From Octopus bimaculoides (Eukaryota): a stretch of 64,000 bases of DNA. The notes beneath the pieces were generated by a model. It had not been told where the DNA came from. It saw only the letters and a program-made list of their open reading frames with translations, and did no database searches. Each line of letters starts with the position of its first letter. The stretch's first letter is position 1. The DNA lies in contig NC_068988.1 in assembly GCF_001194135.2 (NCBI RefSeq), positions 5,415,306-5,479,305 of the forward strand. Reading direction: 5' to 3'. The translations under genes and the position numbers were made by a program. Below are positions 1-64,000 of this stretch, in pieces.

Positions 1-932
1 ATATATATATATATATGGACAACAGACGTTAAATGATGATATATAAAATTACAATGATCAGTTGCTGGTAATCACAGGCAAACAAAAAGTATTAAGTATT
101 CAATATATGGCTAATGCAGAATGAAAAGCTAATTTATGTGAGGAAAAAAAAATCATCATTTACTGTTTCATAAATACACTTTAAATGGTTGAGTAGGATT
201 GAAGCAAAGCTGAAATGCAAATGAAGTCAAAATCAAAAGATAAAAGCAAATAATGCTTAAGGTCATAAGCATCAATGTAGAGTTAACATTAATTGGTTTT
301 ACAACAATTAATTATGGTGAGGGGAAAGACACGTTAGACATAAATTAAGGAGATGAAATTTTATATGAATGTTTATGCATTGTTCTTTCCATTACAGTTG
401 ATGATTCATGCATACAGAAATGCTGGTGTTTGTTAGTTTTTATACGAAGATGGCCGGATTGTAAAATGTCTACAACCTATTTGCACAAGTTGTTGCATTG
501 TTGGCTAATGATTTTGTTGAGAAATATAAAATACTTAAATTACAATTAAAATATGGGGTAGAAGAATATGAAAGTTTGGAGATAGTTTTATTAAGAATCT
601 GGTGGATTTTATGGTGTAAGGTGAAAGTGTTTCTTCTTTGCAACCAAGCATATTTCCTTTCCTATTGTTTTGTATTGGTCAGTAGGAAGCAGTTGTCAAC
701 AGATTTTATCCTTAGAGCTGCTTTTGACAAACACTTCATTATTGAGATGTGTGTGAAAATGTCTTTCTATTAAAACAGTAATTGGGAAAACAAAATGAGA
801 AATGAGGTTGTGCTTAGGATGTCTTTGCATATATATAATTTGTAGTACAGGTAATAAAATAATTTATATATACAAACACACACATATATATATATCTTAC
901 ATTGACTCCAGTACTCAGCTGGTACTTATTTT

Positions 933-1486
933 GGATCTTTTTTAAAACGGGGGCCACATTTTTCATTAATGTTTTACGTAGTGTTTTTGGTACCGAAAGA
1001 CTTTCAAACTTCGTATACTTATCTATTTTGTGTTATAGAACAGAAAAATATTTTTGTATTCGAATTTATTTCATGTAAAAAATTGTCTTATTTCGATAAT
1101 TTCAACCAATCACTGACGTCCATTCAGTCGATATACATTAAGTGCCGACTACATAAACAAACGATTCTTCGTTTTATTTGCTTTTTTCATTTTAAATTTG
1201 ATTTAACCCTAACCCTAACTCTAACCCTAGGGTTAGGGTTAGGGTTAATTGTTTCAGAATCGTTTGTTTATGTAGTCGGCACTTAATGTATATCGGCTGA
1301 ATGGACGTCAGTGATTGGTTGAAATTACAGAAATACGACAACTTTAACATGGAATAATTTATGGATTTCTTTTTTTTTTAAGAAGATTAAGAGAAAAAGA
1401 TGTTTTATATGACACATTCTACCAGTGTTCCAAGTTTCAAAGTGTTTCGTTAATGAAAAATGTGGCCCCCGTTTTAAAAAAGATCC
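933..1486. mobile_element. Non-autonomous TIR element (MITE), Merlin-like (GG termini, 8-bp TSD), with an internal telomere-repeat palindrome
   Basis: Perfect 37-bp TIR (933-969 / 1450-1486); TSD CTTATTTT at 925-932 and 1487-1494; inserted into a minus-strand SINE. Confidence 0.8.
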
Positions 1487-1617
1487 CTTATTTTATCAAC
1501 CCCCAAACGATGAAAAGCAAAGTCAACCTCAACAGAATTTGAACTCAGAACAAGACATGAAATACTGACAAGCATTTTGCCCAGTGTGTTAATGATCCTG
1601 CCAGTTTGCCACCTTAA

Positions 1618-1894
1618 CCCATTACCAACCAGTGACCTCATATGAGATCACTTAAAAATTACAAATTTCCTAATCATCTGTCAATATTTACACATATCTA
1701 ACCTTTTTGCTATATCTACTAGGTATATTTCTCTGATATTCAAATGAGGTTTGCTAATTTTTCACCCAATATCTCGCTTATTTCTATTTAAAATGTTATT
1801 TTGATTATTCCAGCGTGTTTCTAAGGCTGTTTTATGCTAGAAATCAAAGTTTCATAAAAAAATTCCAGTTAATAGAATTATGGGAGGTAATGGG
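1618..1894. mobile_element. piggyBac-type MITE
   Basis: TTAA|CCCATTACC ... GGTAATGGG|TTAA; TTAA at 1614-1617 and 1895-1898. Confidence 0.7.
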
Positions 1895-3266
1895 TTAAGA
1901 TATCATCATCATCATCATCATAACAACCAATTTTCTTTGTTTGCATGAGTCAGATGAAATTTGTTGAAGCAGATTTTCTATGCCCAGATGACCTTCTTGT
2001 TGCCAATCATCACCCGTTTCCAGGTTAGATAATATTTCTCCGTATCATCCTAATACGTTCTTGCAGAATATTGAAAATGAATGATACTGCTTCTGTGGCA
2101 GTAATAAACATTTACAACTATCACCCGATGTCAAGGCAATGAGACACAAACACATATACATGCTCACACACACACTTATCTACTTCTATATCCATGAACT
2201 TTTAAAACTATTTTAACTATAAACTTATTACAGTAAATTCAATTTCCTTACACCTCCTTCTACTCTACTATCTTTTCTTATATTATTTAATCTTGTTTTG
2301 TTTTATTTTATTTCAACTTCCTCTTTTACCTTTCCTAACGTCTACTTATGGCATTATCCTGTTATCTTTATATATATATATATATTTACAATTAAAAGGG
2401 TAAAGGTTTATCAATTTATTAATTTATTAATAAATTAACAATTAATAATTTTTACCAAGCCCTTCGGTATGTAAACACCATTATAAGTATATATATATAT
2501 ATATAAATGTATGATGATATATATACATATAAATCATTGCTCCCCAACTATATGGTTCAAGGTTCAGCTCAACAATGTGGCACCTTGAGCGAGTAGTTTC
2601 TACTATAGCCACAGGCCCATCAAAGCTTTGTGAGTGGATTTTGTAGATGAAAACTGAAAGAAGCCAGTCATATATCATCATCATCATTTAGCATCCATTG
2701 TCCATGTTGGCATGGGTTGGACAGTTTGACCAAGGCTAGTAAGCTGAGGGGTTGCACATCTTTGAACAGGGCCTGGGGCTCAATTCAGACAGTTATTTGA
2801 AGCAGCTGGACGCTGTAGTCAAAGTCTGGATTGGAGAGGGTTGCTGTTGGACACGGACACACACACACACACAGAGTGAACCCTCGTTAAACCTTACTAA
2901 TAATAGAAAGGTTGTCCGTTTTAACCAGTTGTCTGAGTTCACTGACATCATCATCATCATTATCATTTAACATCCGTTTTCCATGCTGGCATGGGTTGGA
3001 CAGTTTGACAGGGGATGGCCAGCTGAAGTTCAGGCTCCCTGTCTCTTTTGGCAAGGTTTCTACAGCTGGATGCCCAGCAGAGTTAATATTTGAGGCATAA
3101 TGACAGTTTAATTTGATGTTGCAAATCATAATTATGTTAAGGATATAATTTAAAAGCAAAAAATTATTTCAAAGTTTTTTTTTTTTTTGTGGTGGTGGTC
3201 GGGGGGAGGGAGGGGCAGGGAATACAAAATAAAATATATGAAAAGACATTGTCAAGAGATTATTGC

Positions 3267-4252
3267 TTAATAGAGAGTTTGGGTTTCTTGAGTAATAAAT
3301 AGTTCATCATCCACACTATCTCTACTGTCACTAACAAGAGCTGTTAACATTTTGGATCCAGAGTCAACTGTGTCTCCTGTAAGGGGTCTGATATTTTCTC
3401 TGACATCTGTTTTTCCTGCTCCCTGAAATCTCCAATGAAAATCCTTCAAAATCATTTTCTACTTTGTACAGAAGTAGTTTCCGTTTGGCTAGACTCATTC
3501 ATCTTCAGTGCCTTTCATGAAGCTGCTAAATTGAATATTGCCGACTTGAAGCTAAAATTCTTAATGTTTTTGTAAGTTCTTTGTTTTTATGTGTCTTATA
3601 TTGCAACACAACACTGACAAACATTCCTTAATTTATAACCAGGTAGTCAAAGTTTTTTATTCTTAAAGGTTTGGGTATTTCAGGATAGTGACTGCCAATA
3701 CTACCCAGTCTCATCTCCATTCTACACTTGGAAAAACAGGAACCTTTCTCATTTAGGTCATTTAACTTCTTCCTGAATGATTTGATTTCCTTAGTTGGTA
3801 TGCTGCCTGCTTCACCATGGGTAATCTTATTACCAGTACCATGATGATTTCTAAAACTACCCATCACTAGCTTCAATATTCTTGATGCTCACATGTGGTA
3901 AACTAGCTTAGCAGCAGCATCTTAAGTTCCTACATCACAGATGTTGTTGCTTTGTGATTGTTGATCGTTTAACTATCTTATTACTGCTTTAACTTTTGTA
4001 TCTTTGCAACGCCCATACACTTCCTTGCACTAACAGCTGATGCTTTAGAATTTGCTTCAATGAAAATACAGAGAGTTTGTCCTCAGCTTTACATATGTCC
4101 AAAGTTGTTTGCTTTTCAACATCATACACTTCAAATATATTCGTCATTGCAGTACTTGCCTCTAACTCCCTTATAAGTTGCAGTTTTTGATTCACAGATG
4201 AGATCACATGCTTCTTCTTCCGAATTATTACTATCTCTTGAAAATATAACAT
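3267..4252 (-). mobile_element. Degraded pogo/Tigger-type transposase (CENP-B-like HTH domains)
   Basis: Fragments RKKKHVISSVNQKLQLIRELE...EKQTTLDICKAEDKL (HTH_psq-like) and FRNHHGTGNKITHGEAGS (second HTH); stops and frameshifts. Confidence 0.65.
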
Positions 4253-5602
4253 ACAAGGCTAACATAAATTGGGTTGTGTTACATACAATGGTTGTCTCCA
4301 TAGCATGCACTGTGTTGTGCCTAATAATCTAGCATTGCTTAAAATACATATACACTCTCTGATCAGTTCAATTAGACTTAATCCTGCAATCTGAATGTGT
4401 ATTATTAAAATTGAAAACAAATTACATCCATGATGCTGAAAGATCAGAATGATTGTAAAGAAATTATGTTTCAATTAATAAATTTCATGTAGTGTTTATT
4501 AGAGGGGTGTGATGGGGAAGAAAAAGAGTAAGTTGTATATAAAAGACAATATGGAGAGAGAAACATGGAGGAGAGAGAAACATGGAGGAGAGGATGAATG
4601 GATTCATACAGTAGTGAATTAAAGGTCAGTTAGTTTGGGGAAGTTAGAAAAGAAGGGTAGCTTTGTGAGAAGGGAGTAAAAGTGAATGATAAATACAATA
4701 TGGACCTTCAGTCCTTATTTTTCTTGTACTTTGTTTAAACTACCACAATACAAGTAACTATGAGATATTTATGTCTAAGTCCACATTGAAGTCTCATAGC
4801 AGGAGAAAGAAACACTAACTTTCTATTATAATGCATATGAGAGCCATGCAAAGTGGGAGATCATCATCATCGTCGTTTAATGTCCGCCTTCCATGCTAGC
4901 ATGGGTTGGATGATTTGACTGAGGACTGGCGAACCAGAAGGCTGCACCAAGCTCCAATCTGATCTGGCAGAGTTTCTACAGCTGGATGCCCTTCCAAGGC
5001 ATGGGGTACATTAGAGCTCGGTTTTTGGCTTCCTCCTGTATTACACTCCTCCTCCAAGTTAGGAAAGAGGTGTTTTAGACAAGATGTCCGTGTGAACTCC
5101 GATACACTAATGACCTATAAGTTCTTATAAGTGAATCTGAAGCAGAAAAAAAAAAAAAATCCAGACACAGAAAGAAAACCTAGAATTGAGAAGCCTCAAA
5201 GTAAACTTAGTAAAGAGTAAAGTAAGCAAGCAAGAAGATAAGATTCTGCTATCATAAGAGAAATGCCCTTGCTTAATCTGTAGCAAAAGGTAGGCAGGTA
5301 TTCTGTTTGGTGTAAACTATGAATGTACAAGAAGTGTAGAGGGATCACAGTTAACAGAGAAGGCAGACTTCACATGTGGCACATGCACAGGGGCAATAAA
5401 GACTGAGAATACACGCAAAATAGACTCTCTCCAAATGTCTAGATGGTGCTCTAAAGTAGTTGATAGTTTCTGTTACCTAGTAGACCTAATTAGCAATCAA
5501 AGAGAGTGATCTGAAAGTATAGTAGCTAGAGTAAGCTCTGGCAAGAAAAGTACAAGAAGTTATTATCTTCATATACAGGAAGCTACATTGGACCAATTCT
5601 GC

Positions 5603-6101
5603 AGCATTCCTTTGATATAACTCGACAAAATCAAAACATTTGACATTTGACTTTGGGTATTTCCATGCCAAATGACAGTTGCCGAAATGGGAGGAGAGAA
5701 GAAAGTTAATGGGTTGTGTATGTGTACTTGTTCTTGTCTGTGTCTGTATGTGTGTATGCTTGTTCTTGTCTGTGTCTGTGCGTGCTTGTTCTTGTCTGTG
5801 TGTGCGCGTGCTTGTTCTTGTCTGTGTGTGTGCCTGTTCAGTTTTTATGTATTTATGTGTTGTGGAATATAAATATAATGAAATTATGCCAGCAAAGTCT
5901 TTCTCATTTTATACTTGAAGAAAAAAAAAGCCTTGCATATTTGTTCTTACCTGCACACAGACAAGAACAAGCACACACACACACAACCCATCAGCTTTCT
6001 TCTCTTCCTCCCATTTCGGCAACTGTCATTTGGCACAAAAATACCCAAAGTCAAATGTTGTCAAATGTTTTGATTTTGTCGAGTCACATCAAAGGAATGC
6101 T
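5603..6101. mobile_element. Foldback/Mutator-like non-autonomous element with about 140-bp TIRs and a 9-bp TSD
   Basis: Arms 5603-~5745 and ~5955-6101 are reverse complements; flanks CAATTCTGC (5594-5602) and CAATCCTGC (6102-6110); internal GCTTGTTCTTGTCTGTGT-type tandem repeats. Confidence 0.7.
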
Positions 6102-6242
6102 CAATCCTGCTCTATACATTCTCCCATCACACGCTCCTCCTCTACTGCCTGTCTCCACTGTCTGCCTCATACTCATGCACCTTTTGTCCCACATATCTTG
6201 AATCCTTATCATCACTCAACCTCTTGGTTTGCATTATCATGT

Positions 6243-6247
<5 letters not shown>

Positions 6248-6286
<39 letters not shown>
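6248..6286. repeat. (GT)n microsatellite; further (GT/CA)n, (TA)n and (CAT)n tracts at about 1-16, 6669-6693, 6871-6950, 25709-25760, 32969-32995 and 52741-52768
   Basis: Directly visible simple repeats. Confidence 0.95.
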
Positions 6287-6668
6287 ATGTATGTTTCTAT
6301 ATCAGGATATGCAATTCATGCATCTATCTTTCAGGCATTTCACTTCATAGGGAGGATGGTGGGTGAGCAGAGATGTGGGATTGTGAGGGTCCTTTAGTTG
6401 AGTTGAGGTCATGGCTAGCGCCGGTGCCAGAGAAACACCCAGTACACTTTGCAAAGTGTAAGATTGTGATAACGCTTCGGTCTTGTTGAGTATTTGACAC
6501 TTCTCTAATGATGGTATCACAAAAAAAAAAGCACCCATTATACTCGACAAAGTAGCAAATGTTAGGAAGGGCATTCTGCTGTAGAAGCAAAATCAAAAAT
6601 AAAATGTGAATAAGTATGGAAAGTAGACATAAAATCATGGTTAGAATGATGACATGCATACATATTGA

Positions 6669-6699
<31 letters not shown>

Positions 6700-6870
6700 G
6701 CAGGCATGGCTGTGTGATTAAGAAGTTTGCTTTGCAACCAGATGGCTTTGAGTTCAATCCTAAAGCACAGGACCTTAGAGCTCTGGTCTAACAAAACCTT
6801 ATGAATGAATATGGGACACAGAAACTTGCAGAAGCCAATCATGTATATATGCATGTGTGCAAGAATACCT

Positions 6871-6903
<33 letters not shown>

Positions 6904-7099
6904 TCAGTCTCTCTCTGTCTCTCACACACATACACACACACACACACACAAGCGCGCGGGGCATGAAATCAAGTTCTGATTTGTTTGTATCCTAGAGTTG
7001 ATTTCATAATCAAAAACCCTTCAAGTGGTGTATACACCAGTCGAGCAAATTATATGCATTAAAACTTGTTCCAGTGAAGTACAGCAATGCTAAAAGAAT

Positions 7100-8950
7100 T
7101 ATTAACCGCAGATATGGGAAAATTCTCGTGAAGTGCTGAAATAAAAGGGTTTGAGTAAACAAATTACGGAGAAACAAAAGGAATCAGACACTGAAAAGGA
7201 AATAAAATACTGCTATGGTGAGAAAACAGAAAGGAAAGATGTGGGCAAGAAAACGTAAAGACCAGTCCAAAAGTTTTCTACAACTTTTAAAAGAATCAAA
7301 CTCTGAGCACCACTGTTTGAAGGAAGTGATTCACTGATTCTAAATGTTCAGCACACCATTGATACACAAATATCTGAACCCAGAGTTTTTAACAAAACAT
7401 GGGGCCCTACATTCAAAAGGCTTCAACCATCAATTGCATAAGCCTAAAAGAAAGTGATGTAATAGCTGTCGTAGACAAAATGAGTAGAAACTCAGCAACT
7501 GGTTCTGATGACTTCCCAACAATTCCTAAAAACATGTATAAAGAAAAACATTCGGCAAATCACTTTAGTTATTTTTCAAAATCTTTCTGAAGACTGGCAA
7601 AAATCACCCAAAACCTGAAGACAGATATGCATCAAACCCAGAAAGAAGGAAGTAGAACAGAAGAAAAAATATTGCAGCTCTGTCTCTTTGTCTCCACACA
7701 TATCAATGTCATGGAATGTATAACCAAGGAGAATTTGATATTGTTCTTACAGGAAAATGGCTTACTGGATAATAACCAGCATGGTTTTTGGCCAAAGCAG
7801 AAGCTGCTTCACACAACTTCTGCTGCAACAGCTACTTGACAAATCCAATGTTGATGTAATATATGTAGGCTTTACAAAGTCAATCAAGGGACAATACAGA
7901 CTTTGCAACCTAAGTACAGTCAGAAAACTAAGAGAGTGAAATGACTTCCTAAAAGGCAGAAGTCAGATTGCTGCAACCAACAGTTCCCTCTCTGCAAAAT
8001 CATCTGTTTCAAGCAGGATACTACAGGATATGGTCTTAGGGTCACATTAATGTTTGTAACAGTGTTATCACATTTATCCTTGGTTGTCAACATAGAACCA
8101 CAGCCTATGCAATGTTGAAAATACAAATACATGAAAAGATATAAAAACTCTAAAGGGTATTGAAACTTTAGAGAAGGGCTGAAGAAAACAAAATGAAATT
8201 CAACAGATGCAAGTTTCATGTGTTTTGTTACTAGTCCTCCAATACAGAATATAGATACAAAGGACTGGAAGGAAGTACATAAAACAGAATCAAACACTGC
8301 ATGGGAACTGTGAATTGTAATGAGTAACAATACAACATTCTACATGGACATTTGGAAAATAGTAGAAATATGCAGAAAATTCATAGGATCAATTCTGAGA
8401 ACAATGAGAACAAGAGAATATATTAGTTCTGTGGTTGACCTTTGTTCTTAGACATATGGTCAGTATAGACTGCCAAGCTCAATATTGAACTGGAAGCAAA
8501 CCAAACAAACCACAAAAAAATAGATTGATACCCAAATGCATTTATTGAAAGACTCTGAAAGAATATTATGCAATCATCTATATCTGGGAAATTCTAAAGG
8601 GATTGGTGCAAAAAAAAGTTTGGCATTCAAATTACACAAATACTAAACCATCATATTGCTGCCTACTCTTTCTAAAATGAGAACATTGTATTGCAACAGG
8701 CTGGGATTCAAGGGTCTATAGCTCTTCAATGTTTTCCTGCAAAACACAAGTAGTACGTGAAGAGTGGGTGTTAGCACTATCAAAATTGCATTAGATATGC
8801 AGCAGTACACAATCCCTGATGAATTTGTATTAAGGCAAGTGGCACAACTAACACTGGTAGCATTGAACTCTCATTCATCCTATACTGAGCACAAGGCTCA
8901 GACATACATCATAACCACACATTTATGGAAACACATCTACTCTCCAAATT
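7100..8950 (+). mobile_element. Highly degraded CR1/L2-like LINE reverse transcriptase remnant
   Basis: Fragments LLDNNQHGF and DKSNVDVIYVGFTKS (cf. NQHGF, VDxIYLDFxKAFD); many stops. Confidence 0.6.
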
Positions 8951-9081
8951 ACACAAACAAAACTTGTAAATATAAACATTTCAATTAAGTAACAATGAAC
9001 CTTTTTGCTTTACTTTGTCAGTGATGAAATTTAGTATTTCATCACTGATGGGGACACTATATTTTTCTTACTATGTTATTG

Positions 9082-9463
9082 GGAGGCGCAATGGCCCAGT
9101 GGTTAGGGCAGCGGACTCGCGGTCATAGGATCGCAGTTTCAATTCCCAGACTGGGCGTTGTGAGTGTTTATTGAGCGAAAACACCTAAAGCTCCATGAGG
9201 CTCCGGCAGGGGATGGTGGCGAACCCTGCTGTACTCTTCCACCACAACTTTCTCTCACTCTTTCTTCCCATTTCTGTTGTACCTGTAATTCAAAAGGGTC
9301 AGCCTTGTCACACTGTGTCACGCTAAATATCCCCGAGAACTATGTTAAGGGTACACGTGTCTGTGGAGTGCTCAGCCACTTGCACGTTAATTTCACGAGC
9401 AGGCTGTTCCGTTGATCAGATCAACTGGAACCCTCGACGTCGTAAGCAACGGAGTGCCAACAA
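9082..9463 (+). mobile_element. tRNA-derived SINE, family A (full length)
   Basis: A-box TGGCCCAGTGG and B-box-like GTTTCAATTCC; TSD ACTATGTTA at 9070-9078 and 9464-9472; near-identical copies elsewhere in the window. Confidence 0.85.
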
Positions 9464-10039
9464 ACTATGTTACTGACTGTGTAAATTTAACCTAGAGTCA
9501 GTGAATAAACCAATTATTATACATATTCCACATTTCATTTTACAATGAACTTGATATATCAAAAAAATTTGATTTCCTTTCACGATGTGTGTGTGTGTAT
9601 CCCTGTCTTGATATCGTGTGATGATTTTAAATGAGTATTACCATCATACCGACAATGTTCATTTCCAGTTTCCCATGAAAAATAGGTTTGGTCAAGGGGA
9701 AATATTACTGTTTAGGTTGGTGACAGCAAGGGCATCTGGCCATAGGAAATCTGCCTCAATAAATTCCATTTGACCCATACAAACATGAAAAATGGGAATT
9801 AAATGATGTTAATGATGTCGTCAAAGCATCTATTGTAGAGACATTCAAATATTTTCATACAAACATAGTTTATGTAGCATGGTTAAAAGAATTTGACTTT
9901 GCTGAAATGGAATACAAAAAGCTATTGCAGTATGGTAAAACCATATTTTTTTGCCAATACTACCAGTAATTGAAAGAATACTTACTGCAAACTAGAAATA
10001 CAAAACCCTATTACAATTAGAGAACATAAAAAAAAAAAT

Positions 10040-10670
10040 TTTAATGTGTACTCCATGATGCAAAGGCTTCTCAGAGAAAACTTGAAGAAATGGTGAAAGC
10101 AGAGAAAATGTGAAGAAAGAATTTGAAAGTTTTTATGAAGAATATCTATCATAACTAAAGCAATGGAAAGACAACTTTGAACAGAGAGAAGATTTTGTGT
10201 GGTTAAATTCTGAAAGCACATCTTGACCCGGTTTTCAGAAGTTTGCAATTAAAATCAATCAAGGGATTGGAAAGCAAGTTGTAAACGTTGATAAACTGAT
10301 GTGTTTGTTATTGCAAAGAACTTTTAGGTTTCTAAGGCAAAAGTTTGGGCAACAAAATTTTAAGGATGAAGGAAAGTGGCAAAATATCTTTCGTCAAATA
10401 CAAAAGAAAAAAGTTATATATTAGTAAGAAATCTTAGTGTTTTGGTAGTATACCTTCTTTGTCTTCCTGATATTTCAGCACCCGTTGAATGAGTGTTTTC
10501 TGTAATAAATAATGTGCAGTCAGAAGAAGGAGGTAATGTGGTGGAAGCCTTCTGATCCAACTACGGTGCTTGAAATTTTTCAACAAATTAAATTAAATAT
10601 GACAAATTTGTTAGAAAAGTAGTTTCAAGTGGAAATATGAATGCACTGATGATTAAATAAAATATTTTAC
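10040..10670 (+). mobile_element. Degraded hAT transposase C-terminal remnant
   Basis: Hand translation gives LLCLPDISAPVE*VFSVINNVQSEE, resembling the hAT dimerisation motif LxxPxxSAxxERxFS; upstream frame has YLS*LKQWKDNF and KWQNIF with stops. Confidence 0.6.
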
Positions 10671-12353
10671 GATAAAAACATGAATTTAGCTTGATTTACT
10701 CGACAATATTTTATATGTTCTGTCAAGTGAAGAATTCTCGCTTTGTACATCTTTTGAGTCTGATCACTGACTTAATGTCTCTCTGTCTTTTACTCCATTT
10801 CTCAAACTTCTATGGCATTAAGACAAATTGTACCAGGTCACACATATCACAACAGTACTTAGCCAAATCTGCCTCAATATAAGAAAATATGCAAGTATGT
10901 TAAATCCCTTCCCCAGTGAGAGAAAAGTGATGGAAAGAAGAGAGTCACATTCCATTAGTCCCCACCCAACATGCTACGGTTTGTTTAGACCTTGTGTGAT
11001 ATATACTCAATTGTTCAGGTTTCAACTCACATCATGGCAGCAACTCAGCATAACCACATGGTTCCAGGTTCAGTCCTACTGCATGGCACCTTGGGCAAGT
11101 ACTTTCTGCTATAGTTCTGAGCTGACCAAAGACTTGTGAGTGGATATGGCAGGCAAAAACTGTAAACGTCCATTTCATGCGCGTGCATGTGTGTGCATCT
11201 TTGTCTTGACATAAGATAGTTGTAAATGATTTTCACTGTGACACAAGCAGTGTCATTCATTTCCAATATTCTGTGAAAAAGATGTCTGGCCATGGGGAAA
11301 TATTACCTTATTTGGAAACAGGTGAGGGTTGGCAATAGAAAGAGCATCCAACAATAGAAAATCTGCCTTGACAAACTTTGTCCAACCCATACAAGCATGG
11401 AAAAGTGGACATTAAAACGATCATATTCATACAGACACAGACACGTGTGTGTATGTGTACACATACACACATCATCATTATTATCATTGTCTTTTAACTT
11501 CCATGTTTCATGCTGGTGTGGGTTGGACAGCTTGACAGGATCTGATGGGTCGAAGGACTGTATCATGCTCTGTCAGCTTTGGCATAGTTTCTATGGTTGG
11601 ATGCCCTTCCTAATGCCAACCACTTTACAGAGCATACTGGATGCTTTTCTCATGGTACCAGCACTAGTGAGGTCACCTTGAAACTTCTGAGACTAAGATC
11701 CCCTACAACAGAGTAGGGCTACAAAAGAACAGGTTTCTACTCAAATAATATAAGAGAAGGTGAAAATTACAGGGAAATGGGTGACAGGTGAATATATTAA
11801 ATGAACAAGTTCTGGAGAGAAAGGTAAGGAAGAGTAAATGATGTAAATATTTGGTAAGGTTGAGTGGGGATGTAATGAATGGATAAAGAGTAGGGTGGCC
11901 AAGCAATGATATGTGCTGTTGGAGACTAAGAGATGACTGACAATATAGAAAGGGGTGAAGAACAGCAAAACAGTAATAATTTAGTAAAGAAGAAGAGGGT
12001 GAAATAAAGGGAGATGTGTGGGCAGATAGGTTACAGTGTGACTAGAGAGACAGAGGTAGGGATTGAGTGAGATAGAGGGAGATATAGGACAGGTAGGTAA
12101 AAGAAATGTGAATGAGTGAGAGAGACAGACAGACAGACATACAGTGAGAGTTGATAGGTATGTAAGAGTACACTTACACACACCTATATATATATATTTA
12201 TTTATAGTTGAAATTTACAGAAAAACAAGACAAAGACAGGTGTATAAACAACAAGCAGGTGTATTAGTTTGACACTCTTTAACAGAAAGGAACAAGAGGA
12301 AATAACAGGGAGAAAATAAAAAAAACTTCTGGCGTTAGCGCTATATACATATA

Positions 12354-13647
12354 TAAGAGGGTGGGCTGTAAAGCTTATAGGCTGACCATGAAGGTGTGAT
12401 GCTAGAGCTGTGAAATCTTGCCTGCATTAATTTCAGCTCATCTTATGAATAACTGCATTGTTTCTTTCCAGGTAAACTGACATCTGATTGTTCAAAGAAG
12501 ACTTGAAAGTAACTAGTAGTGACTTCTCTTGAAAAACAACATTTGATATTGTGGTGCTATCAAGTACCTGCAGGAAAAAAGGTTTAGACCCCAAGGACAT
12601 TTATCGTGACATGGTTGTTAGATTAGGGAATGATGCTCCATCTTTAGCAACAGTACAAAAGTGGGTAGTTGAATTTAGGAGGGAAAAGGCAAGTCTTGAA
12701 ATAATCTATGGTCTGAACATCCTACAACTGCCACCACCAAGGAAAATATTGAGCATTTCACCACAAACTGATAGATGTCAGGCAACTGACTATAAATAAA
12801 ATAACCAATGCTATTAGCATATCCCGTGAGAGAGTTGAGAATATTCTGCCCAATGAACTTGATATGATGAAAGTTTCTACTTGGTGGGTGTCATGTCTTC
12901 TGACATTTTATCAAAAGTGGACCAAGCTGATCACACCACTGGAAAATCTGACATTGTTTGAGGCAGATGCAGCTGGTTTCCTTGAACGTTCCCTAAGCCA
13001 GGATAAATATTGGATTCACCACTTTGAACCAGAGGCAAAGAGATAATCCATGCAAAGGAGATACCCCCTCCTCATCTGCTCCAAAAAAGTCATCGTCATT
13101 TCATCTGCAGGGAAGGTGAGGGCCTCAGTTTTAGTGGATGCAAATGGCTTTGTGTTTATAGACTATCTTCAAAAGGCCCACACCATTAATGGAGAATACT
13201 ATGCCACCTTGCTGAGGCAGTTACAAAAGGCTATCAAGACCAAAGGTCCAGGAAAACTGACAAAATGGATCTTGTTTCATCAGGACAATGCTCCAGCACA
13301 CAAGTTCTTGGTTTCAATGGCTGCTGTGCATGACTGTGGCTTTGAACTGGTTGACCACCCTCCCTATTCTCTGATTTGGCCCCATCTGACTATCATATGT
13401 TCCCCCAAAATGAAAATACACTTAGCTGAGAACGTGTATCGCAGTGATGATGACATCATATCTGTTGTTGATGAGTTTTTTTACCAACAGGATAAAAGCT
13501 TCTTCACCGGTGGGATCCAAGCATTGCAACACCAATGGAAGAAGTGTGTGTACCACAAGGGGGACCATGTTGAAAAACAATCCTCATTTGGTTAAACTTC
13601 ATGAGTATTTAGGCCAGCCTATGAACTTTTTAGCTGACCCTCATGTA
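12354..13647 (+). mobile_element. Full-length but inactivated mariner element (about 1.3 kb)
   Basis: Approximate TIRs (TAAGAGGGTGGGCTGTAAAGCTTATAGGCTGACC / GGCCAGCCTATGAACTTTTTAGCTGACCCTCATGTA); HTH, QDKYWIHHFEPE, HQDNAPAH and HPPYS motifs split by frameshifts. Confidence 0.88.
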
Positions 13648-15469
13648 TACATATAGATGTATGGATGCAAAACTTAAATGTGCAAGTACACTTGGTGACC
13701 TCACTAGTATTAGTGCTACAAAAAAAAAAAAAAAAGCACTCAGTGCATTCTGTGAAGTGGTTGGTATTAGTCATCCAGTCATAGAAACCACGCCAAGGCA
13801 GACATTCGAGCTCAATGCAGCCTTCTGACAGGTTGAATACTGTTGGAATATCCAATCCATTCCTGTATATAAAACACACATTAAATGATGATGATTTTTA
13901 CATTAATGTGGCTAATTACCACAGAACCAGAGAGAACATAACACTGCTGTGGATAAAAGCTAAAAATTTAGAAATGCTCAGAGTTGACTCCTTGCATGAT
14001 TAGCCAGATATTAATGTTAGCTAAACTGAAATATTTTCCCTAATAGCTATTTTTAAGCCTAGAGTGGTTAATTTTGATGTTTAACAAAATATTGAATATC
14101 ATACTAGGAAACTACTACTACACTCTCGGAGTGGTTGGCGTTAAGAAGGGCATCCAGTTGAGATCAGAGGTATATAGAGATGGCTATAGTGAGTGAGGCT
14201 AAAATGAGAGGGGAGACATTGATGGTGGATATGAGAGAGAATTGAACATAAGAGTAAATATGAAGTAAGGCAGACCTAAGATGTAGCTCAGAGGAGAGAG
14301 AGGGGTAACTGAAGGCACAGAAAGTGGGTAATCAGTGAAAAATAGTGTGAGATGAGATGATAAAGAGAATATTAATACTATTAATATATCACAGGATACT
14401 AAAACCACATACTACTAAATCAGTTTATTTTAGCACAAAAGCTTAAAGTAAAGGCATTGAATAAAAGGTTTCTACTTTGGATATTTATAGAGCAAATGTC
14501 CCAAAATTTTAACGTCCACTTTTCCATGCTTCCATAGGTCAGATGGAATTTATTGAGGCAAATTTTCTATGGCTAGATACTCTCCTTATCACCAACCCTC
14601 ACTTGTATCAAGTGACATGTTTTCACAGGAATTGGAAACAAAGGACAGCTCTTGTATGATGAAGACATTTGCAATTATTGGACAATGTCAAGAAAAGGTG
14701 ATGTAAACACACCCATATGCACATAAACACACACATGAGAGTTACTACCACAGTTGACTAAAGCTCCTTTCCCTAAGAGTGAAAGGCAGAGTGTATGATG
14801 CATGGTAGGGAGACACAGGCCTTGAATGCAAAGGATTTGAGAAAACTAGAAAGAAATGAACCAAGCATGCTCCATTAGATATGCAATGTGAGGGTGTATG
14901 AACAGATTAGTACAGAGATGCTGTAGTTGGAAGACTCAGGGAGACCCAGGAAGATATGGGATGAAACAGTAAAAGCTGACCTCAAGACCAAGCTTGACAG
15001 AAAGGTTGATGAAGAACTGAGATCTCTGGCAATATGAAGTTCTAAAAAGGACTCCTCCTCCTCCTCCTCCACAAAACTGAGTCCTGGAAGTGCTGTTTCA
15101 TGATCTCCCCTCCTATCATGTCTGCTTCTCACCCCCTTCCCACTCCACTCCTACAGACTACCCAACCAAGATGTCTTCTTCTCTTGTCCTCCCCTTTGGC
15201 AACTATATCTTACTATTCCTGCCACTTCCACCACCCACTCTTTTCTGCATCTCTCTATCTTCCCCACTTTATTGTTCTTATTCATCCACCCTTCAACCTA
15301 ACTCATTTGGCAGACCCCCACCCATCCCCCTTCCCATCCAACCTTGTACTTTGTGGGGCCACCAGGGCACTTCATTGCCATTGTCTATCTCTTGTAACTC
15401 CTACTAATCATTTTCCTTTTCTCTCTCTCTCACTTTCCCCTACAAGATGTGAGAAGCCATGTAGATCCC

Positions 15470-16330
15470 TCTAATAGAACCTGCTCTGCTACCCAATTCT
15501 AATAGTAATCTCCTTGTCCCCTAACATGAATCAGACCTCCAGGTTTCGTAGCCTTAATGCCAAGCAGCCAACCACTTTACAGAGTGTACTGGGTGCAGCA
15601 CTTATGAGTCCCCAAGATTAGGGATGCTCAGTTGGAGAGAGTTGCAGGCGATAAGCCTGTATTCAAGGGCAACCATGCATTTACCTAGCTTGATGTGTCT
15701 TTTCTCATCCTTTCTTACCACTTCTGGGTCTACCCCTTCCTCTACAATTTGAGATTGGCAACTCTTGATACAGTTGTGGCCATCTATACACATCACATGA
15801 CTGTATCAGCAGTCTTCTCTCTTGCATGCTACATCTGATGCTATGTATACTGTTTTTCTCTCAAATCATTTACCTCTGTTGTATATGCACACTAACATTA
15901 CCCATCCAGCAAAGCATACTAGCTTCATTTCTTTCAATTCTTCACATACCCTCAGTAGTCATAGCCAATGTCTCACTGCCATGTAGCACAGCTGTTTGTA
16001 CACAGGCACCATACAATCTGACTTTCACTCTGGGGGAGAGGTCCTTTGTTACTAACAGATATAGTAGTTCTCTGAAATTTACCTAGCCTATTCTTATCCT
16101 AGCAGCTATGCTTTTGGAACAACCACCCCCAACTACTAACTTGGTCACCTAAGTAACGGAAACTGTCTACTACTTCCAGGGATTCCCCTGGCATATGAGG
16201 GAGTCTATTTTTTGTACAATCCTGGTGTTTAATGTACCTGCACATCTGCCATATGTAAAGACTACCTCCTCTGTTAGTCATCCAGTAATACTACTGCACC
16301 TCTTATGTGTCCACCGCTTGAATTGGCTAC
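15470..16330 (-). mobile_element. RTE-clade LINE 3' fragment
   Basis: LEVVDSFRYLGDQVS and downstream RTE-type motifs; shared with other RTE relics in the window. Confidence 0.65.
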
Positions 16331-16760
16331 ACCTTATGTTCACTAACCAATCATTTTGGTTTATTTTTGAATTACAAAAATTTCTATAGATTCTCTTGTA
16401 GTGAAATATACTGATCTATTACCATATAATGATTTTAATATTGCAGTAATTTTTGTAATGTAATAGACCATTAATTAATTAGAAGGCAAAATTTATGTAA
16501 TTTTTAGAATTGTCCTAAATATTAGCAAAGACAGGTCTACTGATTTCAGTACCCAAGTGGTTAAAATAGCATATGAAAATGTATGCTGTATTTTCAAAAC
16601 AAAAGCTGGTAGAGCAAAACTAATCTCATATTTGGAATCAACAGCACAAATACACACCAAAATAGGTCTAACTTTCGAAAGTTTGATAGCATATGGCCAG
16701 TGTAATCAAGTTTCTTTCAACAAAGGTCTTTAACAAATATGTGAAAAATTATCAACAAAC

Positions 16761-16841
16761 CTGACTGGCTTCAGAGCCATTAGAACTAACTTCTTTAGTG
16801 AAGATTTTCATCTTTTCTTGATCCATATTCCACATAAGTAA
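16761..16841 (-). CDS. AMD1: AdoMetDC exon 8 (LLMWNMDQEKMKIFTKEVSSNGSEASQ); last exon found, gene continues beyond the window's left edge
   Basis: Preceded by branch site TTTTCCTTAAC and an AC acceptor; CAG|gtttgt donor; 81 nt. Aligns to [27 protein letters not shown]. Confidence 0.88.
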
Positions 16842-17630
16842 GTAAAAATGTTAAGGAAAAGTTGATAAGAAAAGTAATATTGAAATTTTTTTCCTGAATA
16901 AAGAAATGATGACATATTTTCTGAGAATTTTTTTCTTTTCATAACAAATACTAACTTGGTGTAGAGAACTGAATCAAAGACTCAACAACATTAACAGGTG
17001 AAAGAGAAGGAAAACATGTGATAGATGGAAAATGCTGAGATCTGATGATTGAATGTAGCCACAGCAAAAGTAAACTAAAAAGCTTAATGAGAGGTATGAT
17101 ATACTTGTAGAAAAGTCAAACAAAAGAGGCAAAGGGAGGAAGTTTGTGTACTACGACAACTGAATTCTGACATTTCAAGCTAGAATATACTTAGAGGTGG
17201 TTAGCAGCACAGCCAGGATGTATATTCATTAGGTATCTGCATCAAGTAGAAGTACAGTAATATTAATTATAAGATTTGGAATAAAAGATGCTTGATCATT
17301 TTGAACAAAAATATTGAATTGCTGAAGTTCAATATTTGGAGCAGAGTTTGCTCAGAATTGTTTGGCAGCTACATTTAGCATTGTTTATGTTATAATGTAA
17401 ATTGTATAAAATATTGTGGTTATTAGAACAATGTCTTCAAAAAAGTTTATCAGTGAAGTATGTAGGCGCAGGAGTGGCTGTGTGGTAAGTAGCTTGCTTA
17501 CCAACCACATGGTTCCAGGTTCAGTCCCACTGTGTGGCACCTTGGGCAAGTGTCTTCTACTATAGCCTCGGGCCGACCAAAACCTTGTGAGTGGATTTGG
17601 TAGACGGAAACTGAAAGAAGCCCGTCGTAC

Positions 17631-17667
<37 letters not shown>

Positions 17668-19363
17668 CATATATGTATGTGTATGTATGTGTGTCTGTGC
17701 TTGTCCCCCCACCATCGCTTGACAACCGATGCTGGTGTGTTTACGTCCCCGTAACTTAGCAGTTCGGCAAAAAGAGACCGATAGAATAAGTACTAGGCTT
17801 CCAAAGAATAAGTCCTGGGGTCGATTTTCTCGACTAGAGGCGGTGCTCCAGCATGGCCGCAGTCAAATGACTGAAACAAGTAAAAGAGTTCAGGTTAAGT
17901 TAGTAACATATACATTGTGGGTGAAGGTGGTTGTATCAGTATCTTACAAGTATTTCTATAATCTTATATACAAAATTTTAAAAATTGTCTTTTGTTTTTT
18001 TTTACATTGCCAACCTATTTTAAATAACAATAATATCACTGACTTTTTTTTTTTTTGCATTGAAATATCATCATCATCATTTAACATAAGTTATCCATGC
18101 TCGCATGAGTTGCACGGTGTGACCAGAGCTGGCAGGCTGCACCAGACTCCAGTCTGATGTAGCATAGTTTCTACAGCTGGATGCCCCTCCTAACATGCCA
18201 ACCACTTTACAGAGTATGCAGAGTGCTTTAACGTGGTACTGCAGGGATCTTTTACATGATGCCACACAGATGCTTTTACATGTCGCCATATGGAAGCTTT
18301 TACGTAGCATCACCACGAGTGCTTTACACCACCAGCAGGAATTGGTCTTAACATGTCTGCTGCAGAGTACAGGTCTTCTTGATTATAGCAAGGCACCAGG
18401 TATCTCAGTCTTTTGTCATCTCACCTGAAAGGTTCAGCTTCCTGAGGTCATCTTCAGTACTTCATCTCCTGTCTTCCTGGTCTCCCACTTCCATGTGTTC
18501 CACCCACTTTGGCAGATCAGCACGTTTTTATGGCGCTGTCGCTATCCATCCACATCACATGACCAAACTAATGCAGTCTTCCCTCTTGCACACAGCAACA
18601 AATTCCTCTTATGTCTCACTTCTCTCTCAGAGCACTGGCAATCTGCCAAAACCTGCACACTTACATTATACATCCAGTGAAGCAGACTAGGCCTCATTCC
18701 TTTGCATATCCTCTGCATTAATTCATTGGTTTTTGTGATGTTGATACTCAGACCAAACCAGCACTCCAATTTACAGTGAGGCTTTTCGTAACTGTATTGT
18801 TAAGACAACACTAACCTCTCCTTACTCTTTTAATTAAAACTAGTGGATTTATGGGGTTTTATGTGTTCTGCTTTTTGTAAAAGACTACATAGATTTTTAT
18901 TAACAATAATTTTAATTGTATGAAAGAATTTCTAATGTCTTCTGTATTTAGTTGTGATATATTTCAATATTTTGTGCTTAAAATAGGTATCTTATTTTAA
19001 GTCTGATGGTGTTTGCTGTGCATATTAGCAAGTAAAAGATAATATCAACATCCTGCTAAATGTTTCATTTGTTTATATTTCATAAGCTAGTAAAAAAAAC
19101 TAGTGGTGTCCAATATGTTTTACTCAAATTGAACGTTATTATTCAACCAGGATGCAAACTGCAGCATTTTATTTTTAAATCACTTTTTTGAAGATGCTAC
19201 AATGCCAAAAAAAAAAAAGTGAATATAAGCAAGGTAGAAATCAGTTAATTAACAGTTTACCATTTCAACAAGTGTATAAATAAAAAAAAAAAAACAATCA
19301 GTCAATTACCTACAACTTTCAAATAATATTTTTGATGATATTTGTCAATATAGTCAAGGATAT
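16842..19363 (-). other. AMD1: U12-type (minor spliceosome) AT-AC intron, AMD1 intron 7
   Basis: 5' ss ATATCCTTG (19363-19355), branch site TTTTCCTTAAC (16860-16850), terminal AC (16843-16842). Joining restores the frame and the conserved QTFE-LLM sequence. Confidence 0.9.
17462..17889 (+). mobile_element. tRNA-derived SINE, family B (internal TA/TG microsatellite)
   Basis: Head GTAGGCGCAGGAGTGGCTGTGTGGTAAG, GGTTCAGTCC B-box-like, GCACCTTGGGCAAGTG core; minus-strand copy at 62065-62480. Confidence 0.8.
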
Positions 19364-19418
19364 TTCAAATGTTTGATCAGGTTCTGAAATTTTTTCATCA
19401 TCCAATGTATAGAGATAC
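19364..19418 (-). CDS. AMD1: AdoMetDC exon 7 (YLYTLDDEKISEPDQTFE), ends at an AT-AC U12 donor
   Basis: ttttgtttag acceptor; YLYTL and PDQTxE motifs. Homology stops exactly at GAA|ATATCCTTG; 55 nt. Confidence 0.92.
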
Positions 19419-19855
19419 CTAAACAAAAACAAAAATTGAATGTAAAATTCAGAGAAACATTAATAACAAAGAAAATCTAATGAAGATTTCCAGCAAACAT
19501 TCCAAAGATAAAACAGGATAAAAAAAATATTAAAAAAAACAATAATAAAAGAAAAATATTCAGGACTGCAAATGCTACTTTTTTGAAGAATTAATTTGAT
19601 TATTCATGAATTAATAAAATTAACAACTGTGGTTGTAGCTTTTGAATCCAATTCCTCATACTGCAACAGTACAGGTCTCAAGAGGAGAGCCAACGATTCC
19701 ATCATTTTCAACTGCAGAAACAACCAAACAGCTTCATTCAATGAACTCAACCAAAGAGAAACTTAAGCAATTGCAATGACTGAACTTCTAAGGCACCACA
19801 TCCACCTTAAATTTGATTTGAAAAATTTTTTGTTTGTTTAGTACCAGAGCCAGAG

Positions 19856-20237
19856 GCACAATGGCCCAGTGGTTAGGGCAGCGGATTCGCGGTCATAGGA
19901 TCGCGGTTTCGATTCCCAGACCGGGCGTTGTGAGTGTTTATTGAGCGAAAACACCTAAAGCTCCACGAGGCTCCGGCAGGGGATGGTGGCGAACCCTGCT
20001 GTACTCTTTCACCAGAACTTTCTCTCACTCTTACTTCCTGTTTCTGTTGTGCCTGTAATTCAAAAGGTCAGCCTTGTCACACTGTGTCACGCTGAATATC
20101 CCCGAGAGCTACATTAAGGGTACACGTGTCTGTGGAGTGCTCAGCCACTTGCACGTTAATTTCACAAGCAGGCTGTTCCGTTGAACGGATCAACTGGAAC
20201 CCTCGACGTCGTAAGTGACGGAGTGCCAACAAACAAG
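19856..20237 (+). mobile_element. tRNA-derived SINE, family A
   Basis: Same sequence as 9082-9463; 13-bp TSD ACCAGAGCCAGAG at 19843-19855 and 20238-20250. Confidence 0.85.
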
Positions 20238-21119
20238 ACCAGAGCCAGAGAACTTTATTGAGGAAATCCCAACTATGTCCAGCCAGTAGCATCTGGTTTC
20301 CTCCACTAGTTCCTGCTCCTTATCTGTAAGTGTTATCACATTCTAGTTATCAACGGTTAGGATTTGTTCCCTTCTAGACCCTTTTTGAGGTCTCAAGATA
20401 TGTAAACTTTGTGCATTGATTTCACACTTCCCAGGACAGGTTGCAAGCCCATCCCCAATTTTCACAGCATTGGATAGAGACTGCAATATACTTTATGGAC
20501 TGACCCCTCCACCTAATGCCTGAACATGTCTCTTGTTACCCTGTTTAAACGACAATCTTGTATGAACACTTTTATTGCCTCTATACTAAATGATGATGAT
20601 GATATTGCAATTTTTAAGGACTTATTTGTGTCATTTACAAATTTGGTAATTTTCTCAAATCAACAAAAGCAAGGCTTTATTTTGAGGTGGCCGTTACTCA
20701 CCATGTCATAACTACATCACTAAGTTGTGAAAGTTTTCTTGAGAAATAACAAAGTCACCCAATGCTCCATTTCCCCTAACAGATTACTGTTGATACAGGG
20801 TTGCTTATTTGTCCAGTAAGTGCCTGCTAATCTCATAATTAACCATTGTTTCTGGTGGCCAGATCGCTAGCCATCATCTGTGACCTGTCTCTAACAATGC
20901 AGCTCTACAGAGAATTATTTTAAAAATGAAAGCAGAAATTTGAAAAAATAATAAACAAAGTAAAATTTGGATTGGAACAGACTGAAAATGAAGAATCAAG
21001 ACAGAAATATCCTAACTTCAGAAGACAGAAGGTATGTAGAACTTTGCAAACCAATGTCTGTAATAACAGAAACAAAAAAATTAATTATTTGGTTATAATT
21101 GTATTTGTAATGTACTTAC

Positions 21120-21162
21120 CAACAATCTTTGTTTATTCTTCCTAAAGTGTAGGCAACACCAT
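21120..21162 (-). CDS. AMD1: AdoMetDC exon 6 (GVAYTLGRINKDC-W)
   Basis: tttgcattcag acceptor, TG|gtaagt donor, 43 nt; homologous to GAAYCMGRMNSDCW. Confidence 0.94.
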
Positions 21163-22097
21163 CTGAATGCAAAGACAAAAATATAATAAACATGAGGAAA
21201 GACCTTAAGTAACGTAAGAAAACATTGTTTCTCCACAAATAGCAATAGTATGAAAATAACAAGAATAGAACACAACTCTCGTCATCATTGTTTAACATCT
21301 GTTTTCCATTCTGACATGGGTTGGACGATTTAACTGGGGACTGGCAAGCCAGGAGGCCGCACCAGGCCCCAATCTGATCTGGCAATGTTTCTACAGCTGG
21401 ATGCCCTTCCTAACACCAACCACTCTGAGAGTGTAGTGGGTGCTTTTATGTGCCACTGGCATGGGAGCCACCCAGGCAGCACTGGCATCGGTCATGTCCA
21501 GATGGTGCTTATAGCATGCTACCAGCACTGGTATTGGTCACAACTACAATTTCCATTTGATTGTGATTTGATTTTGATTTACTTGACTCAACAGGCCTCC
21601 TCAAGCACAGCATGTCACCTGACGATTCAAAGGTACTTTTAAATGGGCTGGTTATGTGACACTGGTGTAAGCTACAGCTGTGAGTTTACTTTCCTTGCCA
21701 GGTCTCCACAGTCACAGCATATCTCCAGAGGTCTTGGTCTTTTGTCATTGCCTCTGTGAGGCCCAACATTCGAAGGTCATTTCAATTCGTTTAAATTGTA
21801 TTTTAAACGAAAGATTTGTTAAGATAAGCTTTGCATTTAATATTTCTGTTAGTTTATATTTTAATAAACACAAAGTTAATAATGTCAAGTTTATAATTTT
21901 CGGTAAGATAAGTTTTACATTTATTTTTAATAATAACGGAACAAAGCTTTGTTGTGTTAAGTCCTGGTTGCCACAGATATAGATTATTTGATAATAATAA
22001 GAGTATGCTAAAAACAGTTTACAAGAAAGTAACAATACAAACAAAACAAACCACTCACAAATACAGTACACACACACCCGGAAACTACATAAACCAT

Positions 22098-22253
22098 AGT
22101 GGTTGGCGTTAGGAAGGGCATCCAGCTGTAGAAACTCTGCCAAATCAGACTGGAGCCTGGTGTTGCCATCCGGTTTCACCAGTCCTCAGTCAAATCGTCC
22201 AACCCATGCTAGCATGGAAAGCGGACGTTAAACGATGATGATGATGATGATGA
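22098..22253 (+). mobile_element. RTE LINE/SINE 3' tail ending in (GAT)n
   Basis: GTTGGCGTTAGGAAGGGCATCCAGCTGTAGAAAC...GGACGTTAAACGATGATG. Opposite-orientation copies at about 2940, 4860, 11470, 18068, 21280, 25880, 32970 and 58803. Confidence 0.75.
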
Positions 22254-22706
22254 TATACACACACAAATGCATACTCAGTACCAACATGCACACACATACA
22301 CACCACCACCAGGACAATTATAACACAAACACTCAAGAGACACACACACACATAACATCCCCACCAACACAAAAAACACATATATACACATGCACACACA
22401 CACACACATGCGAAAAAACACGTACACACACACAACACTCTGACAAATACCAATCACACACATTTTCTTGAAAGGAACTTGGGCCCTTTGCCTCAGTGAG
22501 GCCTAACACTCAAAAAGAACTTGGCTGCTTTGCCTCTGTGAAGCCCAATGCTCCAACAGTGCTCTTTATGTGCTACCAGCATAGATACCGGTTACATGAC
22601 ACCAAGATCAGCCACGACTAAGATTTCACTTGGCAGTTGTCTGTCTTGCATACCACACCTGATGCTTCTTATGCCTAACTTTTCTCTCAAGATGCATACA
22701 TACATT

Positions 22707-22740
<34 letters not shown>

Positions 22741-22946
22741 CTGTTGCATGTCTTTATGGTGGATGCTGATGAGGTGTGTAGACAATATCATGTATAGGTA
22801 GAGGCTTGTTTTTGGTCAACATGTCCTGTTGGGTTTCTGGTCAACACTGACCCTAGCATGTGTGCATGCAACTGCTTTTACACCTGGTGTAGCTTTGGGA
22901 TCAATTTGTAGAGGACATTTGTTAAATTATCTAAAATATTACTTAC

Positions 22947-22974
22947 TACCAAATAATTCATCCAAATGACTGAC
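22947..22974 (-). CDS. AMD1: AdoMetDC exon 5, 28-nt microexon (VSHLDELFG-N)
   Basis: tttttctgttatag acceptor, GTA|gtaagt donor. The only candidate found that bridges phase 0 (exon 4) to phase 1 (exon 6); matches the human segment IEFLNAIFPN as recalled. Confidence 0.88.
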
Positions 22975-24182
22975 CTATAACAGAAAAAGAAACAATATAT
23001 TAACCACATTGATTTGTTTTTATAGATTTATTGTAATCAACAAACTTCAATTTGTTAGCTTAGTCTTACAAAATATGACAGTGACATTTGTCTAAACATC
23101 TCCTCTAACTCTCTTATGAAACTGCCCAACCCATACCAGCAAAGAAGACAGATGTTAAATGATGATGACAAGATGTTAAATGTTGATGATAAAAACTAAA
23201 ACACAGTATTTTTTTAAATCACAAAATTAAAATTGTCAATAACCACAGTATCACAGTCAACTTTAGACATGTATTGACATAATAAAAATACATGCCAATA
23301 TATTACTTACAAAAAGTATTGCATAAAAACTTGCTGTAAGTTGTTTATGTTAAACAAGCAAAACAAACAGTTGTACATATATTCAGCTTCTAGGCAACAC
23401 CATGCATCTCTACAAGTACATTTATTAATTCAGCCAACTTACGTAGAGTTCTACAGACTAACTTCCAGAAATAATTTTGACCCTAATTTAGTTTTCATCT
23501 TAACACTTTCCATAGGGGCATATCCCAACAGATTCATTATCCGATCCTTAATTATCTTCGTTTAGAAATTCATATTCTTCAAAAGAAGATAAAATAACAT
23601 GTAATAATAATGACCGGTTACCCACTATTCTAAACTTTGACCGCGTGTGCTAATTCAAAGAAAACACAGAAATAGTTTTCTACTGACTTCTTTAGGGTCT
23701 AGGAAGAGATTTAAGCTAAGCACTGCAAACTAACAAAACAGTTTGATGGATTAAGCCATCAAAAATGAGATGGCTTTACCAGCAACACAATGTCGATGAT
23801 TGAAAACAAAATGCCAACCAAATAGATTGTAAGCTGACATTCTACTTACTATTCCAAAATTAGACTATATAATAACATTTATACACAGTATTCTCAGAAA
23901 TAACACATTCTTTTGATATTTATTTCGCTAAGGGGGTGAGCTGGCAGAATCATTAGCATGCTGGGCAAAATGCTTAGCGGCATTTCATCTGTCTGAGTTC
24001 AAATTCCATCGAGGTCAACTTTACCTTGCATTCTTTCAGGTTTGCTAAAATAAGTACCAGTCAAACACAGGAGTCAATGTAATCGACTTTTCTCCTCTTC
24101 CAAAATTTGAAATCAGTATTTATTTAGCTAAAATCATTAGTTTTCCCAAAAAATTTACGATTAAATGAAATAATCTAATTAC

Positions 24183-24257
24183 CTCATCTTCAAAGCGTTG
24201 ATGAATTTCATGTTGTTTTTCTGGCTGTCTAAATTTCTTTCGAGAATAAAATACATC
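24183..24257 (-). CDS. AMD1: AdoMetDC exon 4 (DVFYSRKKFRQPEKQHEIHQRFEDE)
   Basis: ttttttacag acceptor, GAG|gtaatt donor, 75 nt; FYSRKxF motif of AdoMetDC. Confidence 0.94.
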
Positions 24258-24741
24258 CTGTAAAAAAAATTGTCAAGAATTTAATCAACCAAGTTTAGTA
24301 TTAGTATTCTAATCCTGACCTTGTCTATTTATATTTGCTGCCACTACAGTTGCTATGCCAGCTGTAGAAAATATTTTATGCAAACAAGTGATATAGGAAT
24401 CATAAATACAAGTGAACAAATATGAAAATTATTAATAAATATAAATGGCTCAATCAGAAAAACTTCATCAAAATAGCTACTAGACAGGTCATTGCAAATA
24501 TAAATCATTGAACATCAATAATGTAGAAAAGTGTCCAAAACTTTGATATAAAACCGACTTTTTTTGCTGAGTGCAACAAACCTCACAACATTTGGAATAA
24601 TTAGTGAATTATTTTATTATCTTGATTTTAAATTGAATCAGCAGCAAAATGTGTTTTGTAAAGAGCAAAAAGCAAAAATTTTAATATAAACCAAAAGGAA
24701 TTAGGAATATTTTTAAAAAGCAGAGAAATGAAAATACTCAC

Positions 24742-24868
24742 ATCAACAGAATCAATGTTACATTTGTCTTTAATTAGCTTCAACAATGGCTTCACAGCTA
24801 AGAGCAGTGTCGTAGTACCACAAGTTTTCAAAATAAAACGCCGTTTTGTAACAAACATGCTGCTTTCA
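24742..24868 (-). CDS. AMD1: AdoMetDC exon 3 ([42 protein letters not shown]), contains the autocleavage/pyruvoyl site E63-S64 and the catalytic Cys in KTCG
   Basis: tttttgcag acceptor, GAT|gtgagt donor, 127 nt. [19 protein letters not shown] is the AdoMetDC signature; overlaps supplied ORF 24628..24858. Confidence 0.97.
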
Positions 24869-25704
24869 CTGCAAAAATATAATAAATATGTAACTAAAAA
24901 TAGTCATGGCATCAAATATTATTTCATACTAGCAGATGTACCCAGCGTTGCTCGTAATTAAAATGGCATAGTTTTTTTTTCTATTGTTTTACTTGTTTCA
25001 GTCATGTGACTGCGGCCATGCTGGAGCACTTCCTTTAGTCAAACAAATTGACCCCAGGATTCATTCTTTGTAAGCCTACTACTTATTCTATTTGTGTCTT
25101 TTGCCGAACCGCTAAGTCATGGGGATGTAAACACAGCAACACTGGTTATCAAGCGATGGTAGGCGTACAAACACAGACACACACAAATATACACATAACG
25201 ACAGTCTTCTTTCAGTTTCTAATTGAAAAAATTATTTAAATGGAAAAAATTACCATATTTATGAAATATAGCTAAAGGGAGGTAACCGTGTAAAACATTA
25301 AACTATACGAAGAGCTATTTATTTATAGCAATCACTCTCCATATATTTCAACATTTCAATATTAACATAAATAAATATCTGGTTATGAGATATAATATAC
25401 AACATATAACATATAACATACCACACAATATATAATATTTGATAATGAGTGAAAGTATTGAAACGAAATCTGTATTACAAATTAGATGCTAAGTCTATAA
25501 ATACTTTTTACTATATTAAGTACTAACATTCATGTCAGAGGAAATTAACTCATAGTAATAGATAAATAACATACCACTAATATGTAATATATAGTATATG
25601 TGAATATTTGGTAAGATATTACAATATATGAAAAATATACGAGAAATATTAAAATATTGAAATTTTCAAAAAACATGAATATTTGGTAATCGTATAATGA
25701 AAAC

Positions 25705-25748
<44 letters not shown>

Positions 25749-27099
25749 CATATATATATATTCACACCCAACACACACACACACAGATGTATTTTATCCA
25801 TGTAGACACATACATACACACACACATATACAATATATGCACACCTATATACACATACATAAATATATGCATATATATATCATCATTGTCGTCGTCGTTT
25901 AACGTCCGCTTTCCATGTTGGCATGGGTTGGACGGTTTGACTGAGGACTGGTGAACCAGAAGGCTGCACCAGGCTTCAATCTGATCTGGCAAAGTTTCAA
26001 AGCTGGCTGCCTTTCCTAACGCCAACTACTCCAAGAGGGTAGTGGGTGCTTTTACATGCCACTGGCACGAGGGCCAGTCAGGCTGTTCTGGTAACGACCA
26101 CGCTCAAAAGGTGTTTTTTATGTGCTACCTACACAGGAGCCAGTCCAGTGGTACTGGCAACGACCACGCTCGAATGTTGTTTTTCATGAAAAAGATGTGT
26201 GGCTATTTTTATTTTTGTTATTATCATGGTGAAGGACGGAGTTCGAAATAAGTTACAACTCCCGCCAATTAGAATGAGGTATGTATATGAAAATGAAACC
26301 ATTAAAGTGAAAGTATCTGTCATTACAGTATCGAAATGTGATTGTTTCAGTTTTGATACTGAAATAGTTTTCTTTTACTGTCAGTGTTTCTCCTTCCTTT
26401 CTTTTTGTATTTGTTGTTGGATTGTTCGTAAAGGTTCATAAGTGAAAGTAGGAGTTGAAAGGATTTGTAAAGGTAGTAGAAAGAGGAAATTAGATATTAT
26501 TAGGGGGGAAATGTTAATTTGTGTAGTTTTATGGATTTTATTTGTAATTAGGATTTATTTTGAGTGAAAAAATGACGCAGTGACCTAACTTATTGTATTT
26601 AGAATATTAATTCCGATTCTTTAATTCAAGAAATTTGGAATTGTGTAAATGTATGAATTTTAAACGTACACACACACACAGAGAAAATCTGCCTTTTATA
26701 GATAAGATATATTTAACTTTATCCTTATAACCTGCATTTCTGAGTGCTACATTATATTTTTCTTTAAATGGAACACTGCTCATATATACAATATCCCATA
26801 ACCAGATATTTTAAAAGTTTATTTATGTTAATATTGAAATGTTGAAATATATGGAGAGTAATTATTATAAATAAACAGATCTTCGTATAGTTTAACGTTT
26901 TACACGGTTACCTCCCTTTAGCTATATTTCATAAATATGTTAATTTTTTTCCCATTTAAATAATAATTTTTTTAATTAGAAATATACATGCACAAACACA
27001 CATATATATATACACACAAACACACACACACACATATATATACATTAGCAGGTTTGTGATATTAACTTCAAGAAACCTGCCAGTCACCTATTAGTCTGG

Positions 27100-27848
27100 T
27101 GGATATACTAGTCAGATTGACTACATCCTCGCCAGGAAACAGGAAAGATGGCTATTTATAAATGCCAAAATCTTCCCAGGTGAAGAATACACTCCACAAC
27201 ATAGCTTAAGGATCCTGCAAATAGACAGAGATTTAGAGACGTAGAGGGGGATATAGCATCACATGATGTGGAAGACAACTGGAAGTTTGTACAGAACAAC
27301 CTGTCAAGGGCTACTGATCAGATCTGTGGCTGGTGCAAAGTCCCTCTTGACCCAAGGTAATGTGGTGGTGCAACAATGCAGTTGACAGGGCCATTAGGGA
27401 AAAGAAACAGGCATGGAAGAACTGGAAGAACGGTGGTAGCAGGGAATTGTATCAGACCCACAGAAGGGAAGCTAGGAGACAGGTTTACTTAGCCAGAGGG
27501 GAAGGAGATACGAAAAAAATTTGTTTATGTTCTGCATCGTGAGGACCAAAGTGTTTCATGTCGCGAGACAGTGTGTGAGTGAATCATGATATCATAGGAG
27601 AGAAATGTGTCTGCATGGATGATGCCTCACTTGCATTTAATGAGGCTGCAAAGAGAGAGACTGAGGGACGCCACTATGAAAGGTTGCTAAATAAAGAGAA
27701 TGAATGGGAGAAAGAGAATCTGCCAAATATCAGCCCAACAGAGGGACCAGCTATCCAAATTGATAGGACCTTGGTATATAAAGCAATTAAGGGTATGAAG
27801 ACAGGGAAAGCCCCCAACCCATCAGGAATCACCGCTGAGATGCTTAAA
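27100..27848 (+). mobile_element. RTE-clade LINE fragment (endonuclease-RT linker)
   Basis: WWCNNAVDRAIREKKQAWKNWK and KAIKGMKTGKAPNPSGITAEMLK motifs. Confidence 0.75.
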
Positions 27849-28431
27849 TTTGTGTACTTTGTAAATAAATTTCAGTAATTTATTGTAGTTGTTTAAAAAT
27901 AGCGAACATTAAAATAGAGAGTGAGACTTCACCGTTTTTACGTCAATACCAGAAGTTGACATTGAGAAACCTTTTTAAAGTGAATCAGAAATATAAAGCA
28001 ATCAAATGAAGACCCTATTATATGTCTGGGGTCAAATTATTCATGCATCACAAGTACAGGAGTAATTGGTGAGGCCATTTTCATGTGAAAAGCGAATACA
28101 CACACATCTCTATTCTATATATTAGATTTATATACATAGTGAAACTATTAAAAGTGAAAGAATAAAAGTGAAACTATTAAAAGTGAAACTATGATTGTTA
28201 CTCCATCGAAGGTTTCACTTTTATTCTTCTTGTTTTGGGATGTAATACAGAAACAGTGCCAATGTTTCATTGTTTTAACTCAAAAAAATTACATGCTGAC
28301 ACTCCTGGGGTCTCATAGTATTACCATGTAAAATTTGATTTGATTGAGCCGTTTGAGAATGCATTAGGAACAGACAGAGACACAAAAGATTTTATATACA
28401 TATATAGATTCTAAATTTAAGTAAATATTAC

Positions 28432-28518
28432 CTTAAAACATAAGCATCCATATCTGCATCTTTCTCATAGCTAATTATTTCAACACGGACATTTTTAAGC
28501 AGTTCTGCCCATTCTTGT
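28432..28518 (-). CDS. AMD1: AdoMetDC exon 2 (QEWAELLKNVRVEIISYEKDADMDAYVL-S)
   Basis: ttcttcag acceptor, AG|gtaata donor, 87 nt. Phase is compatible with exons 1 and 3; AYVLS motif precedes the cleavage site. Confidence 0.95.
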
Positions 28519-30799
28519 CTGAAGAATAAAAAAGAGAAAATATTAACCAAATCAATACAATTATGCTATCAGATGTTAACTAAATGTATGCTATGAATCA
28601 TGCCTTATGGCCTGTTTTAAATATTACCAATTCAGAGGAGGAAGGCCAGTGCCCTTTTGACATCTTCAGTGCCTCTGTGACTTGTGGGAAGTTATCCCAG
28701 GACAAGATTCTTGGTACACACACACACATAAATAAAAGGGATGGAAGAGGTTGTGGAGAACTACAATTGTTTCAAAAGCATATCAGGTATACCTTAGGTA
28801 ACATTACAAATCTCTCATAACTTACAGGTGTACTTTAACCTCAGGTACATCTAACTTTTCAGTTAAAAATAGTCCACCATAAAGGAGGACGCTAAAGAAA
28901 ACTGGGTTAGCAGAAACAACCAAAGTGGGAGTGGAGATTAGAATAAGTAAAAAAACCAGTGCTTACTGATAACCTTAGCAAAATAAACAGAAGTCTGGTT
29001 TCATTTTGTTATCATCATACACAAATTATTGTAATAGCTGCAAAAGATTATGATCTCATTAATGTATGTGGCATCAGTGATGGGAAACTAATGTACTGAA
29101 AGCTGAGACATTTAATCTCTAAGGATAGATAAACATAATGGCATCATTTACAACACCAGGGCTCAGTTTTTTGCCCCCTATTATCATTGACCTCCAGGAC
29201 ATAACAAGGGAATTTATAACTAGCTGCCCTTAGGAACTATTATATGCTGATGACCTCATTCTTATAATGGAATCTGTAGCAAACATAAAAAGTAGTACCA
29301 CAAAAGAAAGATGGAGGATGGGTATTAGAAGGGGAAAGGCTTGACAGGCCCTCAATGTTGCTGTGATGGATGGGTTTTCTCTAGTACAGCATATTGCCAC
29401 TCATCTCAGCACCCCGTCATTTTCTCTGAGAGGTTCAACAGCTTGAGGCCAGTTTTTATCACTTCATCCCACATCTTCCCATGTCTTTCTCTTCCACAAG
29501 TTCCTACCACATTTAGCAATTAGCATTTCTTTATGTGGCTGTCCTCATTCATCCATTCACATCACATGACCATACCAATGCAACCTTCTCTCCTGCACAC
29601 CACAACCGATGCCTCTTATATCCAATTTTTTCTCAAGACACTTGTACTTTTTTTTGCATGTGACACTGACATTACACATCCACTGGAGCATGCTAGCTTC
29701 ATTCCTTTCCATTTTTTGTGTGTCTTTCACATTTGCAGCCTGAGTTACACAACCATGTAGCATTGTTGTTTGTATAAAGGCATTGTGCAATCTGTCTTTC
29801 ACACCGAGAGAGAGAGAGGATTTTTGTTACCAATAGGGACAATGATTCACTGCACTTTCTCCCATCAGTTCTTATTCTAGCAACTATACATTCAGCACCA
29901 CCACTTCCACTGCTAATTAAGGTCACCTAAGTGTCAGGAACTATCTACTACCTCCTAGGCATTGGAAAGCATCTATTTCCCATGTGCTTTTAGTGTTTAT
30001 TTCACCTATGCATCTGCAACAAAGTTAACCTTCCTGTAATTCCACTGCACCTCTTATATGTCCATAGTTTGCACTGAGTACAACAAATGGAATTTCTACC
30101 GACACCTACATATTGAACAGGGCCATTTACTCAAAAGGTTTTCTTACTAAGTAGAACTTTGGTCTTTGCCAAATTAACTTTAAGGCCTTTTGATTCTAGT
30201 TCTCCCAACAAGCTGTCAAAAGTACAAACATGCAACTTAGACTATCCATTTAAGTACTAGCATAATTTACAACTAAAGAATCAATGCCATAGTTTGAGAG
30301 CGGAAGCTGGATCTGTCTGAGGAATGACCAACAATCCAAGAAATGGTCGATAGGAGACCCCTCCCTCTTTCTCCCACACATAAAAAGCATAGAAGGAATG
30401 TTAGCATTCCTTTTACTTCACTCACAGCCAGGCTTTGTAACACACACACACACATGCATGTGTGTGTCTGTGTGTTGTTTACATTTGAGCTTCTTCAAAA
30501 ATCACTGGAGAACAAATTATAATATTATTCTCCTCTCAACAAATTGTCAGCTGGCTTTGTGCCATGAAAAGAGTATTATTTGCAAACCAGATAAGGGCTT
30601 TATGAACAAGGACATCAAACTATAAAAAAATGCCACAATCATAGCTAAGCCATGGAAAAAAAACGGATGTAAAATGAACAAACAATACATCAAATTACTA
30701 AAGTAATTACAGAAGTATCAAATTGCTCAAGTAATTAAAGCAATAGCAAGTTGGTGAAATAGATCATGAAAATTAGAGAGAGAATTATAGCCCAATTAA

Positions 30800-31900
30800 T
30801 TTGTAACGGAATTAGACTAGATAAAATGTAGTTTGGTTTTGTGATGGGGAGTATGACTAATACCATCTTCCTCATGAAACAGCCACAGCAGAAGTATTTA
30901 GCTAAATGTAAACCATTCTACCTAGCGTCCATTGACCTGCAGAAATCCTTCAATAGAGTGCCATGCTTTGTAATTTGGTGGTTTCCAAGGAAACTAGAGA
31001 TAGACAAATGGCTTGTGAAAGCCATGTAAACCACGTGCAAGGGTACTGTTAGTAAGTAGTCATAAGTACAGCAATTTAGAGTACAGATACGGGTTCACCA
31101 GGGCTCAGTTTTTTGCCCCCTATTATCATTGACCTCCAGGACATAACAAGGGAATTTATGACTAGCTGCCCTTAGGAACTATTATATGCTGATGACCTCA
31201 TTCTTATAATGGAATCTGTAGCAAACATAAAATTGAAATTCCAGGTATGAAAGCAAAACCTGGAATTAAAAGGCCTTAAAATTATCTTAGTAAAGACCAA
31301 AGTCCGAGTGAACACGAGAACAGACAGGACTCTACTCTCCTCAAGAAAGGTGTAGGCTGGAATTTCATATGGTATATCCAGTGCTAACTATAAACATACA
31401 AGGGTTGCAATGAACTCACAAGAAGGTTAACAGAGAAAGTAGTGTTGGTATGTGGAAGCTGAACACTAAGGACACATGGGGTAATTGGTTTTCTCAAATG
31501 ACCTGAATGCTCCCTAGAGGTAGCAGATAGTTTCAGTTATCTAAAGGACCTAATTAGAGTGGAGGAGGATGTTCTGGAAGTAGAGTTGCTGGAATAAAAA
31601 TGGGATGCTGAGAGAGCTCTTACCTCTGTTGGCTATAAAAGGTCGCTTTCTCACTCTCAAATTGAAAGGCAGATGCTTGTGTACAAACAGCAATGCTACA
31701 TGGTGGTAAGACATGGGCCCCTGAATGCAGAGGATATGGAAGACAAGAATGAAGCTCATATGCTCCACTGGATGTGCAGTGTTGGCTTACATGTATGGTA
31801 AAGTGCTAAGTTATTGAGAGAAAAATCAGCGATAAGAGGAATTAGATGTAGTGTGCAAGAGAAAAGACTGCACTGGTATGCTCATGTGATATAAACAGAT
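30800..31900 (+). mobile_element. RTE-clade LINE RT fragment
   Basis: TNTIFLMKQPQQKYLAKCKPFYLASIDLQKSFNRVP; GVHQGSV-like and LYADDL motifs; frameshifted. Confidence 0.75.
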
Positions 31901-31912
31901 GAAGACAAAGAA

Positions 31913-32469
31913 GTGCTTCGTAGCACGGTCTTTCCTTGTCCTAGATGTTCTTGGAATAAAAATTGGCCCTTTCTCATCTTGGATGTGGACTACCAAGTGT
32001 CTTCATGCACTACCTGCCTGATAAGAAAGTCAGGTACTTTCATGGCCCTGGTGATGGACCTGATTGACTTGGAAGGATCGTTGTCTATCATGGCCTGGGT
32101 CTCACCAACAAATTCAGGAGTTCTTTTCTTATCAGAACGATCAGAGTGAGTTTTCCAAGCTGCCATACCTTCGTAATCACCATTAGACTCATCCAACTTT
32201 TTCCGAATCCCCTGCACTGTCCTCAGATTGACACCCAAACACTCTGAAATGTTTGTTTTGAAGCTTCCAGCGCAAATGACAAGCAGTACAGCATGTCGTT
32301 TCCAAATTTCTGGCAGAGTGAATTGCGTCATTGTGATGTTTTTCTCACAGACGGTGCCCAACTGACCCTACTATATTGTGTGGTCAACAAAATCAAAAGC
32401 AAACAATGCACATGCGCAAAATTAAAAAAATATAAAATGGCAACGATTTATCCATCACACCCTGTGTAT
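31913..32469 (-). mobile_element. 5' fragment of a Tc1/mariner-superfamily (maT/DD37D-like) transposon
   Basis: HTH region plus RTPEFVGETQAMIDNDPSKSIRSITRAMKV; putative TIR TACACAGGGTGTGATGGATAAATC at 32469-32446; catalytic domain absent. Confidence 0.6.
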
Positions 32470-32475
32470 GTGTGT

Positions 32476-32851
32476 GGAGGCGCAATGGCCCGGTGGTTAG
32501 GGCAGTGGACTCGCAGTCATAGGATCGCAGTTTCAATTCCCAGACCAGGCGTTGTGAGTGTTTACTGAGCGAAAACACCTAAAGCTCCACGAGGCTCTGG
32601 CAGGGGATGGTGGTGAACCCTGCTGTACTCTTTCACCACAACTTTCTCTCACTCTTACTTCCTGTTTCTGTTGTGCCTATATTTCAAAGGGCCAGCCTTG
32701 TCACACTGTATCACGCTGAATATCCCCGAGAACTACGTTAAGGGTACACGTGTCTGTGGAATGCTCAGCCACTTGCACATTAATTTCATGAGCAGACTGT
32801 TCTGTTGAGTGGATCAACTGGAACCCTCGTCGCTGTAACTGACGGAGTGCC
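32476..32851 (+). mobile_element. tRNA-derived SINE, family A
   Basis: Same family as 9082-9463. Confidence 0.85.
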
Positions 32852-33377
32852 GTAGTAGTATACATACACACACACACACACACATGCACATGCATGTATG
32901 AGCAAGCGTAGTTGTATGTACGAGTGATTGAATACATGTATATTCTTTGTGTACATTTGTGTATAAGTATCATCATCATCATCATCATCATCATCGTTTA
33001 ACGTCCGCTTTCCATGCTAGCATGGGTTGGACGATTTGACTGAGGACTGGTGAAACCAGATGGCAACACCAGGCTCCAATCTAATTTGGCAGAGTTTCTA
33101 CAGCTGGATGCCCTTCCTAACGCCAACCACTCAGAGAGTGTAGTGGGTGCTTTTACGTGTCACCCGCACAAAAGCCAGTCAGGCGGTACTGGCATCGGCC
33201 ACGCTCGAAATGGTGTCTTTTATGTGCCACCCGCACAAGAGCCAGTCCAGGGGCACTGGCAACGATCTCGCTCGAAAACCCTACGAAGGCCAGTCAGGCG
33301 GTACTGGCAACGGTCACGCTCTAGCTTTATTTTATGTAATGAAGTCAGCATGTGGGCATGTGTGAGTACAATATTAA

Positions 33378-35353
33378 CCCTTTATGGCCTAGTTTACATA
33401 TAAGTGTATAGAATAAAAATGTATGTTGACTTTGATCAGGTCCCGTATAGACCATAATTTGAGCTGACTTACTTTAAGTAGGTACCAAAGTTTAATGTTT
33501 ACAATCAAATGCATTGTAGGATACTCATGAAGTTCTCTCAAGATAGTAGCGCCAACTAAGCAGTTAGCTGAGCAGTCTTTCCTCAAAATATAAGCTAGTG
33601 AAAGCTTATTTTTGTTATTTTGTTCATTCTTTCTAATTTATATATTTATTTTTTGTTATCTTTGCATTCTGAGTGTAGATCATAAAAAGTTTTTGTACAC
33701 TTAAGTGTTGTTGGCACTCTGTCGCTTACGACAAGGGTTCCAGTTGATCCGATCAACGGAACAGCCTGCTCGTGAAATTAACGTGCAAGTGGCTGAGCAC
33801 TCCACAGACACGTGTACCCTTAACGTAGTTCTCGGGGACATTCAGCGTGACACAGTGTGACAAGGCTGACCCTTTGAATTACAGGCACAACAGAAACAGG
33901 AAGTAAGAGTGAGAGAAAGTTGTGGTGAAAGAGTACAGCAGGGTTCGCCACCATCCCCTGCCAGAGCCTCGTGGAGCTTTAGGTGTTTTCGCTCAATAAA
34001 CACTCACAACGCCCGGTCTGGGAATCGAAACCGCGATCCTATGACCGCGAGTCCGCTGCCCTAACCACTGGGCCATTGCGCCTCCACACACTTAAGTGTA
34101 CATCAGGAAAAAGAATGAATACAGAATATCAATGAATATATTGAACTGAAATGATGATATAACTTTGCATACAAGTTATGTCTTGATCGATATTTTATCA
34201 ACATGTTCCACTGCATATAATATCTTTTTTACTTTCAGTTCCTTTTACAACAGAGTTTACAAGATAAGCTGTTGTGCAGGAATATCAGACTACATTTATG
34301 ATTTTGAAGTCCTTGGGGGAAAAGATGCAAAGAAACCACCTGCAAATGTTTAGGTTCAGTATGAATTTGGAGAGAGCAAGAATGTGGGGCCAAGCCTTAC
34401 AAAGGATCTTAAAAAAGAATAGAGGTAAGATTTTCTTTGATAATCTATTTGCAAGAATTGAAGTTATGATTCTGCTTAGACATCAAGAAATCTTTGCTGT
34501 TGGCACACTCAGAACTGATAGATTAAGAGGTTGCCCTATACCTACAAAGTGAGCAATGAGAAAGGAAGGAAGTGGATCCATCTGCAAGTTTGCTGAGAAA
34601 GACCACAGTCTTGTAATTTGAGGATGATATGACGACTATGACTGCAAGGAGCTGAAAGTACCCCATTCTGCAAGTGTCAAAATCTACAACCACTACATGG
34701 GTGGGGGTTGATAAAGCTGATATGCTCCTTTCCCTTCACTAAACCAAGACGCGTACCAAGAAATCGTATCATAGGATTGCTTTTCATATGATCTGGTTAG
34801 CTGTTGTCAATGCGAAGTACGAGTTCTTTGGTTGACTTCCACACTGACATTTGTAGAAGCCTACTCCAAGCAGAAAACATATTGAGAGTGAAGAAGAAAA
34901 TAATATTCCTTCTAAGAAATTATGATCATTGAAAGCATCATCAGTTCCAGATTCAGTCCATGTTGACAATATTTCTCTTGCCTGTAAAATTCACCACTAA
35001 CTGGTGCAAGATGAACAGCTGTAGCTGTTGGACAAAATTTATCTGTTCCAAGTGCCAGGTATATCAGTGTGTGGCAAAAGGTAGAGAAACTGGTTTCAGA
35101 AATTTCATGGAAATGATCATGATTATATATTTCATTTTAGCAATCACATAAAGTTACATTTGCTTTTAGAAAGAAAAGTTCATTTCAATTTCTTTTTTAT
35201 TCCTCATGTACACTTAAGTGTGCAAAAATTAATACCCTATTTTCATAAATTCCAAATGAAACCAGTGCTGTTTTTGTGTTAGTTTCAACCCAAGTAGCAC
35301 CCAAAATAAAAACCAATAAAAATATTATTTCTTAGATCATAGGCCCTTAAGTG
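33378..35353 (+). mobile_element. Degraded piggyBac element (PGBD-type transposase relic)
   Basis: TTAA at 33374-33377 and 35354-35357 with imperfect TIRs; motifs YIYDFEV, KIFFDNLF, AVGTLRTDR, YNHYMGG-VDKAD and a Cys-rich C-terminus (CKMNSCSCWTKFICSKCQVYQC). Confidence 0.82.
33709..34087 (-). mobile_element. tRNA-derived SINE, family A, nested in the piggyBac relic
   Basis: Reverse complement of 9082-9463; 12-bp TSD ACACTTAAGTGT at 33697-33708 and 34088-34099. Confidence 0.88.
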
Positions 35354-37344
35354 TTAATCACCTAAGAACTTTCTGAAGTCACCCCATAAATCCATTTATA
35401 TAGATATGGAAATTACTTAAAACCACACCCAATTCTACCCCGTAGAAGTTATTTCTAGAGTAGGCACATGGTTGGTTACTATGAATTAAAAAAATTCTCT
35501 CAGGGAAAAAGAAGAAAAATATGATTTTAATCTTGTTTACATTGAAAGGAGTAAGATTTCCAGTAATTCAGACCACTTCATGGTCCCATCAGACAAAATG
35601 GAAAAAAGCGATGCCACAGAAGATGTCCAAGGAGATATGCTTCAACAGCCATACTGATTCATGGGGCTTACATTTGCAGATACAATCTCCAAATCTGATG
35701 AGATCTAATGTATTACTTGAACATTTCTGTTGTTTCCATGGGTTATCTGTGAGCCCTCAAAATATGCAAGTCCTTTTGCATTCTGTACTGAATTTTATAT
35801 GCGCTGTGAATGTACTGGATGTGTTGCATGTAACTCTTTAATATTTTTCTCTTCTGTCGAAAGTGAAAGCGGGTTGTATTCCCATATTCTAATGCTGTGG
35901 CTAAGAGAGGATGGATTTTGCTTTTCTGTTTGTAGCTATGGTTGTAAACAGATGTAAGGTTGAAATAATTGTATATGGGGAATAAGGGAAGAAAATCGCG
36001 AACCCTCTGTATTCAAGGCTGTGTTGCTTTAGCACCAGGTCTGACCTCATCGCGTATACTTATGCTTTTCTGAAACAGTGTATCTAAAACTAAATTCGTA
36101 TTTGATTTCTTTGGCGTTGTTTGTAAGATGTGGGACAATAGATTTGTACAAAATATGGCTGCATGATTTACAATGGTTTACGTTTGATCGCATAACACAA
36201 ACACTTCTCTTCCAATAGATGTAGCAGTCCTATGTAGGCTTCTTCGTTTGTTCGGTTATGTATGTTTTGGAGTTTATAGAACGGTCGTTTTGGTTAAAAT
36301 TAAATATTAGTGGAATGACTCTTGCGCTACTCTGCTCGGGAAATTTTTTTTTAAAAATCTACATGCATTATTGTAAATGCTTAAAGAATTGAGAAATTAT
36401 TGCTAGCCAGCGATTTTCTTCATCTTTTAATTTTATTCTTTTATATTTCCTTCGATGTTTACTTTCAGTAAAGCAGAATTTGTATATCAATACATTCTGC
36501 AGCAGAGTTCAAAAACAACTATCAACAAAATCTTCAAAAAAATAATAATAATAAACTGGAGGGAAGTTAATAGTCAATTGATTGGGTACGACGCACGTGT
36601 TGAGATAAGAATTTGTTTAATGTTTAGACACATCTCAGGCCAACAAACAATATTTATTGCACCCATTCATTTAACTCATGCACATACCTATTATTATTAT
36701 TATTATTTTATCGGTATTTTGCCCATCACTACGTTCTGAGTTCAAATTCCGCCGAGGTCGACTTTGCCTTTCATCCTTTTGGGGGTCGATAAATTAAATA
36801 CCAGTGAAACACTGAGGTCGATGTACCCTTAACGTAGTTCTAGGGTACATAAAATTTGAGGTTTTTTTGCCTCTAGTAGAAAGGATTATTATTCAATTAG
36901 CTATTTTAACAAGGTACCCGTTTGAGTTTTAAAAAAAACAAACATATGGCGGCAATTAAACATTTATCGGTGAGATGGGTTTATTTTTTTCTTTTTAAGA
37001 AGAAAACTAATTGAAAAAAAAATAAGCCATAGATATATAAAAAAAGCGAAACTATTTAGTTTTAAAAAGAATTTTACAAAGTTTTGGGTAACGGGGAAAC
37101 TGCAAGTTAATATCTTGATATTTTATCTGAGATAAACAATAAAGTATTCTTTCAATTGAAAGAAAAAAAAACTGTCAGAACTGAAATGTTGTAAAGGAAT
37201 TTATGTGTAAAAGTCAATAATGAATTTGTAAATATGTTTACTAGCTTTTGCAAACATAATTAACGATCCGTTTAAACACTTTTTAAGTCAGTTCTTTAGA
37301 TTAAGTTACATAATAAGCATGACATAAAAAAGAAAAAAACTTAC

Positions 37345-37442
37345 CGAGAAATTGTTCTAAGATCCCGAGAATCACTCGAAGGTGAAAACCAGACTTCGAG
37401 TAATTTTTCAGTGCCTTCAAAAAAATGAGTTGCTGAAGCCAT
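37345..37442 (-). CDS. AMD1: S-adenosylmethionine decarboxylase proenzyme, coding exon 1 (MASATHFFEGTEKLLEVWFSPSSDSRDLRTIS-R)
   Basis: Hand translation gives the AdoMetDC N-terminal motif HFFEGTEKLLEVWF. ATG at 37442-37440 in aattATGG context; donor CG|gtaagt; 98 nt. Confidence 0.96.
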
Positions 37443-37543
37443 AATTAGTGGAATTAATGAGAAATGTGGCGAAGGAAAAGAGAGTACGTGTGGAGCATCG
37501 AGGAATTACACTTCTCTGCTGAATAAATTTCATTGATTTACAT
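37417..37543 (-). promoter_or_regulatory. Cluster of candidate upstream ORFs in the AMD1 leader: ATG-TAA (37543-37538), 38-codon uORF overlapping the main start (37533-37417), 14-codon uORF (37498-37454)
   Basis: Read directly from the minus strand. TSS and 5'UTR splicing are unknown, so presence in the mRNA is inferred. Confidence 0.55.
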
Positions 37544-37555
37544 GATTGTCGGTCG

Positions 37556-37562
37556 CTTCCGG
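37556..37562 (-). promoter_or_regulatory. ETS/GABP-like CCGGAAG motif about 115 nt upstream of the AMD1 ATG
   Basis: Motif seen in a locally CpG-containing stretch; a similar ACTTCCG lies at 52462-52468 before the MED28 ATG. Function not demonstrated. Confidence 0.3.
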
Positions 37563-38234
37563 AATATTTTCAAAAGAATACAAATCATTTATTTTTGTTC
37601 AATTATATTTTTATATTATAATTTCTGACAAAAGAGTTGTTGGCTATAAGTTTCCAGTGAGGCCAGTCGAGGGTTCGCTGCATTTTTGATGGCGAGCGAC
37701 AAGGGTGCATTTGTACAATTCGATATGGAACAAATATTTCAGAGAACTTTATTCGAGCAACACCGTTTTTTCCGTTTCTAGCCATAGTCAATATACTATG
37801 GGCTTCCACACAGTTTCCGTTTGCCAAATTCCAACCACATGGTATTGATAATCCGAGATTATGGTAGAATCACTTGTCAAAGGTGCCACACAGTAAGATC
37901 GAACTGCTTAACCATGCAAGCAGCACCAATAATAAATTAAATCAATATCGTCACAGAGTTGCCAACTTCTTTATAAGGAAATAATTTTTATCGATACAGA
38001 GAAGAGTAGCCAATTGAATCAGTTTAATTATATGTACTACCGATATTTATTTTCTCCATCACGTAAAATAATAGAAAATGTTAACCCTCCGTACTGTAAA
38101 TCCTAAACTTTATTAAAATATCTAATACAGCATTCTACTATATCAGTCGTCAAAGTTTGGTGAAAGTCTTTAGATTTTCAAGAAATGAAATCCTGTGATG
38201 TTCGTGTCTTTTTCAAGGTCATTAACAGTGAAGT

Positions 38235-38520
38235 GGCGATCTTTCGATACGAGTCCTAAATATCGGTCTTTTCCGTAACACCCGCACGATCTTCACTACG
38301 GTGTTAGGGTTTTAGGGTTACGGTTAGGGACGGAATTCCGTAACTGAAACCGTAAAACCCAAACCCTAACCGTAAGCCTAGCCCTAACCCTAACTCTAAA
38401 CCCTTCAAAATAAATCGCGCTCTCTGTATGTCTTTCGCTTTTATGAGGTCGTTTCCCTGTTTCTCTCCAACACTTTTTACGGAAAAGGCCGATATTTAGG
38501 ACTCGTATCGAAACATCGCC
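38235..38520. mobile_element. GG-terminated MITE with 44-bp TIRs and internal TTAGGG/CCCTAA-variant repeats
   Basis: TIRs 38235-38278 and 38477-38520 differ at 2 positions; no TSD recognisable. Confidence 0.65.
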
Positions 38521-41500
38521 GACCCTTTTCAAGAAATATAGTAAAAAATTTATACAATTTGAAATTGTCTTGGAATATTTTTAATGTTTGCATTTCTGCA
38601 TTTAAATATTTATATTGCAAATAAAGATCAACGTCCACATATGGGAGAGTTTGTTGAGAAAAACTTCAGATGCAGACATCGTTTCAAACACCCCAAACAT
38701 ACTCCATGGGAAACAATGACTTCTATCTTCACCCTATCCCCTCTTCTACTGCCTGCCACCATCCTATATTATTTTAATTGCCAGAATACTCTTATTCCTT
38801 TTTTCTCAGGCCTCTGTCATCAATCTATCCCCTGGGTCATATAGATACAGGTTTCTCTCTATTTCAGTCATATTGCCTTAAATACTGATACATATCTCAG
38901 AACACTGTGCTTCTATCAATCATATTCTTCTCATTACTACAATGTGAGCTCCTTTTAATTGTGACAAGGACATGGCTACCTCTCTAGTACAATACAAATA
39001 ATACACTTAGTACACTGTGTAGAGTGTGAGGTTGTAAGCACCCTCTAATTTTGTCAAGGACCTTCTAGAGTTGATGTCACAATAAAAAAAATAAAAAAAA
39101 AGAGTTCTCAGTACACTCTGTAAAGATGTTAGTTAAAAAGTAATTCCAGCTACAGAAACCAACCCGAAATGAAATATGAGCTAGAAAAGGTCCCCCAATC
39201 AAGCAACTCCTGTAAAAGGATAATGGTGGTGGTGACGATGGATGAGGTCTACATATTTTGGTATCTACTGCAGTGGCTTAAGACACTAGGCTGCAAATCT
39301 TTTAAGTTGTCACCTAACCATCCAGTATCTAACAGTCGGATTAAAAGAATGATATAGACTGTGAAAGTGGAATAGATGTACCAGAAGAATAGATTTTAGA
39401 ACTCGATGACAATGACTATAAGAATCTAGGCATACTAGAACTCATCATTATTGTTTAACATCTGTCTTCCAGAGAGCTGCAACAAGCACCATTGTCTGCT
39501 TTAGCATAGTTTTAATAGCTGGATACCCTTCCTAACACCAACCACATTACAGAGTGTACTGGGTACTTTTTACATGGTGCCAACACCAGTGGGGTCGCTA
39601 AGTAACTTGCAAGACAAAGACCTTTCATCTAGGAGTGGGAGTGGTACTGAGCGAGGTGGCTTTGTGCCAGTTGAGAAGTTAAAATATAATAGAGGGATAG
39701 AGATAAGTGTCTTACTGTAGAGGAAATGTTTGGCTACCCTCGTAGTAAAAGAAAGGAGCAGTGAAAGGCAGAGTGAGAAAGAGAGAGATAGATGGTGTTA
39801 AAGATGCATCAGGATCTAACCACAGGGTACAGTGGGGGGAATACAAGTAGCACGGAGGGGATATAGAGGGAATGTTCTATAAGAGTGTAAGAGATGGGGA
39901 AGAGGTGACTGTAGCAAGTGATGGTGGGAGTGACTGGGGCAGGGGTATGGTAGATATGTGAGGACATGGAAAGTATGCAAGAAGGCATCTTTTATTGTTG
40001 TACTAACTTAATTCAAGGAGTCTGATAAATGTGATCAATATATAAGTAAGGAGGGAAAAATGAAATAGACACATTAGACAGAAAATGAGAAAAACCACGC
40101 ATGGAGCACTTCATCCAAAGGGAAATGTCTGTCATCTATATAAATATAAAACAAAGGATGTCTGTGTGTATGTCTCTCTGTATAGTATGTATGCATTTCT
40201 ACAATTTTCAACAAATTTTCACCAAACTTTACGCACACATTACTTATGTGCCAAGGATGGTCATGCACTATATCATTTTGCCCAGAACTTCCACGTAAAG
40301 CAAGAAACCAAGAAAAATGGTGCTTTACACAGGTTTTTCTCTAAAAACTTCTGCAGTTTTCGACCGATTCTCTCCCTTTTCTCTGTTTATTTCTCTCCTC
40401 TCTCTTTTTCTCATTCTCTAGTTCTCTTGCTTATACATATTCTCTCTCACCCTCTATAATAGTTCTTCTCTTTTAGTCTATGCCTGTTTCTTTCACATAT
40501 TTACTAATTTCTGTCTACAAATTGATTTCTGTGTAAAAATCTCTGCTGTCCCAGTGTGTTTAAATTCAGTTTTGCCTCACCTGCCCAAAAATTGACTTCA
40601 GTGTATTTCAGTTTTGTCATGTGTAAATATCTTTGTCTTAATGAGATTTGTATGTTCTGCCTACAACATTACTTAACTTATTCTAAATTTTTTGCACTCT
40701 GTCTATTTAAATACACTATCGAAAAACGTTGTGTATGTAGTCGTGCATACGTGCATATGACTGCTATGCGCCACATTCGGTATTATGTGTCAAAAGTGAA
40801 AGAATAAGATCTATATTGTAATGTCATGTTACACTTTTATTCTTTTACTTTTAATTCTATGTGATAAATAAATGAATAATTTATATCTTAATGTAAACAG
40901 CATTATTCATTGGTAACTTTCCATCTTTACCACCATCACAGCGGAATGGTGTGTCAGTGTGTGCGTGTGTTGACTAACATAATAAATGGCTGGAGGTGAA
41001 ACTCTTTGATAAAAAACAATTAGGTTGTAGGGTCAAGGTATATAAAAATAAACATTTACTGTTCAATTCCCAGTTCATAATTATTGCAGCAGTTGCAAGG
41101 CTGCAAGGTATCTACAATTACATGTTTACCTTCAAATTAATGGAGTCTCAATAGAGAAGGGAGAAGAGACTTTCCCAAGATCAGCAAATGCATGCTGCAT
41201 CATGTCAAATGGAGTCTCAGTACAGAAAGGAGATGGGACTTTCTCAAGATCAGCAAAGGCAGGCACATACCCCGCCATCCACAATTTTCCATGACAAGTT
41301 AGGGCCTGGAATACTCTAAACGGACGCATGACATGTCACTTAGTCAAATTAGCCCATTATTTACTCCAGAAATGTTTTGTCATCAATGCTGCACTTTCCC
41401 ATATCACCTGTTTCAACTATAATATATATACAAACTATGCCATTTTAATCCTGAGCAATGCCAAGTATCTCTGCTAGTTTCTATATAAAATGGAAAATTG

Positions 41501-41789
41501 GATGGAGAGAACTTATTAGTGTTTCTGATTGTGCAAATGAAAAAAAGATTTGTACACCACTTAGATATCAAAACTGTGAAAAGTCACGACTCATTGTGGA
41601 AGTGGCTAGAGATTTAGAGAGAGAAACTAGTTTGAAGACAGCCACTCAAGATCAAGCATATTTATTGCACTACTTCAACAAATCAGTGGTAACCCTGTTT
41701 CCCTAAGAACTTTTACTCCATCGGAACATTAGTATATGGACACCGTACGAGGGGAGATAAGTTGAACAGGTTCTCGGAATTGAGTCAAG

Positions 41790-41888
41790 ATGCCTGTCTA
41801 TAATTTGTATATCTTCGACAGATATGGAACATGTTTGTATTATTCAGAATGGAATCGCAGAAAGCACCCTGGCATGAGCAAAGAAGAG
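41790..41888 (+). CDS. TRAPPC1: Trafficking protein particle complex subunit 1 (BET5), exon 1 ([33 protein letters not shown])
   Basis: Matches the TRAPPC1 N-terminus (NLYxFDRxGxCLxYxEW); GAG|gtactt donor; 99 nt. Confidence 0.95.
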
Positions 41889-42601
41889 GTACTTCATATC
41901 TTGAAATAGTTTTTATTATTCAAAATAATTCTCAGATATAGGTGCAGCAGTGAATTCCATTTTCTTGTAACACACCAAATGTTTTAGTTCCCAAAATGAT
42001 CGCTTCTTTGTTGTTTATGATTTAATTTATAAAAAGTTAATTCTAATACAGTTCCCATATTTTCGCGGTTAACCGTCGTAAAAAAACGAAAGCGTATCGC
42101 ATAATACTTTCATTGTTGATTAATTCGGGTTGTGACATTTATAGTTCGATACCTATCATGCATTATCACAGTTTTTAAATCTATAATCTTCGTTTTTGCT
42201 TCTTTCCTTGTTCCTCTTATTCCATTTTTATTTTTAGATATTGAATAAACAGATATATTATACACCAACATTATTTATATGTTACATATGATTGAGTTTG
42301 TGTAAGTTAAAATACAATCAAATATATTCAGGAATGTATCCATCTATAAAATCTCTTGCAATACAATTTTTGGGTGGATCTCAAGAATCGACATTCAATA
42401 TTTTTTGTGTTGAATTTTTACGTTTTGTAAAACTTTCATTATACTATACTCCTGTTCGTTAATACTTTCATATTTAATGGATCTTTCTGATTTGGCAAAG
42501 ATCCTTAATAAATCAGAAAGATCCTATTTAATAATTTAGCTTCCCTGTAAACATAAACTCTTTATCTTTTTTCTTATTAGTTTGATTGGAGGCTTTATTT
42601 T

Positions 42602-42930
42602 TACTACGCCCTTAAAAACGATGGGAGAAGCCTTTTCGGTTAAAAAAAAAAGAAAAGAAAAACGTTTGTAAATATTTTCAGACGCAAAAGGTGGGTGATT
42701 TAAGGGAGATTTAGCTGTTGTTTCTAACACTTCCTACGACCACATGGTACCTTTCTCGTTTCTTTGTCACCCTGACATGTATTGATTTTTTTCAATATTT
42801 TTCTCCCTATAAACATTTTATGGAATTATGATGCAGAAGTAACACGGCTTTTCGTCTAAAAATATTTTCTTTTTTTTACTTTTTTTTTTCTATTGAAAAG
42901 ACTTCTCCCATCGTTTTTAAGTGTGTAGTG
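42602..42930. mobile_element. Small TIR element with CACTA-like termini in TRAPPC1 intron 1
   Basis: TACTACGCCCTTAAAAACGATGGGAGAAGCCTTTTC versus reverse complement of right end CACTACACACTTAAAAACGATGGGAGAAGTCTTTTC; TSD not evident. Confidence 0.55.
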
Positions 42931-43679
42931 CCAAAAAAAAAAAAAAAAAAAGGCTCAAATCAGTCTAGATGAGGAGTGTAGGGGGAGAGTGAGATATAAA
43001 AAAGAAAAATAATTTTCAAACATTTTTCTCTCAAAAATCTTGCCCCCATCATTTCAAAGGCCATGGTGAAAAAGAAATTGGAAAAGTCCCCATCAAAACA
43101 GAAAATCCAACTTATGTAGGTGTCCTGATCTGAAACTGTCCAAAAACTTAATTGGTCTCTTGAGAAATATAAATTCTAGCAGGCATGTGTGTTCAGAATG
43201 GTAATTTCTATCAACATAATATACTCCTGCGCCTATGAATTTTTTAAAACTATTTGATTGTCTTTCAATCATTCCACCTCACCTACTATCCTCTTTTGCT
43301 GCACCTATGAGGCACGCTGTGCCATTTGGGAACCACTGGTATAGACTAACATCTCTTGACTGTCAACTTCTGATGGGCCTTTGTGCCTGAAATATATAAA
43401 TGTCATTGAACCCTTTTGTATTGTAAGAAGCTCTCCATCTTTCCTATTTTGTTATTTTATTTAAATAAAAATCATAACATTCATGCTAACATGAAAAGAA
43501 TAAGATTTCTTTAAAAAAAATAAATAATGGAAAATATGAAAAATACACTGAATATAGAACAGAAAACATCCTAAAAGTGGCAGGTGTTGTATGTGTTGGT
43601 TAGCTATTTGGATATATGAATTGCTGAGAGTAATCTTTATCAATTTTACATTTAACATCCTAAAATAATTCTTTTGCAG

Positions 43680-43750
43680 GAATACAAACTTATGTTTGGC
43701 ATGATGTTTTCCATAAAATCTTTCATTCACAGGATATCACCATCAGACAT
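43680..43750 (+). CDS. TRAPPC1: TRAPPC1 exon 2 (EYKLMFGMMFSIKSFIHRISPSD-M)
   Basis: cttttgcag acceptor; EYKLMxGMxFSI motif; donor AT|GTATCCTTTC (U12 type); 71 nt. Confidence 0.95.
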
Positions 43751-46495
43751 GTATCCTTTCAAAATATTCCATGCAACAATTTGAATTTTGCATTACATCT
43801 CTTTTTTTAAAAGCTATGTATGTTAAATGATAAAAATGAACAATGGCAAAGATAGTTGTAAGGATTTAAATGCTCCATTACTGTCAATAGCTACATAATG
43901 AAGCTGCTAAATTAAGAGTTGAAACTCTAATATAGATTGGAAATTGCATTTTTAAGGCAAGGAGATTAATTTGCTTCAGTCAAATGATCGGTAATAGGAC
44001 AGAACAATATGCATATTATCAAACACCTCAGCTCCTACAATTTAAACACTCATTCATCCTGGATGTGAAACTGTTTTATGACAATAAAAAGAATTTTATT
44101 GTTTGGTTGATTATGGTTGTTCTGTTACTAAAAAAATTCAAACAAGTTTTTTTTTTTTTTGACAGTTATTGTATCCCAAGTCATGCAAATGTTTTGTGGT
44201 CTCAGTAAATAAAATGACAAATGTGTTACAGTAAAGAATGGGGAGGGAAGATGTACTGAAAGAGCTATTCTACTTCATGGGTAGAATGGCTCTTTCTTCC
44301 TTAATCTTATGGATAGCCATCTCTACCCCAATCAGATTGGTTAAGGAAGTGGTTTGGAGGCCCAAGACATTAGAATTTTCATTGTTGTAGCTTTGAAAAG
44401 AAACATATCAGTGGTCATTACTTTGTCATCTTGTGATCCTTGGGTCTGATGACAATTGCCCAGAATGGAAACTTGTGCCTTAGAAAAAGAAGACTGATAC
44501 CATCTGGTCTTTTGCCATCCTCTCATGTCTAACCCCACCAGCTCTAGTTATGATAGAAAATGGCAGCATCCAAATCTTATTTTTCTATCTTTGGAGGCAA
44601 TATGCTGAGTTAGCATGACAATGGGTGGAATATAAAAATATCCATTGTAGAGCTGCAACCTTAAGTGAAATGCTGATTTGGGGACAGTCATTATTCAACT
44701 GGTAATATTTGATCTGAAGGGTGTGCTGCTGGAAACTTGCCAGTTGACGTTGGTCGAGTGAATGCGTAAGGTTCATCATCATCATCATGATCGTGTCCAA
44801 GATATTGTAGCATTTAATGTCATCCCATTGATGTTCAACTGATGAACCATCTGCAAGATTACAGTTTTAGCTTTGTACAAGGTGGTACCAAAAGATTCCC
44901 AAACTAGTTCTGTAGTCATGGGCAGGAAGCTGGAACAAAGAGCCAACATGAAGTTTTGTGTCAAACCTGGGAAGTCTGCTACAGATACATCGAGCAAGCT
45001 TACAGCAACAAGGCACAGGCTCTTCAAAAGCTGAAGAACGTCCCTGGAAGATGATGAGCGATATGGATGACCTTTAGGAACTTTTGCTCCTAACAAAGAA
45101 AGCTGAAACATAGAAGGCAGACATTCTCCAAATACAAGAATAAAACAAATGTTAAGAATTTGCGAATAAGGCCGTAAGTCGTTTTAATCTTGGTACTGCA
45201 TGCAAATTACAGTATTTGTATAGAAAGAGATAAAGGTGTTTCTGTGTGTTCGTATTCATATACAAGAGGTGGTTATGTTTGACTGTTACGTCACTTGGAA
45301 TCGCTTTGGTTGCGCTGTCCAAAAGCTATAGATTTAATTCTCCCACAATGCAACACCACATGTGCCATTCAGCGGCCAATGGATGAGACAACTGGTTTTA
45401 AGGGAGGTAACTGTCTACAGACCTGCCACGAATGTTACCCCCAGAAATGTGGGGAAAATTCATCAGCTTGTGCATGAGGATCATCGGAGAACAACCAACA
45501 ACATTACTGGTGTTGTTGGTTTATTGTGCGGGTCCATGCAGGCAATGCTAACATCTGGATTCTTCACAACAACAATGTGCCCTGTCACCGAGCTCTCCAC
45601 ACTTGTGAGTTTTCTGCCCAAAACAACATGGTATTGCTTCCACATCCACTGTATTCGCCAGATTTAACACCTGTAAACGTCCATCTCTTCCCTAAGATGA
45701 AAATGCAGCTCAGAGGTTGCTGTTTTAACACCATTGTCCAGATCAAGAGCAAATCACAGAAGATCCTTGACTCTCTTCTGGAAAATTACTTCCAGGCTGG
45801 ATTCCAAAAGTGGCAAGAATGCTGGCACCGGTGCATTGCTGCACAAGGTGTCTATTTCGAAGGAGATGCTGTTAAAACTCAGGTAAATAAGTTAGTTTTT
45901 ATTAAACATAACTAGTCCAGGAACTCTTTGATACCACCATATACCAAATTATGGGAAAGTCTTCAGTGTTGTGAAGAACATCAGTGATCAGGGTATGAAG
46001 ATGATAAAAGGAATTGTGATTTCATTTCAAGTTGAACTGATTCATTTAAATACTGTTTAGTTGCAATGTAGTTTTTGATGAGCTATATCCATATTACAGG
46101 TCTCTGAAATTGATGTAGCTTATGGAACCTTTACAATCACCCCATAGGTTTTGATTGTGACATGAGATATTCTCTAGTTTTGTTTAGTGCTGTTGTTAGA
46201 TTTTGTGAAGTCAGGATTCTAATTTGTGGATATGTTGATTGATATTATCTGAAGAATCCTGGATGCTAGTAATATGTGATGTAAACAACTAACGAGGGAG
46301 CTTCTATGTAATAATTGAGCTGATTCTCCAGCCTAGTACTGAGATGTTTCTCAGGTAAAAAAAAAAATACTTCCCTTATTGGAGAGAGAGAATTTCCTTA
46401 TTAGGATACTATGATGCTTTTTTTTTTCAGTTTTAGAATAGGAAACAGAACATTTTTTCCTTTTAATATTTATTTTCCTTAACATGCAAACTTAG
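43751..46495 (+). other. TRAPPC1: U12-type GT-AG intron, TRAPPC1 intron 2
   Basis: 5' ss GTATCCTTTC; branch site TTTTCCTTAAC at 46473-46483, 12 nt before the intron end; no polypyrimidine tract between branch site and AG. Confidence 0.92.
44876..45943 (+). mobile_element. Degraded mariner element inside the TRAPPC1 U12 intron
   Basis: Approximate TIRs TACAAGGTGGTACCAAAAGATTCCCAAACTAGT / ACTAGTCCAGGAACTCTTTGATACCACCATATA; LEQRANMKFCVK, LEDDER and HPLYSPDL motifs. Confidence 0.82.
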
Positions 46496-46634
46496 GAAAG
46501 ACGGCTTTCTCAATTTTAAGACCAATGTTTACAAACTTCATTTCTATGAGACACCTAGTGGCATCAAAGTGATTATGTTGACTGATTTGAATGTTGGAAA
46601 CATTCGGGACATTCTGCATCAAATCTATAGTTCA
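46496..46634 (+). CDS. TRAPPC1: TRAPPC1 exon 3 (KDGFLNFKTNVYKLHFYETPSGIKVIMLTDLNVGNIRDILHQIYSS)
   Basis: YKLHxYETPxGIK motif; U12 branch site upstream; TCA|gtaagt donor; 139 nt. Confidence 0.96.
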
Positions 46635-47625
46635 GTAAGTAAAGACTCATTCCTTTAAGTTTTATTTTTAATTTACATTTCTTAGAATTTGTTGAGAGAC
46701 AATAAATTTCATGTTCATGTACAATGAAAAACATAAACAAGAATATAATATAGCTTCTTTATTCTTTTTTAATTGTATATACAGTAATCGGGAAAATGAT
46801 TTAGTGTGTGTACTTTGAGAGAATCATAGCTGATTAAATCACTCGAAAGACAGCTCACCAGTTAAGAAATTTACAGTTCAATCCTGTAGTAAAGACATCT
46901 TTTTGAATGCATATTATCAAAAAATATTTCTATGCACTCTCAAAGAATTGAAGGGTTATAACCCTTAGAGAGAGACCATGTAGGTTTATTAGTCTGTCAA
47001 CTAAATGATCACAATTTTAACGAAGTTAAGTCTCGTCAGTTTTGCTACAATTTGAGCTATATATTTGTTCTCAGTTAGATGGTTTATATCTGGAATAAAT
47101 CCTGGACTGAAGTACATTTTATGTAGAACAATAGTGAATCGGGGGGTAGTTTGAACTCCACTCTAAAGCTCTTCTCATATTCTTTTTCAGGGTTAAAACC
47201 CAAAATTATTTTGAGCAAGGCTAGAGATAAAAACTTTCTTATATAAGAGTAGACCCAGATAGTCCTTATTTCTTGTCTAAACCTTTGTTACCCTTGCATA
47301 ACAGGGTTCCTGTATCCTACACTATAATTATGAACCTGTTAATGTCTAGAGACCCTGCTATGAATTAAAAATTGATTCCATCTGTCATGGTAATCGTTAT
47401 TTCTACAGAGGAACTTGCTTCATTACAAATTTTGATACAATAAAACGGTAAAAATTTAGCTTGGTGCCCCAGCATGGCCACAACTCACAGGCTCAAACAG
47501 GTAAAAGAGAAATGTCACTTACTTGGACTAGCCTAGGTCTTTGTGATACCTGTATTAATGAAATGAAGCATGTTGCAAATGTCTCATCATTTCTCTTATT
47601 GTAGATGTTTTTTGTATTTTCACAG

Positions 47626-47748
47626 CTCTATGTTGAATATGTTGTTAAGAATCCATTGTGTCTACTTAACAAGCCAATAACCAGTGAACTGTTCAAAACC
47701 AAAGTGGATGAATTTGTGCAAGGACTAAGTATATATGCTAAGGTTTAA
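47626..47748 (+). CDS. TRAPPC1: TRAPPC1 exon 4 (LYVEYVVKNPLCLLNKPITSELFKTKVDEFVQGLSIYAKV*)
   Basis: ttttcacag acceptor; LYVExVVKNP and SELF motifs; TAA at 47746-47748. Total CDS 432 nt = 143 aa. Confidence 0.96.
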   Translation, partial: LYVEYVVKNPLCLLNKPITSELFKTKVDEFVQGLSIYAKV

Positions 47749-49099
47749 ATATATATTTATAAAATTTAATGAAATCTATGCAATGATATGTGTTGCCAAA
47801 TGTTGTAAAAATTAAAGTAGTTGTATACTATTAAAGATATTTCATTAAATATATACAATAGTATTTTGGTATTCTGTATATATGTTCTTTCTTTTTCTTT
47901 TTGTGAGTACTAAGTAGAATGTTTCTTTTGGAAATTAAAAAAAAAAAAGAAAATTATACTACTTTAACAACTTCTTGGTTATTTATAATTCAACCACCAC
48001 ATTTGTTTAACATTGTATTTTTACGATAATACATATACCCTTTACTATATAATACATTTTACCAGAAACAAATGATTAAAATAAAGATAAATTATTGAAA
48101 ACAACTGTTTTTTTGTGTTGTTGATTTGTGTGACAGTTTTATCATTTTAATTAGATGTATTTCAAATTTATTCAAAATAAGCTGTAGAATCAAAACCAAA
48201 AAGAGAGCACAAATGGTTGAGTTGAAAGAGTGTCAGACAACCAGCTGAGAATAAATGGTCTGTATCCTGTCATCAACAAATGTATTGTAGTTATGGCCAA
48301 TGCATTTGACTCTCAAACATTAAATTTATATGGCATTGAATAGAAACCAGTACTAATTTACTAATATAAGCAAACATTGAATTGTAAAATTGCTGAATAT
48401 TTTGTCAGCTTTTTCATCCATTTAATTCACTAGATATCAGCATTAGAGATCATTAAAATTTACACTCCGAGAGTGTAATGGATGCTTTTACATGCCACTG
48501 GCACAGGTGCCAGTAGTGTGACACCAGTATCTGACACAACTGCAATTTCACTTGACTTGATGGATCTTCTCAAGCATAGCATATTGCTAAAGGTCTCAGT
48601 CATTTGTCATTGCCTCCATGAGGCCTATTGCTTGAAGGGTGAATTTTATGTGCCACCGGCATGGGTACCAGTTACGTGACACCAGCTTCAGCCATGACTA
48701 CAATTTCACTTAGCTTCATGAGTCTTCTCAAGCACAGCATATCACCAAAGTCTTGGTCACTAGTCACTTCCTCCATGAGGCCCAACATTTGAAGATCATG
48801 CTGCACCACCTCATCGTATGTCTTCCTGGGTCAACCTCTACCACAGGTTCCCTCCACAGTTAGAGATCAGCACTTCTTTACATAGCTGTCTTCATCCATA
48901 TGCATCACATGACCATACCAGTGCAGTCATCTCTCTTGCACACCACATCTGATGCCTCTTATGCCTGGTTTTTCTCTTGTACATGCACACTATAAATAGA
49001 TTTTCAACAAATAAAATCAGTCTGGATTCAAAATATCCAGGCATAAAGAAAAAAAAGAGTTGTTGAATTCTTACTATACTAAAATTTTATATTAATGTC

Positions 49100-50250
49100 A
49101 TCAGACGAAATGAAAGCATTTATTGGATTCAGATTATGAATGAAATATTTGATTTTTTTAACCAAACTATAGTGACTACAGGCTCTATAGGGAAAAGACT
49201 TTGTGATATTCACAACTGGTTTTCATCAAGTATGATACACGATACGTTTTGCTACCTGGAAATTTCAACACTTTATCAACGAACAAAACTGAACCATTGA
49301 TAAGGCAGATAAAATATGCAAAGTTCACCCAATGTTTCAGTTTTGCTGAAGGAATGATTTCTTCAAAAATTGCTTAACATTCAAGTAATATTTGAAAGAC
49401 AGATCAATGAAATGGCAAATATTACATTCTATATGAAGGAGATAAAGTAATATATTATCAATGTTGAAATAAACAATGAAAACAGAAATAGTAAAAAAAT
49501 TGGATGTCACGTCAGCTTGATAGTAAGGCACATGGCTTCATAATGAAGAGGTACTAGAATTTTGTGACTCTGTCAAACCTTCTCTTGAATGTACTACACA
49601 GTGGTGCAATGGAATTAGTCATAACAAACTGAAAACATTATTCAAAGGATCTATAAGTGGAAAAAGAAAAGAAAAAACTAGCAAAACTTGGAGATTTTTC
49701 TTTTCTGTGCCAAAATAGTTTAACATATCTATTATGGGAAGACAGGAACCCATTTTTATTTCATATCAAATCATTGTCCTGATGATAAAGTCACAACAAC
49801 TAAGTGAAACAAAGATGAATCTTATCAGAATCACAGTTCCACGGTTTATCCATGCTTATAAGGAATTCATCAGAGGTTATAACAAAAATGAACTGATAAT
49901 GTAGCTCCACAAAAACAGAAAACCCAAATTTATCAAATTATTTTATGCAGGCTGGTTACAATTTACACACCTTGCTAAATGCCCATCATCAAATAAGCAA
50001 TATTTTATTAGATTCATCCAAGAAATTTATCACTCATCAGTGATTACCAAACATCAGCATAGTTCTGTGTAAAGAGCCATATAAACATACCACACTTCAC
50101 TTTTTTAGTGTCCCTGACATATCTGTAAACAGTGTGTTTTGTCTGTGGTGACAAACAGCTTAGATACAAGAAGCAAAATTCTAATGAACTATAAACATTG
50201 TTTACAAACTAATCAAAACCACACTTTGTTCTTTGTGCAAGAAATATGTC
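49100..50250 (+). mobile_element. Very degraded piggyBac-like transposase remnant
   Basis: Weak residual motifs (AEGMISSK cf. DExMIxFKG; a late YN; Cys-containing 3' end); numerous stops; termini not identified. Confidence 0.35.
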
Positions 50251-52477
50251 AATATAAATAAGGATCCACATTCTGAGAAAAATGGCACACCTGGGTGAAT
50301 ATAGGTATTTGTTAGACAGGTAATTGTAGGTAATATTCTCCATTTTTAGCTTTTTTTGTTCAGTACTTTTGAATCAGTCATTTTCTGTGACTGGAGATCA
50401 AGTAGACATTTGTCATCTCCTTTCACTGATAGTGTTTATAAGGCTGGAGTAACAAAGTGTAAAGATGATATATAACATGTAGTATTAACTTATATTGCAA
50501 GATTAAACCCTGATTAGCTCAACTTCGGCTTTTTACAAGTTGATTCAATTGGTTATAACCCTTCTTTTGAAATGAGTGGCGTTATATTAATGTAAATTGT
50601 GATCAATATAATCATCATTTAATGTCTATGTTCCATGTTGGCATGGGTTAGATATTTCAGCAGGATTTAATGAACCACAGGTTTCATGGAATCAGCACTA
50701 GGGAGATTACCAAGTAACTAACAATAGACAAAAAAACCCCAAAAAACCAACATTCCCTTAATTGAATGGGATTGTACTAGAGAGGGAGGTAGCTTTATGC
50801 TATGTGTTAAGAAGTTAAGGTATGACAGAGGGGCAGGAAAATGTAGGAAATACATGGCTACACTACATTATCTAAGGGGAGAGTGAATTTATACTGCCGG
50901 ATGCCTTTCTGATAGCTGCTCTCTCGTTTGCACAGCTACTAGACGGGTTCCTCAAAAGCTCTTTGTGAACTTTTATAGAAGACGTCTTCCAAAACCTCTT
51001 TCCCAGTAGAAAAATGGCTCACACTACCAAGTATGACTCCCTAACTGAGCCAGTAATATAAATGGAGGCTAGTAGTAAATATGTCTCTTTATGACATCTT
51101 GAGTCCGTTAATAAAAATACTTTACTGATTGACCAAGTAGAAAACACTGAAAGTTTAAATAACATCACTAAAAAATTGAAAATTGTAATATGGGGGTTGT
51201 TTAAAAAATTAAAATTATTTATTTATTTATTTTTTTTTTGAAAAATCGAAATTGTTCAAGTTCTTAAATTATAAATAAAACCTTGTGCGATCTTTGGTTT
51301 TTAAAGACCAAAAATGAAACCGAAACAATTGGAGATAATACTAAAATAAACTTGGTTTCAACGGAACGAATATGTGAATGCATATTATTAACCCATTAGT
51401 ATTTTATCTTTATTAAAAGAGTTCACTTTTTCAATAGGAACACTTTTGTTTCAACTTTAATGATAAAGTTATTAAAGGAGATATTACTAGAAAAATAAAA
51501 CAACCACCAAACAATAATAATAAAAATGGAAACATTCCGAAGAAGCTATAAAAATAAATTTGAAAAAGGTTTAATCGAAAAGCAAATTAAAGTAATATAT
51601 TTCCGTTCAATAACTGACTCTAAGCATTACGTATTCGTTTTGCTTACCCAATATAGCCAAGTCTATTTTTGTATTTTCTCGGATTGTTTAGGTTTCATTT
51701 TCAGATATATGTACCTATGACCAAAAACATCCACATATGCAAATCTTGTCCGGCCGGTTCTAAGGCGTGCTTCGATCAGAACTTCACCAAAGTAGTTTAT
51801 AATATGTAACAGCAAATCTATGAAATAAACAGTTTCCTCATATATTGTTCACGAATAACAATCCTAATATTGAACAATAAATAGAATTTAAAAAGAATAT
51901 AAAAAATAATTTTTAACTGCAGCCCCAAATATTCTTTATGACAAAGAAACTGGTCGCAACTAGACATCTAGAAGATTCTTCCACGACCATAAAACATGGG
52001 TAATATTTAAGTATTTAACTAGGAATAACTTTTTTCAAGACATAAGTTTTTAAGATAGAAAGATATACGAGTCAGTAATATTTTTAAATATTTTAAAAGT
52101 ATATGTATGATGAAAAAAAAAAGACTATTAAGAGATTTAAAAGTATTTAATTTAAAAAATGTCAAGCATAAGATGTAAAAGTGTCAATAGAATTATGGAC
52201 TCCTTATATTTAAAACCATTGCAATCTCACCGCTATAGGAAACAATATTTCGTTTTCGTTTCGGTATTTCAAGAAACCCATCATATTTTACATATGCCCA
52301 ATTTTTGCTATTGACACCGTTTATTTATTGGCAGCGATTTCTTTATATTTCAGTGATCAGCTTTGTCTTTTGTAATTATGATCGATCGTTGTTCAGTTCG
52401 CATATTGTAATTAAATTATATACTCAAAGACCAGAACTTTGTAGTCTCGTGCAAGCTAAAGACTTCCGAGAATAATA

Positions 52478-52546
52478 ATGGCGATGCCATCGACTGAAAG
52501 AAGCAATGAACACAATTTAATTGATGAACTTGAGACGGCTTTTCAA
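52478..52546 (+). CDS. MED28: Mediator subunit 28, exon 1 (MAMPSTERSNEHNLIDELETAFQ)
   Basis: LxDELExxF motif of MED28; CAA|gtaagt donor; 69 nt. Confidence 0.9.
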
Positions 52547-52737
52547 GTAAGTTCTTCGATTTTGTTTCGTGGAAATCTCAATTGTTTTATTTATTGGTAA
52601 ATTTTAAAATAACCTCTGTTTATATATAAATAGGATATAAAGTCAATGAAAAGGCATTTACATAAAACATTTCGTCTGTTATATAAAACTGATTTTTCAA
52701 TAAAGGTGTTTAATGTAATTTTGACCGAGGTACGCTG

Positions 52738-52769
<32 letters not shown>

Positions 52770-53199
52770 AGCACACATGCATTTGTATGTGTGTGTGTGT
52801 GTATGTTTATGTCAAGTTATATTAAAAACTGTTTACCATTAAACTGAAGAATTACTCAATAATTTTTGAAGCGGACATATTTACTATACTGTAACGAGAA
52901 GGGTGGTGATAGTGGCTCCAAAGTTTCGTCTTTCTTTCTCTCTCTCTCCCTCTCTGTCTGTCCCTCTATCTATCTATCTATCTATCTAGATAGATAGATA
53001 GATATGAGACGGGGGTTAAAACCAGGTATTTTTGCTGCATTTTTGACTGAGACTATTTTTTTTACAAATGTTTACTACCTTACAAAAAACTATATCAACT
53101 AAGCAAACGTCCTTCCCTAAATGCATTAAAAGGTTTATAACATAATCTAATTACTATTTCAGAAAATTATCGCCGTTCTCTTTGAGTATATAAAAGACA

Positions 53200-54380
53200 A
53201 ATGGTCATGCTACACCTTTTCTACAGATGGGGCTGAGCCATCTACCTGAAGGGATTTGTGATTTGTCTGCTTTCTTTCTAAGACTTTGAATTTTTGCTAA
53301 GTTAACTGTAAGGCCCTTCAATTCTAGACCTTGTTTCCACACCTGAAACTTCTTCCCTAGCTCAGGTTGTGATTCAGCTATAAGAGCAAGGTCCTCAGCA
53401 TAGAGGAGCTCCCAGGAATAGCATGACTTAAATCCTTCTGTTATTGCCTGGAGGACTATTCGTTGGTGAATCCCTACTTGTACCCTGAATTCTTCACTAT
53501 ACTTATTGCCAACCCTTACCTTACTGACAGTGTTCCTGTACATAGCTTGTACAGCTCTCATCAACCACTTGTCTATCCCTAGTTTCTGCATTGACCACCA
53601 CAAGGGATCGAGTTACTATGTTAAAGGCTTCCTCTATGTCAACAAAAGCCAAGTACAGAGGTTTATCTTTGGCTAAATATTTCTCCTGCAGCTGTCTTAT
53701 CAGAAATATAGTATTGGTGGTGCTTCTCCCTGGCACAAAACCCAAACTCCATCTCATCTAAACTAACTCTCTCCCTAATTAGTTAGGCTATGACCCCTTT
53801 CTATGACTTTCATCGCCTGATGCAACAATTTGATATCTGTGTAATTATTTCTATCTAAGGCGTCACCATTATATTTATAGCAGTTGACTATGGTATGACT
53901 CCTTCATATAACACCTGGTTAACTATATGGGTGACTAGGCCATAGCCTACACTATCAGATATTTTAAGCGTCTCAGCAGTGATTCCTATTGGGCTGGGGG
54001 GCTTTCCCTGTCTTTGTATCCTTAAATAACATTGCAATCCTTTCTCACACACTGTCTTGCAATTGGAAACACTTCAAGTCTCTGGTCCTCATGGCGCAGA
54101 ACATTGGCAATCCTCTTCTTTTCTGCTTCCCCTCTGGCTAACTATACCTTTCTCCTAGCTTCCCTTTTGGCTACCACCACACTTCCAGTCCTGTTTCTCT
54201 TCTCTAATGGCCCTGTCAACTACATTGTTCCACCACCATGTCACCTTGGGTTGAGAAGGGACTTTGCACCAGCCACAGATCTGGTCAGTAGGCCTCAACA
54301 GGTTGTCCTCCATGTTATATGACGCTATATCCTCTTCTTTTTGTCAAAAGCTTCAAGTAACACATCTCTAAATCTCTGTC
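53200..54380 (-). mobile_element. RTE-clade LINE fragment (RT domain) in MED28 intron 1
   Basis: GFVPGRSTTNTIFLIRQLQEKYLAKDKPLYLAFVDIEEAFN, VQVGIHQ and LLYAEDL motifs. Confidence 0.85.
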
Positions 54381-54741
54381 CATCCAGAGGATAACCTCAG
54401 TTACACTCGGGTTAAATTTGAAAAATTTCTTGAAAAAAGAGGACCTACCACCTTACTATGTTTTGGACTCTCTCAAAGAGTGTATGGTTTGTGACATGTT
54501 CACATGGCACAAAAGAAAGAAGCATTCTTCACCACCACAGCTTCAAAGTTGGTGACAACAGGCTAACAAGTATAGATGTAAATGTGCTGTCATTTTGGGC
54601 TGTTTTATATCCTTGATGCGTACCAAGTTAGATTGTACTATCAGTTTTACCATTCAAAACTTTATTATTATGAATGAATTGGATCAAAATAGATTTGTAA
54701 CAGTGTTCTAAATATATATTGACATTGTATCCTTATTTCAG

Positions 54742-54808
54742 AATTGTCTGTCTTTATTAACTTCCCAAGAGTATTTCAATGTAACAGACTCTGAAGAAAC
54801 TAAAGCAG
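54742..54808 (+). CDS. MED28: MED28 exon 2 (NCLSLLTSQEYFNVTDSEETKA-G)
   Basis: ttatttcag acceptor, CAG|gtaagc donor, 67 nt; homologous to [23 protein letters not shown]. Confidence 0.92.
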
Positions 54809-55342
54809 GTAAGCCTTTCTTTATTATTTTGTTGAAGATATTGAGAGAGAGTTCTGATCTTTAAATGCCTTACAGTATGAGCTTCATCTCTTTCTTTGTT
54901 GTGAATTCAAATTCTACTTGGTTTGATTAAATAAGTGCAGTATATTGGGCTGGAAGCAATCATATGTTTGCTCTCCTTTAAAAATTTGGCTTTCTTTGAA
55001 GTCATTAATGTTGTGTTGTATGTAGTGGCTGATATAATGTGAGAGTAATTATTGAATCTCAGCCAAGTTTTGTGAAAGTGCTGATAATTTTTGACTTCCC
55101 CTAGTATATGATGAATTTTTATTTCAAAGTTTCCATTTACAAAATTTTATGCACAGTGAGATTGAACCCAGAATCACATGGTTGTAAAGCAAAGTTCTTA
55201 ACCATACAAATCATGACTGAGTATCTGTTTAAGGTATCTGGATGAAATTGTTTTAGGAAATTTGTTTTAAATTCCTATTTTGAAATAGTTTTGAAGATAA
55301 ACTGGTATATATTTTTTCTAAATGTCTTGAAATATTTTCTAG

Positions 55343-55455
55343 GTATTGAACATGCACTTCAAAGATTCTTAGAAGTTGGGCGGCAAATGGAAGCATTTTT
55401 TCTTCGGAAGAGAATGATTCTTTCAATACAAAAACCTGAGCAAGTTATAAAAGAG
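55343..55455 (+). CDS. MED28: MED28 exon 3 (IEHALQRFLEVGRQMEAFFLRKRMILSIQKPEQVIKE)
   Basis: ttttctag acceptor, GAG|gtaaaa donor, 113 nt; QKPEQVIKE motif. Confidence 0.95.
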
Positions 55456-57675
55456 GTAAAAGAACATGTGTAATAGAAAGAAAAATTCAAAACAAAAAAT
55501 CTTTTTCATACCATCAATTACTTTTTTGCAACAAAATATCTTATGATCATTTTATAGATAAGATCTCAGATGGTGTTTTTTAAAATTTTTTGATAGTTAT
55601 TTCAGTTATACAGCTAATTACTTTAGAAGAACCCAAACAGCCTTAAATCTCATTTCCATCTTGCATAAAATTCAAATACAAAAGGAAATCACATTGACAT
55701 AATATTCCAAAATTACTACACAGTAAACTTAGAAGCAGATCTCTTTAAAAGAATATAACCACTTCCATTGCTAATTGCATATGGGCATTTCTTGGTATTG
55801 CTTAATAGTCAATATAGTTTCTTGTGTGCATTATTTGCATAAATTTTAATTCCTTTCTTAAAAAAACTGTCATTTTGGTAAAACTTTGATTTTTAGTATT
55901 TTTATTTTGAAATCTGGTGATTAAATTATTATATATATAGGAGAAAGCAAGAGAGAGAATAAAGGGATAAATTATGTTGGTGGATACTGTATTACCTCAC
56001 AAATTGGTATAGATGCCAGCTATACACATACTTGTGAGCTTCGCTTTCCTCTTGGTTATCAGTTGTGTGTGTGTGTGTAAGAGAATGTTACAATATTGTA
56101 AAAAGAGAGATTTTATAATTTAATTGATTCTGCAAATGATTTCAGTGGCAAAATCACAAAAACAACCTCTAACAAGAACTGTAGAATTTTTGCTTATGCA
56201 GATCAGGCTGAAACCTGGTACAGCTCTGGTCAAATTGTCCATCCCATGCCACCAGGGAAAACAAATGTTAAATGGTAATGATCCTAAAAGTGTAATGCTT
56301 TAATGAATGGTTGAATGGTATTTTTTAATGAACTGTGAAATTGACCTATGTATAAAAATCATATAAGTTCAGTGCTGTGTAGGTAAAGATTTCAAGAACA
56401 AAAATCAATAAAAACAAACAAGAGTACAAAGTAATTCATTTTCCCCCTTAAGTAAATCAGTTCAATGTTTTATACAGTGATCATTCAGCAAAAAAAAAAA
56501 AAAAAAAAAAAGCAAATGTTTTAGAGAATGCTTTTACAGTGGCTGCTGCTGCATGTTGAAAACTGACCAAAAGATGTTTCTCAATAGAAGAGTGATTTTA
56601 GTAAGGCAAGTAATTGGCAAGACTTAATGTTTGTGATTTTTTGAGAACATGTGTGAATATGTGGAGTAGGCTGTTTGTGCATGATGTCTGTATCTCTGTG
56701 TGTTGTTGTATAGTTGCTATGAATAGAACATAATGGCATGTTTGAAGAGATAGGGAAGGCATGTATGTGGGAGGCATATTAATTAAGGAAAGGGGGATGG
56801 TTTTAATTCTGATTAGGTGAGCTGTTTGTAGATGGAAGGTAAGTTGTTCCTTGAGCAAACAAAAGAGGGTTGATCCATGGTGTAAAATGAGAGCACTAAC
56901 AGAGCTGCAGGCAGCTCTGAGTAGAATTGAAATAAGCTACAGATCAAAGTGATCCAGTGTTGTAATGTCAGGCCTTTATAAGATGCTTTCTAAAATGGCC
57001 TCTCTATCCTCAACCTCTGTAACATTGACTCTGATTTCAAAACCTAATCACACCAAATGATCTACTTAATATAATTTGATTATCCCCAGCCAGATGTTGA
57101 TGTTGCCTACAAAATTAACTGCAATTCTGCATCAGGAAAGAGTGTACCGGATGTCTTTTATATGTCACTGGTACAGGCACTCTACATATCAACAGCACCA
57201 ATTTTTTTATGTAAGAATCTTTTAATGTTCCAGGCACCTAATTAATAATGATGAGATTAGTTGTTTTAGAAAATTCCTCCAAATTAGTGGTTATTTTCGA
57301 AATTAATTAAAAGTCAGAGACATTGCATTTCATTAGAAATATATTCAATGGCATATAGTGCTAAGTTCAAATCCTCCTGGCAAAGTTTTTGAGAAGCTGG
57401 TACTCTGTTGAAAGAAAGAGATGTCTTAACTGCTTAATGCTTTCAAAACTACAACCAGCTCTGGTACATCATGATGTCTGGCAATGAAAGCAAATAAAAC
57501 TAAAAGAAGATATGAAAACCCCATACTGTAAAGCATGAATAAAGGCTCTAATTAGAGAGCAGTGGGTTGTAGATTTTAAAATAGTGTAAACTTTCTAAAA
57601 TATTTGCTTTAAAAAAATTACTCATTAATCTGAAGAGTTATTTATTCAACTTCAATAACTTTAACTCTATTTTAG

Positions 57676-58035
57676 GAATTCACAGACTTGGAACAAGAAT
57701 TGCTCCGCAAAGAATCTTTGCTGCAGAAACATCAACACCGTTTGCAACAGTGGCAGAGTCTATTGTGTAATCTACAGTCTGCTCAACAACAAACAAGTAT
57801 ACCTCAGCCTACTTCTAAACTTTCTCAACAACCGCAGTCAGCAAGTAACTCAATGCCATTGCATACAATGCAGTCAAATATGGCTAATTATTCCCAACAT
57901 CCACCACCATCAAATCCGACTGGAATGCAGCCTGCTTCTCAATCTCTTGTCATGCCTCCTCCTCAACAACCAGGTTATCAACAAACTCCACTTGCTTTTC
58001 TTGAACAGACAATGTCTAACATTGGGATGCCATAG
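57676..58035 (+). CDS. MED28: MED28 exon 4 (EFTDLEQELLRKESLLQKH...Q/P/S-rich tract...TPLAFLEQTMSNIGMP*)
   Basis: ctattttag acceptor; ELxRKxxLxQKH and LAxLEQ motifs; stop TAG; AATAAA near 58074. Total CDS 609 nt = 202 aa. Confidence 0.94.
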   Translation, partial: EFTDLEQELLRKESLLQKHQHRLQQWQSLLCNLQSAQQQTSIPQPTSKLSQQPQSASNSMPLHTMQSNMANYSQHPPPSNPTGMQPASQSLVMPPPQQPGYQQTPLAFLEQTMSNIGMP

Positions 58036-59329
58036 TAATTAAAGTTTTCTCCAGTATTTTTCTTATTTTAATCAATAAATTGCACATAGATAAATATTTT
58101 TCAGTAAAATTTTGTTATTTCACCAATGGTATTTTGTGTGATGATGATGATGATCATCATCATCATCATTTTACATGTGCTTTTTCCATGCTAGTATGGG
58201 TTGGACAAGAGATACTGAAGTAGTATGTTAAACTGAGTAGCCAACATGTTGTCGACTTGACTGCTTCTGAACACTGTTGTAAGAAGATAAATGCCACATT
58301 TTGGTAAGCATTGTCCTTGACTTTTTGCTCATTGACATAGTAAGTACAGGCCAGACATAGAATTGACACTGTCTTATAGTGAAGGGAAAATCTGTATCAG
58401 ATGATTGCAGGTTGATGTGGGACATCAGCAAAGTACACCCTCCATCAATACCAGTAATTTTAGTTGCTTTTATGAAAGTGTCTGCAGCAGATTTCTTGAA
58501 AATTGCTATAAGAAATTAATCGTTGAACTAGCTTTCTGAAATGATGGACGGGAAGGAAGCAGGGAATCTCAGTTATTTGTGTCTTGGAGAGAGAAAAAAA
58601 AACCTGGTAAGAAGGAAGGAAAGAGAATAAAAGAGTGGAAGAGGAATAAAAAAAGAATGAACGAGTAAGAAAAGGAGTTATAGTAAGAAGGAGAAAATGA
58701 GAGAGAGAGAGAGGTAAAAGAAAGTAAGTGAAGTGAGGATAGGGGGAGAGAAAAAGTAAGAGAATAACAGAAGGAAGAAAGAAAAGAAACTAGGCAAATA
58801 GATCATCATCATCATCGTTTAACGTCCACTTTCCATGCTAGCATGGGTTGGACGACTTGACTGAGGACTGGTGAAACCGGATGGCAACACCAGGCTCCAA
58901 TCTAAATTTGGCAGAGTTTCTACAGCTGGATGCCCTTCCTAACGCCAATCCCTTCCTAGATGGCAATTTTTATTTTTAAAAAAGTAACTTATGAAATTAA
59001 ACTAAAACAAAACATTTGTAAGTTTTCTGAAGAGACATGAATTTTGTTTACTTTCTGTATTAACTTCTTTTAATATAAGAAATTTCTTATTTTCAATTAT
59101 TATAACTTAACTGAATATTTTTAACAGAAGTATTGAGAAAGAAAACAGTTTGGTAATAGACAGACAGAGACACAGAAAATACTGTTATATTTGTTTGTGT
59201 GTGTGTGTGTATAAATAGGGAAAGGAAAATGCAAGTTGTAAACCAAACTGGAAGTTGTGTGACAGATCAACAGGCTTCATAATCATTATTATATGAAGAT
59301 TGTTATTATCTTGATTCCAGTTTTGGTGT

Positions 59330-59730
59330 TCTAGGTTATCTATGTCATATCTTTACTCCTCACAGCTTAAAAATGCAATGCTATCCTGAACACATATGTC
59401 GTTCCGAGTATGACCACGCACTGTACTTCCAATGATGTTTGGTAGTTTCAGCTTCTGATTCCAAGTTTTTGTTGTTCCTTAAGATGGTTCCAAATGCGCC
59501 AATCACATGCGCCACTTCAAATGCCAGGTTTTGATTTTTTTCAGCTTTTTCATTCTGCCTTCACGATGTTTTGATCTGCAGGTACCAGTATGTCAATGAA
59601 AATCCATTCTTTGCTCTTTTTGTGCAGAAGAGTGATATCTGATGTTGGACAAATTCTCCATGTAGGGCCATCTTGTCCCAGTTGTTGATCTTTTTCTCGT
59701 AAATCCTCTTTGTACTACTGGAGGTTAGAC
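59330..59730 (-). mobile_element. Relic of an R4/Dong-like non-LTR retrotransposon with restriction-like endonuclease
   Basis: NWDKMALHGEF, IFIDILVPADQNIVKAE, HVIGAFGTI and VQCVVILGTTYVFR fragments in shifting frames; internal deletion. Confidence 0.55.
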
Positions 59731-59923
59731 AATCAGGCAAAAGCAATAACAAATAGGTTGCTAACAAACATGGAAATTGAAGAAATAAAAAGGAAAGTAA
59801 AAAAATAAGGATAATATTGCACCAGCAGATAATGTGCCTCTTGAGAATAGAAAGCTGAAAGGTGGCAGTAAAGATGTAGAGCAAAGTGTAAATGTTAATG
59901 CACTGTCAGCAATTATTACGGTT

Positions 59924-60432
59924 AAGGTGGCAGCGAGCTGGCAGAATTGTTAGCACGCTTGACGAAATGCTTAGCAGTATTTTGCCCATCGCTATTTTCT
60001 GAGTTCAAATTCTGCCGAGGTTGACTGCATTTCAACCTTTCAGGGTCAGTAAATTACATATCAGTGGAACACTGGGGTTGATGTAATTGACTCATTCCCT
60101 CTCCCAAAATTGCTGCCCTGGTGGCAAAATTTGAAACCTTAAGGTGGTGAGCTGGCAGAATCGTTAACACATCAGGCGAAATTCTTAGCAGTATTCTATC
60201 TGTCTTCATGTTCTGAGTTCAAATGTCACAGGTGTTGACTTTGCCTTTCATCCTTTTGGGGTCGATAAATTAAGTACCAGTTATGCACTAGGGTTGATGT
60301 AATTGACTGGTTCCCACCCCTAAAACTTCAAGCCTTGTGCCTATAGTAGAAAGGATTATTATTAAGGTGGTGAACTGGCAGAATCTTTAGCACACTGGAC
60401 GAAATGCTTAGTAGTATTTCACCCATTGCTAC
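59924..60432 (+). mobile_element. Head-to-tail array of three family-C SINEs
   Basis: Heads AAGGTGG(C/T)G..AGCTGGCAGAAT at about 59924, 60141 and 60364. Other copies at 23931-24115, 36707-36892 and (minus) 893-1613. Confidence 0.75.
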
Positions 60433-60869
60433 TGTAGAGAGCAGTCAGCTAATCGTAAAAGACGGTAATATGACATAATGGTAATGTTGCCCGAACAAGT
60501 ATAATTGTTGGTTTCCCATTGGTTGAAATTACTGCCCATATTTCAATTCTAAACTTTCATCAAAGAGAATTCTTTCATGAAATGCGATTCTTAGAATTCA
60601 GGTATGAGGGGTTATAAAGACCTTGATTTTGGGGAAATTAATCATTGATCATTGGTTGTTAAACTCCATGACACTCCTTTGAGATATTGGCTATTTTTAT
60701 GCCATGTCTATTACTCAAATCCAACAAGACTTATTTGAATTGTTGTGTAAACTCTGATAGTTAGTATGAAGGAATTAGGTAGTAATAGATTTGGCCGTTA
60801 TTTCTAGCATGTGAATAGCCTGCTTGAGGGGGGGGGGGTTAAAAAAAAAAATTTTTTTAAAGTTTTCCA

Positions 60870-62620
60870 AACTTGAAGATTATCTCAAGAGAAATTAAAG
60901 ATTGCTATGGCTGAATTTCGTCACATGTTAGACCTTGGAATAATTCATCCTTCTAGCAGTAACTGGTCAACACCTTTAGTTTTGGTAAAAAAACAAAATC
61001 TCACAAACTGGCATCCATGTGGGGATTTTAGACAAGTTAATGCGAAGACACAAGCAGACAAATATTCAATCCCACACATTTATGATTTTGCAGCTCTGTT
61101 GGGTGGTTGTAATATCTTTTCTAAAATAGATTTAGTTGGAGCATACAATCAAATTCCTGTTGAAGAGAAGGATATACCAAAAACAGCAATCACACCTCCA
61201 TCTGGGTCATATGAATTCCTTCGTATGCCTTTCAGACTGAGGAATGCAGCAAATACTTTCCATAGGTTCATTGATGAAGTAACAAGAGATTTACCTTTTG
61301 TATTTGTTTATAGAGACGATGTTCTCAATGCTAGTCCGTCAGAAGTCATGAAAATCACTTAAAACAAATTTTCAAAAGACTGACTAAACATGGTAAAGTG
61401 ATAAATCAATCAAAGTGTGTTTTCGGTGAACGTTCTATATCTTTTTAAGGTCATCTCATTGATAAAGGTAGAATTCGCCCACTGCCAGACAAAGTTGAAA
61501 CTATTAATAAATTTCCAATACCGAATTCTTTAAGAAAGCTCCAGGAATATTTAGGACTCATTAATTGCTACCAATGCTTTATTCCACATTGCACAGAAAG
61601 AATATTTCCTTTGACTGAATTATTAAAGAATAGGAGAAAGAAAAATGAAGCTATAACTTCAAAAGATGAATTAAAGGCTTTTCCTGAAGCAAAATTATTG
61701 TTGGTAGTTGATGCTTCCGATGCTGGAATTGGTGGAGTTTTACAACAGTTTCATTGTGGTTCTAGGCAACCATTATCCTTCTTTTCAGAAAATTCAAGGT
61801 ACCAGAAATGAAATACAGCGTTTTCGGCAGAGAATTGTTGGCAGCTTACTTGTCAATTAAACACTACAAACATCTTCTTGAAGGTAGGTCATTTACATAA
61901 TTTACTGACCATAAACCATTGACACATACACTAAAAAATTCTTCTGGAAAATATTCTCCGAGATAAATTAGACACCTTGATTATATTTCACAGTATACTG
62001 TGGATATACGGTGTATCAAGGGTGTTGAAAATTCTGCAGCTGATGCACTTTCTTGAATGAATACTCTTTTACTTGTTTCAGTCATTTGACTGTGGCCATG
62101 CTGGAGCACCGCCTTTAGTCGAGCAAATCGACCCCAGGACTTATTCTTTGTAAGCCTAGTACTTATTCTATCGGTCTCTTTTGCTGAACCGCTAAGTTAC
62201 GGGGATGTAAACACTCCAGCATTGGTTGTCAAGTGATGGTGGGGGGACAAACACAAACACACACATATATATACATATATACGACGGGCTTCTTTCAGTT
62301 TCCGTCTACCAAATTCACTCTCAAGGCTTTGGTCTACCCGAGGCTATAATAGAAGACACTTGCCCAAGGTGCCACGCAGTGGGAATGAACCCGGACCCAT
62401 GTGGTTGGTAAGAGAACTACTTACTACACAGCCACTCCTGCACCTATAGCTACTTACCACACAGCCACTCCTGTGCCTATATGTAGATTCATTGAATGTT
62501 AATGCATTAAGTTCGTTAAGCACTATCAATTTAGAAGAAATGTTTAAAGATCAAACTACTGATAAAAAATTTTCTTTATATAAAGATTCCAGTTCTACTT
62601 CTTTGAAATTTAAATTGTAG
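60870..62620 (+). mobile_element. Ty3/Gypsy pol remnant (RT + RNase H), interrupted by a SINE
   Basis: MLDLGIIHPSSSNWSTPLVLVKK, FSKIDLVGAYNQI, MPFRLRNA, YRDD (degenerate YxDD), VDASDAGIGGVLQQ, RELLA and TDHKPL; frameshifts and stops. Confidence 0.88.
62065..62480 (-). mobile_element. tRNA-derived SINE, family B, with a tandemly duplicated head
   Basis: Reverse complement of 17462-17889; head segment repeated near 62418-62480. Confidence 0.8.
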
Positions 62621-63089
62621 TGAAGCACAAGAAGCCAGCACCATTTTGTATGAGATCTCATCGGTAGCCATTACCATGTCTGAGACAGGAGCGAGATCTC
62701 ACCTGCACCCATTTGCCATATATGAGACGACAGCAAGACTCATCGGCAACGACTATTTAAGCAGGAGAATTAAGATATTCTTTCTCTTTCTTCCTTTTCA
62801 CTTACGCTGAGAAACACTGTGAAACTGGCAGCTCACTGCGGACTATTATCCTGCTCTAACTTCACCTGTTATCTCCAGAGGTAATGAACCTCACATGAAC
62901 GGAGCTATAACAAACCATGCGCTGCCATAAAGATGGTCACTGGGAACGAGAACTAAAAATAAACGACTATTGAATTACACTCTGCTTGTAAGCTTCTTTT
63001 TCGAGTTCCAGATCCTTAAGACTACAGAAATAATTGTAATGGCAGGAAATACTCCACAGGTGTCACAAGCCTTTAATTCCATTATAAAA

Positions 63090-63107
63090 TGGTGGCCCCG
63101 ACGTGAT
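63090..63107 (+). other. Putative LTR-retrotransposon primer binding site (tRNA-Trp)
   Basis: TGGTGGCCCCGACGTGAT is 17/18 complementary to the recalled tRNA-Trp 3' end (ATCACGTCGGGGTCACCA); adjacent LTR boundary not clean. Confidence 0.5.
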
Positions 63108-64000
63108 AAAGGATTTGCGGCAGCCGCAAGCTTTATCATTGTAGATGCCTCACCCAAACTACAGAATGGCAGTCTTTGCTCACATTCTCAACCAAATGAG
63201 CAAACATTCCATTATAAAATGGCTCACCTGACTTAGAACACGCATTTCTTTCTGTAGTTCAGTGCCAGCTTTCATTCTACTTTAATGACCAACTGTTCTT
63301 TCTAATTTCATCTCTTCGCTACAGAAATATCTTCCTTTTATCATCTATTTTGTCTCCCACGAAATGACTTGTGAGGGGTTATCTGTAGCATACATTTGAG
63401 TGAAATTCCTCTCCTCTCTATTATATATACATACATACGAACGTAGTAGATAACAGCTAGCCTTTGGCCGCATTTTGGACCCTGTTGTGTCCACTACTCT
63501 GATTGGTTGAGATTGGCGCAATTTGTCTCTTGCTCTATCGTGTGCCAATATACAACCCAACCAATCGCAGCCTTCAAATAAGGGGTCGCTTGTGACAGCC
63601 TGTTTTCTACCCAGCTTTGAACCAACAATTTCTTATAAAACTCCAGCTTCTTGTTTCAAGGTCTTTTGGTTCCAGACCTATTAAGGTCTAGTCACTGACC
63701 ACACAAGACACCACCAGTTCTAGCAACAGTACAACAGCAGCTACGTGGAGACTCACCAACTTTGTCCAACACCATTTGGCAACCTCTGTCTCTGTCACCA
63801 CTATTTGTCCTAACATCAACATCTCTCTACGTACTCACACTGGTTACAACACTGCACTGTTCATGAATTACTTCACCATGGATCAACAGCAAATATACAA
63901 CCTGCGAGAACACCTGTACCAAGTGACACAAGCAGCAGCATCACAGCCACAACTTCACATACAACATGTACCACTCTGGCTCTGCATCATCGCCACAACT

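What the first reader, a model, noticed from the sequence alone, without database searches (positions are those of the whole stretch)
16842..19363. Rare AT-AC minor-spliceosome intron in the polyamine gatekeeper gene AMD1
Seen: homology to AdoMetDC stops at PDQTFE|ATATCCTTG and resumes at LLMW after TTTTCCTTAAC-atttttAC. Only this join keeps the frame; read-through hits TGA at 19321-19319. Established: ATATCCTT, the TTCCTTAAC branch site and the AC end define U12 AT-AC introns, a rare class often spliced slowly. From memory, human AMD1 has one uninterrupted exon across this position. Inference: AdoMetDC output in this lineage depends on the minor spliceosome, and GT-AG-only annotation pipelines would mis-model this gene.
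Basis: partly seen in the sequence, partly recalled or inferred. Interest (0 to 1): 0.8.

Follow-up and report, generated by a model that had tools for sequence, protein, structure and literature searches.

The report
Ancient U12 AT-AC intron in octopus AMD1
The octopus gene for the polyamine enzyme S-adenosylmethionine decarboxylase really does contain a rare AT-AC "minor spliceosome" intron, but it is an ordinary, already-annotated one inherited from the earliest animals and lost in vertebrates.

Summary
Confirmed, but ordinary. On the minus strand, 19363-16842 is a 2,522-nt phase-0 intron with ATATCCTTG at its 5' end, TTCCTTAAC with its branch A 10 nt from the 3' end, and a terminal AC. RNA-seq from four runs joins 19364 to 16841 exactly; no alternative GT-AG junction was seen. 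The gene is an Octopus AMD1 orthologue. The window holds CDS exons 1-8, and the other six introns bounded within it are GT-AG.

The intron is not a lineage novelty. An AT-AC intron with an invariant ATATCCTT start sits at the same codon boundary (PDQT[FL]E|[LIV][LI]M) and phase in O. sinensis, abalone, starfish, a tick and a sea anemone. It is absent from a marsupial, a shark and a beetle. So it predates the cnidarian-bilaterian split and was lost in jawed vertebrates.

Public NCBI models already use the junction. Two deposited bivalve models are truncated by reading through ATATCCTTT (…E-I-S-F…), which supports the mis-annotation point.

There is no evidence of slow splicing: 0 of 27 exon-7 reads cross the 5' splice site, and unspliced contig depth is about 2% of spliced.

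It is a new, not individually described member of a well-known class. Interest is low to moderate.

The parts
16842..19363 (-). U12-type AT-AC intron (intron 7 of the CDS), 2,522 nt, phase 0, between codons E171 and L172
   Evidence: Sequence; RNA joint 16841|19364 in 4 runs; same junction in the O. sinensis annotated model
19355..19363 (-). 5' splice site ATATCCTTG (U11/U6atac pairing element); ATATCCTT is invariant in all six orthologous introns
16850..16858 (-). Branch-point sequence TTCCTTAAC, a perfect match to the U12 consensus; candidate branch A at 16851 (-10) or 16852 (-11)
16842..16843 (-). 3' terminal AC of the intron
19319..19321 (-). In-frame TGA reached if the intron is read through (adds ISLTILTNIIKNII then stop)
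   Evidence: translation
19364..19418 (-). CDS exon 7 (…W)YLYTLDDEKISEPDQTFE
   Evidence: read depth sharply bounded at 19364 and 19418
16761..16841 (-). CDS exon 8 LLMWNMDQEKMKIFTKEVSSNGSEASQ. The next intron (GT...) runs off the window start; the mRNA continues RCGIDKLLPN, which is not in the window
   Evidence: (loose end at 16761)
21120..21162 (-). CDS exon 6, flanked by GT-AG introns
22947..22974 (-). CDS exon 5, a 28-nt micro-exon (VSHLDELFG+1), flanked by GT-AG introns
24183..24257 (-). CDS exon 4
24742..24868 (-). CDS exon 3, with the SESSMF proenzyme self-cleavage motif
28432..28518 (-). CDS exon 2
   Evidence: (loose ends)
37345..37442 (-). CDS part of exon 1 (start codon at 37442). 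The 5' leader extends at least to 37700 in an RNA contig
17466..17886 (.). Interspersed repeat inside the intron with an (AT)n/(CA)n tract. It is a species-specific insertion absent from the O. sinensis intron, and its very high RNA-seq depth comes from other copies

Best explanation
Window 19363-16842 (minus strand) is a genuine U12-dependent (minor-spliceosome) intron of the AT-AC subtype in an Octopus AMD1 (S-adenosylmethionine decarboxylase proenzyme) gene. Shown: the boundaries, the motifs, precise excision in RNA, and conservation of position, phase and AT-AC termini in five other species. Inferred from established U12 biology: U11 snRNP pairs with the 5' ATATCCTT, and U12 snRNA pairs with TTCCTTAAC, bulging a branch A 10-11 nt from the 3' end. 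U4atac/U6atac.U5 then joins, U6atac replaces U11, and two transesterifications join GAA (E171) to TTA (L172). If the intron is not removed, translation stops after 14 extra codons, which would lose the C-terminal ~155 residues of the enzyme. A functional enzyme therefore requires minor-spliceosome activity. The intron is ancestral: it was present before the cnidarian-bilaterian split, is kept in molluscs, an echinoderm, a tick and a sea anemone, and was deleted precisely in jawed vertebrates and in a beetle. At steady state it is removed efficiently.
For: Sequence motifs at the exact homology break. RNA-seq joint 16841|19364 in X21 (7 reads), X22 (6), X23 (1) and an X1 contig of depth 621, with no competing joint. 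The RNA-verified model of exons 1-8 has all six other bounded introns GT-AG. The exact spliced mapping of the O. sinensis protein P0001 needs an AT-AC phase-0 intron at the same site (ATATCCTTAACT...TTTTCCTTAACATTTTTAC). The same holds in Haliotis, Asterias and Ornithodoros and in Actinia. ATATCCTT is invariant in 6 of 6; the branch-point sequence is clear in molluscs and the anemone. There is no intron at this site in Sminthopsis, Mustelus or Aquatica. Bivalve models read through as E-I-S-F, i.e. ATATCCTTT. A branch-point-to-3'ss distance of 10-12 nt fits the short distance (optimum 11-13 nt) reported for U12 introns (PMC3584512). Molluscs are relatively rich in minor introns, and O. sinensis was in the pan-eukaryotic survey (PMC10639083).
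Against: Dependence on U11/U12/U4atac/U6atac was not, and cannot be, tested here. No intronIC score was computed. The branch-point match is weak in the tick and only moderate in the starfish. The region upstream of the branch point is T-rich, so absence of a polypyrimidine tract cannot be claimed. Human AMD1 itself was not examined.
Confidence: 0.93

Rival explanations
1. The intron is an AT-AC intron removed by the major (U2-type) spliceosome.
For: U2-type AT-AC introns exist (established knowledge).
Against: U2-type AT-AC introns lack the ATATCCTT 5' element and the TCCTTAAC branch site close to the 3' end. Here both are perfect and ATATCCTT is invariant across six species from three bilaterian phyla and Cnidaria.
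Confidence: 0.03
2. The AT-AC join is an artefact (template switching, mis-assembly, or a deletion allele) and the real mRNA uses other GT-AG boundaries.
For: None found. The junction read counts are modest (14 raw reads).
Against: The joint has no shared letters on its two sides ('both' = 0), is seen in four independent runs, and is the only joint touching exons 7 and 8. It restores the conserved protein PDQTFE-LLMW. The same junction type is needed in five other species.
Confidence: 0.01
3. Beyond being a constitutive U12 intron, it acts as a regulated, rate-limiting (detained-intron) checkpoint that couples polyamine synthesis to minor-spliceosome activity.
For: Its retention as the AT-AC subtype since before the cnidarian-bilaterian split, without conversion to U2-type or GT-AG, is compatible with constraint. 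In X1 an unspliced contig across the 5'ss has depth 11.9, whereas the intronic contigs listed for the other introns have depth about 2. U12 introns can be rate-limiting (Patel et al. 2002, cited in PMC3584512).
Against: 0 of 27 reads over exon 7 cross the 5' splice site in three RNA-seq runs. Unspliced depth is about 2% of spliced in X1, and contig depth is a poor measure. Vertebrates and a beetle lost the intron cleanly, so it is dispensable. Larue & Roy argue that neutral processes explain much of minor-intron evolution (PMC10639083).
Confidence: 0.1

Closest known systems
U12-type (minor-spliceosome) introns, AT-AC subtype, e.g. the archetypal human NOP2/P120 intron F and the AT-AC introns of voltage-gated sodium/calcium channel genes (examples from my own knowledge)
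   Same: A 5' /ATATCCTT element, a TCCTTAAC branch site about 10-12 nt from the 3' end, a terminal AC, a single such intron among GT-AG introns in the gene, and deep conservation of position and subtype across animal phyla.
   Different: The host gene: AMD1 is not a minor-intron gene in the jawed vertebrates examined here (a marsupial and a shark), so it is not among the usual human-centred examples. No paper in the searchable library links AMD1/SAMDC with U12 or AT-AC.
Annotated AMD1 orthologue of Octopus sinensis (P0001, 'S-adenosylmethionine decarboxylase proenzyme 1 isoform X1', GCA_006345805.1)
   Same: The same 12-exon CDS architecture, with the AT-AC intron between E171 and L172 and identical TTTTCCTTAACATTTTTAC 3' end.
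   Different: The intron is 4,593 nt there against 2,522 nt here, because of independent repeat insertions. Nucleotide identity is about 88-91%, so the window is from a different Octopus species.
Vertebrate AMD1 gene structure (8 CDS introns)
   Same: It shares seven of the octopus intron positions and phases, e.g. after RTIP/S-R, before SESSMF and before WYLYTL.
   Different: It lacks the U12 intron, the intron that precedes the 28-nt micro-exon, and the intron after ETN…Q. It therefore has no minor-spliceosome dependence.

Membership tests
U12-type intron (AT-AC subtype) | 5' splice site matching /ATATCCTT | tested here: met
   ATATCCTTG at 19363-19355. The element is invariant in six orthologous introns.
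U12-type intron (AT-AC subtype) | Branch-point sequence TCCTTAAC (TCCTTRAY) a short distance from the 3' splice site (optimum 11-13 nt per PMC3584512) | tested here: met
   TTCCTTAAC at 16858-16850, with its A residues at -10 and -11.
U12-type intron (AT-AC subtype) | 3' terminal AC and excision exactly at AT...AC in RNA | tested here: met
   Joint 16841|19364 in four RNA runs.
U12-type intron (AT-AC subtype) | No distinct polypyrimidine tract upstream of the 3' splice site | tested here: inconclusive
   Only ATTTTT lies between the branch site and AC, but the region upstream of the branch site is T-rich in this AT-rich genome.
U12-type intron (AT-AC subtype) | Splicing depends on U11, U12, U4atac and U6atac snRNPs | not testable with these tools
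   This needs knock-down or in vitro splicing. No snRNA gene was found in the window (Rfam scan).
U12-type intron (AT-AC subtype) | Quantitative classifier score (intronIC or a U12 position-weight matrix) | not tested
Only consensus matching was done.
AMD1 / eukaryotic S-adenosylmethionine decarboxylase proenzyme (Pfam PF01536) | Sequence homology along the protein, including the ES|SM self-processing site | tested here: met
   The 198-aa window product matches the O. sinensis AMD1 protein P0001 closely (exon HSPs about 80-97% identical), and the homologues carry PF01536. YVLSESSMFV spans exons 2 and 3. The last four CDS exons lie outside the window.

The most novel reading that the evidence does not exclude
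The AMD1 AT-AC intron has been kept as a minor intron since before the cnidarian-bilaterian split because its removal is a regulated, rate-limiting step. Under this reading it ties polyamine synthesis to minor-spliceosome activity in most invertebrates, a control layer that vertebrates replaced. That would make AMD1 a tractable reporter for minor-spliceosome regulation outside vertebrates.
Probability: 0.08. Interest if true: 0.55.

Novelty: new member of a known kind. Interest (0 to 1): 0.25.

Why it matters
It adds AMD1, a key polyamine-pathway enzyme, to the set of genes that need the minor spliceosome in molluscs, echinoderms, chelicerates and cnidarians, though not in vertebrates. It is a clean example of an ancestral AT-AC intron lost precisely in jawed vertebrates and in a beetle. 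It also gives a practical warning: at least two deposited bivalve gene models are truncated at this intron. It does not change how minor splicing or polyamine control is understood, and the junction is already encoded in public NCBI gene models.

Tried and rejected
- **Genomic look-ups that failed.** Xenopus (P0059) returned only transcript contigs. Rhinolophus (P0071), Acropora (P0092) and Montipora (P0093) were not on record. I used Sminthopsis, Mustelus and Actinia instead.
- **Mapper fixes.** My first HSP-anchored junction finder failed at short exons and at HSP ends that ran into introns. I replaced it with an exact depth-first spliced mapper. That mapper failed on Actinia because of assembly gaps (N runs), so I used junction-by-junction mapping there.
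- **Literature.** Searches for AMD1 or adenosylmethionine decarboxylase with U12, AT-AC, minor intron or minor spliceosome found nothing relevant. The one polyamine hit used 'U12' as a protein-spot label. The held supplement of Larue & Roy has no gene list. Lin 2010 and the insect U12 paper do not mention the gene.
- **Window scans.** Rfam and tRNA scans found nothing, so the intronic repeat could not be classed as a tRNA-derived SINE.
- **Motif counts.** Motif frequency alone does not show significance.
- **Rejected alternatives.** A 25-nt version of the micro-exon is contradicted by the RNA joint 21162|22947. An AT-AC alternative for intron 3 is contradicted by the joint at 24257|24742.

Full report
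**Observation**

I read the window on the minus strand. It shows ...CCT GAT CAA ACA TTT GAA|ATATCCTTGACT..., so the exon ends at 19364 and the intron begins at 19363. About 2.5 kb downstream it shows ...CAACTTTTCCTTAACATTTTTAC|TTA CTT ATG TGG AAT ATG..., so the intron ends at 16842 and the exon resumes at 16841.

A tblastn with human AdoMetDC (sequence written from memory, used only as a probe) placed AMD1 exons on the minus strand. The alignment breaks exactly at PDQTFE. The later O. sinensis query picks it up again at LLMW.

**RNA evidence**

I found public RNA-seq runs of the same organism (coded 'organism A') and laid them on 16500-19700. One joint involves the two exons: from 16841 to 19364, skipping 2,522 nt. 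Its ends are GT..AT on the + strand, which is AT..AC on the gene strand.

- It is carried by 7, 6 and 1 reads in three raw-read runs and by a contig of depth 621 in a fourth.
- No letters are shared between its two sides.

A fine-scale lay over exon 7 shows 27 reads bounded sharply at 19364 and 19418, and none runs into the intron. In the contig run, an unspliced contig across the 5' splice site has depth 11.9 against 621 for the spliced form, about 2%. At steady state the intron is therefore removed efficiently. With 0 of 27 reads, my own estimate of the upper 95% bound on retention in these samples is roughly 10%.

**Gene and organism**

The best database match of the joined exons is the S-adenosylmethionine decarboxylase proenzyme 1 of Octopus sinensis (P0001, 326 aa). 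The window differs from it at several residues and is about 88-91% identical in intron DNA. It therefore comes from another Octopus species.

Combining homology with RNA joints gives the model below, on the minus strand.

| CDS exon | Window coordinates | Note |
|---|---|---|
| 1 | 37442-37345 | CDS part; start codon at 37442 |
| 2 | 28518-28432 | |
| 3 | 24868-24742 | |
| 4 | 24257-24183 | |
| 5 | 22974-22947 | 28-nt micro-exon |
| 6 | 21162-21120 | |
| 7 | 19418-19364 | followed by the AT-AC intron |
| 8 | 16841-16761 | |

All six other introns bounded within the window are GT-AG. The intron after exon 8 begins with GT and runs off the window start. It is 16,542 nt in O. sinensis. The RNA contig continues with RCGIDKLLPN, which is not in the window.

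**Is it U12-type?**

The 5' element ATATCCTT matches the U12 consensus. TTCCTTAAC is a perfect 9-of-9 match to the branch-site consensus. Its adenosines lie 10 and 11 nt from the 3' end, close to the 11-13 nt optimum given in the review PMC3584512.

Each motif alone is expected by chance once to a few times in a 64-kb AT-rich window. The argument rests on the coincidence of both motifs with the homology break, with the RNA joint and with evolutionary conservation. Dependence on the minor snRNPs cannot be tested with these tools and remains an inference from established U12 biology.

**Evolution**

I wrote an exact spliced mapper that threads an annotated protein through its genomic locus (junction-wise for the gapped Actinia locus).

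| Species | Group | Intron at PDQT[FL]E\|[LIV][LI]M | 5' end | 3' end | Length (nt) |
|---|---|---|---|---|---|
| Octopus sp. (window) | cephalopod | AT-AC, phase 0 | ATATCCTTGACT | TTTTCCTTAACATTTTTAC | 2,522 |
| Octopus sinensis | cephalopod | AT-AC, phase 0 | ATATCCTTAACT | TTTTCCTTAACATTTTTAC | 4,593 |
| Haliotis cracherodii | gastropod | AT-AC, phase 0 | ATATCCTTTAAG | TACCTTAACCACATCCAC | 906 |
| Asterias amurensis | starfish | AT-AC, phase 0 | ATATCCTTTGAA | CCCTTGACCTTGTATTTGCAC | 671 |
| Ornithodoros turicata | tick | AT-AC, phase 0 | ATATCCTTTTGT | branch site weak | 443 |
| Actinia tenebrosa | sea anemone | AT-AC, phase 0 | ATATCCTTACTT | ATCCTTAATAATTGATCAC | 1,133 |
| Sminthopsis crassicaudata | marsupial | none; exon uninterrupted | - | - | - |
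| Mustelus asterias | shark | none; exon uninterrupted | - | - | - |
| Aquatica leii | beetle | none; exon uninterrupted | - | - | - |

ATATCCTT is invariant in all six introns, and every other mapped CDS intron in these genes has GT-AG or GC-AG ends. The intron was therefore present before the cnidarian-bilaterian split and was lost by exact deletion in jawed vertebrates and in at least one holometabolous insect.

Human itself was not examined. The octopus is not special here: it keeps the ancestral state.

**Annotation**

The NCBI-held models of O. sinensis, Haliotis, Asterias, Ornithodoros and Actinia all require the AT-AC junction, so the feature is already encoded in public gene models. 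O. sinensis was one of the species in the pan-eukaryotic minor-intron survey, which also notes that molluscs are relatively rich in minor introns (PMC10639083).

Two deposited bivalve models are truncated: Mactra antiquata P0028 and Potamilus streckersoni P0038, both 189 aa. They end ...PDQT[VI]E-I-S-F... followed by a few residues and a stop. I-S-F is what ATATCCTTT would encode, so they appear to be read-through truncations at this very intron.

**Literature**

Full-text searches linking AMD1 or adenosylmethionine decarboxylase with U12, AT-AC, minor intron or minor spliceosome returned nothing relevant. Two evolutionary U12 papers do not mention the gene. The instance therefore seems not to have been described individually, which is understandable because human AMD1 is not a minor-intron gene.

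**Mechanism and rivals**

The best explanation (confidence 0.93) is a constitutive U12-dependent AT-AC intron whose removal is needed to make full-length enzyme.

- A U2-type AT-AC intron is very unlikely given both U12 elements and their conservation.
- An artefact is excluded by independent runs and by the orthologues.
- A regulatory, rate-limiting role is possible but unsupported. Retention is undetectable in the raw-read runs. The only hint is an unspliced contig of depth 11.9 against about 2 for the intronic contigs listed for neighbouring introns, and contig depth is a poor measure. Clean loss in vertebrates and a beetle shows the intron is dispensable.

**Verdict**

Its points of modest interest are its age, its loss in vertebrates, and the mis-annotated bivalve models. 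From my own memory, the intron falls right after the codon equivalent to human Glu178, in the PDQTLE segment that holds putrescine-site residues Asp174 and Glu178. I attach no mechanistic meaning to that.

Noticed in passing
P0028 (Mactra antiquata) and P0038 (Potamilus streckersoni): Both deposited 189-aa bivalve AMD1 models end ...PDQT[VI]E-ISF... plus a few residues. I-S-F is what ATATCCTTT would encode, so they appear to be truncated by reading through the U12 5' splice site. P0028 and a Bulinus model (P0148) are also mis-named 'AMP deaminase'.
   Followed up: partly
window 22947-22974 (-): A 28-nt micro-exon (VSHLDELFG+1 nt) is confirmed by RNA joints. The same micro-exon exists in O. sinensis, Haliotis and the tick. 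In starfish, shark and marsupial it is fused to the upstream exon.
   Followed up: partly
window 17466-17886: An interspersed repeat with (AT)n/(CA)n tracts lies inside the U12 intron and is absent from the orthologous O. sinensis intron. Its RNA-seq depth is in the thousands, with many variant letters and chimeric joints, which indicates many expressed copies elsewhere. ARAGORN and Rfam give no tRNA or known-RNA match. O. sinensis has its own ~2.5-kb insertion in the same intron.
   Followed up: partly
window 37443-37700 (-), 5' leader of AMD1: Several upstream ATGs and uORFs lie in the transcribed leader. A 16-codon uORF, MICILL[K/E]IFRKRPTI[M/L]*, is shared with O. sinensis at about -145. 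A second, MKFIQQRSV..., overlaps the main start in the window but is short in O. sinensis. This may be relevant because AMD1 is uORF-controlled in vertebrates and plants (my own knowledge).
   Followed up: partly
window 18347-19393 (-): A 1,150-nt RNA contig in run X1 (depth 11.9) runs from exon 7 across the 5' splice site about 1 kb into the intron, so it is unspliced precursor at about 2% of the spliced depth. The intronic contigs listed for the other AMD1 introns have depth about 2.
   Followed up: partly
window 13050-13595 (+), 53205-53603 (-), 60907-61362 (+): These ORF remnants look like transposable-element proteins: a mariner-type transposase C-terminus inside AMD1 intron 8, a reverse-transcriptase fragment, and an LTR-retrotransposon-like RT. 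They were judged by eye from the translations only.
   Followed up: no
window 3139-3146 (-), 54607-54614 (+), 61168-61175 (-), 46476-46491 (+): Other exact ATATCCTT matches and one TCCTTAAC-N-AC match occur at about the number expected by chance. None is tied to an exon boundary that I could see.
   Followed up: no
window 37701-64000: No gene was identified upstream of AMD1 exon 1 in the remaining ~26 kb, apart from TE-like ORFs. There are no Rfam families or tRNAs anywhere in the window.
   Followed up: no
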